From an uncultured delta proteobacterium (lineage in GTDB: Bacteria; Desulfobacterota; Binatia; UBA9968): a stretch of DNA of 64,000 bases. The DNA lies in NCBI GenBank assembly GCA_963847445.1, contig CAWJZV010000006.1, positions 96,001-160,000 of the forward strand, in the 5' to 3' direction. This document shows, in pieces, positions 1 through 64,000 of the stretch. Position 1 is the stretch's first letter. Each line of letters opens with the position of its first letter. The translations under genes and the position numbers were made by a program. Below the pieces are notes generated by a model. The model did not search any database, had not been told where the DNA came from, and saw nothing but the letters and a program-made list of their open reading frames with translations.

Positions 1-402
1 TGACATCGGCGCTGGCAACTTTGTCGGCCCATGCATGCGGCTGTGTTTGATGGATGGAGCTGACATCGGGCCAGATTGCGAGCAGGGGTAGTTTCAAATT
101 CACGGCAAGTTCTTGCAGTTGCTCGACAACGATGGGCATGCGCACATCCAGGGATTCATTGGCGTCGCCAAGACGCTGGCAGTCATCGATGACGACGAAC
201 GGCGTGCCGTCGATTTGACGAATCTGGGTTTCGATTTTTTTCGGCGTCGTAATGCGATCACACTCCACTAAATAGATTTGATCGAGCCAGCTCTTCGCTT
301 CTTCAGCGCAGCGCCGCAGTTTTTCCCAGCTCGGTGCGAGTTCATCGGCGCTGGCATGGTGCGCTTTGGGGACGCCGTACCAGTGCAAGAGGTATGCGCT
401 GC
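1..402 (-). CDS. DnaB-like helicase C-terminal / RecA-fold domain fragment; runs off the window edge and has no visible N-terminus
   Basis: Manual minus-strand translation SAYLLHWYG...PFVVIDDCQRLG...EQLQELAVNLKLPLLAIWP...ADV resembles the DnaB Walker-B and 'LKxLAKELxxPV' region. Not in the ORF track. Confidence 0.55.
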
Positions 403-403
403 T

Positions 404-487
404 GCGCCGGCGTATCCGCAATCGGTGTTCGGCTTCGCGTCGTTCTCGGATCAGATCGCGGATGAGATGGCCATCAATCCGGTCGAG
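404..487 (+). pseudogene. Short internal fragment of a xanthine dehydrogenase-family molybdopterin-binding subunit
   Basis: APAYPQSVFGFASFSDQIADEMAINPVE resembles the RAPGxPQxxFxxESxxDxxAxxxGxDPVE motif of XdhA/YagR-type subunits. Confidence 0.5.
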
Positions 488-1293
488 GCCTCGATTACGT
501 TCGCGAGGAGCGCGGCGGTTTCCGCATCGGTGCCCTGGCGAAGCTGGCCGATATCGAGGAGCACGCCGCGATTCGTGAGAAACTTTTGATTCTCGCCGAT
601 GCCGCTGGCGACGCGGCATCGCCGCAGATTCGTAACGCCGGCACCATCGCCGGCAATATTTGCCAGCGGCCGTTCTGCTGGTATTTTCGTTCGTCCAATT
701 TCACCTGTCTGCGTAAAGGCGGACAGCTCTGTTACACCGTCACCGGCGACGGCCGCTTCCATGCGATCCTCGGCGCTGGCCCGAGTTATATCGTGCACCC
801 GTCCGATACCGCACCAGCGTTGGTGGCGCTCGGCGCGCAGATCAAGATCGTCGGACCCGCGGGCGAGAAGACCTTACCGCTGGAAAAGTTTTTCGTCCTG
901 CCGTCAGTGGATTACAAACGGGAGAATATTCTCAACCCCGGCGAAATCGTCACGGAGATTTTCGTGCCGACGCCCAAAGCTGGCAGCAAGGGTTTTCACC
1001 ACAAAGTGCGCGAACGCTTGGCTTGGGACCATGCCATCGTCGCCGTCGACACCATCGTCGAAAGCAGCGGCGGCGTGGTGCGACATGCCAGTGTGGTCAT
1101 GGGCGGGGTCGCGCCGATTCCCTGGCGCGCGCAGAAGGCCGAGGAGTTTCTCCGCGGGAAACGGCTCGACGAAGCGACGGCTAAACAAGCCGGGGAGATC
1201 GCCCTCGAAGGCGCGAAGCCGCTGAAAGACAACATCTACAAAATTAAATTGGCCCAGGAGCTGATTCAGCGGGGACTGCTGGCTTCGATCTAG
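487..1293 (+). CDS. Xanthine dehydrogenase-family FAD-binding subunit (YagS/CoxM-like), N-terminally truncated
   Basis: GLDYVREERGGFRIGAL, ASPQIRNAGTIAGNICQRPFCWYFR, HPSDTAPALVAL, GGVAPIPWR. Frame is closed upstream by TGA at 463. Confidence 0.88.
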   Translation, partial: GLDYVREERGGFRIGALAKLADIEEHAAIREKLLILADAAGDAASPQIRNAGTIAGNICQRPFCWYFRSSNFTCLRKGGQLCYTVTGDGRFHAILGAGPSYIVHPSDTAPALVALGAQIKIVGPAGEKTLPLEKFFVLPSVDYKRENILNPGEIVTEIFVPTPKAGSKGFHHKVRERLAWDHAIVAVDTIVESSGGVVRHASVVMGGVAPIPWRAQKAEEFLRGKRLDEATAKQAGEIALEGAKPLKDNIYKIKLAQELIQRGLLASI

Positions 1294-1406
1294 ACTGCCG
1301 TGGGCGATGCCTGGTAATTTCCCCAAGGCACACTGTTAACTCGAGTCGGCTTCGTACTTGAGCGAAGTACAGCTGACAAGCAAGCCGGTTGGCGGGCAAT
1401 TTCGAC

Positions 1407-1435
1407 TTGACCCGTTTATGCCGAGCCCTTACACT
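1407..1435 (+). promoter_or_regulatory. Sigma70-type promoter
   Basis: TTGACC-N17-TACACT, 9 nt before ATG 1445. Confidence 0.55.
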
Positions 1436-1444
1436 TTTGGCTTC

Positions 1445-2216
1445 ATGCTCGCCGAGGTTTTAAAGAATCGCTATTTGATCGCAGGCGCGGCGTTGTTTCC
1501 AGTCGCGCTGATGCTGATCCTGTTCGTCAGCGGTCGTGAGAATCTTCGTCTGCCGTGGATGAAGAGCAGTATCAGCATTGAGCCTTCGGGCGCCGATGCT
1601 ATTGCGCAGATGAGAGAATTTCTCGCCAAGGAGCGGCGCCAGCTTGGCCAGTTCGAACAGCGAACAGGCGACGCTTCGTGCCGAGGTTATTCGCCAGCGC
1701 AAGCTGTTGCAGGAAGGCCAGCTTTCTCACGAACAAGTTAAACAGACCGAGCAGTTGTTCGTCGCGGCGCTCAAGCGCGTTCACGAGATGCGTTATACGG
1801 TGACGGAAACCGACATCGCTATCACCGAAGCGGTTCTCGGTGAAAAGGTTTTGCGCATGCCGGCCTTGCCCATCGGTGGATTTAGCCAGACGGCGGAGTT
1901 GACGCGCTTTAATGGGCCTTTCAAATGGTCGATCGCCGAAGCGCCCAGGGTAGAGAAATTCTTCTCGCAAACCTTCGGCCGCCGGCTGCCGATAACGGCA
2001 TTGGGGCAGTCAGATACTCATAATCGCTTAAGGTTCGATCACCGCGATTCAATGGATATCGGACTCCATCCTGATAGCGGCGAGGGCAGGGCGTTGGTTG
2101 GTTTTCTCCGCAAGTCCGGCATTCCCTTCGTCGCTTTTCGCAGCGCGATTCCAGGTGCTGCCACTGGGCCACATATTCATGTCGGCCGCCCGTCGGGACG
2201 GCTTGCTCGCCAGTAA
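1445..2216 (+). CDS. Membrane-anchored coiled-coil protein with putative LAS-type Zn peptidase domain (paralog 1); frameshift near 1643
   Basis: N-terminal hydrophobic helix in ORF 1358-1741, continuing in ORF 1644-2216. Motifs FDHRDSMD and GPHIHVG; strong similarity to 3012-3725. Confidence 0.75.
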
Positions 2217-2360
2217 TCTAGATTCTACATCCATCCAATGGCGGGCAACTCCGCCCGTCAACTTGGTCATTTCCGTCAAACGGGAATTTTGGCTCGTGAA
2301 CTTCCCGTGGTTTCTCCGGTTACGGGCAATCTTGTTGGCGCTTTACCTCGATTACGCTCT

Positions 2361-2376
2361 CGGCATCTTGATTGCT
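2361..2376 (+). promoter_or_regulatory. Sigma54 (-24/-12) promoter of the Flp pilin
   Basis: CGGCATCTTGATTGCT = GG-N10-GC, close to the TGGCAC-N5-TTGCW consensus. Confidence 0.65.
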
Positions 2377-2430
2377 TCGCAAAGGGTTAGGATCGTAGCA
2401 CAATCTAGAAAATATCACTGAGTGGGCAAC

Positions 2431-2619
2431 ATGGATCTGATGAAAAAACTTTTGCGGGAAGAAGCTGGCCAGGGACTGGTCGAGTACACCTTGGTTGTAT
2501 TCGTCGTCGCGCTGCTATTCTGGATGGGTGTGCGCGATACCAACATTGGCACTAGCTTGACTACCGGTTGGGCCAAAATTTCCGATTGTGTGTTCTCGCC
2601 ATTTTCCTGCAGCCCCTAG
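2431..2619 (+). CDS. flp: Flp family type IVb pilin
   Basis: KLLREEAG|QGLVEY prepilin motif followed by a hydrophobic helix; about 60 aa; start may be 2431 or 2440. Confidence 0.88.
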   Translation: MDLMKKLLREEAGQGLVEYTLVVFVVALLFWMGVRDTNIGTSLTTGWAKISDCVFSPFSCSP

Positions 2620-2790
2620 TTTGGTTGGCCGCGCTGGCACAGCCGCGCCTATTTTGGCTGACCACACGACATGGCATACCCCGCGCCGAGCAGTCTTCCA
2701 GACCACGCCGCGTTGACGGCACTCGCCGAGCAACGTGTTAGTTTCATTCGATGTTTTGTTGCCCCATCTCTTGCGACCTGAAATTCACGA

Positions 2791-2932
2791 CAATTGGCGG
2801 TTTATGGTTGGCCACTTGCCTGTTCATGATTGCGAGTCGGCGATCACCGCTCTGGCAAACTTCTGGGTCCGTAGACAAGTGGCCTGCGGCGATAACCAGA
2901 TTCCGAGACGGGTTGGGCTTGACCGCCAATTG
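2791..2932. repeat. Nested inverted repeats; candidate structured RNA
   Basis: CAATTGGCGGT(2791)/ACCGCCAATTG(2922) enclose GGCCACTTGCCT(2810)/AGACAAGTGGCC(2873) and an inner hairpin. Confidence 0.5.
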
Positions 2933-2947
2933 CATACTTCATAGACT
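2919..2947 (+). promoter_or_regulatory. Sigma70-type promoter
   Basis: TTGACC-N17-TAGACT upstream of ATG 2978. Confidence 0.55.
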
Positions 2948-2977
2948 TCAGGGAGAGTTTCGCGTTATGCCAGCCCT

Positions 2978-3725
2978 ATGGAAACCTGCCGAAGAGCGAT
3001 ACCGCTAATATTTGCTGTGGCATTATTGGCGCCGGAGTTGGGCTTGGGCCAGGGCGCGCCAGGAGGCATCGCGGTCCGCTCCGACCGACTCCGAGCTCGC
3101 GCGGTCGCGCAACGACGTGATTCAAAAGACCAAGGAGACCCGTGCTGGCGCCGAAACGCTCTTGGCGTTGCACGAAGCGGAAGTCAAGCGCATTACCGCG
3201 GAATATCAGCGCCGGCGTGAGCTTTACCATGAGGGATATATTTCCCGCACTGAAGTGATTCAGGCGGAGCAAGCGGTGGCGCAGGCGATGTTGCGGCTCG
3301 AGGATGACAAACGCTTTCTCACCGAAACCGACACCGCTCTCACTGAATTTACCATGCGCGATGAATTGCTGCGGCTCCCCGGTTTGGCCCTGGGCGGTTA
3401 CAGCGAAACCAATACGTTACTGCGCTTCAACGGCGCGGCGGGATTTACTTTGGCGGAGGTCGCTAAAATCGAAAGATTTTTTTCGCAATCCTTTGGTCGC
3501 GGGCTGCCGATCAGTGCGCTCGGCCAGACGGTGACCCATGAACGCATGAGATTCGATCATCGCAACGCGGTCGATGTGGCGCTCCACCCCGAGAGCGCCG
3601 AAGGCAAGTCCGTGCTCAACTATTTACGTCAGGCGGGGATTCCATTTGTCGCATTTCGCGGCGCCATCCCCGGTGCCGCCACTGGAGCGCATATTCATAT
3701 CGGCAAGCCTTCGCCGCGTTTGTAG
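2978..3725 (+). CDS. Exported coiled-coil protein with putative LAS-type Zn peptidase domain (paralog 2); frameshift near 3050
   Basis: Signal peptide-like start METCRRAIPLIFAVALLA, continuing in ORF 3012-3725. Motifs FDHRNAVD and GAHIHIG. Confidence 0.75.
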
Positions 3726-3802
3726 AGGACCTGCGCAGAGTTCGGACTGGAGTTTTCCGCTGGAGTTGCAGCCGCGCCGGGTTTTAGCTAAGTCACTTAA
3801 CT

Positions 3803-4546
3803 ATGGCACCGCCAACCACACCCATGCCCGCTTCGACGGTCGTCTTGGCGCGACCGAGCGACAATGGCGCATTTGAAATTTTTATGAACCGGCGTCCGGA
3901 AAAAATGGACACCTACGCTGGAGTCTATGTTTTTCCCGGCGGGCGGGTGGAAAGTACGGATTGGTCGTCGCCCATGCTCAGTTTGGTGCGCGGGGTCACG
4001 CCCGCCGACGCGCAACAAAAGCTCGGCAGCGCGGCCGGACCGGAAGTTTGTTTGGGCTATTGGGTCGCCGCGGTGCGGGAGTTGTTTGAAGAGGCGGGCA
4101 TCCATTTTTTCGTGCAGCAGCACAATCAACCGGCGATCGTGGATGCGACCGGCCTTAGCGCGCGGCTGGCGCAGAAGCGCGCCGAACTGCAACAGGGTAA
4201 ATACGATTTAGCCACCCTGATGGCCGCTGAGCGCTTATATTGCGATGTCGGGCGGCTCAGCTATTTTTTTCATCGCGTCACCCCGGAGCATTATCCTGTG
4301 CGCTTCGATACTCATTTCTATTTGGCTGCTCTGCCCCACGGGCAAAACCCTTTACACAGCTCCGAAGAGGTGGCCGAGAGCCTTTGGGTTGCGCCAAAAG
4401 CGGCGCTCGACCGTGGCCAAGCGGGCAACTTTCCGATGATGCCACCGACCATTGCAGTCTTGCGAACCCTCGCTGCGCACGACTCGTGGAATTCTTTGTG
4501 TAAAGCATTTCAACTATGTGATCCTTACGCCGCCGTGCCAAACTGA
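3803..4546 (+). CDS. NUDIX hydrolase
   Basis: VFPGGRVE ... AAVRELFEEAGI (split Nudix box), TP...RFDTHFY, MMPPT. Confidence 0.88.
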   Translation: MAPPTTPMPASTVVLARPSDNGAFEIFMNRRPEKMDTYAGVYVFPGGRVESTDWSSPMLSLVRGVTPADAQQKLGSAAGPEVCLGYWVAAVRELFEEAGIHFFVQQHNQPAIVDATGLSARLAQKRAELQQGKYDLATLMAAERLYCDVGRLSYFFHRVTPEHYPVRFDTHFYLAALPHGQNPLHSSEEVAESLWVAPKAALDRGQAGNFPMMPPTIAVLRTLAAHDSWNSLCKAFQLCDPYAAVPN

Positions 4547-4643
4547 CAATCCCGTCACCACATTACTTAATCGAGCAACAAAATAGGCCAAAGCTTTACG
4601 CTAAGGTCTGCGCGTTTTCAGCTAGTTATCGCAGACTGCCCGC

Positions 4644-4659
4644 AGGCACCGAGTTTGCG
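4644..4659 (+). promoter_or_regulatory. Sigma54-type promoter upstream of glgP
   Basis: AGGCACCGAGTTTGCG (GG-N10-GC), with an IHF-like TTTCAGCTAGTTA about 20 bp upstream. Confidence 0.5.
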
Positions 4660-4820
4660 TTAAGGCTACCGCAGAGGGACCAGGAATCGATGGACGTAGA
4701 ATTGCCCGATACTATCGATGGTGCTATAATCGTCAGAACTTATCGGAATATCCAGAAACTGACTCCTTTCCCGCTAAGCCATCAATGCCCCGTTAGCCGT
4801 TAGATCGTTAAATTCGTCAA

Positions 4821-6560
<1,740 letters not shown>

Positions 6561-6609
6561 TTCAGAGCTGCTGGTTCGCGCTTGGTTGACGATTCCGATT
6601 CAAAAAACT

Positions 6610-7470
6610 CTAGCGAGAGGTTTCGATAAAATTCTTGAGCCGCTCATAGTAGCCATCGCCGCCGGCGATGAAGGTGTCGTTATGGCCCGCGCCCTTGATC
6701 GGATAAAACTGCTTGGGTTGGCGGGCGGCGGCGAAGACTCTCTGGCCCTGCTCGAAGGGAATGATCTCGTCCTGGTCGCCGTGCAACACCAGCAGCGGCG
6801 CGGTTATTTTTCCAACTTTGTCGATGACGTCAAATTTTGCGCTTAACAGCGGGCCGATCGGCAAGGCGGGCAAAACTATTTTGGCCATGTCACTTATTGA
6901 AGCGAAGGGACTTTCCAGGATGACCGCTCGGCTGCCGTGGCGGGTCGCCATCTCGGCGGCCACGGCGGCGCCTAAGGAGCGGCCGAAGATCAGAAGATTT
7001 TTGCTCTCGACTTGCAATTGCGTGCGGACGAAATTCATCGCCGCGTCGCCGTCGATATAGGTTGTCGTTTCCGACGAACTGCCGGGGCTGCGGCCGTAGC
7101 CGCGGTAGTCAAAAATAAAAATGCTGATACGAGTCTTGTCGTGCAGGAGCTTGATGTTGTCCACTCGGTCGCCGATGTTGCCCGCGTTGCCATGAAACCA
7201 AATCATCGTCGCGCTGGCCTGAGGGTGGGGAATGAACCAGCCGTTGAGACGGACATTGTCGGCGGTGGTGAAGTAGAGATCCAGGTAGTCTAAACCGACG
7301 TCGCGCGGCGTGCGCGCGATGGCGGTGGTGGGATGAAAGAGCAGCCGATTCTCCAGGCCGCAACCGGTTAACAGCCAGAGCAATACGATTAGAAAATTGC
7401 CGGCGCCAAGGCGTTGCAGCGCCGCCGATCGGCAGCATTTAACTTGATCGTTCTGAGTCAGCCGGAACAA
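6610..7470 (-). CDS. Alpha/beta hydrolase (start uncertain)
   Basis: FHGNAGNI, DYRGYG, GRSLG nucleophile, HGDQDEIIP, GAGHND. Confidence 0.9.
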   Translation of the reverse strand: MFRLTQNDQVKCCRSAALQRLGAGNFLIVLLWLLTGCGLENRLLFHPTTAIARTPRDVGLDYLDLYFTTADNVRLNGWFIPHPQASATMIWFHGNAGNIGDRVDNIKLLHDKTRISIFIFDYRGYGRSPGSSSETTTYIDGDAAMNFVRTQLQVESKNLLIFGRSLGAAVAAEMATRHGSRAVILESPFASISDMAKIVLPALPIGPLLSAKFDVIDKVGKITAPLLVLHGDQDEIIPFEQGQRVFAAARQPKQFYPIKGAGHNDTFIAGGDGYYERLKNFIETSR

Positions 7471-7509
7471 GGCGGGTCATCCAAGTGAAACCGTGCCGCG
7501 CACCTGGTT

Positions 7510-8046
7510 TCAGTGCTTATGCTCGCCGCGGAGTTTCCACTCCAGGCCATCGATAATGCACTCGACGCTTGCCTGCAAAATATCGGCGGCGACGCCGACG
7601 GTACCCCAGCGTTGGTTGCCGTCGGCGAAGATCGCCAGCACCCGCACCAATGCACCGGCGCCGTTTTCCTCTTCATCGCTGGCAACGCCATGCAACAGGC
7701 GCACGTCGAACTCTTCCAGCGTTACCTCTGACAATTGCGGATAGTGTTTCTCAAGGATCTTACGCATGGCGTTATCGACGGCATGCACCGGACCACGGCC
7801 GCCGGCGGCGACCAGCTCTTCGTCGCCGAAGACTTCGATGAGCACGGTAGCCTCAGTGTGGCTGCGATGGCTTTCGATCGCCTGAAAGTCCACTTGATCG
7901 TCGATCTTGCAGCGCAAGACGCGAAACGGTATCAGATAGTCCTGACGGCGTCGGATCGCCATCAGTTCAAAAGACGCCCAGGCACCCTCAAGCCGAAAAA
8001 AGTCTTCCTTCAAGTCTCTTGCCATGATTTTCTCCCGTAACCCCAT
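7510..8046 (-). CDS. Stand-alone LeuA/CimA allosteric (dimerisation) domain protein
   Basis: EGAWASFEL, TEATV, GRGPVHAVDNAMRK, VRVL, WGTVGV..DILQAS resemble the citramalate synthase C-terminus. Confidence 0.75.
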   Translation of the reverse strand: MGLREKIMARDLKEDFFRLEGAWASFELMAIRRRQDYLIPFRVLRCKIDDQVDFQAIESHRSHTEATVLIEVFGDEELVAAGGRGPVHAVDNAMRKILEKHYPQLSEVTLEEFDVRLLHGVASDEEENGAGALVRVLAIFADGNQRWGTVGVAADILQASVECIIDGLEWKLRGEHKH

Positions 8047-8180
8047 TTACGCCAATGACTGTGTGCGCCATTATATTCCTCAAGGTAAAAAGCGCTAGGC
8101 CGATCCCGCGCATCTCGTGAATCAAACGGATCGAGGGGAAAATCTTTGCAGTAACGCGCAAGTCTGGTATCCTTTTGGCG

Positions 8181-8756
8181 ATGGCGATGGAAATCAAGGC
8201 ACCGGAGAATAGCTTGCAGGGGTATTTTCTCCAAGTGGTGCGTCAGAGCTTTTGGCAAGTGGGGATTTATGACGCGACGGTCGCCCAGTATGTCGCCGAC
8301 GTCTTGGCCGACTTTGCGCGGGCCGACAATCTCTACCAAATGCGCGGCCGGGGTGGACGCAAGATCGACAGCGTCGTCGAGATGCTCGCGCAAGCGCCGG
8401 CAATGCCGGCCGACGAGGCCGATGTCCTGCGCCAGCGCAGGTTACGAAAGTACGTGGGCGATTACGCGCTGTTCATGAGCGGGATTTTTCGCAAGTACAT
8501 CGAGGGCAAGGGTTCCCTGGATTATTATATTCAAGAGGGCAGCCGGTCCTATTGGACGGTTTCCGAACTCGACCTTGCTCTCTACCGCACCGGTTATTAT
8601 CTCTACCAGGAACTTTCGACCAAGTTCGAGTACTACTCCGGTGCGCTTGACTTCATGCGCAAGACTCACTTCGCGGCGGCGCCAGGCGAAGACCCGTTCG
8701 CGGGTTTCCTTCGACAAATAAGAGGCTGGATGAAAATCCACGTGAGCGAGAATTGA
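8181..8756 (+). CDS. Hypothetical protein
   Basis: Long ORF; motif RKYVGDYALFMSGIF..DYYIQEG; -10-like TATCCT 7 nt before ATG 8181. Confidence 0.75.
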   Translation: MAMEIKAPENSLQGYFLQVVRQSFWQVGIYDATVAQYVADVLADFARADNLYQMRGRGGRKIDSVVEMLAQAPAMPADEADVLRQRRLRKYVGDYALFMSGIFRKYIEGKGSLDYYIQEGSRSYWTVSELDLALYRTGYYLYQELSTKFEYYSGALDFMRKTHFAAAPGEDPFAGFLRQIRGWMKIHVSEN

Positions 8757-8804
8757 GCGCTCTTAACCGGTAATCGCTCCGCGCCAGTCACGGAACTCGC
8801 CAAC

Positions 8805-9845
8805 TTGAAAATCCTCCGCACCACACTGCTTGCCACGGCGCTGGTTCTGCCGCTGGCAGCGGGGCTGTTCTTCTACAACATTTATTATTCCCGGCCTGCC
8901 AGCGGTGGCTATCCAATCGAGGTCAGAGTTGAGTCCGGCGATTCATTCGCTACCGTGACGCGCAAGTTGCGCGCGCAACAGGTGATTTCCAACGGTTTAT
9001 TTTTTTCCTTATGGGCTCGTTTTAACGGCGCGGAGAAAAAAATTCACCAGGGGCTGTATCGCTTCGAGAGCAGCGTCGCACCTTGGGAAGTCTTAGAACG
9101 GTTGGTGGCCGGCAAAGGGATCTTTCATAGCGTAACCATCCCCGAAGGACTGACGATCAAGGAGATCGCCGAGCTCTTAGACAAGATGCAAATCGCCAAC
9201 AAGGAGAAATTTCTCGCCGCCGCCGCCGATCCCAGTGTGCTCACCGCGCTCGGGCTTGGCGATAAAGGTCTCGAAGGATATTTATTCCCCAGCACCTATC
9301 ATTTTACGCCGGCAACGCCGGAACGGGACATTGTCATCGCAATGGCCGAGCAGTTTCGCAGATCGTCCCAACCACTATTGGTTAAGACCGCAACGACGAA
9401 GCAGTTCTCCACGCACGAGCTACTGACGTTGGCTTCGATCGTCGAGAAAGAGACTGGCGTGGAAGCGGAGCGCGGTCTGGTCGCCGCAGTGTTTCACAAC
9501 CGGCTCAAGCGGCAGATGCCGCTGCAGAGCGACCCGACGGTGATTTACGGCCTTAAAGATTACAACGGCAATTTGACCAAGAAAGACCTGCGCGACGACA
9601 ACCCTTATAACACCTATCGGATCGGCGCGTTGCCGCCGGGGCCGATTTGCAATCCGAGTCTGTCGTCGATTAAGGCGACTCTCAACCCCGCGGATGTTCC
9701 CTATATCTATTTCGTCTCGAAGAACGATGGCACCCATGCGTTTTCGGAAACCATCGAAGAGCATAATCAAGCGGTTAAAACCTACCAGCCGGTGCGCGAA
9801 CCGGCACGCGTGCAAGGCAAAAAGGCCTTAGCGACACATCGCTAA
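8805..9845 (+). CDS. mltG: Endolytic transglycosylase MltG
   Basis: TIPEG, LEGYLFPSTY, LASIVEKET, VFHNRL, LQSDPTVIYG, YNTY...LPPGPICNP. Confidence 0.95.
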   Translation: MKILRTTLLATALVLPLAAGLFFYNIYYSRPASGGYPIEVRVESGDSFATVTRKLRAQQVISNGLFFSLWARFNGAEKKIHQGLYRFESSVAPWEVLERLVAGKGIFHSVTIPEGLTIKEIAELLDKMQIANKEKFLAAAADPSVLTALGLGDKGLEGYLFPSTYHFTPATPERDIVIAMAEQFRRSSQPLLVKTATTKQFSTHELLTLASIVEKETGVEAERGLVAAVFHNRLKRQMPLQSDPTVIYGLKDYNGNLTKKDLRDDNPYNTYRIGALPPGPICNPSLSSIKATLNPADVPYIYFVSKNDGTHAFSETIEEHNQAVKTYQPVREPARVQGKKALATHR

Positions 9846-9905
9846 GCTCGCATTTCAGCTACCGCCTACGAGATGTTATAGTTCCCACGATGTCGTCTCC
9901 AAGCC

Positions 9906-11286
9906 ATGGCCCCGAGGGTGAGAGAAGCGGAAAATTTGGTCACTCGTCTGGCGGCGCGCTTGGGCAGTCATGTGCTGTGGGATTCATTGTTGATCTTCAT
10001 GCCGCCGGTGTTGGCGGCGCTCTTCATTGCGTTTTCCGTCTATCGCGCCGCCTGGATATCGCCGCTGGTTTTTTGGCTCATGGCAACTTGCCTCGCGGCG
10101 CTGGGCCTACTCTTGGTGATCTTACGCTATCGACCATTGATCCCATCGGTGCCGGCGGCGGCTGGGCTGATCGACCGCCAGGCGAGGTCCCAGGATCGCT
10201 TTCTTACCTTGGCGACGCTTGGAAGCTCACCACAACCGGCGAACTTGGTCGCGCGCCTGCGCCAAGAAACCTCGGGTTTCGGCGAACGCATCCAGTTTGG
10301 CCGGGATTTTCCCTATAAATTCAAGCAGTCGTGCTACCGCTCGTTGGCGGTGTCGACGGTCGCGGCGATTTTATTTCACCTGCTCATTCCCGTTGCCGAG
10401 TCGGTCATTGGGCCGGTGAGCGTGCAACAGAAACTGCGCCAAGTCGCCGAGAAAATGGCCGAGAAAGAATCTCTCAAGGCGCTGGCACAGGAGTTAAAGG
10501 CGCTGGCGGCTAAGCTCGACGACCCGAAAGCGACGCCGGAGGAAAAACAAGCGGCGGCCGAGGAGCTTGAGAAAAAAATCGAGAAACAAAAAAAGAAAGA
10601 AGAAGAAAAAGAAAACCGCGATCTGCTCAGTCAAGCGGCGAACTCGCTCAAGGGCACCGAGCAGCAGCAATCGGCCAGCGGTGAAGAACAGAAGAAAGAT
10701 CAAGATAAGGGCGGCGGCGGCATTCAGAGCAATGCGCCGCAGGACGGCAAAGGGGAAGGCAAGAAAAGCGATGGCAGCGGTTCGGATAGCAAGGGCGAAC
10801 AGAGCGCGCAGATGAGCAATGACATGAAGCAGGGCAGTGCCGCGCAGGGCAATCCGAAGGAAAAGGGCGACGAGAAAAACCAACAGTCACCAAGCGACGC
10901 CAAGGGTGACCAGCGCGACCCCAATCAGCCGGGCAAAGAACAGAACAACGAAAAGACCGGTAAAAACCAAGGAGCTGCGAAAGAAGGAGCGGGGAAAAAT
11001 CAGGTCGTCGGAAGAGCCGCCCCAAGGGGCGCCGCCGGCGGAGCGGTTTTATAAAGCCGGCGAGGGCAAGGAAGGCATCAAAGGGGCGGGTTATGTCACG
11101 GTACAGTTGCCGGAGGACGTGGTGGCGGACAGCAAAGCCGAGGGCAAACCGACCAAGGCGGGTGGCGCTGGCAATCGGGCGCGACCACAATTGCCGGTGA
11201 GTAACGCACCATTGCCTGCGCACGTACCCAACGCGCCCACGGAAAAACAGCAGATGCCAATCGAATATCGCGGCATCATTCGTTGA
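9906..11286 (+). CDS. Membrane protein with long charged, Gln/Gly-rich C-terminus; frameshift near 11005
   Basis: Three hydrophobic helices, then a low-complexity region. C-terminus (MPIEYRGIIR) is in ORF 10837-11286. Lies directly upstream of MoxR. Confidence 0.7.
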
Positions 11287-11298
11287 TGGAAAGGGAGT

Positions 11299-12285
<987 letters not shown>

Positions 12286-12520
12286 TCCGAACTTCGGAAT
12301 TGAGCGTTAACGCGCGCCAACCACAAGTATTCTGCAGTGAAGCCATGGGTCTCTACCGCTAAGCAGTGATTAAACCTGGTGCGTCCCGTCAGCTCGGTTG
12401 GAAAGCGATCGAGTGGCGTGGAGGGAATAAGAAGCTGCGATCGTATCGCTGGGTGGCGTCACTGCTCCGGACTTGCCACTTGCCGAGTGGACTGCCGTAT
12501 TTCAATTGCGGATTTCAGGA

Positions 12521-13417
12521 TTATTTCATCTTGTTCTTTATCGCTGGGATCGATTTCAAGTAATCGGCGATCGCCAGGGCGTCCTCTTTGGTCATGTCTT
12601 TGTAGCCGTGAGTCGTGCCCCGAATCACCTCTTCCATGAGACCCTGAACGTTATCGTAGTCGGGTTTAGTTCCCGTTAGCAACAATTCGGCGATATCTTC
12701 GCGCTTCCAGTCGCCGATGCCGGTTTCTTTGTCCGGCGTGATGTTAGGAACCAGTTCGCCGATCGGGCCATCTTTGGGCGAGCCTGCCATGTAGAGCGAT
12801 TGGTTGGGCACGCCGAAGGAGTTTCGCGGTGTGTGGCAATCGCCGCAGATGGCGACATGATTCGTCAGATATTTTCCCCGCTGGATGCCGCTTTTGGGGG
12901 CCTGGGCCGGTGATTCGTAAAAAGTACCAAATGCTTTGAGCCATAACTCGGTGACGACGCTGCGCATAAAGGGTGTAGAGGTCTTCAACTCGGGCGTCGC
13001 TTTTTTGACTGGCTTGAGCGACCTGAGATAGGCCACCAGCGCTTTCAAATCCTCCTGCGCCATGCCGGAGTATAGGGTGTAAGGCATGAGCGGCAGCTGT
13101 CGGCTGCCGTCTTTGCGCAGGCCCTTGATGATTGCATCGATGATCTGTTGATCGGTCCAATTACCCAGACCGGTGTCGTTGTCCGAGGTGAGATTGGTGC
13201 TGTAGACTGTCCCCAGCGGGATCTGAAACGGGCGCGCGCCGGCGTTATGGACGCCCTTGGGCTCGGTATGGCAAGCGCAACCGCCGGAGACGGCGAAGAT
13301 ATATTGACCGCGGGCGACCAATTCTTTTTGAGTCCCCTGGGCGTAAGCCAACGGCGGGACGCATAGGAAGAATAGCCAAAGCAACAGCAGGATTTCTTTG
13401 CTTCTTATCGCCGGCAT
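12521..13417 (-). CDS. Exported diheme cytochrome c
   Basis: Signal peptide; two heme-binding motifs (GCACH, CGDCH); NLTSDxxTGLG and NITPDKETGIG repeats. Confidence 0.88.
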   Translation of the reverse strand: MPAIRSKEILLLLWLFFLCVPPLAYAQGTQKELVARGQYIFAVSGGCACHTEPKGVHNAGARPFQIPLGTVYSTNLTSDNDTGLGNWTDQQIIDAIIKGLRKDGSRQLPLMPYTLYSGMAQEDLKALVAYLRSLKPVKKATPELKTSTPFMRSVVTELWLKAFGTFYESPAQAPKSGIQRGKYLTNHVAICGDCHTPRNSFGVPNQSLYMAGSPKDGPIGELVPNITPDKETGIGDWKREDIAELLLTGTKPDYDNVQGLMEEVIRGTTHGYKDMTKEDALAIADYLKSIPAIKNKMK

Positions 13418-13426
13418 GAAGTCTCC

Positions 13427-14356
13427 TTAGGGGTTGAGTTGCGCGCGAATTCTTTGATCTAAAAACTTGAGCGTGGCATAAAATACTTGATTGATCGGCA
13501 CTGGGGTTCCGGCTCGTCGCAGTATTTGCACCACTATGCCATTGAAGGCTTGGTATTCAAGCGGTTTGCCGGTTTCCAGATCTTGCAGCATGGAGGGTTT
13601 GAATGCGCCGAGGGTGCGCGAAAACGTCATGATCTCATCGAACTGTTCGCGCCGCAGATCGATGTTGCGCGTGCGCGCGGCCGTTTGCACCTCGGCCATG
13701 CAGTCGAGCGCAAGCGCAGTCAAAGACTCCGACTCGACAATCTGTTTGACATCGGCGTGGGCCAAACAGCTGATGGCGCAAAACGGTGCGTTCCACAGCA
13801 GTTTGGTCCATTGAATTTTCTGAATATCAGCGCTGATCTCACAGGGGATGCCGGCAGCGCTGAGAATTTCCCGGAGCAATTTAGACGGTGCGCTGGCGCC
13901 GCCGTCGCTCTGTCCGAAGATAATTCGGCCACCGTTGGCATGGGTGATAACTCCAGGAGAGGTCAATTGCGCGCCGACATAGACAACCGCCGGTAAGACT
14001 TGCTCTGGATGATAGACGCGCGCGAGTTTTTCCGGGTTATCGATGCCGTTTTGCAGCGAAAGGATATGCGTCCGGTCGCTAACCAGCGGCCGGATTTGTT
14101 CGGCGGCGGTTTCGCTGTCGTAGGATTTGACGCAAAACAGAATCAGATCGACTTTGCCAATCGTTGCGATATCGTCGGTGAACTGTGCGTTGTCGATCTG
14201 TAAATCGTCATTGGCGCTCGTGACCCGGAGACCGCTTGCCCGGAGTGCCTGCAAGTGCCGGCCACGGGCGATGAAGGCTACCTCATGGCCTGCGGCGGCG
14301 AGTTTCGCGCCGAAATAACCGCCGACAGCACCTGTGCCCATGACAGCGATACGCAT
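13427..14356 (-). CDS. panE: 2-dehydropantoate 2-reductase
   Basis: MRIAVMGTGAVGGYFG, VKSYD, LQNG, WTKLLWN, PSMLQD. Confidence 0.92.
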   Translation of the reverse strand: MRIAVMGTGAVGGYFGAKLAAAGHEVAFIARGRHLQALRASGLRVTSANDDLQIDNAQFTDDIATIGKVDLILFCVKSYDSETAAEQIRPLVSDRTHILSLQNGIDNPEKLARVYHPEQVLPAVVYVGAQLTSPGVITHANGGRIIFGQSDGGASAPSKLLREILSAAGIPCEISADIQKIQWTKLLWNAPFCAISCLAHADVKQIVESESLTALALDCMAEVQTAARTRNIDLRREQFDEIMTFSRTLGAFKPSMLQDLETGKPLEYQAFNGIVVQILRRAGTPVPINQVFYATLKFLDQRIRAQLNP

Positions 14357-14379
14357 GGTGATAATCCTAATTTGGCGCG

Positions 14380-14408
14380 ACTGTAGGCTCGACCTGGGAG
14401 CTTGTCAA
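14380..14408 (-). promoter_or_regulatory. Sigma70 promoter of panE
   Basis: TTGACA-N17-TACAGT on the minus strand. Confidence 0.65.
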
Positions 14409-14437
14409 TTTACCCCGAAAAGCGCAGTTACAAGTTC

Positions 14438-14630
14438 ACTGTGGGTGGAGGGCAAGCTCCTCCACGGCGACTCTACCTCTGAGCACTAATTTACCATAGT
14501 GCGTCGAGCCAGCTCTGTGGGAAAGGGATGGGTTGGAGAGTGGTGGAGGGTACCGGACTTTGCGGCCGCCGTCGGGTGGCTTCACCGTTCGGGGGCTCAC
14601 CCCTCGCCGCAGGGACTGCGATTTCCGGAC
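14438..14630 (+). ncRNA. Candidate structured ncRNA, family unassigned
   Basis: Several stems containing G-U pairs that work only on the plus strand; no credible ORF. Confidence 0.45.
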
Positions 14631-14711
14631 TGAAGAGTTCGGAGTTCGGTTCCGTGCCCAAGTCTCGTGGGCAGTTTAAGCTTGCCAGGCGCTATGTTAT
14701 AGAAATCGGTC

Positions 14712-14912
14712 ATGGAAAAGATCGATCCCCAGCCGGATCATTTAGGCCTTGAGCGCTATCGACCGGGCGCCCAAGTTACTTTTAAAGGCAAGCTCTATTC
14801 AATTCAGCGCCGCACTACACTCGCTTCGGGCGAAGCCGCCGTCGTGTTGCAAAGCGCCAGCGAGCAGTTCGTCGTCAGCGCCACTCAGTTTCTTGCCGCG
14901 GTCAGTGCTTAA
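14712..14912 (+). CDS. Small hypothetical protein
   Basis: 66 aa ORF with plausible composition, preceded by TGTTATAGA. Confidence 0.6.
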   Translation: MEKIDPQPDHLGLERYRPGAQVTFKGKLYSIQRRTTLASGEAAVVLQSASEQFVVSATQFLAAVSA

Positions 14913-14944
14913 CTTCGCCAATATTTATCGAACAGGAGTTCATC

Positions 14945-15937
14945 ATGGGCAAAATTCGTTTGACTTTATCTTGCTGGGACTATGATCGCACCCGTGCTTT
15001 GCAAGACGGGCGCGTCGAGGTCGAGGGCGTCGATCTGACCTACTTGCCGTTGCGCGTGGAAGAGACGTTTTGGCGCATGTTACGCTACGGCGAATTCGAT
15101 GTCGCGGAGATGTCCACCGGTTCTTTCTTAATGTCGCGCGACAAGGGCGCGCCCAGACTGATCGGTATCCCAGTTTTCCCGTCGAAGACTTTTCGCCACT
15201 CATGCATTTACATCAACACCGACTCGGGCATCAAAAAACCGGCGGACATGGCGGGTAAGCGCGTCGGCGTTCCCGAATATCAGATCACCATGGCGACCTG
15301 GGCGCGCGGCATCTTGCAGCATGAATACGGCGTGTTGCCGGAAAAGATGCAATGGTTCACCGGCGGCGAGGAGACTCCTGGGCGCCAGGACAAGGTGCAG
15401 CATAAGCTACCGGCCAACATCGATATTCAACCTATCCCCGGCGACAAGACGCTGTCCGGCATGCTCGAACGGGGCGAGATCGACGCGATGATTTCGGCGC
15501 ATATGCCATCGCCGTTTGTGCGGCGTCATCCGAAAGTGCAGCGGCTGATCCCGAACTTCCGCGAAGTCGAGGCTGACTATTTCAAGCGCACGAAGATTTT
15601 TCCAATCATGCACACCATCGTCATCCGCGAAGAGTTTTACGAACAGCATCCATGGATCGCCCAGAGCTTATGCAAAGCCTTCAACGAATCTAAAAGGATC
15701 TGCCAGGAAGCGATGTACGAGTTTTCTGCCCTAAAATATATGATGGCTTGGTCCATCGACGAGATGGAAAAGGAGCGGGAAGCTCTTGGGCCCGATCCCT
15801 GGGCCTATGGTCTGGAAGCCAATCGCCATATTCTCGAAACTTTAGTGCAGTACACCCACGAGCAAGGTTTGATTAGTAAAAAGCTCGATGTCGATGCGCT
15901 GTTTGCCAAGAGCACGCTAGAGGACTTCAAGATCTAG
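14945..15937 (+). CDS. 4,5-dihydroxyphthalate decarboxylase-like / solute-binding-fold protein
   Basis: LSCWDYDRT, FDVAEMS, IPVFPS..FRHS, GKRVGVPEYQITM, IFPIMH. Confidence 0.85.
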   Translation: MGKIRLTLSCWDYDRTRALQDGRVEVEGVDLTYLPLRVEETFWRMLRYGEFDVAEMSTGSFLMSRDKGAPRLIGIPVFPSKTFRHSCIYINTDSGIKKPADMAGKRVGVPEYQITMATWARGILQHEYGVLPEKMQWFTGGEETPGRQDKVQHKLPANIDIQPIPGDKTLSGMLERGEIDAMISAHMPSPFVRRHPKVQRLIPNFREVEADYFKRTKIFPIMHTIVIREEFYEQHPWIAQSLCKAFNESKRICQEAMYEFSALKYMMAWSIDEMEKEREALGPDPWAYGLEANRHILETLVQYTHEQGLISKKLDVDALFAKSTLEDFKI

Positions 15938-15973
15938 GCTTGTCTCTGCGTATCCATCAGTTAGACTAAAAGT

Positions 15974-16504
15974 ATGGCCGACGAAAAACCTCCCGCATTC
16001 GAAGAAACCAAATGGTGGATCGACCGCCGGGCGGTCAAGGAGCGCGACAAGTCCGCGGTGCCACCGGTCAGAGGCATCATCGAGAAATGGGCCGTCGATC
16101 TCTTAGAAAACTACAATCAGGACGAGGCGGCGAAGAATCTCGTCGATATCAACCGGAAAATTTTCAAGGAGCTCAAGGTCGCGCCTGGCCAGTGGGGCTA
16201 CTACTCCCTCGATATCGGCAAGTATCCGCCGGATAAACTGGAGAAGATCAAAGCGGCGCTGCCGCTGCCGCCGGGGGCGCGCGGCATCGTCATCGATGCC
16301 GGCTATTCGGTGCGCGTCATGATCACCGGCGAGCCGGTGGGCGAACGCTACGTCGACATCAATTTTGTCGACGCGCCGTCACTCGATTATTGGGTCAAAG
16401 CGCAGTTGATTGAAGAACGCGTGTTTGCCAACGTCGGCGAAGCGCTCAAGCGCATCCGTCCCGATTTGCTGAGCTATATGACTCCATCGGAAGATTCCGT
16501 GTGA
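15974..16504 (+). CDS. Hypothetical protein
   Basis: 176 aa ORF with host-like codon usage; TTGTCT-N16-TAGACT 6 nt before ATG. Confidence 0.75.
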   Translation: MADEKPPAFEETKWWIDRRAVKERDKSAVPPVRGIIEKWAVDLLENYNQDEAAKNLVDINRKIFKELKVAPGQWGYYSLDIGKYPPDKLEKIKAALPLPPGARGIVIDAGYSVRVMITGEPVGERYVDINFVDAPSLDYWVKAQLIEERVFANVGEALKRIRPDLLSYMTPSEDSV

Positions 16505-16636
16505 CGAGCTGCCATACAGCGAGACCGCGATTGGATAGTTGCCGATCTGCCAAAACGAGGATCGAGGATACATCCTACTCCCGCCCTTGGCGAAATTTCA
16601 AATACAGTTTTTTGCGTACGTTTGCCCGACCGCTTG

Positions 16637-16846
16637 CTAGTGGCAGCCGCAGGTTTGTGGCGTGCCGGTGCAGGCGCCGCCATTTGGCGCGGTGTCGCCG
16701 GTGGCTGCCGGAGCGCTAAAGACTGACAGTTGCTTGTCGACCTTCTTGCTGTTGCATTTGGGACAGCTGATTTTTTCCCGTGTCGATAAGACGATGGTCT
16801 CAAAGTGCTGCTCGCAGCTGCGGCAGTTGTATTCGAAGATCGGCAT
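16637..16846 (-). CDS. FmdB family zinc-ribbon protein
   Basis: MPIFEYNCRSC...FE...CPKC..KQLSVF. Confidence 0.88.
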   Translation of the reverse strand: MPIFEYNCRSCEQHFETIVLSTREKISCPKCNSKKVDKQLSVFSAPAATGDTAPNGGACTGTPQTCGCH

Positions 16847-16872
16847 TTGTCCTCGCTTCGCTCGGAATGTCA

Positions 16873-16949
16873 AATTACAGATTGCTTATTGCAAATTACC
16901 GATCCCAATTCTGGAATCTGAAATTTGGAATCTGAGATTTGCGATCCCG
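16873..16949. repeat. Degenerate heptamer tandem array (about 11 units)
   Basis: aattaca gattgct tattgca aattacc gatccca attctgg aatctga aatttgg aatctga gatttgc gatcccg. Confidence 0.6.
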
Positions 16950-16954
16950 CAGGG

Positions 16955-18133
16955 CTAGGCATGTTTGGCCTTGGCCTTGGGGTTTTTGGCGTTGACGCGC
17001 AGGGGACTTTCCCTGGGGATCGGCACCAATGACGTCACTTCCAAACCGTAGCCACGCAGACCGACCAGATGTTTCTTGTTGTTGGTCAGTAGCCGCATCT
17101 TGCGCACGCCCAAGTCGCGCAGAATTTGCGCGCCTATGCCGTATTCCTTGAAATCCGCCTGATAGACGAACGACGCATTCATGCCTTTTTGCTGCTTACC
17201 TTCGACTTTCGGATAGGCGACCATAGCCGGGTGATGTGCCTTTTGTTTAGGCTGCAAATACAAGATCACGCCTTTGCCCTCTTTGGCGATCAACTCCATG
17301 GAACGCTGAATCACCGCGCCGGTGTTGAGCAGCTCGAAGCCGAAAACATCGCCGGGTATATACTTGGTATGCACCCGCACCAAGGTTTCTTCATTGGGCG
17401 AAATCTGTCCCTTGATCAACGCCAGGTGCTCGCTTTCGTCGACATGGGTGTTGTAGACAATGGCTTGAAACTCGCCGCCGATGCGGGTCGGCAGCGGCGC
17501 CGATGCGGCTTTGTAGACCAGCGAGTCGTAGTTCAAACGGTGTTGGATCAGATCGGCGTTGGTGACGACTTTGAGCTTGTGCTTTTTGGCGAAGCGCATG
17601 AGGTCGGGCTGGCGTGCCATGGTGCCGTCGTTCTTCATGATCTCGCAAATCACGCCCGCGGGCTTGAGGCCGGCAAGGCGGGCGAGGTCGACCGAGCCTT
17701 CGGTCTGGCCCGCGCGCACGAGCACGCCGCCGTTGCGCGCGCGCAACGGAAAGATATGACCTGGCGTCGCGAGGTCTTGGGGCTTAGCGTCGTCGGCGAT
17801 TGAATCGAGAATCGTCTTGGCGCGGTCGGCGGCAGAAATCCCGGTAGTGATACCCTGGGCCGAGTCGATGGAAACGGTGAAGGCGGTGCCGAACGGCGAG
17901 GTATTGTCCGACACCATCATGGCCAGCCCCAAATGCCGGACCCGTTCTTCAGTCAAGGTTAGGCAGATCAAACCACGTCCATAGGTCGCCATGAAGTTGA
18001 CTGCCTCGGGCGTGACCTTTTCAGCGGCCATGCACAGGTCCCCTTCGTTCTCACGATCTTTGTCATCGGTGAGGATGACCATACGGCCGCGGCGGATCTC
18101 GTCAATCGCTTCTTCGATGGTCGCTAGTGGCAT
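16955..18133 (-). CDS. ribB: 3,4-dihydroxy-2-butanone-4-phosphate synthase fused to a degenerate GTP cyclohydrolase II domain (RibBX-like)
   Basis: [33 protein letters not shown]. The C-domain lacks the zinc cysteines ([14 protein letters not shown]). Confidence 0.9.
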
Positions 18134-18344
18134 GGCCGATTAATTTATCACCTTACGTGGTGGGGTCAACCGGTGGGGCGGCCCGGCAGAGATCGAGGAT
18201 TGCCACAGAGATTCGGAGATCGTGGCATGAGCGGATTAACGATTATTAGTGCCGTTACGCCGCTAATATCGCATGGTGCACTTCGTGCAGACAAGTCGAT
18301 GCTATCTTAGATTGGTTCTATCAGTTTTAGCGCGGTAAATACTC

Positions 18345-18715
18345 ATGAAAGCGATTCTTTTGGTGGGAATAGGACGGCTTTATCGAATCGGTGCTGCGTT
18401 ACCTGCTCTTTGGCTGGGTACCGGTTTTGGACAAGCCCTGGTTTCCGGCCGGAATGTTCGCGGTTAGTGTTATCGGCTGCTTGGTCATCGGATTACTCGG
18501 TCGCGGAACAGCGGCCAATTTTCGCGGCCGAATTCAAGTTATATTTATTCATCGGCATTCTCGGCGGCTTTACCACATTTTCCACTTTCTCTGCTGATGA
18601 GACTCTATCTCTGGTCCATAATGGTCATGACGCTGCCGCGTTTATGAACATCGCGCTGCAGGTCATGGTTGCGCTATTGGCCGTTTGGCTGGTCTCCTGG
18701 CGCGATTGCCTGACC
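18345..18715 (+). pseudogene. crcB: Fluoride channel Fluc/CrcB with several frameshifts
   Basis: MKAILLVGIG..., VLRYL, FPAGMFAVSVIGCLVIGLL and GILGGFTTFSTFS distributed over different frames. Confidence 0.8.
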
Positions 18716-18756
18716 TTTGACGGCCCGGATTCCGCCCAAGAATTTCTTAAAATTTT

Positions 18757-18784
18757 GGAACTTTGGTAAGTCTGGGACGTCTAA
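18757..18784 (+). promoter_or_regulatory. ECF (RpoE-like) promoter
   Basis: GGAACTT-N16-TCTAA. Confidence 0.6.
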
Positions 18785-18805
18785 CCTACTCAGGGGAGGT
18801 GTTTC

Positions 18806-19264
18806 ATGGGGAGAAAACCAACGAAGGTTGCGACATCTAATAAAGAAAATCGTGAGCGCCAGCCGTTCTGGGTAAAAGCCAATAATGGGCCGCGCATGCA
18901 GCTCGACGAGCGTGCGATGGCGATTTTTCAGCCGGATGTACTGATCGAGAGCCAGTACTTAGCGACTCAGACACGGCGGATGCATTTGGACGCCGAGCGA
19001 GTTTTGATGTTCGCCGTGCTGCGCGACGCGGTGAGCTGTTTTCAGGATAACGTCGGTTCGAATTGCAAGCGTAAGCAAGCGATACATCGTGATGCCGAAG
19101 AGTGGATCCTCGACAAAGACCGCTCCCATTTGTTTGCCTTCGACAATGTTTGTGAAATTCTCGGTCTAGATCCGGAATACATGCGTGCTGGGCTGCTGCG
19201 TTGGAAAAATGCCGCGCTTCAAGGCCGTCCACTCAAAGTGCGTGCTCAGTCGCTCGCCGGCTGA
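18806..19264 (+). CDS. Hypothetical protein (paralog of 28346-28738)
   Basis: Strong SD GGGGAGG; motif ERVLMFAVLRDAV...AEEW...FAFDNVCEILGLDPEYMR. Confidence 0.85.
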   Translation: MGRKPTKVATSNKENRERQPFWVKANNGPRMQLDERAMAIFQPDVLIESQYLATQTRRMHLDAERVLMFAVLRDAVSCFQDNVGSNCKRKQAIHRDAEEWILDKDRSHLFAFDNVCEILGLDPEYMRAGLLRWKNAALQGRPLKVRAQSLAG

Positions 19265-19301
19265 ACGTCCCATCGACGCGGATCCATGGGAGAAGGTCAA
19301 A

Positions 19302-19330
19302 GGAACCAATCGTCTCGTGGCCGCGTCTAA
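19302..19330 (+). promoter_or_regulatory. ECF (RpoE-like) promoter of the Do protease
   Basis: GGAACCA-N17-TCTAA. Confidence 0.5.
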
Positions 19331-19393
19331 TGTAAGCGGAGGAAGAAAAAAACTATGTCTCGGTCCTCAGACCAGCAGCCAACTCGTTCTAAA

Positions 19394-20835
19394 ATGACCC
19401 CCTTCGTGGGTGCCTGCGCGATCGCCGTCATGGCGGGTATAGGGGGGTAAGCGTCATTGAGCACTTTCATGGTGGTCGCCAGCCGGCCCATGCCGCAAGC
19501 AGTTCGGTTGCGACGGCGCAGGGTTTACCAGACTTCATCAGCTTGGCTAAGAAACTGGGACCTTCGGTGGTGAACGTGTCGACCAGCAGAATCCGCGGCG
19601 CGGCGCAGGAATCGCAGGACGCACCCTCACCGTTTGGTGGTAATGATCCCGGAGAAGAGTTCTGGCAGCGATTCTTTGGCGGGCGCACACCCCGCGGGCC
19701 ACAGCGGCAAAGCGGTGTCGGTTCGGGCTTCATCGTCGACGGCAACGGCACGATTTTGACCAACTACCATGTCGTCGACGGCGCGCAAAAACTTAGCGTG
19801 ACACTGTCTGACGGCAAGAACTATGACGCGAAAGTCATCGGTAAGGATCAGAAGAGCGACATCGCGGTGATCAAGATCGAAGCTGGTCGCGACTTACCCG
19901 CGGCGGCCCTGGGCGACTCCGACCGGCTCGAAGTCGGCGAGTGGGTCATGGCGATCGGCAATCCGTTCGGCCTCGATCACACGGTTACTTCCGGTATCGT
20001 CAGCGCCAAGGGGCGCAATATCGGCCAAGGACCGTACGACAACTTTATTCAGACCGATGCCTCGATCAATCCGGGTAACTCGGGCGGCCCGTTGCTCAAT
20101 CTGCGCGGCGAAGTCGTGGGCATCAATACCGCGATCTTTAGTCAGTCCGGCGGCAATATCGGCATCGGCTTTGCCATCCCTTCCAACTCGATCAAAGAAC
20201 TGTTGCCGCAGTTACGCGACAAGGGCAAAGTCGTGCGTGGCTTCATTGGTGTTTCGGTGCAAAAGCTCAGCCCTGAAATTGCCGAATCCTTGGGCATCAA
20301 TCCGCCGCGTGGCGCCTTGGTCGCCGACCTGGTGAAAGGCGGACCGGCGGAGAGCGCCGGGGTAAAAACCGGCGATGTCATCATCGAGTTCGACCGCCGG
20401 CCAATCAAAGACTCCGCCGACCTGCCGCAGCAAGTGGCGCGAGTGATGCCGGGCGCAGCGGTGCAAATCAAAGTGATTCGCGATGGCAGGGAAACCGCAC
20501 TGTCGCTGACCATCGGCGAGATGAAGGAAGCCGAAGTCACCGCTGCCGCGCAGGAGGGCGAACTAGGCTTGACCGTCCAACCGCTGACTCCACAACTGGC
20601 AGAAACCCTGGGTTTAGAGCGGGGTACCGGCTTGGTCATCTCGGCAGTGAAGCCGGGGAGCGCCGCGGAAGACGCGGGCTTACGCTCCGGTGACTTGCTC
20701 GTCGAGATCAATCGCCGGCCGGTGAAAAATCTCGCCGACTACAACCGGGAGATCGCCGGCAGTGATAAAGCTAAATCAGTCCTGTTTTTGGTGCGCCGCG
20801 GTCAGAGTAGTTTGTTCCTGGCATTGAAACGCTGA
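19394..20835 (+). CDS. degP: Do/DegP family serine endoprotease with two PDZ domains; frameshift near 19447
   Basis: GSGFI, LTNYHVV, DIAVIKI, IQTDASINPGNSGGPL. Confidence 0.92.
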
Positions 20836-20850
20836 CCCAACGGCGGGTGG

Positions 20851-20905
20851 AAACCGCTCAGCTTGCCATGCCTCCCAGCAGCCTCCCGGCAAGTGAGCGG
20901 TTTTT
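20851..20905 (+). terminator. Putative intrinsic terminator
   Basis: AAACCGCTCA-G-CTTGCC ... GGCAAG-TGAGCGGTTTTT. Confidence 0.55.
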
Positions 20906-21143
20906 AACTTTTCCCTCATAATTCTTGCAACCGTTAAAGCGTCATTCCGCAAGTCCATTTGATCTGGCTCTGGCGCGGCCATCGACCGCCAGCAGCGCCG
21001 TCAAGTCCACGCCCGGTTGTTCTCGGCAGCCCATAAGTATGTGCGCGATGAATATGCCGTTTCGTGGATTGAGCAACCAGCGAGAATCGTCTAATATCCG
21101 CCACTGCGGATAGCCGGATTAAGTTTCAAGCGAGGTCTCCTAA

Positions 21144-22211
21144 ATGGGTCTGCGGTTGGCAACGATCAAACGTTTCAATAGGAATGTCGGATTGCGCAAG
21201 TTACTAATTCAGCCATTGGCGCTGCTCTCGCTGCCTCTCATTATTCTCAGCACCGCGTTCGCCCAGGTTAATCCTTATCTCGCCCGTCCCAGCGAACGGT
21301 CCATGACCATCCGCATCGCGACTTGTGCCGTGTCCGGCGGGTTCGCTCACCTCTATACCGCGCTGGAAAACGGTCTTTTCGACAAATACGGATTCAAAGT
21401 GGAGCATGTTTTTATCCGCGGCAGTGGGCCGGCACTGGCCGCGCTGATGGCCGACGAGATCCAATTTCTCTACTGCGCCGCCGATGCGACGCTGCCATCG
21501 CTGGCGGCCGGCATCGACGTTAAGTTGGTTGCCGCGCCGTTCGTTAAATTGCCCTACGTCTTGGTCACCCGCAAGGAGATCCGCCGCATGGAGGATCTCA
21601 AAGGCAAAGCGCTGGGCGTGGCAAGGGCCGGCGATTTGAGCGACCGGTTGTCGCGTGCCATGGTCAAGCGTTTTAATGTTGCCGACGTTGTCATGCGGCC
21701 TGTCGGCGGCAGTCAAAATGAGCGTTACCAGGCGATGGCGGCGAACCTGGTGCAAGGCGTCGTCATCACCCCGCCCATCGATGTGCGCGCTAAAAATGAC
21801 GGTTACAACGTGCTGTACCGCCTGATCGACTTGGATATTCCGTTTATTTACAGTTCCGTACATGTGACCTCGCGCACCGTGCGCGACCGGCCCGAAATGG
21901 TCCAGCGCATGGTCGCGGCATTTGCCGAAGCGATTCATTATGTCGATAAGAATCCGGTCAAAACTAAATCTGCCATCGCTAAAATCATGCGTACGAAAGA
22001 CGACGAAGCTTTACAGGTGTCGTACAACGTCTATACCAAAGACATTGTCGACCGGCGCATGATCGTGCCGGGGCAAGCTGTGAACGACTCGCTTGAACTC
22101 TATCGTTCGTTGGGCACACCGATTAAACGTAAGGCCGAAGATATTTACGATAATAGCTTCGTCAATCACTTGGAGCAAAGCGGCTTTCAGAGAGAGCTTT
22201 GGGGCCGATAA
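21144..22211 (+). CDS. ABC transporter substrate-binding protein (NitT/TauT, NMT1-like)
   Basis: Signal peptide; GLFDKYG, DLKGKALGV; paralogous to the next gene. Confidence 0.88.
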   Translation: MGLRLATIKRFNRNVGLRKLLIQPLALLSLPLIILSTAFAQVNPYLARPSERSMTIRIATCAVSGGFAHLYTALENGLFDKYGFKVEHVFIRGSGPALAALMADEIQFLYCAADATLPSLAAGIDVKLVAAPFVKLPYVLVTRKEIRRMEDLKGKALGVARAGDLSDRLSRAMVKRFNVADVVMRPVGGSQNERYQAMAANLVQGVVITPPIDVRAKNDGYNVLYRLIDLDIPFIYSSVHVTSRTVRDRPEMVQRMVAAFAEAIHYVDKNPVKTKSAIAKIMRTKDDEALQVSYNVYTKDIVDRRMIVPGQAVNDSLELYRSLGTPIKRKAEDIYDNSFVNHLEQSGFQRELWGR

Positions 22212-22229
22212 GGCGGTCAGGAGTCAGGG

Positions 22230-23270
22230 ATGAGGAACAAGTCGCAAGTCGAAATTTTCTGTTCCGCCAAGTATCGCTTCCTAGTCTTGGCGGTTACGCT
22301 TTGTTTCTGGTTTGGGCTTGCCCACGCTAATCCTTATATCGCCAAGCCCGGCGAAGCACCGCTTCGTCTACGGATCGCAACCTGTTCGGTCACCGGCGGA
22401 TTCGTGCATCTTTACACCGCGCTGGAAAACAATTTATTCGACAAATACGGCTTCAAGCTCGAACATATCTACATCCGCGGTACCGGACCGTCATTGGCAG
22501 CCCTGATGGCGGATGAGATTCAGTTTCTCTATTGCGCCGCGGAAGCGACGATCCCCGCGCTGGTGAGCGGCATCGACGCCAGGATTGTCGCCGCGCCGTT
22601 GGTGAAGATGCCCTTCGTTCTAGTCACCCAGAAAGAGATACGCCGGCTCGAAGATCTCCGCGGTAAGTCGCTCGGCATCGTGCGTCCCGGCGATCTCAGC
22701 GATCGGCTGTCGCGCCAGTTGGTCAAGCGCTTTAATCTTGCCGATGTCACCATGCGCCCCATCGGTGGCAGTCAATCGGAACGCTACCAAGCGATGACAG
22801 CGAACTTGGTTCAAGGCGTCGTGATCACGCCGCCCCTCGACGTGCGCGCGAAGAACGATGGCTACAATGTTGTTTATCGTTTGATCGACATGGATTTGCC
22901 GTTTGTCTATAGCTCCCTGCATACCAGTTCGCGGATGATTCGCGAGCGCGGCGAGGTGGTGCAACGCATGGTTGCCGCATTTGCCGAGGCGGTGCAGTTT
23001 GCCGAGAAGAACCCGGCGAAATCCAAAGCGGCAATGGCTAAAGTGATGCGAACCAAAGACGAAGAAGCGCTCAACGTTTCCTATGATGTCTACGCCAAAG
23101 AAATCGTCGACCGGCGCATGATGGTGCCAAGCCAAGCGGTTAGCGAGTCGGTCGAACTGCACCGGGCTTCCGGGTTGCCGGTGAAACGAAAGGCGGAAGA
23201 TATTTTCGATAACACTTTCGTCATCAACCTAGAGAAGAGCGGGTTTCAGAAAGAGCTGTGGAGCAGATAA
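22230..23270 (+). CDS. ABC transporter substrate-binding protein (NitT/TauT, NMT1-like)
   Basis: Close tandem paralog of 21144-22211. Confidence 0.88.
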   Translation: MRNKSQVEIFCSAKYRFLVLAVTLCFWFGLAHANPYIAKPGEAPLRLRIATCSVTGGFVHLYTALENNLFDKYGFKLEHIYIRGTGPSLAALMADEIQFLYCAAEATIPALVSGIDARIVAAPLVKMPFVLVTQKEIRRLEDLRGKSLGIVRPGDLSDRLSRQLVKRFNLADVTMRPIGGSQSERYQAMTANLVQGVVITPPLDVRAKNDGYNVVYRLIDMDLPFVYSSLHTSSRMIRERGEVVQRMVAAFAEAVQFAEKNPAKSKAAMAKVMRTKDEEALNVSYDVYAKEIVDRRMMVPSQAVSESVELHRASGLPVKRKAEDIFDNTFVINLEKSGFQKELWSR

Positions 23271-23290
23271 GATGGTAAGGGGTAAGGAAG

Positions 23291-23905
23291 CGCTTGTCCA
23301 AAGCGGTGATTAGGAAATTCAACATTCCGGAAAACGAAGTCACGATCCGGCCGGTGGGCGGCAGCCAATCGGAACGCTTTCAAGCCATGGCGCATGAACA
23401 TCGTTCAAGGCGATAGTGATCACTCCGCCTCTCGACGTGCGCGCCAAGAACGAAGGGTTCAATGTTCTCTACCGCTTGGTCGATCTCGGCGTGCCGTTTA
23501 TCTACAGCTCGGTGCACGCCAACGGGCGGATGCTGCGCGATCGCCCGGACATGGTGCAGCGGGTGGTGGCGGCGTTTGCCGAAGCGGTCCATTTCGTTGA
23601 AAAAAATCCTGACAAGGCTAAAGCCGCGGTGGCCAAAGTGATGCGCACCAACGACGCCGAAGCATTGCAGTCGTCTTATGATGTTTACGCCAAGGAGATC
23701 GTTGACCGGCGCATGATCATTCCGGAAAAAGCCGTGGCCGATACCATCGAGCAAACCCGTTTGGCCGGCGGCGCCGGTGCGGCGAAAGTCGGATGATCTT
23801 TTCGACAACAGTTTCGCCGCTCACCTAGAAAAAAGCGGATTTCTCAAAGAGCTGTGGGGCGCTGAGTTGGGCGCGCCGGGGCGAGAGTTCGCTCCGGGCT
23901 GCTAG
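23291..23905 (+). pseudogene. Third substrate-binding paralog; N-terminal half missing and frameshifted
   Basis: Begins abruptly at RLSKAVIRKFN..RPVGGSQSERFQAM, then ITPPLDVRAKN...KELWG. Confidence 0.75.
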
Positions 23906-23992
23906 CGATTTACGCTTGCGGCTTGTCTTAAGATATCTGCTTTTGTTACTCCTGCCACTGATTCGCACTTTAATCTCCGAAAGGCACGGGCA

Positions 23993-25436
23993 ATGAAAAC
24001 ACTTATTCAAGGCGGCTGGGTTGTCGGCTTCGACGGCAACGAACACGAAATCATCAAAGACGGCGTGGTCGTTTACGATGGTAATCGCATCGAATTCGTC
24101 GGCAAAGATTATCCACAACCGGTCGACAAACGGATCGACGCAAAAGGCTGCTTGGTTTCGCCTGGATTCATCGACACTCACTTTCACTCCGGCATCAACG
24201 CCAGCGACTACATTCTCGCGGATTCGACCAAGACCGATTTCTTTGCGTCGAATTATCTCGCTCACGGCGGGCCGACCCGCGAGGGCGCGCACTCGGCGCA
24301 TTTGAAAGACGTCGACATCGGCCAGCGGTTTTCGATTATTCACGTTTTGAAAAGCGGCGTGACCACGACCTTCGACATCGGCGGCGCCGGCGGCTGAGCC
24401 GGCGCGCTATGTCGACATGATCGATCAGGTCGGTATTCGCTGCGTCGCCGGTCCGAGCTACAAGAACGTTTCCTTTTTTCACGATAAAGCGGGCCGGCTC
24501 GAATATGATTGGAACGACGAACGCGGCAGCAAAGGACTCCAGACCGCGGTGGACTTCGCCAAAAAGTTCAACGGCGCGTGCAGCGGCCGCATGACGGCGA
24601 TGTTGTTTCCCGGCCATGTCGACTCGTGCACGCCGGCGTTGCTGAAGGAAACCAAAACCGCCGCCAAGGATGCCGGCGTCGGCATTCAGATTCATGCGAC
24701 GATCAATCTGTTCGAGTTCCACACGGTCATGCAGCGCGAACGCTGCACCCCGATCGAGCTATTGAAAAAGCTCGGCTTCCTGGCGCCTGATGTTTCATTG
24801 TCGCACTGCATCTTTGTCAGCGGCCATAGCTGGCTCGCCTATCCCTACGGCGACGATCTTAAAATCATCGCCGACTCGGGCTCGTCGGTAGCCTATAGCC
24901 CGCTTAAATATTTGAAGCTGGGCATTCTCATGGAATCCTTCGACCGCTACCGCCAGGCCGGCATCAACATGGGCATCGGCACGGACACTTTCCCCAAAGA
25001 CATTCTCTCCGACATGCGCTACGCCGGCATCGCCTCGCGCATCGCCGACAAGAGTTTTCTCGCCGGTCAGCCGCGCGATGTCTTCAACTCCATCACCCTC
25101 GGCGGCGCCAAGATGATCGGCCGCGACGACATCGGCCGGCTAGCGAAAGGCGCCAAAGCCGACATCGCCATTGTCAATCTGCGCGACATTGCCTTCGGCG
25201 CCGTGCACGATCCGATCCGTTCGTTGATGGAAACCGCCGTCAGTCGCGATGTGCGCACCGTCATCGTCGACGGCGAAACCCTGGTCGACAACGGCAAGTA
25301 TTTGCGCCTGGACGAACAGGAGTTGCTCGACAAAGTTCAGACCAAGGGCGAACAAGTCTGGGACAGCGTGTCCAAGTGGCACTGGACCGGCAAGACGATC
25401 GACGAAGTCGTGCCGCCGAGTTTTCGCATGAAGTAA
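23993..25436 (+). CDS. Amidohydrolase family protein (SsnA/AtzA-like); frameshift near 24395
   Basis: PGFIDTHFH, QIHAT, LSHC, GIGTD, GRLAKGAKADI. Confidence 0.88.
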
Positions 25437-25510
25437 TAGCCTGCGAGAGCGGGCTTATCGGAGCTATCAAATCTGTTGCGCGAATCCCAGGGCGAGGAAT
25501 TCAGCATTTT

Positions 25511-27303
25511 CTAGATCAGTGATTGCAACTTCCTGACTAACACACTGATCTCCTCAAACCCCTTCTGCCAAAACTCGGCTTGGTGTATGTCGACGCCTAA
25601 TGGTTTGAGCAACGCATCGGGCGTGTCCGAGCCGCCGGCTTCGAGTAGCGCGACGTATTTCGGCACAAAGCTTTTGCCTTCGTCCTTGTACATTCGATAC
25701 AGGGCGAGGACCAACAGCTGGCCGAAGACATAGCTGTAGCAATAGAAGCGCGAGTGGATGAAGTGGGGGATGTAGCTCCAGCCCCAGCGGTAGCCGTCGG
25801 GCATGGCGACGGCGTCGCCGTAGTATTTGCCGTTGGCGTCGAGCCAGAGTTGGCCGAGGGCTTCCGGTGTCAGCCGTTTTTCTTGTCTTGCCGAAAAGGC
25901 GAGTTCTTCGAAGCGGGTCAGGACATTTTGCCGAAAAACGGTGGCGAAGATGTCTTCGATCTTGCCGGCCAACAGCGCGATCTGCACTTCTCGATCGCTT
26001 TGCTGATCGAGCAGATAATCGAACACCAGCATTTCGCCGAACACCGAGGCGGTCTCGGCGGTGGTGAGCGGGGTGTCATAGTTGAAATAATTCTGCTTGC
26101 GGCTGAGACAGCCGTGCAGTCCGTGGCCTAACTCATGGGCGACGGTCATAACGTCGCGCAGGTTGTCATCGTAGTTGCACAGGACGTAGGGATGGAGCTG
26201 TGGCGAGGGCGAGGCGCAGAAGGCGCCGCCGCGTTTGCCTTTGCGGATTTCCGCGTCGATCCAATTGTTGGCGAAAAACTCTCCCGCCAAGGTGCGAAAT
26301 TTAGGATCGAAGGCTTCGAAAGCGTCTAGTATAGCCTCCTGTGCTTTTGCGTAGGGAAAGGGCCGGACTTCTTTGCCGACCGGCGCGTACTGGTCGTAGA
26401 GCGCGAGCTGCGGCAATTCGAGCAGCTTCGCTTTCAAGCGAAAGTAGTCATGGGCGAGAGGATAATTTTTTTCCGCTACCTCCATCATGGTTTTTACCGC
26501 GGCGCCGTCGATTTCGTTGGATAAATGGCGCTGGCTCCATCGGGATGTCGGATAGCTGCGCAAGCGGTCCATGGTCAGGTTGTCCTGGATCAAGGTATCG
26601 TAGATGAACGTCAACACCTGGCCATGTTGCGACAGTTCGCGATAGACCGTCTCCATGGCGCGTTGGCGCAGGCTGCGATCCGGTTCATGGAGCAGCGAGA
26701 GGATCTGGCTCAAATTCAACTCTTCGGTCTTGCCATCTTTTTCCAGTTTGAAAACTAGCGACGAGGTGATTTCCGAAAACAGCCGGCCGAAGGCGTTGCG
26801 GCCGGTGTTGTCTTTTTCGTTGATGAGTTTTTCTTCCAGTTCGGACAGCGTGTGCGGGCGGTAGCGACGCAGGCTGGCAAGATAATGCTGATAGGGTTTA
26901 AGCTGCTCGTCGCGCATCAACTTGGCGGCAATGTCGTCTTCGACCTTGAGCCAGGCCAGCTCGAAGAACAGCAGCAGGTTTCTTATTTCTGTACTGCGCT
27001 GTTCGACCCGCTGGTCCAGGTCTTGGTACTCTGGCTTGGCGGTGTCGGCGGCGTAAAGCAGGCCGGCGTAGCTGCCGACCCGGCCGAGGGCTTCGTAGAT
27101 GACTGCCAATTCTTGCAGGGCGTCGACGCAGGGTTTCGGCGCTCAGGCGTTGGCGGATTGTCCAGTGCTGCCCGGTAGCGCTCTGCGAACTCCATCGCCT
27201 GAGCGCGGCAGTCGTTTAGGGTCGTTTCGATTTTCCCGTCGTCATGGGCGGCAAAAAGGTCGCTTAAGTCCCAGCGGATTCCCGCTGCGCTGTTATTCGC
27301 CAT
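25511..27303 (-). CDS. pepF: M3 family oligoendopeptidase F; frameshift(s) near 27110-27160
   Basis: RWDLSDLF, GKRGGAFC, TVAHELGH, AETASVFGE, PHFIHSRFYCYSY. Confidence 0.92.
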
Positions 27304-27437
27304 GATGAAGTCCTTTCGCTTAAACCTGTTTTGCCTATTTCACGGTGAAACCGCCCAGAGTCAAGTTGCGACTTGGCTATTTCAGTGTATATGATGACCG
27401 GAATTTTTCCGCTAACTAGTTTGAAAGGGGTATTTCC

Positions 27438-28148
27438 ATGGCTGAATTAACTGAACTCAAAAAGAAGCTGGCGATGTCGTCGCGCATGCTGTTTAACTCC
27501 GGACTGGTCGATTACAGCGGCCACATCAGCGTGCGCATCCCCGGCTCCGATCATTTGCTGATCTTGCCGCATCCGGTGAGCCGCGCGACCGTGAAACCTG
27601 ACGATATGGTGGTCACCGACTTCGACGGCAAGGTGATCGAAGGCAACTACAAAGCGCCGTCGGAAGTTTTTATGCACGCGCGCGCCTACAAAGCGCGGAG
27701 CGACATCCAGAGCGTGGCCCATCTGCACAATCACATGGTGGCGACGCTGAGCATGGTCGATAAGCCATTTTATCCGGCTTCGTCCAATCCCGGCGCCTTC
27801 TTCGGTCCCGGCGCGTTGCCCAAGTACATGGACCCAGCGCTGATCCATACCATCGAACAGGGCGATGCGGTGGCCAAGGCGCTCGGCAAGGGGGATGCCT
27901 TGATGCTACGCGGCCATGGGTCAATGGTGGTAGCGCAATCGATCGAGTGGGTATTTGCCGCCTGCGTCGATCTCGAGGAAGCGGCGGCGCGCTTCTACAA
28001 GGCCGCGCTGCTGGGGCCGGTGCTGGTTTACAACGAAGATGAAACCCAGCGGGTCATGAAAGGCCGGCGCAAGGACTCGGTGGTGCAGAAGGTTTGGGAT
28101 CACAACGTCGCTAAGACTAAATTAGTCGGACTCATGGACGGCATCTAA
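27438..28148 (+). CDS. Class II aldolase/adducin family protein
   Basis: GHISVR, PSEVFMH, SVAHLH, LMLRGHG. Confidence 0.9.
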   Translation: MAELTELKKKLAMSSRMLFNSGLVDYSGHISVRIPGSDHLLILPHPVSRATVKPDDMVVTDFDGKVIEGNYKAPSEVFMHARAYKARSDIQSVAHLHNHMVATLSMVDKPFYPASSNPGAFFGPGALPKYMDPALIHTIEQGDAVAKALGKGDALMLRGHGSMVVAQSIEWVFAACVDLEEAAARFYKAALLGPVLVYNEDETQRVMKGRRKDSVVQKVWDHNVAKTKLVGLMDGI

Positions 28149-28345
28149 ACGTAGTGACAAATTCGCTTTTTTACCCACCTCGCCGGTCTCGGTCTGGGCT
28201 TCCGCCCAGCTACCGGGGCCGGCAAATCGCCGCCAATCGCGATTCTTCTCGAAACTCCGGTTCTCAATGGCGGACCCGCCAATGGTTTTTTTTCTTGCCT
28301 GCCACTGTACGCTGTGTTATAGAATCCGATTCAAATAAATGAGGA

Positions 28346-28738
28346 GTGGGTTGCGAAATGTACGATGATTTTCTTGCGAGGATACTAGAACCGGATATTT
28401 TTCTGCCATCGCAGTTCTACGGCAATGGCGGTTTGTCGCGCAAACTTGAGGGCGAAAAGCGCTTGATGATCGCGATCTTGAAAGACGCGGTGGAGTGCTT
28501 GGAAAAATACCGCGGCTCGCGCAATGATACCGGCAAGATCAGCTATCAAAGCGCCATCGAGTGGGTTGAAGATACCGACACTGATTGGCTCTATTCATTT
28601 ACCAACATCTGCGATTTGTTGGGATTTGACCCCCATTATCTGCGTGAACAGCTACTCAAGCGGGAAAATCGTTATATCAAACCGCTCCGGACGAGAAATT
28701 TGTCTTTAGCGTCGATGAGTGCGAGCGCAGCCCTGTAA
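28346..28738 (+). CDS. Hypothetical protein (paralog of 18806-19264)
   Basis: EKRLMIAILKDAV...AIEW...YSFTNICDLLGFDPHYLR; start may be 28358. Confidence 0.85.
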   Translation: MGCEMYDDFLARILEPDIFLPSQFYGNGGLSRKLEGEKRLMIAILKDAVECLEKYRGSRNDTGKISYQSAIEWVEDTDTDWLYSFTNICDLLGFDPHYLREQLLKRENRYIKPLRTRNLSLASMSASAAL

Positions 28739-28740
28739 AT

Positions 28741-30156
28741 TTAGCGTTTACGATCTCTTAGGGTTTTAATTTCTTCTTTAATCACCTGTCCGCGCGGCGA
28801 GCTTTCGCCGGCGATCTTGAGCGCTCGTTCGAAGTCGGCGAGCGCTCGCTCGTCTTCATCCTGAAGTAACTGTGACCGGCCCAGATAGTAATAACCATCT
28901 GCGAGCCGGTCGAGCTTGCCGTAGACCTGACCCAAGCGAAATACCGGTTTATCCCACAATGGCGCTAGGTTTTGGGCATTCAGATAAGCTCCGGCAGCGC
29001 TCCGCAAGTCGCCGGTCTTTTCGAGAAACTCCCCGAGATAATAGTAGTTTAGCGGTTCGTTGGGTTCGAGCACGACGGCCCGGTCGAAGGCTTTGCGGGC
29101 CGAGGCAAAATCGCCGGTTTGACTCGACAGCCGGCCGATTTCACGAAGCAAACCGATATGGTCGGGCCGCAGCCGCCATGATTTCTCGTAGTTTTTCTGC
29201 GCTGGTGCGAGCAAGCCCATTTGGAACTGAGCGAAGCCGAGCAAATGAAGCAGCTCAGCGTTATCGGGATCCTTTTGGACCAACTTCTCATACTCAGCGA
29301 CGACCGCTTCGCGATTGGTCCGCTCCATACGGATCAGGATCTGAACTTTCTTTAAGGTTTCGTTGTCTTCCTGCCGCGGACTGGTGGGGCCGAGGGATTT
29401 GACGACCAATTCGGCATTGGCGACCCGTTCCTGAGTGAGTGGATGGCTCAAAATATAAGCTGGAACATCGATCGGGTTGAGGGCGCGCTCCTGATCCATG
29501 GTTTTAAGAAACGCCAGCGTGCCGCGCGGATCGAAGCCGGCGGCGGCAATATAACGGGACCCTAAAGTGTCGGATTCCATTTCCAATTGACGGCTGTAGG
29601 CGGCTTGGCGGGTGGCGGCAACCGCTTGGCCGACGATACCTGCGGCTTGTCCGCCTGAGCCACTGCGCGCCAACATGACGGTGGCGAGCAAGCTCAATAC
29701 CGATATCGCGTCCGGTCCCGATGAGCGTGCCATATGACGACCTTTGATATGGACGATTTCATGGCCGAGCACGCCGGCGATTTCGGCGGTGGACTTCGCC
29801 CGTTCGATGAGACCGGTGAAGAGATAGATCGATCCGCCGGGGACGGCAAAGGCGTTTAGCTGCTGGTCTTCGACGACAAAAAAGCGATAGTCAAAGGACA
29901 GCGGACCGGTGGCGCTGAGAATTCGCCGGGCGATGCGATCGACATAGCGTTCGACTTCCGGCTGATTGAGAAACTTGAAATGCTTTTTGGCCTCTCGGCG
30001 GAACTCGCGGCTGATTCTGACTTCTTCGTCTTCGGCGGGCGGACTGACTGACGGCAGCAGGGGCGCGATGGAGCGGCAGCCCGAGCCGAGCGTGGCGATC
30101 AAAAATAGCGAAACGCAGCATGCAGGCCACCGACGAAGGTGGCGCGGTGTTGTCAT
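28741..30156 (-). CDS. M48 metalloprotease with TPR repeats (BepA/YfgC-like), probable lipoprotein
   Basis: NAFAVPGG, GHEIVH (HExxH), YSRQLEMESD, SHP, TPR C-terminus; lipobox-like GSGC. Confidence 0.9.
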   Translation of the reverse strand: MTTPRHLRRWPACCVSLFLIATLGSGCRSIAPLLPSVSPPAEDEEVRISREFRREAKKHFKFLNQPEVERYVDRIARRILSATGPLSFDYRFFVVEDQQLNAFAVPGGSIYLFTGLIERAKSTAEIAGVLGHEIVHIKGRHMARSSGPDAISVLSLLATVMLARSGSGGQAAGIVGQAVAATRQAAYSRQLEMESDTLGSRYIAAAGFDPRGTLAFLKTMDQERALNPIDVPAYILSHPLTQERVANAELVVKSLGPTSPRQEDNETLKKVQILIRMERTNREAVVAEYEKLVQKDPDNAELLHLLGFAQFQMGLLAPAQKNYEKSWRLRPDHIGLLREIGRLSSQTGDFASARKAFDRAVVLEPNEPLNYYYLGEFLEKTGDLRSAAGAYLNAQNLAPLWDKPVFRLGQVYGKLDRLADGYYYLGRSQLLQDEDERALADFERALKIAGESSPRGQVIKEEIKTLRDRKR

Positions 30157-30373
30157 CGTCGAAGTATAGAGAGCGGTTTGCGTCGGTTCAAGGTTCAACT
30201 CGGATTGCATAGTCGGAGGTAACCGCGCGGCCAGGGACAAGCTTGCCGCGGTGAAACAGCTGGTCCTCTGTCGCTTCAATAGCGTCGAATCCTATCGTTG
30301 GCGTGGCGGTGGTTGACGACCCCCGTGCAAGCCCCTATTCTCGGGCATCGATAAACCATCCAGAGGAGCCGCG

Positions 30374-32818
30374 ATGACCAACCGCTTCGAGATAGCTGCC
30401 GATAAACTCACTTGGCGCTGCGACTTGACCGCTCTGCCTTTTACTTGCACCGCGGATATGACGCCGCTGGAAGATTTTATCGGCCAGGATCGGGCAATTC
30501 GGGCGATCGAGTTCGGCCTAGGCGTCGACAAACCGGGCTTCAACATTTTCGTCACCGGACTTACCGGCACGGGCAAAACCAGCATCATCAAGGCGTTTCT
30601 CAAAAAGGTGACCAGTTTAACCCCGGCGCCGGCCGATGCTGCGACGCCCGAGGATTGGTGCTACGTATATAACTTTGGCGATCCCGACCGGCCCCTGGCG
30701 CTGAAGATCCGCCGTGGTTTCGGCAAAGCGCTCAAGAGCGACATGGAGCAGTTAATTCAGAATCTCCAGCGCGAGGCGAAGAAACTATTCGAGAGCGATG
30801 AGTTCGCGCACCAGCGCCAAGGGCTGATCGAACAGCTGCAAAAGAAACAGCAGGAGATGATGGAAGGCTTGATGGCGGAAGCCAGCCAGGCCGGTTTCGC
30901 CCTGCGCATGACGCCCTCCGGGATCGTGCTGCTGCCGACTAAAGACGGCAAGCCGATGCAGGAGGCGGACTATCTCGCGTTATCGCCAAGCGAAAAAAAA
31001 CAGCTGGAGGAGCGCCGCAGCGAGATCGAGAAGCAAGTCGAAGATACTCTGCGCGACGGCAAGAAGCTCGAGCGCGAGATTGCCGCAAGACTGGAGACTG
31101 TGGAGACCGAAGCCGGCGATTATTTGGTGCGCAATCCATTGACCGAGCTCAAACAAAAGTATCAGGACTATCCCAGGGTCTTGGCCTACCTCGACGGCGT
31201 GCGCGAACATATTTTAAAAAACTTGCAGCGCTTCAAAGGCGAGGCGGCGGCGCCAGCCGGTCCCATGGGCGCGATGGCCTACGGCGAACCGCCGGGGGAT
31301 CCGTTTCTACCGTACCGGGTCAATGTTTTCGTCGACAACGGCGATACCCAGGGCGCGCCGATCATCGTCGAAACCAACCCGACTTATCACAATCTTTTCG
31401 GTGTCATCGAGAAAAAACCGATCATGGGCGGTTACACTACTGACTTTACGCTGATTAAAGCCGGTTCTATCAGTAAAGCTAACGGCGGCTACCTGGTGCT
31501 TTACGACCGGGAAGTCCTCGCCAATGCCGGCTGCTGGGAAGCGCTGCAACGGGTCATCAAGAATCGCGAGTTGCGCATCGAGGAGCCGGGCGCCTTCTTT
31601 GGCTTCGTGCCGCCCCAGGGGTTGCGGCCGGAACCGATCCCCACCGATACCAAAGTGATCATGATCGGCGATCCTTCACTCTATCGCCTCCTGGCGACCG
31701 CTGATCCCGACTTCCGTGAGACGTTCAAGGTCAAAGCCGATTTCAACTTTGAAGTCGACCGCACCCAGGAAAATATCACGGCGTTCGCCTGTTTCATCAG
31801 CGACTATTGCAAACGGGAAGGGATCCGCCACTTCGAGACCGACGGTGTTGCCAGGGTGATCGAGCAGTGCGCGCGCCAGGTCGAGGACCAGAATAAACTA
31901 TCGACCCGCTTCAGCGACATGGTCGATCTTTTGATCGAGTCGGATTACTGGGCGGGCAAGGAGAAGGCCGAACTGGTTTCCGGCAAGCATGTCGAGCGCG
32001 CGCTGGTGGAAAAAACCTTTCGCCTCAACTTGGTCGAGAAGCGGCTGCAAGAGCTGATCGCCGAAGGCACGGTGCTGGTGGATGTCACCGGCGCGGCGGT
32101 CGGTCAGGTCAACGGCCTAGCGGTGTATCAGATGGGCGACTTTAGTTTTGGCAAGCCGTCGCGTATCACGACAAAGACTTTCCTGGGCCGCAGCGGCATC
32201 GTCAACATCGAGCGCGAGGCGAAGATGAGCGGCAGGAGTCATGACAAGGGCGTGCTGATCCTCGGCGGCTATTTGGGCGGCAAGTACGCCCAGCAAAGTC
32301 CGCTATCGCTCTCCAGCACGATTTGTTTCGAGCAGTCTTACGATGGCGTCGACGGCGACAGTGCGTCGTCCACTGAACTCTACGCGATCCTTTCAAGTCT
32401 TTCCGAAATGCCGATTCAGCAGGGCATCGCTGTCACCGGTTCAGTAAATCAAAACGGCGAGGTGCAAGCGATCGGCGGGGTCAATTTCAAGATCGAAGGC
32501 CACTTCGATGTCTGCCGCTTGAAAGGACTGACCGGCGAACAGGGCGCGATGATCCCCCAGGCCAACGTGCACAATCTGATGCTCCGTGGCGACGTCGTCG
32601 AGGCGGTCAAAGCCGGCAAGTTTCATATTTACTCTGTAAGTAGCATTGATGAAGGCATCGAAGTGCTCACCGGCGTCGCCGCCGGCGCGCGTCAAGCCGA
32701 CGGCAGTTATCCCGACGGCACCATCAACGACCGGGTGCAAAAAAAATTGCAGCTGTTCACCGAACTGCAAAAAAAATTGACCGCGGGAGATCAAGAGCCG
32801 GCGGCGACGAACAATTGA
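30374..32818 (+). CDS. Lon-like protease (LonC / AAA_32 type)
   Basis: FIGQDRA, GLTGTGKT, ANGGYL, GQVNGL, DGDSAS (catalytic Ser), KIEG (catalytic Lys). Confidence 0.92.
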   Translation: MTNRFEIAADKLTWRCDLTALPFTCTADMTPLEDFIGQDRAIRAIEFGLGVDKPGFNIFVTGLTGTGKTSIIKAFLKKVTSLTPAPADAATPEDWCYVYNFGDPDRPLALKIRRGFGKALKSDMEQLIQNLQREAKKLFESDEFAHQRQGLIEQLQKKQQEMMEGLMAEASQAGFALRMTPSGIVLLPTKDGKPMQEADYLALSPSEKKQLEERRSEIEKQVEDTLRDGKKLEREIAARLETVETEAGDYLVRNPLTELKQKYQDYPRVLAYLDGVREHILKNLQRFKGEAAAPAGPMGAMAYGEPPGDPFLPYRVNVFVDNGDTQGAPIIVETNPTYHNLFGVIEKKPIMGGYTTDFTLIKAGSISKANGGYLVLYDREVLANAGCWEALQRVIKNRELRIEEPGAFFGFVPPQGLRPEPIPTDTKVIMIGDPSLYRLLATADPDFRETFKVKADFNFEVDRTQENITAFACFISDYCKREGIRHFETDGVARVIEQCARQVEDQNKLSTRFSDMVDLLIESDYWAGKEKAELVSGKHVERALVEKTFRLNLVEKRLQELIAEGTVLVDVTGAAVGQVNGLAVYQMGDFSFGKPSRITTKTFLGRSGIVNIEREAKMSGRSHDKGVLILGGYLGGKYAQQSPLSLSSTICFEQSYDGVDGDSASSTELYAILSSLSEMPIQQGIAVTGSVNQNGEVQAIGGVNFKIEGHFDVCRLKGLTGEQGAMIPQANVHNLMLRGDVVEAVKAGKFHIYSVSSIDEGIEVLTGVAAGARQADGSYPDGTINDRVQKKLQLFTELQKKLTAGDQEPAATNN

Positions 32819-32888
32819 TGTCTCGCTCGGAGAGAGTTGAAATGGCCTCGGCGTCCGTTGCCGTGAATATTCGTCATGCCGGCCCTAT

Positions 32889-33000
32889 CGTCACCCCGGT
32901 GGAAACCGGGGTCCATCCCAACCCCAGAATCTGGATACCGTTTTTCAACGGTATGACGGACGCTGTCCGTCACCTGGACACGATTTTTCAACGGTACGAC
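32889..33000. repeat. REP-like double-hairpin element plus a partial second copy
   Basis: CGTCACCCCGGTGGAAACCGGGGTCCA ... TGGATACCGTTTTTCAACGGTATGACG, then CTGGACACGATTTTTCAACGGTACGAC. Confidence 0.65.
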
Positions 33001-33076
33001 TGAATCGCGAGTGGACTTCTAGTTGACAAGCTCAGAATCCCTCGGCGTGCCGCCGAGGATCGTTCAGCAGTCTGCG

Positions 33077-34138
33077 CTAACCTTCGCGCGGCTTGGCCGA
33101 CTCGGGCTTGATACCGAGGGGCACGGTCAAGTGAATCGACTTGCCTTTGCGGAGTATTGAAAGTTGCACCATGCGGCCGGCTTCCAGGCCGCCGACCATG
33201 CGAGTCACCTCGCGCGGGCTATCGACTTGAGTGTCGTTGACCGCGACGATGACATCCTGTTTTTGCACGCCCATCCGCGCCGCCGGTTGCCCCGGTAAAA
33301 CCGAGCTCACCACCACGCCTTTAGCGGGATAAATTCCTAATGATCTCGCCTGGCCCAGAGTGATGTCCGACATTTGCACGCCAAGCCAGCCCCAGGCGAA
33401 CCTCTCACCTTTGACCAAGCGGGGCAGAATTTTTTTGATTAAATTGATCGGCGTGGCGAAGCCGAGATTGCCGCGTTCGGAGGCCATGGTGATCATGCCG
33501 ACGACATCGCCCTGGCTATTCAACAGCGGCCCGCCGCTGACGCCGGGATAGGCGCCGGCATCGGTTTGAACGAAATCGTAACCCGCCGAGTCGGGATAGG
33601 TGCGCCCGGCGCGGCTGATGATGCCCAGGCTCATGGAACTCTCACGGCCAAACGGGTAGCTGAAGACAATCGCCAAGTCGCCGACCTGAATGCGCTCGGA
33701 ATCGCCGAAGCGCAGCACCGGCGCTGACCGCTCGCTTTGAATCTTCAACAGCGCCAGGTCGAGCTGACTGTCGGCGACGACCAAGCGCGCCGCCAGACGC
33801 TGGCCATCGGCGGTGCGGACTTCAATCTCCTTGGCCTTGTCGATGACATGCTGCGCCGTCAGGATGTAGCCTTCCGGATCGATGAAAAAGCCCGAGCCGC
33901 GGTTGCCTTGGGTTGGGCTATTGTCTGAACCGCTGACGCGAATCTGCACGATCGCCGGGCGGGAAGTTTTCGCCAACTGAACAAAGGCGCGATTGAGCCG
34001 GTCGAGATCGCTCTCGCTAGTTGGCGGCTGTGCTTCGCGCCAGTTAACCAGTGACGATTTATCAGTGTTTGTGTCCGCCCCCGGCGCGGCTGGAAAGCAC
34101 AGTGAAGCGAGTAGCAGTCCAATGATTAGATAGTGCAC
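33077..34138 (-). CDS. HtrA-like trypsin protease with a single PDZ domain
   Basis: GSGFF, LTAQHV, DLALL, VQTDAGAYPGVSGGPL. Confidence 0.9.
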   Translation of the reverse strand: MHYLIIGLLLASLCFPAAPGADTNTDKSSLVNWREAQPPTSESDLDRLNRAFVQLAKTSRPAIVQIRVSGSDNSPTQGNRGSGFFIDPEGYILTAQHVIDKAKEIEVRTADGQRLAARLVVADSQLDLALLKIQSERSAPVLRFGDSERIQVGDLAIVFSYPFGRESSMSLGIISRAGRTYPDSAGYDFVQTDAGAYPGVSGGPLLNSQGDVVGMITMASERGNLGFATPINLIKKILPRLVKGERFAWGWLGVQMSDITLGQARSLGIYPAKGVVVSSVLPGQPAARMGVQKQDVIVAVNDTQVDSPREVTRMVGGLEAGRMVQLSILRKGKSIHLTVPLGIKPESAKPREG

Positions 34139-34255
34139 GAATCCACCTCTCAGCGAGTCTGGCTGGCAGTCCCTTTATCGAAATCCTCCGGCGAGCACAA
34201 GCGCCAAAGCGGTTGGTCTTGCGTTTCACGCCAGGGCATATGCTATGGTTCGAGT

Positions 34256-35035
34256 ATGAACGACCTCGCCGACAAAATCGTTCTGGTCACCGGCGGCAGC
34301 GGCGGCATCGGTGCCGCCATCGCCGGGCAGTTCGCCATGCTCGGCTGCCGGGTAGCGATCGCAGCCCGCGATCACAAGAAACTTGCGACAGCGGCGGAAA
34401 AAATTGCTGAGAATGGCGCACAAGTCCGCGCGATTGCCTGTGACGTGACGCGCCGCGAGGAGGTGCAGCGGCTGCGGATTGCGATTCAAGAATTGTGGGG
34501 CGACGTGCAGATCTTGGTCAACAACGCCGGCATCGCCAGCGCTGTCAGCTTTGCCGACATGTCCGATGCAACCTGGGACCGAACCTTGGATACCAATCTG
34601 ACCGGCGCTTACAATTGCTGTAAAGTATTTTTACCGGCGATGATCGAAGCCAATTGGGGCCGCATCGTCAACATCGCTTCGACCGCGGCCAAAGTCGGCT
34701 ACAGCCATGTGACCGCCTACACCGCGTCGAAGCATGGGCTGCTCGGACTGACCCGGTCGTTAGCGCTGGAAACCGCGCGCCAGGGCGTGACCGTGAATGC
34801 GATTTGTCCGGGCTATGTCGACGACGAACGCACCCGCGAGAACGCGCGCATCATGGCCGAGAAGACCGGCAAGAGCGACGACGATATTTTAAAAATCTTC
34901 GCCGCCAGCGCGCCGCAGAACCGATTGATCGAAGCCACGGAAGTTGCGGCGCTGGCATGTTTGATCGCTTCGTCGCAAATGAGCGGCATGACCGGGCAGG
35001 CGATCAATGTCGACGGCGGCGCGGTGATGAGCTGA
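34256..35035 (+). CDS. SDR family oxidoreductase
   Basis: TGGSGGIG, NNAG, YTASK. Confidence 0.93.
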   Translation: MNDLADKIVLVTGGSGGIGAAIAGQFAMLGCRVAIAARDHKKLATAAEKIAENGAQVRAIACDVTRREEVQRLRIAIQELWGDVQILVNNAGIASAVSFADMSDATWDRTLDTNLTGAYNCCKVFLPAMIEANWGRIVNIASTAAKVGYSHVTAYTASKHGLLGLTRSLALETARQGVTVNAICPGYVDDERTRENARIMAEKTGKSDDDILKIFAASAPQNRLIEATEVAALACLIASSQMSGMTGQAINVDGGAVMS

Positions 35036-35124
35036 CGGAAATGCGCCGGACTTCAAAGAAGGCTATCGGGCGTTTGCCGAGAAGCGACCGGCGAAGTTCA
35101 ATCAATCCTAGTTAGAGTTTCTCG

Positions 35125-36262
35125 ATGTTGCCTTTTTTCACGCACGATCATGCCACATTGCAGGCGCAAGCTCGCTTGTGGGCGGAAAAGAATCTGTTCG
35201 CCGGCCATGGCAGCGAAGATCTAGAGCGGCACGCCAGGACATTGGTTAAGCAACTGGGCTTGGCGGGCTTCCTCAAGCATGCCGTGTCGAAGCAGTTCGG
35301 CGGGGTTCGTGAGCAAGTCGAAGCGCGCGATCTTTGCATCCTGCGCGAAGAGCTGGCGCGCGGCGATGCGCTCGCCGATACTATGTTCGCGTTGCAGGCG
35401 CTGGGCAGCTATCCGATTACGCTGGCGGGAAACGCCGCACAAAAACAAAACTATTTGTCGCAGGTTGCCAGCGGCGACGCGATCGCTGCGTTTGCGATCA
35501 CCGAACCGGAGGCGGGTTCCGACGTCGCTGCGCTACAAACAACCGCGCTGCGCCAGGGCGAACAATTCGCTCTAAACGGCACCAAGCGATTTATTTCCAA
35601 CGCCGGCATCGCAGACTTCTACGTGGTCTTCGCGTCGACTGAGCCGGAGAAGAAAGCAAAAGGCGTGAGCGCTTTCATCGTCGACGCGACCACGCAAGGC
35701 TGGGCCGTAACGGAAAAAACTAAGCTGCTTTCACCGCATCCGATCGGTGTGCTCGAATTCACCGGCTGCGTTGTGCCGCAAGGCGCATTGCTCGGCGCCG
35801 AGGGCGACGGTTTGAAGATTGCTTTGGAGACCCTCGATCTATTGCGTTGCAGCGTTGGCGCCGCCGCCGTCGGGTTTGCCCAACGGGCTTTGGAAGAAGC
35901 GATTCGTTACAGCAAGACGCGCCGGCAGTTTGGCCGGGCCATCGCTGAGTTCCAAGGGATTGAATTCAAGCTCGCTGAGATGGCTACGGATTTAGAAGCG
36001 GCGCGCTTGTTAGTCTACCAAGCTGCTTGGGCTCATGATGTGGGCAATGCGGATGCCAAACTGAAATCGTCGATGGCGAAATTCTACGCCACCGAAGCGG
36101 CCCAGCGCATCGTCGATCAAGCATTACAGATTCACGGCGGCAACGGTCTCGATCGCCGGCAGCATCATGGAGCGGCTCTACCGTGATGTGCGCGCGCTGA
36201 GGATTTACGAAGGGACTTCGGAAATTCAGAAAATCGTCATCGCCCGGGGATTGCTGAAATAG
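35125..36262 (+). CDS. Acyl-CoA dehydrogenase; frameshift near 36150
   Basis: [30 protein letters not shown]; [11 protein letters not shown] in the shifted frame. Confidence 0.92.
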
Positions 36263-36345
36263 GCTCGGCCGAAGGCTGATCAGCCATCTGACAGAGGCCG
36301 GAAGTCAGAGGTCAGGTGTCGGCAAAAAAGAGGGATCGAAACCGA

Positions 36346-37331
36346 ATGATTAAAAAAGTTCTTTGTCTGCGCTCTTAGCGCTCTACTCTTGGCGCTTAGC
36401 TTTCCAGTTGAGGCGCAGCAACCGAGAAGATTCCTCGGATAGGATACCTAAATGCTACCTCCGCTTCCACGATCCCCGCCCGCGTTGAGGCGTTTCGCCA
36501 GGGTCTACGTGAGCTTGGATACGTGGAGGGGAAGAATATTGTCATCGAGTTTCGACATGCAGAGGGAAAACTCGATCGTCTCCCCTCGCTCGCGGCGGAG
36601 CTTGTGCGTCTCAAAGTCGACATCATCGTCTCGGGTGGCCCGAGCAGCAACCCGTCCCGCCAAGGAAGCAACTGCTACGATTCCCATCGTCATGGCGACG
36701 GATAATGATCCTGTTGCCACCGGGATCGTCGCCAGCCTGGCGCGACCAGGCGGAAATATCACTGGATTGTCCACCCTTGCCCCGGAGATTAGCGGAAAAC
36801 AACTGGAGCTTCTGAAAGAGATCGTTCCCAAACTCTCGCGTGTGGCCGTGCTCGGGACTTCAACCATCCCGAGGCAAGTACAATCGTTAAGAGAGGTGGA
36901 TCTCGCCGCAGGGGCGTTGAAAGTGAAGATTCAATACCTAGACGTACTCGATCCCAATGCCATTGAAACCGCATTTCAAAACGCAACCAAAAGACGTGCT
37001 GATGCACTCCTCGTGCTCCCAGAGCGCCGTCATGAATCCTCAGCGAGAAAAGGTTGCGGATTTAGCGGCAAAGAACCGGCTCCCGGCGATTTACTTCCAA
37101 AGCCAATATATGGAAGTCGGCGGCCTCATGTACTATGGCCCGAATACTGCCGACTTGTTCCGCCGCGCCGCTACGTATGTGGACAAAATTTTGAAGGGAA
37201 GGACGCCCGCGGATCTTCCCGTCGAGCAGCCGATCAAGTTCGAGTTCATCGTCAATCTGAAAGCCGCCAAGCAGATCGGTTTGACGATTCCGCCGAATGT
37301 GTTGGTGCGGGCGGATCGGGTGATCAGATAA
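36346..37331 (+). CDS. ABC transporter substrate-binding protein (ABC_sub_bind type); several frameshifts
   Basis: ELGYVEGKNI, ASLARPGGNITG, YVDKILKG..PADLPVEQP..FEFIVNLKAAKQIG. Confidence 0.88.
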
Positions 37332-37483
37332 GGCAAAAGTAAAAGTTATGAAGGCAAAATAAAGATTTCGGATTGCCGTCTGCGGGGCCGCTCTTGGATG
37401 AGTTTCACCTCCGTGTCAGATAGCCCAATTGGAGAACTGAAGAATTATTGCGCGGCACTGGAGGGCGTGGTACGGTTTTGGAC

Positions 37484-37840
37484 ATGAGCGCGGACGCCGT
37501 CAAAAAGATCATTGACCCTTTTCTCACTCATGGGATTTGTAAAGATGAGGCCGAGGCGTTGAAGATGCTGGCCAAGGATTACGTCCGGCGTCAGGTCAGT
37601 AAATATCACGAGCGAGTGGAGCATTTTCGCTCCTTCTACCAGATGTCGGTGGAAGATTTTGCCAAGCAGGTGGCTGCGCTTTGCCAGGGAACCGAGACAA
37701 TCCCTGTGTTGAGCCATCTGAACAAACAACAACAGATCTTGCAGGCCGAGGATGATTTAGAGGAATGGCAGGCCGCCGAGCAGTTCCTAGCCCGCTGGCA
37801 GGCAGTGGAGGCGGATTTGCCGAATGCTCCCGCTGCTTGA
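37484..37840 (+). CDS. Putative antitoxin (small helical protein)
   Basis: FRSFYQMSVEDF..EDDLEEW; overlaps the downstream toxin-like gene by 17 nt. Confidence 0.55.
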   Translation: MSADAVKKIIDPFLTHGICKDEAEALKMLAKDYVRRQVSKYHERVEHFRSFYQMSVEDFAKQVAALCQGTETIPVLSHLNKQQQILQAEDDLEEWQAAEQFLARWQAVEADLPNAPAA

Positions 37841-38168
37841 GTCTCTCCTACGGACTTCTTCTAAGGTCAAATCCTTTCATATCATCGATAGCGATCCGCT
37901 CGATGAGGAGAACTTCCTCTTTAAGATCCGCTGTGAGCTGATATCGGGACAAACCCTCCAGATAAGGCTTCGAGCAGTTTTCGGCAGCATCCGATATTCA
38001 TATCAGGAATTCTCAGAAATCCCATTGCGGCGCTGGGATAACGCGCCCCATTTTCCCAATCTTCCGAACTTTCCACACCATCATCACGACTCTCAAGGCA
38101 ACATTTTGGAATCAACGCTGACAGGCGATCCGACCGCCGACCTTGATCGAGTGTTAAATACACTATAG
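37824..38168 (+). CDS. DUF6516 / TumE-like putative toxin
   Basis: RYSYQ...RRWDNAPHFPNLPNFPHHHH motif. Confidence 0.7.
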   Translation: MLPLLESLLRTSSKVKSFHIIDSDPLDEENFLFKIRCELISGQTLQIRLRAVFGSIRYSYQEFSEIPLRRWDNAPHFPNLPNFPHHHHDSQGNILESTLTGDPTADLDRVLNTL

Positions 38169-38326
38169 CAATCGTTCCAACGTGGTTGCCGTTCGTTCGG
38201 TGGAGTCATGCGAAGTTTAGATGAACAGTATTGCTGCTTGTAATCTAACACTCCGCCGACAAGTTTTTTGCCGAAAGCGCTGGGCGGGTTCGTCAATAGA
38301 AAGTTACTTTTTGCTACGGAGGAACG

Positions 38327-39478
38327 ATGGATTTTGATTTGTCAGACGAGTTGATCGCCGTGCGCGACTTGGCGCGGGAGTTTGCCGAAAAGGAAATCGC
38401 GCCGACCGCGGCCAAGGACGATAAGGAACAGAATTTTCGCGGCGATCTGGTTCGGAAGATGGGCGAGCTGGGGTTCTATGGCACGATGATTCCAGAAAAC
38501 TACGGCGGCAACGGTCTGGGTTTTCTCGCCATGGTGCTGATCACCGAGGAGATCGCGCGCGTGCATAGTGCCATGCGCGTCGCGATCAATATGCAGATCG
38601 GTCCGGCGTTGACGCTGCTGCAATTTGGTAGCGAAGAACAGAAAAAGAAATTCATTCCGGGTTTGATGTCGGGAGAAACCATCGGTTGTTTTGCCATCAC
38701 CGAATCCGACGCCGGCTCGGATGTCGCGGCGATGCGCACGACGGCGACGCGCAGCGGCGATAACTATTTACTCAACGGCGGCAAGATTTGGATATCCAAC
38801 GGCCCGGTGACCAACGGCGGGCTGGTATACGCCTACACGGATAGAGCGCAAAAACACCGCGGCATGAGCGCCTTTTATACCGACTGGAGCGAGCCCGGAT
38901 TGACGCGCAAGTCATTGGAAACCATGGGCGCGCATTGTTCGCCGTTGGGCGAACTGACCTTCGACAATTTTCCGATTCCTGCGTCGAACCTTTTAGGCAA
39001 TGAGGGTGACGGTTTCAAAATCTGCATGTGGCAGTTGAATCAAACCCGGCTCAACTGCGCCGCCGGCGCATTAGGCGTTGCCCGTGCCGCGAAAGAGGCC
39101 GCGCTGAATTACTGCAACCAGCGCGCCCAGTTCGGCCAGAAGATCGGTGAGTTTCAGATGAATCAAGACTTGATTGCGCAGATGATCGTTCACGAAGAAG
39201 CGGCGCGGCTGCTGGTTTACCGAGCCGCGTGGCTGGCGGATCAGCAAAAACCGAATAATTTGGAGACTTCCATCGGTAAGTACTGCGCGGCGGAGGCCGC
39301 CAACTTCGCCGCCGACGCGGCGATGAAGATTCTCGGCGCCTACGGCTACTCCACCGAGTTCCCGGTGGAGCGGTACTACCGTGACGCCAAGTCGTACCAG
39401 ATCGTCGAAGGTTCCTCCAACGTGCAAAAGATGATCATCGCCCAGGATGCGTTGGGGTATCGCAAGGCGAATCGCTGA
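38327..39478 (+). CDS. Acyl-CoA dehydrogenase (glutaryl-CoA dehydrogenase-like)
   Basis: FAITESDAGSD, RAQFGQ, GAYGYSTEFPVERYYRDAKSYQIVEGSSN. Confidence 0.93.
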   Translation: MDFDLSDELIAVRDLAREFAEKEIAPTAAKDDKEQNFRGDLVRKMGELGFYGTMIPENYGGNGLGFLAMVLITEEIARVHSAMRVAINMQIGPALTLLQFGSEEQKKKFIPGLMSGETIGCFAITESDAGSDVAAMRTTATRSGDNYLLNGGKIWISNGPVTNGGLVYAYTDRAQKHRGMSAFYTDWSEPGLTRKSLETMGAHCSPLGELTFDNFPIPASNLLGNEGDGFKICMWQLNQTRLNCAAGALGVARAAKEAALNYCNQRAQFGQKIGEFQMNQDLIAQMIVHEEAARLLVYRAAWLADQQKPNNLETSIGKYCAAEAANFAADAAMKILGAYGYSTEFPVERYYRDAKSYQIVEGSSNVQKMIIAQDALGYRKANR

Positions 39479-39480
39479 TC

Positions 39481-41001
39481 TCACTGTTGAGCGAGGATGC
39501 GCTGGATCAGCTCCATGTTTAAGCTTGCTCGCACGTGAGCGGCGAGCCGGTCGTATTGCTCGTCGGCGGAAAAGTTCGCGACGCTTGGCGCCAGCGTCAG
39601 TCCTTTTCGCTCGGCGAGTTCGAGCAATATCGCCCGGCGCAACCCATGGTTGTGAAACAGGCCGTGAATGTAGGTGCCGACCACGTTGCCATCGGCGCTG
39701 AGAGTTCCGTCGCCATCCGAGCAAATTTGCTGGGAGCGTTGCTCGATTAGAAACGGTTGCGATACCCCCTGACCTTCGGTTTGCCCCATGTGAATCTCAT
39801 ATCCGGAAATGACCGCATTTTGCGCTTTGGCGAGCAGGCCGAAGCCGGCCAAAGTGCGCGCGCGCACTTGATGGGTCGATTTCACTGGGAGAAAGCGTGT
39901 CGCCACTGGCAAGAGTCCAATGCCGGCGGTCAGCGCCGTCGATGACTCGATCAGTTCGGGATCGTGAATGGCGCTGCCGAGCATCTGATAGCCGGCGCAA
40001 ATGCCGATGATCGGGACGCCAGCCGAAGCCGCGCGCAGAATCTGCTGTACCCGGCCGCCGCTGCGGAGATAACCAAGATCGGCCACCGTCGCTTTGCTTC
40101 CAGGAAGAATAATCAGATCAGGTGCGCCAAGATCGTCGCCGGCTTCGACGTAACGCAACCGCACGCGCGGTTCACGTTCAAAGGGATCGAAGTCATCAAA
40201 GTTGGCGATATGCGGCAGAGCGATGACGGCGATATCGAGGTCGAAATCGCGGCGATTTTTCATCATGTAGCGTTTTTCCAAGGCGACGGAATCTTCCTCG
40301 GCGATATGGATATCGTGGTAATAGGGCACCACGCCGGCGACCGGTATTCCGGTGCGCGCTTCCAACCAATCCAGTCCCGGTGTGAGCAATGCGACATCGC
40401 CGCGAAATTTATTGACGATGAACGCTTTGACTCTTTCCTTCTCCGGCGCTTCGAGCAGTTCCAGGGTTCCCACCAGCGCGGCAAATATCCCGCCGCGGTC
40501 GATATCGGCGGCGAGCAACACCGGCGCGTGACAGTGAAGCGCGACTTTCATGTTCACCAGATCGCGATCCTTGAGATTGATCTCCGCGGGGCTGCCAGCG
40601 CCTTCGATGACGACGACATCGTAAGCGCCGCGCAGATCGTCGAGAGATTCCGTGATCGCGCACCAGAGTTCGGCTTTGAGTTGGGGAAAGCGTGCCGCGG
40701 AGATTCGCGTCAGCGGTTTGCCCCGGACGATAATCTGCGCGTGATTATCGCTTTCAGGTTTCAACAGCACCGGGTTCATGGCGACCGTCGGCGCAATGCC
40801 CGCCGCTTCGGCTTGGACCACTTGGGCGCGGCCGATCTCGTCGCCGGCGGCGGTGACGAAGGAGTTGAGCGACATGTTTTGCGCCTTGAACGGCGCGACT
40901 TTCAACCCCTGCTGTTTGAAAATACGGCACAGCGCCGTGACCAGAATGCTTTTGCCGACCGATGAACCGGTTCCTTGGACCATTAGCGTTTTGGCGAGCA
41001 T
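39481..41001 (-). CDS. cobQ: Cobyric acid synthase
   Basis: MVQGTGSSVGKS, PFKAQNMSLNS, IEGAGSPAEINL, GICAGYQMLG, GTYIHG. Confidence 0.96.
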   Translation of the reverse strand: MLAKTLMVQGTGSSVGKSILVTALCRIFKQQGLKVAPFKAQNMSLNSFVTAAGDEIGRAQVVQAEAAGIAPTVAMNPVLLKPESDNHAQIIVRGKPLTRISAARFPQLKAELWCAITESLDDLRGAYDVVVIEGAGSPAEINLKDRDLVNMKVALHCHAPVLLAADIDRGGIFAALVGTLELLEAPEKERVKAFIVNKFRGDVALLTPGLDWLEARTGIPVAGVVPYYHDIHIAEEDSVALEKRYMMKNRRDFDLDIAVIALPHIANFDDFDPFEREPRVRLRYVEAGDDLGAPDLIILPGSKATVADLGYLRSGGRVQQILRAASAGVPIIGICAGYQMLGSAIHDPELIESSTALTAGIGLLPVATRFLPVKSTHQVRARTLAGFGLLAKAQNAVISGYEIHMGQTEGQGVSQPFLIEQRSQQICSDGDGTLSADGNVVGTYIHGLFHNHGLRRAILLELAERKGLTLAPSVANFSADEQYDRLAAHVRASLNMELIQRILAQQ

Positions 41002-41023
41002 ATTTGTGCGTTCGGGTGGGAGA

Positions 41024-41818
41024 TCACTTGGAAAATGGATCGCGCGGTACGAAGTAGCGTGGGCGTGAATCGGTTCCGGCGATCGCTGTCATGTCGACGT
41101 TCAGTAGCGCTTTGATGCTGGCTTCATTGATGACCTCGGTGACGGGACCGAAGCCGCGCAACACGCCGCCGCTCAGCAGCAGCGCTTGGTCGGCGAATAG
41201 CGAAGCCAGATTCACGTCATGCAGCACGGTGATGACGGTGATTTCCTCGTCGACGCATAGCCGTCTCAATGCCGAGAGAATTTGTAATTGAAACTTGAGA
41301 TCGAGATGCAGCGTCGGCTCGTCGAGAAGTATGACCCGTGCCGATTGCGCCAGGGCGCGGGCGATCAAGACTTTCTGCTTCTCGCCGCCGCTCAGCGTGT
41401 TGAACTGCCGGTCGCTCAGTTCAATCGCCGCGGTTCTTTCCAACGCGTTGGCAATGGCGAGTTTGTCGGCGGCGGATTCCTTGCCGCGCGCGCCATGGGG
41501 ATAACGGCCGAGGGATACCAGCTCGCGTACGGTCAGGGGAAAGCTTAGTGCGGGTTGCTGGGAAACATAGGCGATGGTTTTCGCTCGCGCTTTGGGGTGA
41601 TAAGTCGACAGGGCTTGGCCGTGCAGCGTCACCGTGCCGGAGTTCGGCGCCAGCAGGCCGAGCAAGATTTTCAGTAGCGTGGTTTTGCCCGAGCCGTTGG
41701 GGCCGATTAGGGCGATGAGTTCTCCGGCGGCGATGGCGAACGAAAGGTTATTTAACAGCAGGCCGCCGTTGTAGCCGAAGGCGATGTTGCGGACTTCGAG
41801 AGCGCTCGTCGATGTCAT
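41024..41818 (-). CDS. Cobalamin/iron-siderophore ABC transporter ATPase (BtuD-like)
   Basis: GPNGSGKT, LSGGEKQ, LLDEPT, VLHD. Confidence 0.92.
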   Translation of the reverse strand: MTSTSALEVRNIAFGYNGGLLLNNLSFAIAAGELIALIGPNGSGKTTLLKILLGLLAPNSGTVTLHGQALSTYHPKARAKTIAYVSQQPALSFPLTVRELVSLGRYPHGARGKESAADKLAIANALERTAAIELSDRQFNTLSGGEKQKVLIARALAQSARVILLDEPTLHLDLKFQLQILSALRRLCVDEEITVITVLHDVNLASLFADQALLLSGGVLRGFGPVTEVINEASIKALLNVDMTAIAGTDSRPRYFVPRDPFSK

Positions 41819-41822
41819 GTTA

Positions 41823-42797
41823 TCAACCCAGATCGCTGGACTCTTTTCGGATCATGTAGAGAAAAATCGGCACACCGACCAACGAGGTGACGATGCCGAC
41901 GGGCAGTTCCGCCGGCGCCATGACGGTGCGCGCCGCGGCGTCGCAGAGCACGAGAAAGATCCCGCCGGAAAAAAATGTCAGCGGCAACAAAGTTCGATGA
42001 TCGGCACCGAAACTCAAGCGAATCATATGCGGCACAATCAAACCGACAAACCCGATCAAGCCCGCCACCGATACCGAAATCGACGTCAGCAGCGCCGCGA
42101 CAATGGCGAAGAGCAGTTGAATGCGACCGGTGCGAACCCCGCTGCTTTGCGCCGTCTCCTCACCGAGCAGCAGTAGGTTTAACTCTGGCGCGAAGTAACA
42201 GGAGATAAGCGCGGCGAGCGGAATGCATGCGAGGGAAACCCAGGTGGTATCCCAACTGGAGGTGGAAAAGCCGCCGAGAAAGAAAAAGATCAGCGCTTTC
42301 AATTCTTCGCCGGCCATCAGCATGAAAATGGCGACCAACGATGAAAGAAACAGGCCGACGCCCAGACCCGAGAGCAGCAACCGAAAGATCGAGAATCCGC
42401 CTTGGCGATGGCCGAAATAGAAAACCAACGCGAGGGCGCCCAGCGATCCGGCAAAAGCGAAGACACTGACGGCGGCGAAGTTCGCCAGTGGCGACGCCAG
42501 TTTGAAGACGATTGCCGCCGCCGCGCCCAATGACGCGCCGGAGGAGACACCGAGCAGGTAGCTATCGGCGATGGGATTGCGAAAAAGACCTTGGAAGATC
42601 GCGCCGGCCAAGGCTAAACCGCCGCCAACCAAAAAGGCCGATAGGACGCGCGGCAGGCGTAGATTGAATAAGATTTCTTTGTCGGTCGCGGACAACTCCA
42701 GAAACGAGATTGGCACTGTACCGATGCTCAGGCCAATCAGGATGGTGGCCAAAAGGGTTGCTGATAACAGCACGAACGTTGCGCTGCGGCGACTCAC
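41823..42797 (-). CDS. FecCD/BtuC family ABC permease
   Basis: LRLPR, FRNPIAD..LGVSSGA, IGFVGLIVPH, ELPVG; GTG start overlaps the upstream stop. Confidence 0.92.
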   Translation of the reverse strand: MSRRSATFVLLSATLLATILIGLSIGTVPISFLELSATDKEILFNLRLPRVLSAFLVGGGLALAGAIFQGLFRNPIADSYLLGVSSGASLGAAAAIVFKLASPLANFAAVSVFAFAGSLGALALVFYFGHRQGGFSIFRLLLSGLGVGLFLSSLVAIFMLMAGEELKALIFFFLGGFSTSSWDTTWVSLACIPLAALISCYFAPELNLLLLGEETAQSSGVRTGRIQLLFAIVAALLTSISVSVAGLIGFVGLIVPHMIRLSFGADHRTLLPLTFFSGGIFLVLCDAAARTVMAPAELPVGIVTSLVGVPIFLYMIRKESSDLG

Positions 42798-43721
42798 TTG
42801 GGCTCCGTCCGCAGCGGTCCCGCAGTTGCGGCTATAGAGAAGAGGCAGTTGTGCAGCTTTGCTAAGCCATCGACGAACATGATGCTGCGGCGAATATCCG
42901 GTTCTTCGATGAAACAAAAGTGGCGGTCGCGCACGCCGCGGATCGACGACCAGCCGGGACGGCGCGGGAGCGTTTTTACAAACGCTGCCTGTTCGGCGAG
43001 AAAGATCAGCACTTCGGGATTTCTCTGGATCAGCGATTCCAAACCGATCTGCCCCGAGTCAAATGACATGTCGCCGAAAATATTGACGCCCCCAGCGGCG
43101 CTGACGAGCCAATCGGTGAACGATACTTTGCCGACGGTGATCAACGGCTCGGTCCACATCTGTAAATAGGCGCGCCTTTTCGGCATAGCCTGCGCTTTGG
43201 TTGCAATCGCGTTAAAACGTCGCTGCATGTCGTCGATAAAGCTTTGCGCTTTATGATCCTGCCCGAGCAGCTCGCCGAGAAGCAAGAAATCTTTCACCAG
43301 CCCAGTCATGTCACGGGGCCACAGGCTTACAACCGCATAGCCCAGGTTCTTAAGGGGCACGGCGAAGCGCTGCTGGGTTGGCCCGTTGGTGAGGATGAGA
43401 TCGGGTTGGAGCTGGACGATCTTCTCCAAATTCGCGTCGAAGCCGCCGCCGATGATTTCAGTTTGCTTGCGCTGGATTCTGCTAACCAGATTCCTCGGGA
43501 AAAAAGTCGTAACGGGTGCCGCCTTTCAAACGCTCGCAGTCCAACAAGCACACCATCTCCGAATTGGTCGGCACCAGCGACACGACCCTGCGGATATCCC
43601 GTTTGACAGTGACTGTGAAACCGAGATCGTCAACGATGGTTCTGCTTCCGGCCGCTGCCAGAGCGACGGAACTTAACAGTGTCGCGAGAGCGTAAATCGA
43701 TATTATCGCCGGACACTGCAT
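42794..43721 (-). CDS. Cobalamin-binding periplasmic protein (BtuF-like); frameshift near 43490
   Basis: IVDDLG..RVVSLVPTNSEM, EKIVQLQPDLI, AGGVNI. Confidence 0.88.
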
Positions 43722-43760
43722 ACCTTACGTGGCCTCACGCGCTTTCAAGAATGCTTTCAT

Positions 43761-45789
43761 CTAGTACTTGAATGACAGACCGGCGAAGACGTTGAACGTC
43801 GGCGCGGGAACACGGAACGGTTCGTTGACCAATATGCCGGAGGTCGAATACTTTCGGTTGGTCAGGTTGTTGAAGTTGACGTATCCCGTCCATTGTTTCC
43901 ACTGATACGCGATACGGCTGTTGAGGACAAAATAGTCAGCGATCTTCTTGGCTTGATTGGGTTCGTCACTCTGCATAAATTGCGCGCCGACATAATTACC
44001 GAACAGCGAAACGGTTAAGCCTTCGATGGGATAGGTATTGATGCCGACGCCGACCCGATGGCGCGGCACGAGCGGCAGATCGTCGCCTTTTCTCACTTGG
44101 CCGGAAAAGAGCAAGACATCGGTTTCAAACGTGGCTTTCATGGCGGTGTAATTGATAAAACCATCGAGCCACTTTTGGTAGCGAGCTTTAAGCGAGAGCT
44201 CGATGCCCCGGCGCAAGGTGCGGGATATATTCTCATTGCGACCGAAGAATAAAAGCGGGTCGGTGACTATAAAAAGTATCTCATCACGCACAGGCGTGTA
44301 AAACAGCGCCAGCGACGCGTCGAGCCAATCTTGCAGCTGAGCTTTGGCGCCAAGCTCGAAATTGCGGCTGGTCATGGCCTTCAAGTCCGGATTGGAGCCG
44401 AACGGTCCCTGCGCGAATAGTTCGTCCACCGTTGGAATTCGCACTCCCTCTGAGTAACTAAACGAAAAGCTCAAATTCTTGACCGGCGTATACACGAGCC
44501 CGGCCTTTGGGCTGACGCGGTTGTAGGTCTTTATACCGCTGAGAGTTGGATCGATTTCATCAGTGAAGTTAAGGCGATCCCAGTCGTAACGGAAGCCGCC
44601 GTTGACGACCAACGATTCGAACAGATGAAAACTATCGGTGAGAAAGATACCCGCGACATCTTCCTTAGTCGAGCGTAAGTTTTGGAACGTGAAAGCCGGC
44701 AAGAAGATCCCCGCGTTGGCTGTGTCGAATTTATTCCGGGTGTATTCGACACCGAGCGTCAAAAGATTTTTTTTGTTCAGGATGGCGCCCTCGTGGCTGG
44801 CCTGGATCGTCGTGCCACCGGAATTCGTCTCCGTCTGGAGGGTCGCCTCACTGCTTAAGCCGCGAGTAAACAGCTCGATGTCGTTGCGCCGGAAGAATCC
44901 GTTGAGCGCAACTGAGAAACCCATTGGAAGTTTCTGTGTCAAATTAAGCGCGACTTGATGGAGATTGTCTTTTTGCTGATCGCCCGGAGTCAAATTGTCG
45001 TTCCTGTCGACCCGCAGCCGACTAGCCGGCAGCGACCCCGCCTGGCTGATATTATCCAGCACGCGCGTATAGGCGAGGCTGGCGTCGGTGTTGTCGCCGA
45101 GCCGATAACCGAGTTTTGTCAGCAGACGCGTGATCGTCGCGCCGGCGTGCCGCGAGCCGAATTCCTCTCGATAACCGTTGGTCAGCTCGCGCGTGACACC
45201 GAAGTAGTAGTCAAAGTTGGGGATTAACGGCAGCGGACCATCGGTGCTGAACGTGTATCGTTGCCTGCCGTAGCTGCCGCCGCCGATGTTCATGCCGATG
45301 TGCGGCCGGTCCGCGCGCCCGCGCTTGGTCGTGATATTGATGACACCGGCGAGGGCATTGCGGCCAAACACGGTTGCGGTTCCAGGCAAAATCTCGATGC
45401 GTTCGATGTCTTCGAGCGGTATTAGATTAAAATTGATCGTATTGAAATCCGGCTCATTGACTCGGACGCCGTCGATGAAGACGCTGGTGGTGGTAACCGG
45501 TTGCGCGTTGAACCCGCGCAGGTCGACGGTCTGCTGAAACTCGTTACCCACAGAGTCGTAGAGCACGATGCCGGTTTGATATTGCAGGACTTCTTGGATT
45601 GTCTTGGCGCCGAGCTTTTCGATCTCATCGGCGCTGACGACGATGACTTTGCCGGGAACTTGGCTCGCCGGTTGCTCGACATCCCGGAGCCGTGTCGAAG
45701 TGACCACCACTGGCGGCAGCGTATCCTGGGCATCCGATACTCCCGGCGCTCCCAGCAAAAACGAGTAAAACCAAACCTCGTGCTTTCAT
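43761..45789 (-). CDS. TonB-dependent receptor (BtuB-like); frameshift in the signal peptide near 45760
   Basis: TonB box VVVTSTR, plug ERIEIL..GVINITT, C-terminal aromatic residue; directly downstream of a cobalamin riboswitch. Confidence 0.93.
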
Positions 45790-45829
45790 GAAGCCCTCCT
45801 TCTCCCGCGAAAGGGGAACGTTGTGGCGG

Positions 45830-46037
45830 AGCGGACAGGTCTCCTGACTTGAGCATCAAACCTAATCGCTGCGTCTTCCCGTCGGCGCCGCGCCGACAGT
45901 GACTCGATTGCAGCTTTCGTAGCTCTTACAGTTGCGGGGCAGTAGAGGCATTCTCCGAAAAGGATGTTAAGGATGACGGATAAAATTCATCCTTCGACTT
46001 ATATCCTTTTGGAGTCACATCTTTCCCTAGGTCCGCT
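45830..46037 (-). ncRNA. Cobalamin riboswitch with a 62-nt hairpin insertion
   Basis: AGGGAA...ACTGCCCCGCAACTGTAA...GTCACTG...GGGAAGAC...AAGTCAGGAGACCTG; closing stem AGCGGAC/GTCCGCT. Confidence 0.88.
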
Positions 46038-46076
46038 CTGCGGTTGATAAGTCTAGCTTCTATGGCCTCCTTAGCT

Positions 46077-46832
46077 TCATCGTTTGGCATTCGACAGCTG
46101 AAATTCGATCGGTACCTTGACCCAAGTCTCGATCGGTATGCCACTGACGCGAGCCGGCACGAAGCGCCATTTCTTGAGCGCTTCAGTGGCGGCCTGGTCG
46201 AGCATGTGGTGGCCGGAGCTGGTATTGACCTCGATCGCCTTGGTTCTGCCCTCTTCATCGACAAGCACGCGTAGTAGCACCCGGCCTTCTTTGCCTTCAC
46301 GCCGCGCGCTATCCGGGTAATGAGGCTGAGGGGTTTCGCGATAGCGGGCTTGAATGAGCGGAGTTCCAGCTTGTCCCGTTCCTGAACCTTCGCCGTTGCC
46401 GGCACCGTTGCCGGAGCCAGTGCCCGATCTTTCTCCGGCGAGATTATTTCCGCCAGCTCCGTTGTCGCTCCCGTAGCTGTCACCCGTTCTGTTGGCAGTA
46501 CCAACCATCGAGACGCCAGAGATCGACGTTACACTCGTATCAGCGACAACCGGCGGACTCTCGGTCGGCAATCTTTCCAACGCGGCGGGGGGCGAGGCCG
46601 GCGCGATATCGCCGGTGCGCTCAGTGGGTGTTTTGGCGAAGTTTTTCGCAGTGACTCGATCAGCCGCGGCATGCCCGCCGCCGGGACCTCCGCTGGGTTC
46701 AGTGGCGGATTCGATCGGCAAGATCGTCACCTGGATGGCGCGATCGGTTACCGGTCCATTCAATGAAATGGGAACCAGGATCGCTGCCGCATGGACTGCG
46801 AAGGATAGGAAAAAAAATAGCGCCAGCTTCAT
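46077..46832 (-). CDS. tonB: Energy transducer TonB
   Basis: N-terminal SxxxH transmembrane helix; YPDSARREGKEGRV, SSG..LDQAA, WRFVPA. Confidence 0.9.
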   Translation of the reverse strand: MKLALFFFLSFAVHAAAILVPISLNGPVTDRAIQVTILPIESATEPSGGPGGGHAAADRVTAKNFAKTPTERTGDIAPASPPAALERLPTESPPVVADTSVTSISGVSMVGTANRTGDSYGSDNGAGGNNLAGERSGTGSGNGAGNGEGSGTGQAGTPLIQARYRETPQPHYPDSARREGKEGRVLLRVLVDEEGRTKAIEVNTSSGHHMLDQAATEALKKWRFVPARVSGIPIETWVKVPIEFQLSNAKR

Positions 46833-46917
46833 CCGAGCTCACTACTGGCCTCTGGAAAATTGACGGGAAAGATTGCGAAACCTTTCTCTCTTCTCCGGAG
46901 AGGCCGGTCGATTCGCT

Positions 46918-47058
46918 CTAGGTAGGTCTCCTGGCTTAGGCTTTTTTCTACTCGCCGCGCCTTCCCATTCCCTCGAACAGTGGCTGAGTTGCGGCTTTCG
47001 TCGCCGTTACAGTGGCGGGACCGCGCCGGATTTACACCGGACTTCCCTTTGAACCTAG
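46918..47058 (-). ncRNA. Cobalamin riboswitch
   Basis: AAAGGGAAGTCCGGTGTAAATCCGGCGCGGTCCCGCCACTGTAA...GCCACTG...GGGAAGGC...AAGCCAGGAGACCT. Confidence 0.93.
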
Positions 47059-47080
47059 GGCTCCGAATTGATGTAAACGG

Positions 47081-47109
47081 AAACTATAACGCGCAGATTA
47101 GACTGTCAA
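47081..47109 (-). promoter_or_regulatory. Sigma70 promoter of the tonB-btu operon
   Basis: TTGACA followed after 15-17 nt by TATAGT/TAGTTT, just 5' of the riboswitch. Confidence 0.55.
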
Positions 47110-47125
47110 CTGGTTGTCGAATTCG

Positions 47126-48001
47126 TTAGAGGATCAACCACAAGACGATCGGAATTGTCAGGACGGATAGAAAAGTGCTGATAACCACGATGGACGCGGC
47201 GAGAGCGGGGTCTTGGCGGTACTTTTCGGTCAAGACGAAATTGATCACGGCGGCGGGAAGTGCGCCATAGAGCAGCAGCACTTGGCGATTGACGCCGGTG
47301 GCGCCGATGGCCAACACCGCAATGTTGGCGGCGGCGAAGCCACCGAAGATGCGTAACAGAGCGCCGCCCAGCGCGTGGCCCCATTGTAACGACTCCACCT
47401 CGTGCAACCGGTAACCCAAGCTGATGAGCATGATCGGGATCGTCGCTTGCCCTAACATGGCGACCGGCTGGAGCAAGATTTCCGGGATTTTCACCTGGGC
47501 GAGATTGATCACCAGACCGGCGACGGCGGCGTAGATCAACGGCAAACGAAAACTTTCGCGCCAATTGCCGCGGCCGTGCAATATGTAAATGCCCAACGAG
47601 TACTGCAGAAACGTAATGATCACGAACATCAGCGTGGCGCGCTGCAGGCCGGCTTGGCCGAACGCGAAGAACGCGAGCGGAATACCCATGTTCCCCGCGT
47701 TCATGAACAGCGCCGGCAAGGCAAAGCCACGCGATGCGAATCCGAACAAGGCGAAGTAGCCGCGGATCAGCAGGCCGACACCGGCGAAAATCACGACGAT
47801 ACCGGATGACAAGATCAAGATATCGTTGGCGAATAGTGGTTTACTCACCAGCGAGCTGAAAACCAGCGCAGGGGTGCCAAGGTAGACGATGATTTCGGTC
47901 ACCGATGCCAAACTGATTTTTTTCCAATGGGCAAAAATAAATCCGGCGGCGATCAGCATGAAGACTGGGATGACCGGCGAGACGGGCTCGAAAATTTCCA
48001 T
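47126..48001 (-). CDS. AEC (auxin efflux carrier-like) family transporter
   Basis: About 10 hydrophobic helices; NAGNMGIP, LISLG, PAAV motifs. Confidence 0.88.
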   Translation of the reverse strand: MEIFEPVSPVIPVFMLIAAGFIFAHWKKISLASVTEIIVYLGTPALVFSSLVSKPLFANDILILSSGIVVIFAGVGLLIRGYFALFGFASRGFALPALFMNAGNMGIPLAFFAFGQAGLQRATLMFVIITFLQYSLGIYILHGRGNWRESFRLPLIYAAVAGLVINLAQVKIPEILLQPVAMLGQATIPIMLISLGYRLHEVESLQWGHALGGALLRIFGGFAAANIAVLAIGATGVNRQVLLLYGALPAAVINFVLTEKYRQDPALAASIVVISTFLSVLTIPIVLWLIL

Positions 48002-48026
48002 AGTGGGGTCGGCCGGGCGCCATTCT

Positions 48027-48734
48027 CTAAAGAACGGTCATCAGCACCAGAGTCAACGCTTCGCTGAGATCGGTGACCGCGCCAAAGTTGTTTTGCGTGA
48101 GGATCGCATGACGACGATGCAGCAGTGCGCGGCTCAGCAGCGCCAGCAGCGACAAGGCTAAGCCGATCCACAAAGCTTCGCGGCCGAGTAGATAGGTTGC
48201 CAAGACTAACGTGATGAGTGTCGTGACCGCAAGGTGCCATAGTTTGGTATTCTCAGCGATCGGCCGCATGGTCTCCTCACAGCGGTCGTGGTAGCCGTAG
48301 AGCAGCACCACCAAGGCCCAGCGCGCCAACGCAGGTGCGAGAAAGATATTGGCGGTCACTTTGTCGTCCATGATGTCGACGGCGTGGACTTTGAGCAGGG
48401 TCACGATGATGATCGCGGCGAAGCCAAAAATATCCCCGCCACGGTCGCGCGCCGCCGCGGTGGGCCACTGCATGGAATCGAACGTGCTCTTGGTCCCGGC
48501 CAATGGCATGGCGCCGGTGGCGACGATCAAAAGCGCGATCATTAAAACGCTGAGAATTTCCGAATCGACGTGCAAAGCCAGTAGGTAGTAGATCGCCGCC
48601 AAAACTACACCGATCGCTAAACCGACCAGCGGAAACCATAGTGGAGCGTTGCCAAATCCCGCAGGATCGCTTGCCGGCGCGCGCCAACGGCCCAAAATCG
48701 TTAAGTATTTGAACGCTGTGACGAGGCTTTGCAC
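48027..48734 (-). CDS. cobS: CobS-like membrane protein with degenerate conserved motifs
   Basis: AFKYLT, WFPLVG, LARW and C-terminal T..FGA..LSE pattern; adjacent to B12 genes. Confidence 0.7.
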   Translation of the reverse strand: MQSLVTAFKYLTILGRWRAPASDPAGFGNAPLWFPLVGLAIGVVLAAIYYLLALHVDSEILSVLMIALLIVATGAMPLAGTKSTFDSMQWPTAAARDRGGDIFGFAAIIIVTLLKVHAVDIMDDKVTANIFLAPALARWALVVLLYGYHDRCEETMRPIAENTKLWHLAVTTLITLVLATYLLGREALWIGLALSLLALLSRALLHRRHAILTQNNFGAVTDLSEALTLVLMTVL

Positions 48735-48962
48735 GGCCTCTGTTGTCGCTCAGTGGGGTCATAGAGTCAACCGACCGAGCGGCAAAAGCGTAGCGCCTTT
48801 ACGGCAATTTCCCAAAGGTCCGAAAAATTCAAATAATTGCTTGGTAATTCAATGCCTTATAGCTCTTTTTACGCTTTACTTTCGCGCTCCTTTCCGGTAC
48901 TATTTTGGTTAGCTGAAACTCTGTCTAACTCCAGAACTTTTCTAGCAAATTTCGAAATTTAG

Positions 48963-51416
<2,454 letters not shown>

Positions 51417-51493
51417 TGCGCCGTTGGCGGTGCTGGCACCTTGCCCAGCGCCGCACCGAGAAATAATTCACCTAGCAGATTGGCGAGCGATTC

Positions 51494-53953
51494 ATGGAAG
51501 CTACTATCAAACCGCAAAAGGTTCCGGTCTACATCGAAGAAGAGATGCGCGAGTCGTTCATGGCCTATGCCATGAGCGTCATCATCAGCCGGGCTCTGCC
51601 GGATGTGCGCGACGGCTTGAAGCCGGTGCATCGGCGCGTGCTCTACGCCATGTACGACGCCAGCAACACTTCGGATAAGCCCTACAAGAAATCCGCCCGT
51701 CTGGTCGGCGATATCATGGGTAAGTACCATCCCCATGGCGACACGGCGATCTACGACACCGTGGTGCGCATGGCCCAGGACTTCAACCTGCGCTATCCGC
51801 TGGTCGACGGCCAGGGTAATTTTGGTTCCATTGACGGCGATAATCCGGCGGCCATGCGTTACACCGAGATCCGCATGACCCTGTTGGCCGAGGAGATGCT
51901 CGCCGACATCGAGAAAGACACCGTCGAATTCGTCCCCAACTACGACGATTCGCTCAAAGAACCGTCGGTGCTGCCGTCGCGGATTCCCAATCTGCTGATC
52001 AATGGCTCAGCCGGCATCGCGGTTGGCATGGCGACCAATATTCCACCGCATAATCTGAGCGAAGTGATCGATGCCTTGGTGGCGCTGGTGGATAACCCCG
52101 AGATGACGATCAAGCAGTTGATGCGCCATATCCCCGGACCGGATTTTCCCACCGGCGGATTTATTCATGGCCGCGAGCCGATCATTCGCGCCTACCACGA
52201 GGGCAAGGGCATCATTCAAATGCGCGGCAAGGCGTTTACCGAAACGGTCAAGCGCACCGGCAAAGAACAGATCATCATCGGGGAAATTCCCTACCAGGTA
52301 AACAAGAAGCGGTTGATCGAACAGATCGCCGAACTGGTCAACGAGAAAAAGATCGAAGGCATCGGCGATCTGCGCGACGAATCGGACCGCGACGGCATGC
52401 GCATCGTCATCGAGCTCAAGCGCGACGCGGTGGCCGAAATCGTCATCAACCAGCTGCACAAGCATACCCAACTGCAAGATTCTTTCGGCATGAACATGCT
52501 CGCCATCGTCGATGGCAAGCCCAAGCTGCTTACTCTCAAGGACGCGCTGAAATGCTTCCTCGATCACCGCAAGGAAGTAGTGACCCGGCGCACCGCCTAC
52601 GATCTGCGCAAGGCCGAAGAGCGGCTGCATATCTTGGAAGGGTTTCGCATCGCGCTCGACAACCTCGACGCGGTGATCGCGCTGATTCGCAATTCCGCCG
52701 ACGGCAAAGAAGCCAAAGAAGGGTTGATGAGCAATTTCGCGTTGAGCGAATTGCAGGCCCAGGCGATCCTCGACCTGCGCTTGCAGCGCTTGACCGGCTT
52801 GGAACGCGACAAGATCATGGACGAGCACCGCGAGACCGTCGCGCTGATCGCCAAGCTGCGGGCGATCCTCGCCGACGAGAAAGAGATCTACAAAATCATC
52901 GTCGGCGAGCTCAAAGAGATCAAGAAGCAGTATGGCGACGAGCGCCGCACCCAGATCGTCGATCACTCCGATGATATTTCCATCGAGGACATGATCGTCG
53001 ACGAAGACATGGCGGTGACGATCTCTCATGAGGGCTATATCAAGCGCAACCCGGTGACTCTCTACCGGGCGCAGCGGCGCGGCGGCAAGGGCAAGATCGG
53101 CACGACGACCAAGGAAGAGGACTTTGTCGAGTCGTTGTTCATCGCCTCGATGCATTCCTATATTCTGTTTTTCACCACCGTCGGCAAGGTCTATTGGATC
53201 AAGGTCCATGAGCTGCCGCAGGCGAGCCGGGCGGCGCGCGGCAAGCCGATCGTCAACCTGCTCAATCTCGAGCCCGGCGAAAAAGTCTCGGCGTTTCTCT
53301 CGGTGCGCGAATTTCAAGAAGGGCGATTCATCATTTTCGCCACCAAGAACGGTCTGATCAAAAAGACCGAGCTGATGGCCTACGCCCATCCCCGGCCCAG
53401 CGGCATTCGCGCCATCGGGCTCGAAGAGCATGACGAGGTCATCGGCGTGCGCCTGACCGACGGCCTGCAGGAGTTGATACTTTCCACCGCCGAGGGACAG
53501 TCGATTCGTTTCAAGGAAGAGCAAGTGCGTTCCACCGGCCGTGGTACCTTCGGCGTCGTCGGCATGCGTCTGGACGAAGGCGATCATATTGTCAGCATGG
53601 AGATTCTCACCCGTGGCTTCGCGGTCTTGACGGTTTCTGAGGGCGGCTACGGCAAGCGCACCGAGATGGATGAATACCGGCTGCAATCGCGCGGCGGCAA
53701 GGGCATTATCACGATGAAGACCAGCGACCGCACCGGCCGTGTCGTCGGCGTGCAACAAGTCACCGAGGAGGACCAGCTCATGCTGGTCTCCAACATCGGT
53801 AAGATCATTCGCCTGCGTATCAAAGATATCCGCATCATCGGCCGCAACACCCAAGGGGTGCGCTTGATCGAACTCGAAGAAGGCGAGCGGCTGGTGTCGC
53901 TGGCGCGTGTGGCGGAAAAAGAGGAAGAGGACGATGGCGGGGGCGACGCCTAG
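51494..53953 (+). CDS. gyrA: DNA gyrase subunit A
   Basis: [26 protein letters not shown], GyrA box QRRGGKG. Confidence 0.98.
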
Positions 53954-54055
53954 ACGCGCAGTGCCTTGCGTGGCGATAGCCCTGACGAACAATCGTTGAT
54001 CTATCGCGGTAACGAGCCGATTTCAGCCAATAATCATTTTTCGTGTGGATCGACC

Positions 54056-55067
54056 ATGGCTAGAGAGATTGGCGTCGTCGGCGCCGGCGGTTGGGGTACG
54101 GCGCTGGCCAAGCTGCTGGCCGACAAGGGCGAGCGGGTTACTTTGTGGTGTCATGGCGACGGCTAGTTTTCGCGAACTGGCGGAACAACGGCAGAATTTG
54201 ACTTATCTCCCCGGCATTTTGCTGCCCGACAATCTTGCCGTCACTCAGACGTCTAAAAGATGCGGTGGCCGATAAATCGCTGGTGATTTGTGCCGTGCCA
54301 TCCCATGCGGTGCGCGCAAGTATTCACCGACGCGGCGCGCGTACTTCGATCGCCAAACGCTTTTGCTGTGCGGCACCAAGGGGCTGGAAGAGCCGACACT
54401 GCAGACCATGGCTGAGCTGTTCGGCGATATTCTCGGCGCCGCAAGCAAGGAACGCCATGGCTTTCTTTCCGGGCCGACCTTTGCGATCGAAGTTGCCCGG
54501 GGCTTGCCGGCCGCGGTGACAGTCGCTTCCACTTCAGAAAACGTGGCGCTCTCGATCCAAGAGATGCTCAGCACCGCCAGTCTGCGGGTTTATACCTCGC
54601 TCGATGTGGTCGGCGTGCAAATGGGCGGCGTGGTGAAAAATGTCATCGCCATCGCCGCTGGCATTAGCGATGGTCTCGGCCTCGGGCAGAACGCCAGGGC
54701 GGCGTTGATCACCCGCGGTTTGGCGGAAATCACCCGTTTGGCTGTACGCATGGGTGCCGATCCGACGACCTTGGCGGGATTGCCAGGTTTGGGCGATTTA
54801 GTGCTTACCTGTGCCGGTGACTTGAGCCGCAACCGCGCGGTGGGTTTACAGATCGCCGCCGGCAAGAGTTTGCAGGAGATTACGAGTTCGACTCGCACCG
54901 TGGCTGAAGGGGTACGCAATACCCGCGCGCTGCACGCTTTGGCCCAGCGTTTGGCGGTGGAAATGCCGATCGTCGAGCAGATGTACCAGGTGCTCTATGG
55001 CGCTAAGCGGCCGGCCGACGCGGCGCGCGATTTGATGCAACGGTCGCTAAAACCCGAGGCCGGTTAA
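54056..55067 (+). CDS. gpsA: NAD(P)H-dependent glycerol-3-phosphate dehydrogenase; frameshifts in the 5' part
   Basis: GAGGWGTALA, SGPTFA.EV, KNVIAIAAG, GLGDLVLTC..LSRN. Confidence 0.93.
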
Positions 55068-55141
55068 AATTGACTTCGCCTGGACGGTATGATTGATATA
55101 GTCACTTGGCTGTGCAGGCGGCCTGAAGGGGAAGTAGTCTT

Positions 55142-55306
55142 ATGAGCAAAAGAACCTATCAACCGAGCAACATCCGTAGAAAGCGCACTCATGGCTTTCT
55201 CGCGCGCATGGCGACTCCGGGCGGGCGCAATGTCATCAAACGGCGCCGCGCCAAGGGACGCAAAAAATTGACTGTGTCGGTGCCGCCCAAGCGGGCGCGC
55301 ACCTAA
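55142..55306 (+). CDS. rpmH: 50S ribosomal protein L34
   Basis: Manual translation [43 protein letters not shown]; below the ORF-track length cutoff. Confidence 0.97.
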
Positions 55307-55321
55307 CCACGGGGGAAGGCG

Positions 55322-55681
55322 CTGAAGGATAATCAAGCGTTCCCGAAGTCGGCCCGCCTGAGAAAACGACGCGAATTTTTGCGATTATCGCGATCCGGTC
55401 ACAAGATCCATTCCGCAAACTTTGTCGTTATCAGCAAAACTAGCGATCATGCCGAGTCCCGCGTGGGAATCACCGTTAGCGGTAAGGTTGGCAACTCAGT
55501 GATCCGCAATCGGATCAAACGGCAAGTACGGGAGTTCTTCCGCCGCCGCCGCGCGGCATTGCCGCAAGCGGTGGATTTCCTCGTCATCGCGCGTCAAAGC
55601 GCGGTGAACCTGCCGTCGAGTATGCTCGACGCCGAATTGGCCAAAAGTTTCTCGCCGCCACGCGGGCGCCGGATGGTATAA
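55322..55681 (+). CDS. rnpA: Ribonuclease P protein component (start uncertain, possibly CTG)
   Basis: FPKSARLRKRREF, RVGITVSGKVGNSVIRNRIKR. Confidence 0.92.
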   Translation: MKDNQAFPKSARLRKRREFLRLSRSGHKIHSANFVVISKTSDHAESRVGITVSGKVGNSVIRNRIKRQVREFFRRRRAALPQAVDFLVIARQSAVNLPSSMLDAELAKSFSPPRGRRMV

Positions 55682-55685
55682 CCGC

Positions 55686-55898
55686 ATGATCCGCTGGTTA
55701 TTGATCTTGCCGATTCGCGCCTATCGCCTGTCGGTCTCGCCCTGGTTGCCGCCCGCTTGCCGGTTTTACCCCAGTTGTTCGGCCTATGCGCAAACGGCAA
55801 TTCACCGTCACGGTGCGGTCAAAGGTCTGCTCTACACTCTATGGCGTTTCTGCCGCTGCCACCCTTTCAGCGCCGGCGGATACGATCCGGTCAGTTGA
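55686..55898 (+). CDS. yidD: Membrane protein insertion efficiency factor
   Basis: CRFYPSCSAY, RCHPF..GGYDPV. Confidence 0.95.
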   Translation: MIRWLLILPIRAYRLSVSPWLPPACRFYPSCSAYAQTAIHRHGAVKGLLYTLWRFCRCHPFSAGGYDPVS

Positions 55899-55907
55899 AC
55901 TTAATCA

Positions 55908-57536
55908 ATGGATAAACGCGCACTCATCGGCATCGCATTATCGGTCCTGGTCTTGGTCGGTTACCAAGAATTTATTAGCCGTTATTATGGCCCGCCGCCG
56001 ACAGTTCCGGCGCCGGCCGCGGAAAAGACGGACGCCGCTGCGCCGCCCTCCGGCGCTACTCCCGCCGCGCCCAGCGCTGTCCCGGCGCAAGTTGCGCCGG
56101 CTCTCGTACCGCCTGGCCAAGCGGCTCGAAACATTCAGGTTGAAACCGATAACTACATCGCCGTTTTCACCAGCCACGGCGCGCGCCTGAAAAGCTTTCA
56201 GTTCAAAAACTATCGCGCCAGCGCGGATACTAAAAGCCCGCTCCAGGAAATAATTACCACCGCGAAAGATGTGCCGTTGCCGCTCGGTGTGCGCTGGCAG
56301 GCGCCGGCGCCATTCGATGATGCAAGTGTGTCTTACTCCGTTCAGGGCGCCGATCTTAAACTCACAGGCGAAGCCAAGGGTACCTTGGTATTTCAAGGCC
56401 AGACCGCCGATGGCGCGACGATTACCAAGTCTTTGACATTTACCGGCAATGTTTATCCTATTCAGTTCGATGTTGCCGTTCAGTCCGCCGCGGCCACTGC
56501 GCCGGTGCCAGAAGTTTTTCTGACCGACAAAAGCGATCATACCGTGGTCAATCCCGGCGCGCCGTTCGAAGGCTTCGTCGCCTTGGTCGATAACAAGATC
56601 AAGCGCGAGGCGACGGTGGACGCGAGTAAGGGACATGAGTTTAGCGGCGACGTCGCCTGGGCCGGTTTCGGCCACACTTATTTTTTCGTGGCTTTGATGC
56701 CGGAAAATGGCGCCGGGCACAAAGTTTCGGTGCGGCAAAATGGCGCCGCGCTCGTCGCTTCGCTGAGCGGACCGGCGGCCGGCGGCCGCTATCGTCTGTT
56801 CATCGGACCCAAAGAACTCGAACTCCTACAGTCGGTGGGCAAGGACATCGATCGTGCCATCGACCACGGCTATTTCGGCTTCGTCTCGGTGCCGCTGCTC
56901 TACGTGCTCCACTTCTTTCACCGTTTCACCGGCAGTTATGGGATCGACATCATTATACTGACGGTGCTGATCAAGCTGATCATGTGGCCGTTGACGCATA
57001 AGAGCTTTAGTTCCATGAAGTCGATGCAGAAGCTTGGGCCGCAGATGGAAAAGCTCAAAGAACGCTTCGCCAACGACAAAGAGAAACTCAATAAAGAGAT
57101 CATGGATCTGTACAAGCGTAACGGTGTCAATCCGTTGGGCGGCTGCCTGCCGATGGTGCTGCAATTTCCGGTTTTCATCGGTCTGTACAACGCGCTCAGC
57201 ACGCCCATCGAGCTGCGCCATGCGTCGTTTATGTGGATTCAAGATTTGTCGCGGCCCGACTGGGAAGCGCTGCAGTTCACAGTTCCCGGCTGGTGGCCTT
57301 CGCTCTTGCCGTCCGGCATTCCGATTCTGACCATTGTCATGGGCGCCACCATGTTTATCCAACAATGGATGACGCCGTCAGCGGGCGATCCCAACCAGCG
57401 AAGAATAATGATGTTGATGCCGCTCATGTTTACCTTCATGTTCGTGTCGTTTCCCGCTGGCTTGACCGTTTACTGGCTGGTGAACAACGTGCTGAGCATC
57501 GCGCAGCAGTACTGGATCAATCGCAGCGATAAGTAG
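55908..57536 (+). CDS. yidC: Membrane protein insertase
   Basis: GVNPLGGCLP, ELRHA.F.WI.DLS, PAGLTVYW. Confidence 0.96.
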   Translation: MDKRALIGIALSVLVLVGYQEFISRYYGPPPTVPAPAAEKTDAAAPPSGATPAAPSAVPAQVAPALVPPGQAARNIQVETDNYIAVFTSHGARLKSFQFKNYRASADTKSPLQEIITTAKDVPLPLGVRWQAPAPFDDASVSYSVQGADLKLTGEAKGTLVFQGQTADGATITKSLTFTGNVYPIQFDVAVQSAAATAPVPEVFLTDKSDHTVVNPGAPFEGFVALVDNKIKREATVDASKGHEFSGDVAWAGFGHTYFFVALMPENGAGHKVSVRQNGAALVASLSGPAAGGRYRLFIGPKELELLQSVGKDIDRAIDHGYFGFVSVPLLYVLHFFHRFTGSYGIDIIILTVLIKLIMWPLTHKSFSSMKSMQKLGPQMEKLKERFANDKEKLNKEIMDLYKRNGVNPLGGCLPMVLQFPVFIGLYNALSTPIELRHASFMWIQDLSRPDWEALQFTVPGWWPSLLPSGIPILTIVMGATMFIQQWMTPSAGDPNQRRIMMLMPLMFTFMFVSFPAGLTVYWLVNNVLSIAQQYWINRSDK

Positions 57537-57552
57537 CCGAGGAAGGTCAGTT

Positions 57553-58599
57553 ATGGATTTCGTCGAAACCGAAGGCGATAACATCGACGCCGCCATCGAA
57601 AACGCGCTGAAGGCACTCGGCGTCGGGCGCGAAAAGATCACCGTCGATATCATTTCGGAAGGACGCAAGGGGATACTCGGTTTTGGCGCGCAGAAAGCGA
57701 AGGTTCGTGCTTCGCTGCGCAAGCTCAATCTTGAACCCGACCCGACGCCCGCCAAACCCCAGGCCGCGCAGACCCAGCAGGCACCGGCAAGAGCAGCGGA
57801 GCCCAGACCGCGGCCTCCAGAGCGGCGCCCGGCCGAATCGCGCCGAGCGGAACCACCAAGAGCCGAGTCGCGCGCCAGGGCGCCGGAACCTAGACCGCGA
57901 CCGCCTGAGCCGCGTTTCCGGCCTGAACCACGTCCGGCCCAGGCTCCTTCGCCCCGTCCGCCAGCGGAACCGCGCGCGGCCGACGCGCCGCCGCCGCTGA
58001 CACCAGCGGAGGTCGAGGCGATGGTCGCCAAGGCGAAGACGGCGCTGGCTGAGATTCTAAATTTAATGGGCATGAACGCGACGGTCGCAGAAAAAGCCGG
58101 CGTCGACAGCGAGGAAACGATCCTCGAGGTCAAGAGCGATAACAGCGGCTTGATCATTGGCCGCAAGGGACAGACCTTAGAAGCGTTGCAATACCTGATC
58201 ACCCGCATCGCCGGCGAACGGCCCGGCAATGAAGCGCCGCATGTCGTCATCGATATCGAGAACTACCACGAGCGCCGTCGCCAGACCTTGCAAGACATGG
58301 CGCTGCGCTTGGGCGAGAAGGCCAAACGCCAGCGCAAGACTGTCACCATCGATGCGCTCAGCGCAGCGGATCGCCGGGTCGTTCATGCGGCGCTGCAAGA
58401 CGATCCTTGGTTGACCACGCGCAGTCTCGGCCAGGGCGCTTATCGCCGCTTGCTGATCATTCCCGAGGGTGATCGTAAAATAAAAGATGATGGCCCTGCA
58501 CCGGCGCAAGAGCGCGAGGGCGAACGGCCGCAGAGAAGCAAGCGGCCTAATCCGCCGCAGCCGGATGAACCAGAAGAAGATGATAGCGGTGCTTCGTAG
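57553..58599 (+). CDS. jag: RNA-binding protein Jag/EloR (KH + R3H)
   Basis: Jag_N (GILGFG), IIGRKGQTLEALQ, RRVVH; follows yidC. Confidence 0.92.
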   Translation: MDFVETEGDNIDAAIENALKALGVGREKITVDIISEGRKGILGFGAQKAKVRASLRKLNLEPDPTPAKPQAAQTQQAPARAAEPRPRPPERRPAESRRAEPPRAESRARAPEPRPRPPEPRFRPEPRPAQAPSPRPPAEPRAADAPPPLTPAEVEAMVAKAKTALAEILNLMGMNATVAEKAGVDSEETILEVKSDNSGLIIGRKGQTLEALQYLITRIAGERPGNEAPHVVIDIENYHERRRQTLQDMALRLGEKAKRQRKTVTIDALSAADRRVVHAALQDDPWLTTRSLGQGAYRRLLIIPEGDRKIKDDGPAPAQEREGERPQRSKRPNPPQPDEPEEDDSGAS

Positions 58600-58749
58600 T
58601 CTGGCGCGGACGCAGTAGCGGAGGATTCGAAGAGTTGACCAGGATGGACATGGTTCGACGGCGGTCACTACAGGCTCCGATCACGATGTTCGGAATTTTA
58701 GTGATCCAAATACTTCGTTAAGTTCTCGTTACGGCGCAAATTTGTTAAG

Positions 58750-58778
58750 TTGACCCCAATGAATCGGTTCTCTATAGT
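58750..58778 (+). promoter_or_regulatory. Sigma70 promoter of ispG (predicted leaderless)
   Basis: TTGACC-N17-TATAGT, 6 nt before ATG. Confidence 0.7.
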
Positions 58779-58784
58779 CGAGCC

Positions 58785-59882
58785 ATGATTGAGCGACGCA
58801 AGACCAGGCAGATTGAGCTGGGCAAAGTGAAAGTCGGCGGCGACGCGCCGATCACGGTCCAGTCGATGACCAAGACCGACACCCGCGACGTGCGCGCCAC
58901 GGTGCAGCAGATCTGGTCCTTGGAAGCGGCTGGTTGCGAAATCGTCCGCTGTGCCGTGCCGGTGCGCGAAGCGGCCGAGCAGCTTGGTGAAATCAAGAAA
59001 AAAATCCGCATTCCGTTGGTCGCCGACATCCATTTCAATTACAAACTGGCGTTGATCGCCATCGAGCAGGGCGTCGACGGCCTGCGCCTCAATCCCGGCA
59101 ACATCGGCGCTCGCAAGTATGTCGAAGAAGTGGTCAAGGCCGCGTCCGAGCGCAAGATTCCCATCCGCATCGGCGTCAACGCCGGCTCGCTGGAAAAAGA
59201 CTTGCTGCAAAAGTACAACGGCCCGACGGCTGAAGGCATGGTCGAAAGCGGTCTGCGCCATATTCATATTCTCGAAGATGTCGGTTATTCCGAGATCAAG
59301 ATTTCCCTCAAAGCTTCCGATCCGTTGATGATGATCGAAGCCTATCGCATGCTCGCCGACCAGGTGAACTATGCATTTCATCTCGGTGTGACCGAGGCGG
59401 GGACACCGGGCATCGGCACGATCAAATCCGCCGTCGGCTTAGGCACGCTCTTGGCCGAAGGTATCGGCGACACCATTCGCGTGTCGTTGGCGGCTGACCC
59501 GGTGGAAGAAGTGCGGATCGGTTTGGAAATTTTGAAAGCGCTCAAGCTGCGCAAGGACGGCATGACCTTTGTCGCCTGTCCGTCCTGCGGCCGCGCCGAT
59601 GTCGATCTTATAGCGCTGGCGAAGGCGGTGGAAGAGCGCATGCTGCCGTACAGCAATCAAAACATCCATGTCGCGGTGATGGGTTGCGAAGTCAACGGTC
59701 CGGGCGAAGCGCGGGCGGCGGATCTCGGCGTTGCCGGCGGCAAGGGCATCGGTCTGATCTTCAAGCGCGGCGAAGTCATTCGCAAAGTTCCCGAAGCGCA
59801 GATCGTCGATGCGCTGATGGAAGAAGTCGCCAAGTTCGCCGCCGAAAAAGCCGCTGAAGCCTCGACGGCCGCGCTCAACTGA
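58785..59882 (+). CDS. ispG: 4-hydroxy-3-methylbut-2-en-1-yl diphosphate synthase
   Basis: PITVQSMT, LVADIHF, RLNPGNIG, CPSCGR, VMGCEVNGPGE. Confidence 0.97.
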   Translation: MIERRKTRQIELGKVKVGGDAPITVQSMTKTDTRDVRATVQQIWSLEAAGCEIVRCAVPVREAAEQLGEIKKKIRIPLVADIHFNYKLALIAIEQGVDGLRLNPGNIGARKYVEEVVKAASERKIPIRIGVNAGSLEKDLLQKYNGPTAEGMVESGLRHIHILEDVGYSEIKISLKASDPLMMIEAYRMLADQVNYAFHLGVTEAGTPGIGTIKSAVGLGTLLAEGIGDTIRVSLAADPVEEVRIGLEILKALKLRKDGMTFVACPSCGRADVDLIALAKAVEERMLPYSNQNIHVAVMGCEVNGPGEARAADLGVAGGKGIGLIFKRGEVIRKVPEAQIVDALMEEVAKFAAEKAAEASTAALN

Positions 59883-59927
59883 GCTTTTCTGTCTCGTTCG
59901 ACATTGCCCATTCTCAATCGAGCTACT

Positions 59928-61655
59928 ATGCGTTGGAGTAAAACCCTCATCCCGACATTGAAAGAAGACCCGGCGGACGCCGAGGTCATCAGTCACAAGC
60001 TCTTGATGCGCGCCGGCTACATTCGCCAGGTCAGCCGCGGCATCTACGATTACTTTCCGTTGGCTCTCAAAGTCATTCGTAAGATCGAAACCATCGTGCG
60101 CCAGGAAATGGACCGCGCCGGCGCGCAAGAACTTTTGCTGCCGATTGCCGCGCCCGCCGAACTGTGGCAGGAGAGCGGCCGCTGGGAGTTTTACGGCAAA
60201 GAACTGCTGCGCTTCAAGGACCGCCATGAGCGCGATTTCTGCCTCGGTCCGACCCATGAAGAGCTAATCACTGATTTAGTCCGGCGCTCGGTGCGCTCCT
60301 ATCGTGAGCTGCCAATCAATTTGTACCAGCTGCAGACCAAGTTTCGCGATGAAGTGCGACCGCGCTTCGGTTTGATGCGCGGGCGCGAGTTCATTATGAA
60401 GGACGCCTACAGTTTTCACACCGATGTCGAGGATTGCCGGCGCGAATACGACAACATGTATCAGACCTACAAGCGCATCTTCAGCCGCTGCGGTCTGAGC
60501 TACCGTCCGGTGGAAGCGGACACCGGCGCCATCGGCGGCAGCCTGTCCCATGAGTTTCAAGTGCTGGCCGCGTCCGGTGAAGACGCCATCGTTAGCTGCG
60601 ACGGCTGCGAGTACGCCGCCAACGTCGAAAAGGCCGAAGTCAAAGGCAGGCCGCCGGCGGCGCGGGATATTTCCCAGGAATCCCCTAAGCTGAACAAGGT
60701 CGCCACACCGGGTAAAAAGACCGTGCCCGAGGTCGCCGAGTTGCTAAAATTACCTGCCAATCAATTCATCAAGACGCTGGTTTACAAGACCGATGGCGGC
60801 GACTTGATCGCGGCGCTGGTGCGCGGCGATCATGAAATCAACGAACTGAAACTGCGCACGGTGCTCGGCTGCCGCGAAGTAACCCTAGCCGACGAAACCG
60901 CGGTGACGGCGGCGACGGGTGTGGTGCCCGGCTATATGGGGCCGATTGGTTTGCAGTTGCGCATCGTCGCCGATCTGTCGGTGCATGGCATGCGCGGCGC
61001 GGTCACCGGCGCCAACGAAGCCAATTTCCATTATATCGATATCGATCAGGAGCGCGACTTCACGCCGAGTGCGTTCGCCGACTTGCGCCTTGCCGTGGCG
61101 GGCGATCCTTGTCCGCGCTGTGAGTCGGGCAAGCTGCAGACCCATCGCGGCATTGAAGTGGGCCAAGTTTTTTATCTCGGCACCAAGTACAGCGAGAAGA
61201 TGGGCGCGACCTATCTCGACGCCGAAGGCCGTGAGCAGGCCATCGAGATGGGCTGTTATGGCATCGGCATCAGCCGCATGGTCGCTGCCGCGGTCGAGCA
61301 GAACCACGATGCCAACGGCATCATCTGGCCGTTGTCCATTGCGCCGTTTCAAGTGCTCGTCCTGCCGATCAATTACAAAGAAGAAAAACTGCGCGATGCC
61401 GCCGAGAAACTTTATCTAGAGTTGCAGCGCGCCGGCGTTGAAGTGATGCTCGACGATCGCGATGAGCGCGCCGGGGTCAAGTTTAAAGACGCCGACCTGA
61501 TCGGCATCCCGCTGCGCGTCACCATCGGCGCCAAGGCCCTAGACAAAGGCTGTATCGAGCTGCGTAACCGGCGCAACGGCAAGACCGACGAAGTGGCGCT
61601 CGGCGAGGCGGTAAAATCCATTCAAACCATCATCGCCCAGGCGGTCCAGGGATAA
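59928..61655 (+). CDS. proS: Proline--tRNA ligase
   Basis: LGPTHEE, KFRDEVRPRFGLMRGREF, MGCYGIG. Confidence 0.97.
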   Translation: MRWSKTLIPTLKEDPADAEVISHKLLMRAGYIRQVSRGIYDYFPLALKVIRKIETIVRQEMDRAGAQELLLPIAAPAELWQESGRWEFYGKELLRFKDRHERDFCLGPTHEELITDLVRRSVRSYRELPINLYQLQTKFRDEVRPRFGLMRGREFIMKDAYSFHTDVEDCRREYDNMYQTYKRIFSRCGLSYRPVEADTGAIGGSLSHEFQVLAASGEDAIVSCDGCEYAANVEKAEVKGRPPAARDISQESPKLNKVATPGKKTVPEVAELLKLPANQFIKTLVYKTDGGDLIAALVRGDHEINELKLRTVLGCREVTLADETAVTAATGVVPGYMGPIGLQLRIVADLSVHGMRGAVTGANEANFHYIDIDQERDFTPSAFADLRLAVAGDPCPRCESGKLQTHRGIEVGQVFYLGTKYSEKMGATYLDAEGREQAIEMGCYGIGISRMVAAAVEQNHDANGIIWPLSIAPFQVLVLPINYKEEKLRDAAEKLYLELQRAGVEVMLDDRDERAGVKFKDADLIGIPLRVTIGAKALDKGCIELRNRRNGKTDEVALGEAVKSIQTIIAQAVQG

Positions 61656-61658
61656 GCC

Positions 61659-62414
61659 ATGACCTCGAAGCTCGAGCTGGTACGTAAACATGGTTCCATG
61701 CGCGAGCGATTGATCGTCGCCCTCGACGTCGATGACTTGGAACAGGCCGCCGAGTTAGTGCGCCAGCTCGCCGGCGAAGTCGGCATGTTCAAAATCGGCA
61801 AGCAGCTCTTCACCCACGCCGGGCCGCAGGCGGTGCGGCAGATTCAAGAGCTGGGCGGCGAGATCTTTCTCGACCTCAAGTTCCACGACATTCCCAATAC
61901 CGTCGCGAAAGCGGCCATCGAAGCGACCCGGCTCGGCGTGAAAATGTTCAACGTCCACGCCTCGGGCAGCTTGGAGATGATGCGCCTGACCGCCAAGGAA
62001 GTAAGACGGGTGTGCCGGCAGCAAAAGCTGCGCAAGCCGATCATGCTGGCGGTCACCGTGCTGACGAGCTTGAACCAAGACGATCTGCAGCGCGTCGGCG
62101 TCGAGCGCAAGGTCGCCGATCAGGTGGTGCGTTTAGCTCTGCTTACCAAGGAAGCGGGGATGGATGGTGTAGTCGCTTCGCCTCATGAAGTGGCGGATAT
62201 CCGCGAGGCCTGCGGCCGGCGCTTCGTCATCGTCACGCCGGGGATTCGCCCGTCAGATGGCAATCGCAACGACCAACAGCGCGTCATGACACCGCAAAAT
62301 GCCGTGCGCGGCGGCGTCGACTACATCGTCGTCGGCCGGCCGATTATCGAAGCCAAAGATCCGGTGGCCGCCGCCCGCGCCATCGTCGCCGACATGCAGC
62401 TGGGCGCCAAGTAG
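61659..62414 (+). CDS. pyrF: Orotidine-5'-phosphate decarboxylase
   Basis: LIVALD, FLDLKFHDIPNTV, VTPGIRP, VVGRPI. Confidence 0.97.
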   Translation: MTSKLELVRKHGSMRERLIVALDVDDLEQAAELVRQLAGEVGMFKIGKQLFTHAGPQAVRQIQELGGEIFLDLKFHDIPNTVAKAAIEATRLGVKMFNVHASGSLEMMRLTAKEVRRVCRQQKLRKPIMLAVTVLTSLNQDDLQRVGVERKVADQVVRLALLTKEAGMDGVVASPHEVADIREACGRRFVIVTPGIRPSDGNRNDQQRVMTPQNAVRGGVDYIVVGRPIIEAKDPVAAARAIVADMQLGAK

Positions 62415-62493
62415 CCTCATAGCCTCGCTGGCGCGAGACATTTCACATTGCAAATTTCACACGGCAAATTTCGGGTTGGCTGAGATTCGCCTG

Positions 62494-63288
62494 CTACGCT
62501 TTCCAATACCGATAGAAATGATGCACCGGGCTGTGGCCTGAGCCAATCCGGTAGCTGTGGCGCAACGCATCGGTGATGTAGCTTTTCGCGTTGGTCACTG
62601 CCGCGACAATATCCTGGCCTTTGGCCAGGTTCGCCGCGATGGCGGCGGAGAGAGTGCAGCCGGTGCCATGGGTGTTTTTGGTAACGATGCGCGGCGCGTT
62701 GAGCGCGGTGAACTTTTTACCATCGTAAAAAAGATCCATGGCTGACCCTTTGAGATGGCCGCCTTTGATGAGCACGGTTTTTGCGCCCATCTTGACGATT
62801 CGTTTTGCCGCTTCCTTAGTTTCCTCCGCGCTGCGAAGCTTCATGCCGGTGAGCACCTCGGCTTCTGGAATATTCGGCGTGACGACAGTGGCTAATGGAA
62901 TCAGTTTACTGCGCAGCGCGGCGACGGCGCTTTTTTCAATCAGCAAATCGCCCGAGGTCGCAACCATCACCGGATCGACGACGATATGCTTTAAGCGATG
63001 CTGGCGAATCTTCTTTGCCACCAGGTCGATGATCGCAGCGTTAGCGAGCATACCGGTCTTCACCGCATGGGCGCCGATGTCGGCGATGATCGCGTCGATC
63101 TGCGCGCCGACGAGTTTGGCATTGACCGCCAACACGGCCGTGACGCCAATGGTATTCTGCGCCGTGATCGCAGTGATCGCCGAGGTGCCGTAGACGCCAT
63201 GGGCGGCGAAGGTTTTCAGATCGGCTTGGATGCCGGCGCCGGCGCCGGAGTCCGAGCCGGCGATGGTGAGGGCTTTGCGGATGGTCAT
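62494..63288 (-). CDS. thiD: Hydroxymethylpyrimidine/phosphomethylpyrimidine kinase
   Basis: [40 protein letters not shown]. Confidence 0.96.
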
Positions 63289-64000
63289 GATGATTTCGCG
63301 TCGCGCATGATCAGTCGATTGTAGAGTTGCACGAGTTCAGCGGTGCGCTCGCCCCATTTCTCGTGGGATACCACTTGTTGCTTACGCGGTCCGGGGTCGA
63401 CTTGATACTTGACGTCTTTGCGGCTCACCCAGCGCCCCTGGTTGGCCATGATCTCTTGGGCTTTTTTCGCCAGCATGAAGTCGACGAAGAGCGCCGCCCC
63501 GTGCGGATGGGGCGGCCGGGCAGCGACCCAGAATCCCTGCGGGATCATCACTGGGATGAACGGCTCGGGAAATATATATTCGATCGGCGCGCCTTTTTTC
63601 TTTAGATCGTGGGCCAAATGATTCGAGCCGTCGACCATGATGGAGAATTCACCGGCGGCCACCAGTTGGCCGACTAGTGTAGTACCGCGGCGAAAACCGG
63701 GCTCCTGCTTGCCCAAGGCTTCTGCCATGCGCCGGCCCTCCGTGTCGCCGTAATGATCGAGCATGGCGGCAAGCAGGTCGTAGGACTCGTTGTCCATGGC
63801 GAGCTTGCCCTTCCACTTGGGCTCGAGCAGATTGGCAAAGGATTTCGGGTAGTCTTTCGGCGCGACCAAATTCTTGTTGACGATGAACATGAAGGCGCGC
63901 GTAAAGGTGGCGTTGAAATAGCCCTCTTGATCGACGAAGCCGGGGCGGAGAAATTCCCGCAGCGGCGTACGGTAGCGCATGATCACGCCCGCTTTGCGCG
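63285..64000 (-). CDS. Extracellular solute-binding protein (Fe3+/AfuA-like); 5' end outside the window
   Basis: [30 protein letters not shown]. Confidence 0.85.

Follow-up and report, generated by a model that had tools for sequence, protein, structure and literature searches.

Genes A and B, two genes on the forward strand of the 64,000-nucleotide stretch of DNA analyzed here (the window), are old paralogs in a large uncharacterized family of bacterial envelope proteins of ~250 amino acids. They are best read as members of a new envelope protein family, probably zinc-binding, whose C-terminal domain (C-domain) is possibly a LAS-like peptidase. In the reading that we favor, which has about an even chance of being correct, A and B are envelope hairpin proteins with a probable zinc site and a divergent LAS-type peptidase domain, the hairpin serves as an arm, the Flp-like gene between them is a mere neighbor, and the breaks in the two reading frames are probably errors.

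Genes A and B and their protein family

Gene A (positions 1445 to 2216) encodes an N-terminal signal anchor, an alpha-hairpin, and a C-terminal His/Asp domain. Gene B (2978 to 3725) encodes a cleavable signal peptide followed by the same two elements. A single extra base interrupts each frame, at 1659 in A and at 3068 in B. The translated products (A, 1644 to 2216; B, 3012 to 3725) are 50% identical over a gap-free alignment of 187 amino acids (E, 1e-71). The conserved start of gene A is the ATG at 1445, and all 22 A orthologs begin with M-x-x-[ED]-x-x-K/R, after which comes a hydrophobic helix. Two other starts were rejected: position 1407 is the −35 box of the promoter, and the ATG at 1418 lies inside the promoter, with a stop preceding the equivalent position in four related loci (L003, L005, L006, and L012). 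Gene B starts at the ATG at 2978; its intact 248-amino-acid homologs (P0001 to P0003) read METCRR...GQGAPGGSRS.PTDSELARS. The open reading frames (ORFs) at 2742 to 3005 and 2518 to 2784 were also rejected as genes: neither matches a known family, and their conservation is confined to near-identical relatives. Rfam gave 0 matches at an E of ≤1 between positions 1200 and 4000.

In both proteins a two-helix hairpin of about 100 residues precedes a C-domain of 115 amino acids with an invariant H, H-x4-D, and H-x-H. The C-domain motifs are FDHRDSMD and GPHIHVG in A and FDHRNAVD and GAHIHIG in B. The coiled-coil motif sequences RQRKLLQEGQLS and RRRELYHEGYIS were both found in the window copies, each of which carries R-x3-L-x6-S without mismatch where the hairpin tip is predicted. 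The AF2 model of mature B (3069 to 3722), with a pLDDT of 96.3 and a pTM of 0.85, contains helices at residues 7 to 54 and 60 to 102 and an alpha/beta domain at 111 to 218; the mature protein of 218 amino acids is a hairpin plus this one 115-residue domain. The layout given for both genes in a preliminary description of this DNA (signal or anchor, coiled coil, and conserved C-domain) was borne out, all three motifs that it listed (H-x4-D, HxH, and R-x3-L-x6-S) are present in the window sequences, and the alpha-hairpin that it expected in the predicted structure was found. In the proposed arrangement, A would be kept at the inner membrane by its uncleaved signal anchor, and B would be released into the periplasm via its signal peptide. 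A co-fold of the A periplasmic part with mature B (both from the reference locus, L001) scored 0.02 against a mark of 0.32, which gives no verdict either way.

The family comprises 1,059 proteins at an E of ≤1e-3 among 2,461 candidates, with a typical length of 248 amino acids; among clusters built at 50% identity, 765 match at an E of ≤1e-3 and 542 at an E of ≤1e-10. Most come from uncultured soil lineages labeled Candidatus Binatia, and some loci are labeled Acidobacteriota or Methylomirabilota. A Pfam scan of the 12 longest homologs revealed no domain fusions; one of the 12 (P0202) is a tandem double. Across the 112-sequence family alignment, the invariant residues are P147, G152, Q153, H157, H164, D169, P174, H208, H210, G212, and S215; H164-x4-D169, H208-x-H210, and H157 are each present in 112 of 112 members. 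The C-domain had no match in Pfam or NCBIfam and none in the PDB (domain-only profile; one chance match at an E of 5). Precomputed PF25885 and PF25994 labels, which we take to denote helical-hairpin families of membrane fusion proteins (MFPs), are attached to about 27 of the 120 homologs listed and were not reproduced by our own Pfam scan of 5 such homologs at an E of ≤1.

Gene order is conserved as FAD-subunit / A / B / NUDIX / phosphorylase, and no transporter or outer membrane factor was seen in this synteny. OEP, HlyD, RND, ABC pump, and tad genes were found neither among the 69 ORFs of the window nor among 97 ORFs around 10 distant homologs, and the same two sets of ORFs revealed no cell wall theme.

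The C-terminal domain and the hairpin

The C-domain modeled alone gave a pLDDT of 96.4 and a pTM of 0.90 (AF2), with D169 and H208-H210 on predicted strands, as are the zinc ligands of LAS enzymes. LAS enzymes of the M15A/Hedgehog type (MepK DUF882, VldE, and phage M15 endolysins) are alike in having H-x(n)-D and, about 40 residues on, H-x-[HD], both on beta-strands, and in the order of their elements: strand, helix, "S-x-G" strand, H..D strand, helix, strand, and H-x-H strand. VldE is described in passages of PMC11667670 as a LAS enzyme with ligands H-x6-D and H-x-H. In contrast, the C-domain has H-x4-D in place of H-x6-D, has SA-x-GQT-x2-H in place of the SGYR arginine motif of M15A, and has no significant sequence, profile, or fold match to this type.

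Foldseek searches of the C-domain against PDB and BFVD gave no match at an E of ≤0.001, and the best TM-scores were below 0.5. The VldE C-domain was at rank 23 in PDB (TM, 0.38). Among the best 50 BFVD matches, the name "Peptidase" was borne by entries at ranks 1 and 17 and "Peptidase M15A, C-terminal" by those at ranks 14, 16, and 43, together with a cell wall hydrolase and a hedgehog-like entry; the LAS-type and related entries had TM-scores of 0.38 to 0.45. The four nearest Pfam-named ESM-Atlas clusters listed were Peptidase_M15_3, VldE, Peptidase_M15_2/DUF882, and HH_signal, at a score of 0.84, and one family or clan accounts for the ten best named matches. A score under 0.9 counts as a lead and no more, and ten concordant named matches are also obtained for one in three shuffled proteins. 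LAS families were the only named neighbors, both by protein language model features and among the subthreshold Foldseek matches. In sequence comparisons, M15, M23, and M74 were absent among the 25 most-matched Pfam families listed (124 members; E, ≤10), hhalign probabilities for the C-domain were 0.2 to 0.5%, whether it was compared with relatives of E. coli MepK or with MepK together with six phage M15 peptidases, and PHROGs yielded only single chance matches at an E of ≥0.09 for 64 members. We infer that His157, His164-x4-Asp169, and His208-x-His210 most likely make a zinc site and that the C-domain is most likely a divergent LAS-type (M15A/VldE/Hedgehog-like) peptidase, the target of which would be peptidoglycan stem peptides or a related D-amino-acid peptide.

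The hairpin resembles those of MFPs, which are the best sequence-profile and Foldseek matches of the family. The best PDB matches of the family profile were MFPs and outer membrane factors (E, 3.5e-4 to 0.07), including the TriAB-type MFP 6vej (3.5e-4), EmrA (8e-4), SilC/CusC, MexJ, MacA, and AcrA, and the NCBIfam EmrA/TolC/HlyD models matched at an E of 7e-4 to 4e-3. With the full model, Foldseek returned EmrA at a probability of 0.99 and HlyD with an rmsd of 1.0 Å over 91 columns. The MFP-like hairpin claimed earlier was upheld by these profile and structure matches. EmrA, MacA, HlyD, AcrA, and TriAB share with A and B a long antiparallel alpha-hairpin with the tip [RK]-x-L-x3-G-[LIV]-[IV]-[SA]-[RK]-x-[ED]. 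EmrA and HlyD carry an N-terminal membrane anchor, as does A; B has a signal peptide. Unlike in MFPs, the A/B hairpin is not inserted in a lipoyl domain and runs straight into the 115-residue His/Asp domain; the lipoyl, beta-barrel, and membrane-proximal domains of MFPs are absent from the A/B model, and HlyD_D23, Biotin_lipoyl_2, and RND_mfp gave no domain match at curated thresholds. A and B are also never beside a transporter or outer membrane factor in the contexts examined.

As described in parts of PMC3391258, R-x3-L-x6-S is the TolC-contacting tip of MacA, AcrA, and MexA. Conservation of this R-L-S tip had been set beforehand as a point on which the earlier proposal could fall, and it did not hold: only 13 of 112 members have the strict R-x3-L-x6-[ST] form, and 48 of 112 have a relaxed [RK]-L-[STA] tip. 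Of the orthologs, 8 of 22 for A and 4 of 21 for B have the strict form. The commonest triplet among B orthologs is R-L-A, with Ala replacing Ser. Each mature protein is best pictured as a roughly 70-Å antiparallel two-helix hairpin of the MFP kind with a compact alpha/beta domain at its base, in which the hairpin may act as a spacer or as an oligomerization or docking arm.

Transcription units, the Flp-like gene, and the frame breaks

Sigma70-type promoters were identified by motif match and upstream conservation in front of A (TTGACC-N17-TACACT, 1407 to 1435) and B (TTGACC-N17-TAGACT, 2919 to 2947). They are the sole two matches to TTGACC-N17-TA[C/G]ACT in the 64 kb, with 0 matches in 100 shuffles, and are real, as previously claimed. 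Of 23 sequences upstream of A, 22 contain TTGAC[CG]-N17-TAnACT, with a diverging spacer, and the promoter is conserved upstream of B or a single-copy ortholog in 29 of 30. The ATG of gene A lies exactly 9 nucleotides past the −10 box in 20 of 22 sequences, which suggests that its mRNA is leaderless. Gene A is followed by two stem-loops, the second leading into a U-run (2235 to 2290; terminator-like by RNA fold); the region from 2214 to 2300 folds at −25 kcal/mol (z, −2.1), and its first stem, GGCGGG...CCGCCC, is retained across the aligned flp-bearing loci.

The Flp-like gene has a promoter of another type, a sigma54-type element (GGCAT-N5-TTGCT) consisting of the box GGCATCTTGATTGCT at 2362 to 2376, 55 nucleotides upstream of the flp ATG. 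A lone match to such a box is no better than chance (0.85 expected per window), and its GGCA and TTGCT core is invariant in 8 of 8 flp-bearing loci in which the flanks diverge; the GG-N10-GC promoter attributed to the pilin is in this respect genuine. Sigma54_activat had no match among the 69 window ORFs (E, ≤1e-5), and such activators need not be linked. Past the flp stop codon is a stable G+C-rich stem-loop with UAUUUU (2619 to 2667; terminator-like by RNA fold), and the fold of 2612 to 2680 (−28.6 kcal/mol; z, −3.05) was equaled by 0 of 200 shuffles. Because the sigma70-type promoters are conserved and terminator-like hairpins follow both A and flp, A, flp, and B are three separate transcription units as read from sequence features, with the Flp-like gene a putative sigma54-type unit with its own terminator.

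The Flp-like prepilin ORF (2431 to 2619, with an alternative GTG start at 2422) encodes 62 amino acids: the leader MDLMKKLLREEAG, then QGLVEY, a hydrophobic helix, and a C-terminal C-x3-SPFSC. The leader end, ...REEAG|QGLVEYTLVVFVVALLFW, is of the prepilin type, with a terminal G followed by x4-E-Y and a hydrophobic segment, and the motif recurs in 7 related loci. Like the Flp/Fap type IVb prepilins of Tad pili, the product is about 60 amino acids long and has a short leader whose last residue is Gly, then x4-E-Y and a helix that is hydrophobic; it differs in falling below Pfam thresholds, in the conserved cysteine pair of its C-x3-SPFSC end, in the absence of tad/cpa genes from the 64 kb, and in its conserved sigma54-type promoter. 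PF04964 (Flp_Fap) did not match the window ORF or 4 orthologs at an E of ≤10, and PF16982 (Flp1_like) matched 3 of 5 Flp-like orthologs at an E of 0.08 to 0.16, below Pfam thresholds. The ORF has 39 relatives at an E of ≤1e-3, 12 of which JGI names "Flp pilus assembly pilin Flp." The reported lack of tad/cpa genes in the window was confirmed, as tad/cpa, secretin, prepilin-peptidase, OEP, and sigma54-activator families had no match at an E of ≤1e-5 among the 69 ORFs. A Flp-like gene lies inside the A-B spacer in 7 of 22 related A-B pairs, and the other 15 have no Flp-like ORF; the spacer is variable, and other relatives have a trypsin-like protease gene or nothing there. Proximity of homologs to pilin genes was seen in only 7 of 51 loci, all of them close relatives, which does not support the earlier proposal. 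The Flp-like gene is a neighbor of A and B by descent and at most a putative partner.

Both frame breaks reported earlier are real: compared by blastn with L001, a reference locus with 92.8% identity, A and B each contain one extra base. Three further uncompensated 1-nucleotide insertions (8143, 9925, and 11004) disrupt ORFs whose L001 counterparts are intact, which makes five uncompensated insertions within 13 kb and no uncompensated deletions in coding sequence. The breaks in A and B lie outside homopolymers, and such insertions are not the classic long-read error. Gene A is open in a single frame in L001 to L006, L012, and L015, and all orthologs examined (22 of 22 for A and 21 of 21 for B) are open. 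Programmed frameshifting is ruled out, since relatives encode A and B each in one frame. That A and B are true pseudogenes in this genome, each frameshifted just past its export signal in a decaying region, is unlikely. The position of both single-base insertions outside homopolymers would fit decay, as would the first 486 bases of the window, which join two nonadjacent pieces of L001 and thereby remove most of a dehydrogenase operon, and the several other window genes that match only part of their Pfam model. However, five insertions with no deletions, in sequence otherwise 92.8% identical and with intact promoters, have the look of a systematic consensus artifact. With the relatives intact and three more such insertions breaking nearby genes, both breaks are probably sequence errors.

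Alternative functions and implications

The conserved residues could instead belong to a noncatalytic metal- or client-binding module, with the proteins acting as a periplasmic metallochaperone, a stress chaperone like Spy, CpxP, and ZraP, or a metal-efflux accessory; this seems to us distinctly improbable. Four invariant His residues and one invariant Asp would suit such a role, peptidase homology was not detected by Pfam, PDB profile, or hhalign, and metal-pump components (SilC, CusC, and ZneB) are among the hairpin matches. JGI names 3 of the 120 homologs listed "Spy/CpxP family protein refolding chaperone," but these names are automatic and based on the coiled coil. Against this role, the motifs match those of LAS peptidases in order and spacing (H-x4-D on one strand, then H-x-H on a strand further along), the named neighbors are all LAS families, and no metal-resistance genes occur in the neighborhoods examined. 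Coiled-coil regulators of cell wall hydrolases provide a second comparison, as EnvC, PcsB, and others of this kind, presumably including CwlO and RipC, likewise combine an exported coiled coil with a small downstream domain of the cell-wall-enzyme type. The LytM domain of EnvC is degenerate, whereas the putative catalytic residues are invariant in the A/B family. By analogy, the hairpin might bind a membrane partner, such as the periplasmic domain of an FtsX/MacB-type ABC machine, that turns the C-domain, or a hydrolase under its control, on and off. MacA is among the best hairpin matches, A would be tethered to the inner membrane, and, in the passages of PMC7668044 and PMC10214136 that treat EnvC, its coiled coil binds FtsX, a MacB relative. 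We nonetheless give this mechanism little credence: none of the homologs examined has FtsEX or MacB genes beside it, EnvC is not among the best 50 Foldseek matches of the full model, the A/B hairpin is closer to those of MFPs, and no LytM/M23, CHAP, or NlpC/P60 match is among the 25 most-matched Pfam families listed for 124 members. EnvC also bears on novelty. The claim of an apparently undescribed module stands for the family, which is unannotated in Pfam and NCBIfam, and not for the combination, as coiled coil plus LytM, a LAS domain, is the architecture given for EnvC in those same passages (PMC7668044, PMC10214136).

More speculative, and very doubtful, is a trans-envelope enzyme class in which a pump-free MFP hairpin oligomerizes, or docks tip-to-tip on an outer membrane channel, secretin, or other machine, and so sets a new LAS branch at a defined periplasmic height, with A as the tethered subunit and B as the soluble one. 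The least probable proposal is the original one, that the hairpin tip docks on a TolC-like channel or secretin, where a wall hydrolase opens peptidoglycan for a Flp pilus or for cell-cell contact. It draws on the exact tip motif of both window copies, on the MFPs and outer membrane factors that the hairpin profile matches first, and on the Flp-like gene in the spacer of the window and 7 relatives. Docking on a TolC-like channel is unsupported given the poor conservation of R-L-S, the missing MFP assembly domains, and the absence of TolC or pump genes beside any homolog examined. The link to a pilus is unsupported as well, because no tad genes are nearby in any examined context, most A-B pairs have no Flp-like ORF, and A, flp, and B have different promoter types and their own terminators.

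At present, then, the A/B family opens no route to pilus biogenesis or TolC biology. The loci do exemplify regulation in an uncultured phylum: their sigma70-type promoters have persisted through deep divergence, one gene has a leaderless-type layout, and the Flp promoter is of the sigma54 type. A and B also bring to light a sizeable family without annotation, with its 765 clusters, a very confident predicted structure, and five invariant residues that are potential ligands of a metal. Should the C-domain prove to be a zinc peptidase, it would represent a new branch of the LAS superfamily, and the family would be the second case, after the EnvC type, of a helical arm joined to a LAS-type domain, the arm in this case being one taken over from efflux adaptors.

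Genes A and B and the origin of their frame breaks

The locus starts at 1407, with the −35 box of gene A, and ends at 3725, with the gene B stop codon. The two genes, which encode paralogous envelope proteins (anchor or signal, alpha-hairpin, C-terminal His/Asp domain), lie on the same strand, and by ORF listing and three-frame translation each is divided between two frames. In gene A the frame of 1644-2216 differs from that of the N-terminal hydrophobic segment; in gene B the signal peptide, which starts at ATG 2978, and the long piece, 3012-3725, likewise occupy different frames. The long pieces share 50% identity over 187 residues, ungapped (E 1e-71), and translation confirmed the motifs FDHRDSMD/GPHIHVG, FDHRNAVD/GAHIHIG, RQRKLLQEGQLS, and RRRELYHEGYIS. 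The preliminary description was thus accurate in what it observed, since the paralogy, the quoted motifs, both promoters, and both frame breaks were found in the sequence. The start codon of A that is kept across relatives is ATG 1445. ATG 1418 was rejected because it falls within the promoter and because a stop precedes the equivalent position in related loci L003, L005, L006, and L012.

The window was compared by blastn with L001, a relative with which positions 487-13728 are collinear at 92.8% identity. A single extra base is present at 1659 (gene A) and at 3068 (gene B). Gene A is in a single frame in L001-L006, L012, and L015, and intact, single-frame B homologs of 248 aa are found (METCRR...GQGAPGGSRS.PTDSELARS). 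Three more uncompensated 1-base insertions (8143, 9925, and 11004) each disrupt an ORF that L001 has in one piece (269 aa versus 211 aa; 494 aa split into three pieces). All five frame-breaking differences within 13 kb are insertions. Positions 1-486 are a junction of two L001 pieces that are not adjacent there (L001 3570-3977 and 6133-6215), with ∼3.4 kb missing. The missing part includes the larger share of a 749-aa ORF and the N-terminal end of an FAD-binding subunit gene, through either a deletion or a join made in assembly. Partial Pfam-model matches, which would fit additional truncations or frame breaks along the window, occur at 54000-55064 (glycerol-3-phosphate dehydrogenase N-domain from position 91), 24363-25433 (Amidohydro_1 from 77), 7513-8046 (LeuA dimerisation domain alone), and 18311-18766 (partial CrcB). 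The breaks are therefore not peculiar to A and B, and they are probably sequence errors; pseudogenisation of the two genes is unlikely.

Transcription units and genomic context

A pattern search placed the promoter of A (TTGACC-N17-TACACT) at 1407-1435 and that of B (TTGACC-N17-TAGACT) at 2919-2947. These were the only two matches in 64 kb, and 100 shuffles gave none. Of 23 sequences upstream of A, 22 contain TTGAC[CG]-N17-TAnACT, as do 29 of 30 upstream of B or the single-copy ortholog; the 17-nt spacers diverged freely among relatives. Retention of the element as spacers diverge is a good phylogenetic footprint, by which, at the level of sequence comparison, both promoters are judged to be real. 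Exactly 9 nt separate the −10 hexamer of A from the ATG in 20 of the 22 loci, and 8 or 10 nt do so in the remaining two; the A start (1430-1447, and its equivalents in L001-L051) has no Shine-Dalgarno sequence. Because the ATG sits ∼9 nt past the hexamer, the A mRNA looks leaderless or nearly so, as a conserved property.

Between A and B lies flp, a 62-aa ORF (ATG 2431 to 2619) with a Flp-type processing motif (...EEAG↓QGLVEY, of the form G↓x4-E-Y) followed by a hydrophobic helix. It has 39 close relatives, of which 12 carry the JGI name Flp. PF04964 did not match the protein, and PF16982 reached E ∼0.1 in three of five orthologs, both short of Pfam thresholds. The C-terminus has a conserved C-x3-SPF[ST]C with two cysteines (2587-2616 and orthologs). 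Only the C-terminal piece remains in L008 (8603-8830) and L050 (13-57), which suggests decayed flp copies. Upstream of flp, the sigma54-like element GGCATCTTGATTGCT (2362-2376) is, as a lone match, no better than chance (0.85 expected per window); its GGCA and TTGCT, however, are the parts that stay invariant when all eight flp-bearing loci are aligned. Hairpins that resemble terminators lie after A (z −2.1) and after flp (z −3.05; none of 200 shuffles folded equally well). Each of A, flp, and B is therefore a transcription unit of its own.

The genome scan yielded 51 related loci (L001-L051), nearly all MAG contigs; most bear the label Candidatus Binatia or delta-proteobacterial, and a few bear Methylomirabilota, Acidobacteriota, or other labels. 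In 22 of these, the order is A, spacer, B, NUDIX hydrolase, and phosphorylase-like gene, preceded by a molybdopterin-dehydrogenase FAD subunit wherever the locus reaches that far; L022-L024 have a single copy, flanked by the FAD subunit gene and the NUDIX gene. The A-B spacer varies in length (200 to 2200 nt) and in content. A Flp-like ORF is present in 7 of the 22 pairs (L001, L002, L004, L006, L012, L015, and L019), and a motif scan, with a stricter pattern that misses L019, found none elsewhere in the 51 loci and the window. Nine loci (L005-L008, L010, L012, L014, L018, and L051) have in the spacer, on the opposite strand, a Trypsin_2 (trypsin-like) protease gene whose ∼264-aa product has a signal peptide; the window lacks this gene, and in L006 and L012 it occurs together with flp. 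A conserved spacer ORF of ∼130-160 aa (VANIEP...LLD..), with no family match, was found in L010 (8297-8740), L014 (8219-8698), L025 (8895-9329), and L048 (7722-8114).

Neighbors of 10 distant single-copy homologs (97 ORFs) included UvrD, a spermine-synthase-like gene, GT87 with IspF, OmpA with VWA, and AAA with VWA. Tad, secretin, OEP, MFP (membrane-fusion protein), and pump families were found neither among these 97 ORFs nor among the 69 ORFs of the window, whose genes, rnpA-yidD-yidC-jag and gyrB-gyrA among them, are those of an ordinary stretch of chromosome. The proposed link to a pilus is thus not borne out by homolog neighborhoods, in which only 7 of 22 pairs have a Flp-like ORF and no tad genes occur among the 97 and 69 ORFs, and the term "orphan" pilin holds only within these 64 kb. 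Elsewhere in the window, 37791-38165 matches the TumE toxin family (E 4e-12) and adjoins a 138-aa ORF without a family match; the two may be a toxin-antitoxin pair.

An MFP-like hairpin and a candidate LAS-like domain

A word-indexed search assigned 1059 of 2461 candidate proteins to the A/B family at E≤1e-3, and HMMER, run exhaustively over 1.84 billion cluster representatives, gave 765 matches at E≤1e-3, of which 542 reached E≤1e-10 and 139 reached E≤1e-30. Among 120 homologs listed, lengths were mostly 238-263 aa, and those with a name were almost all "hypothetical protein"; JGI names included three AcrA-type membrane-fusion proteins and three Spy/CpxP chaperones. The 12 longest members contained no additional Pfam domains, and one of them (P0202, 481 aa) is a tandem double of the entire hairpin-plus-domain unit. 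The second copy in P0202 has Tyr instead of the first His of H-x-H. In a 112-sequence alignment (mature-B numbering), P147, G152, Q153, H157, H164, D169, P174, H208, H210, G212, and S215 are invariant. Judged from databases rather than print, the family is without annotation and its C-terminal domain (C-domain) matches no described family.

The AF2 model of mature B (pLDDT 96.3, pTM 0.85) predicted two helices (7-54 and 60-102) that meet in a turn at E-G-Y-I-S, followed by an alpha/beta domain at 111-218. The best PDB matches of the family profile were efflux components, a TriAB-type MFP (6vej, E 3.5e-4) and EmrA (8e-4), followed by SilC, CusC, MexJ, MacA, LipC, and AcrA (0.07). NCBIfam EmrA, TolC, and HlyD models matched at E 7e-4 to 4e-3, and Foldseek with the full model returned EmrA (prob 0.99), MacA, and HlyD (rmsd 1.0 Å, 91 columns) at E-values of 0.04-0.2. 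By these matches the hairpin is MFP-like; the A/B proteins lack the other MFP domains. The R-x3-L-x6-S/T (RLS) motif, described in PMC3391258 as the TolC-contacting hairpin tip, is present in both window copies, but it is not retained across the family: only 13 of the 112 members have R-x3-L-x6-[ST]. By gene, the counts are 8 of the 22 A orthologs and 4 of the 21 B orthologs, and Ala is common at the third position among B orthologs. The tip as actually kept is [RK]-x-L-x3-G-[LIV]-[IV]-[SA]-[RK]-x-[ED].

The C-domain alone was modeled with pLDDT 96.4 and pTM 0.90 in the order beta-beta-alpha-beta-alpha-beta-alpha-beta-beta, with D169 and H208-I-H210 on strands. The motif of the LAS zinc peptidases (M15, M23, and Hedgehog type) is present, but every homology test failed. 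The domain had no match in Pfam or NCBIfam; Pfam LAS families were absent from the 25 most-matched families (124 members scanned, E≤10); the C-domain-only profile found nothing in PDB; hhalign gave probabilities of 0.2 to 0.5% whether the comparison was with MepK relatives or with MepK and six phage M15 peptidases together; and Foldseek found nothing at E≤0.001 in PDB and BFVD.

Three weak leads to LAS agree mutually. The four nearest Pfam-named ESM-Atlas clusters listed are of the Peptidase_M15_3, VldE, Peptidase_M15_2/DUF882, and Hedgehog signalling-domain families; the score of 0.84 is a lead only by the tool's rating, and the ten best named matches share one family or clan. The BFVD top 50 included several "Peptidase" or "Peptidase M15A, C-terminal" entries, a cell-wall hydrolase, and a hedgehog-like entry (TM 0.38-0.45). 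The VldE C-domain, below significance, was PDB rank 23 in Foldseek; a passage of PMC11667670 describes VldE as a LAS L,D-endopeptidase with ligands H-x6-D and H-x-H. M15A peptidases and the C-domain also have a parallel order: strands with "S-x-G" and then H..D come first, a helix and a further strand follow, and H-x-H/D comes last.

Of the reading in which a wall hydrolase docks on an outer-membrane channel, possibly for a Flp pilus, the half on anatomy (MFP-type hairpin, LAS-type motif) holds, but the mechanism (TolC docking, pilus link) is unsupported. There is about an even chance that the C-domain is a LAS-like zinc peptidase. That it is instead a non-catalytic binder of metal or client is improbable, and an EnvC-like regulated module slightly more so. 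EnvC-type proteins, as outlined in published accounts, provide a conceptual precedent for the architecture of the A/B family.
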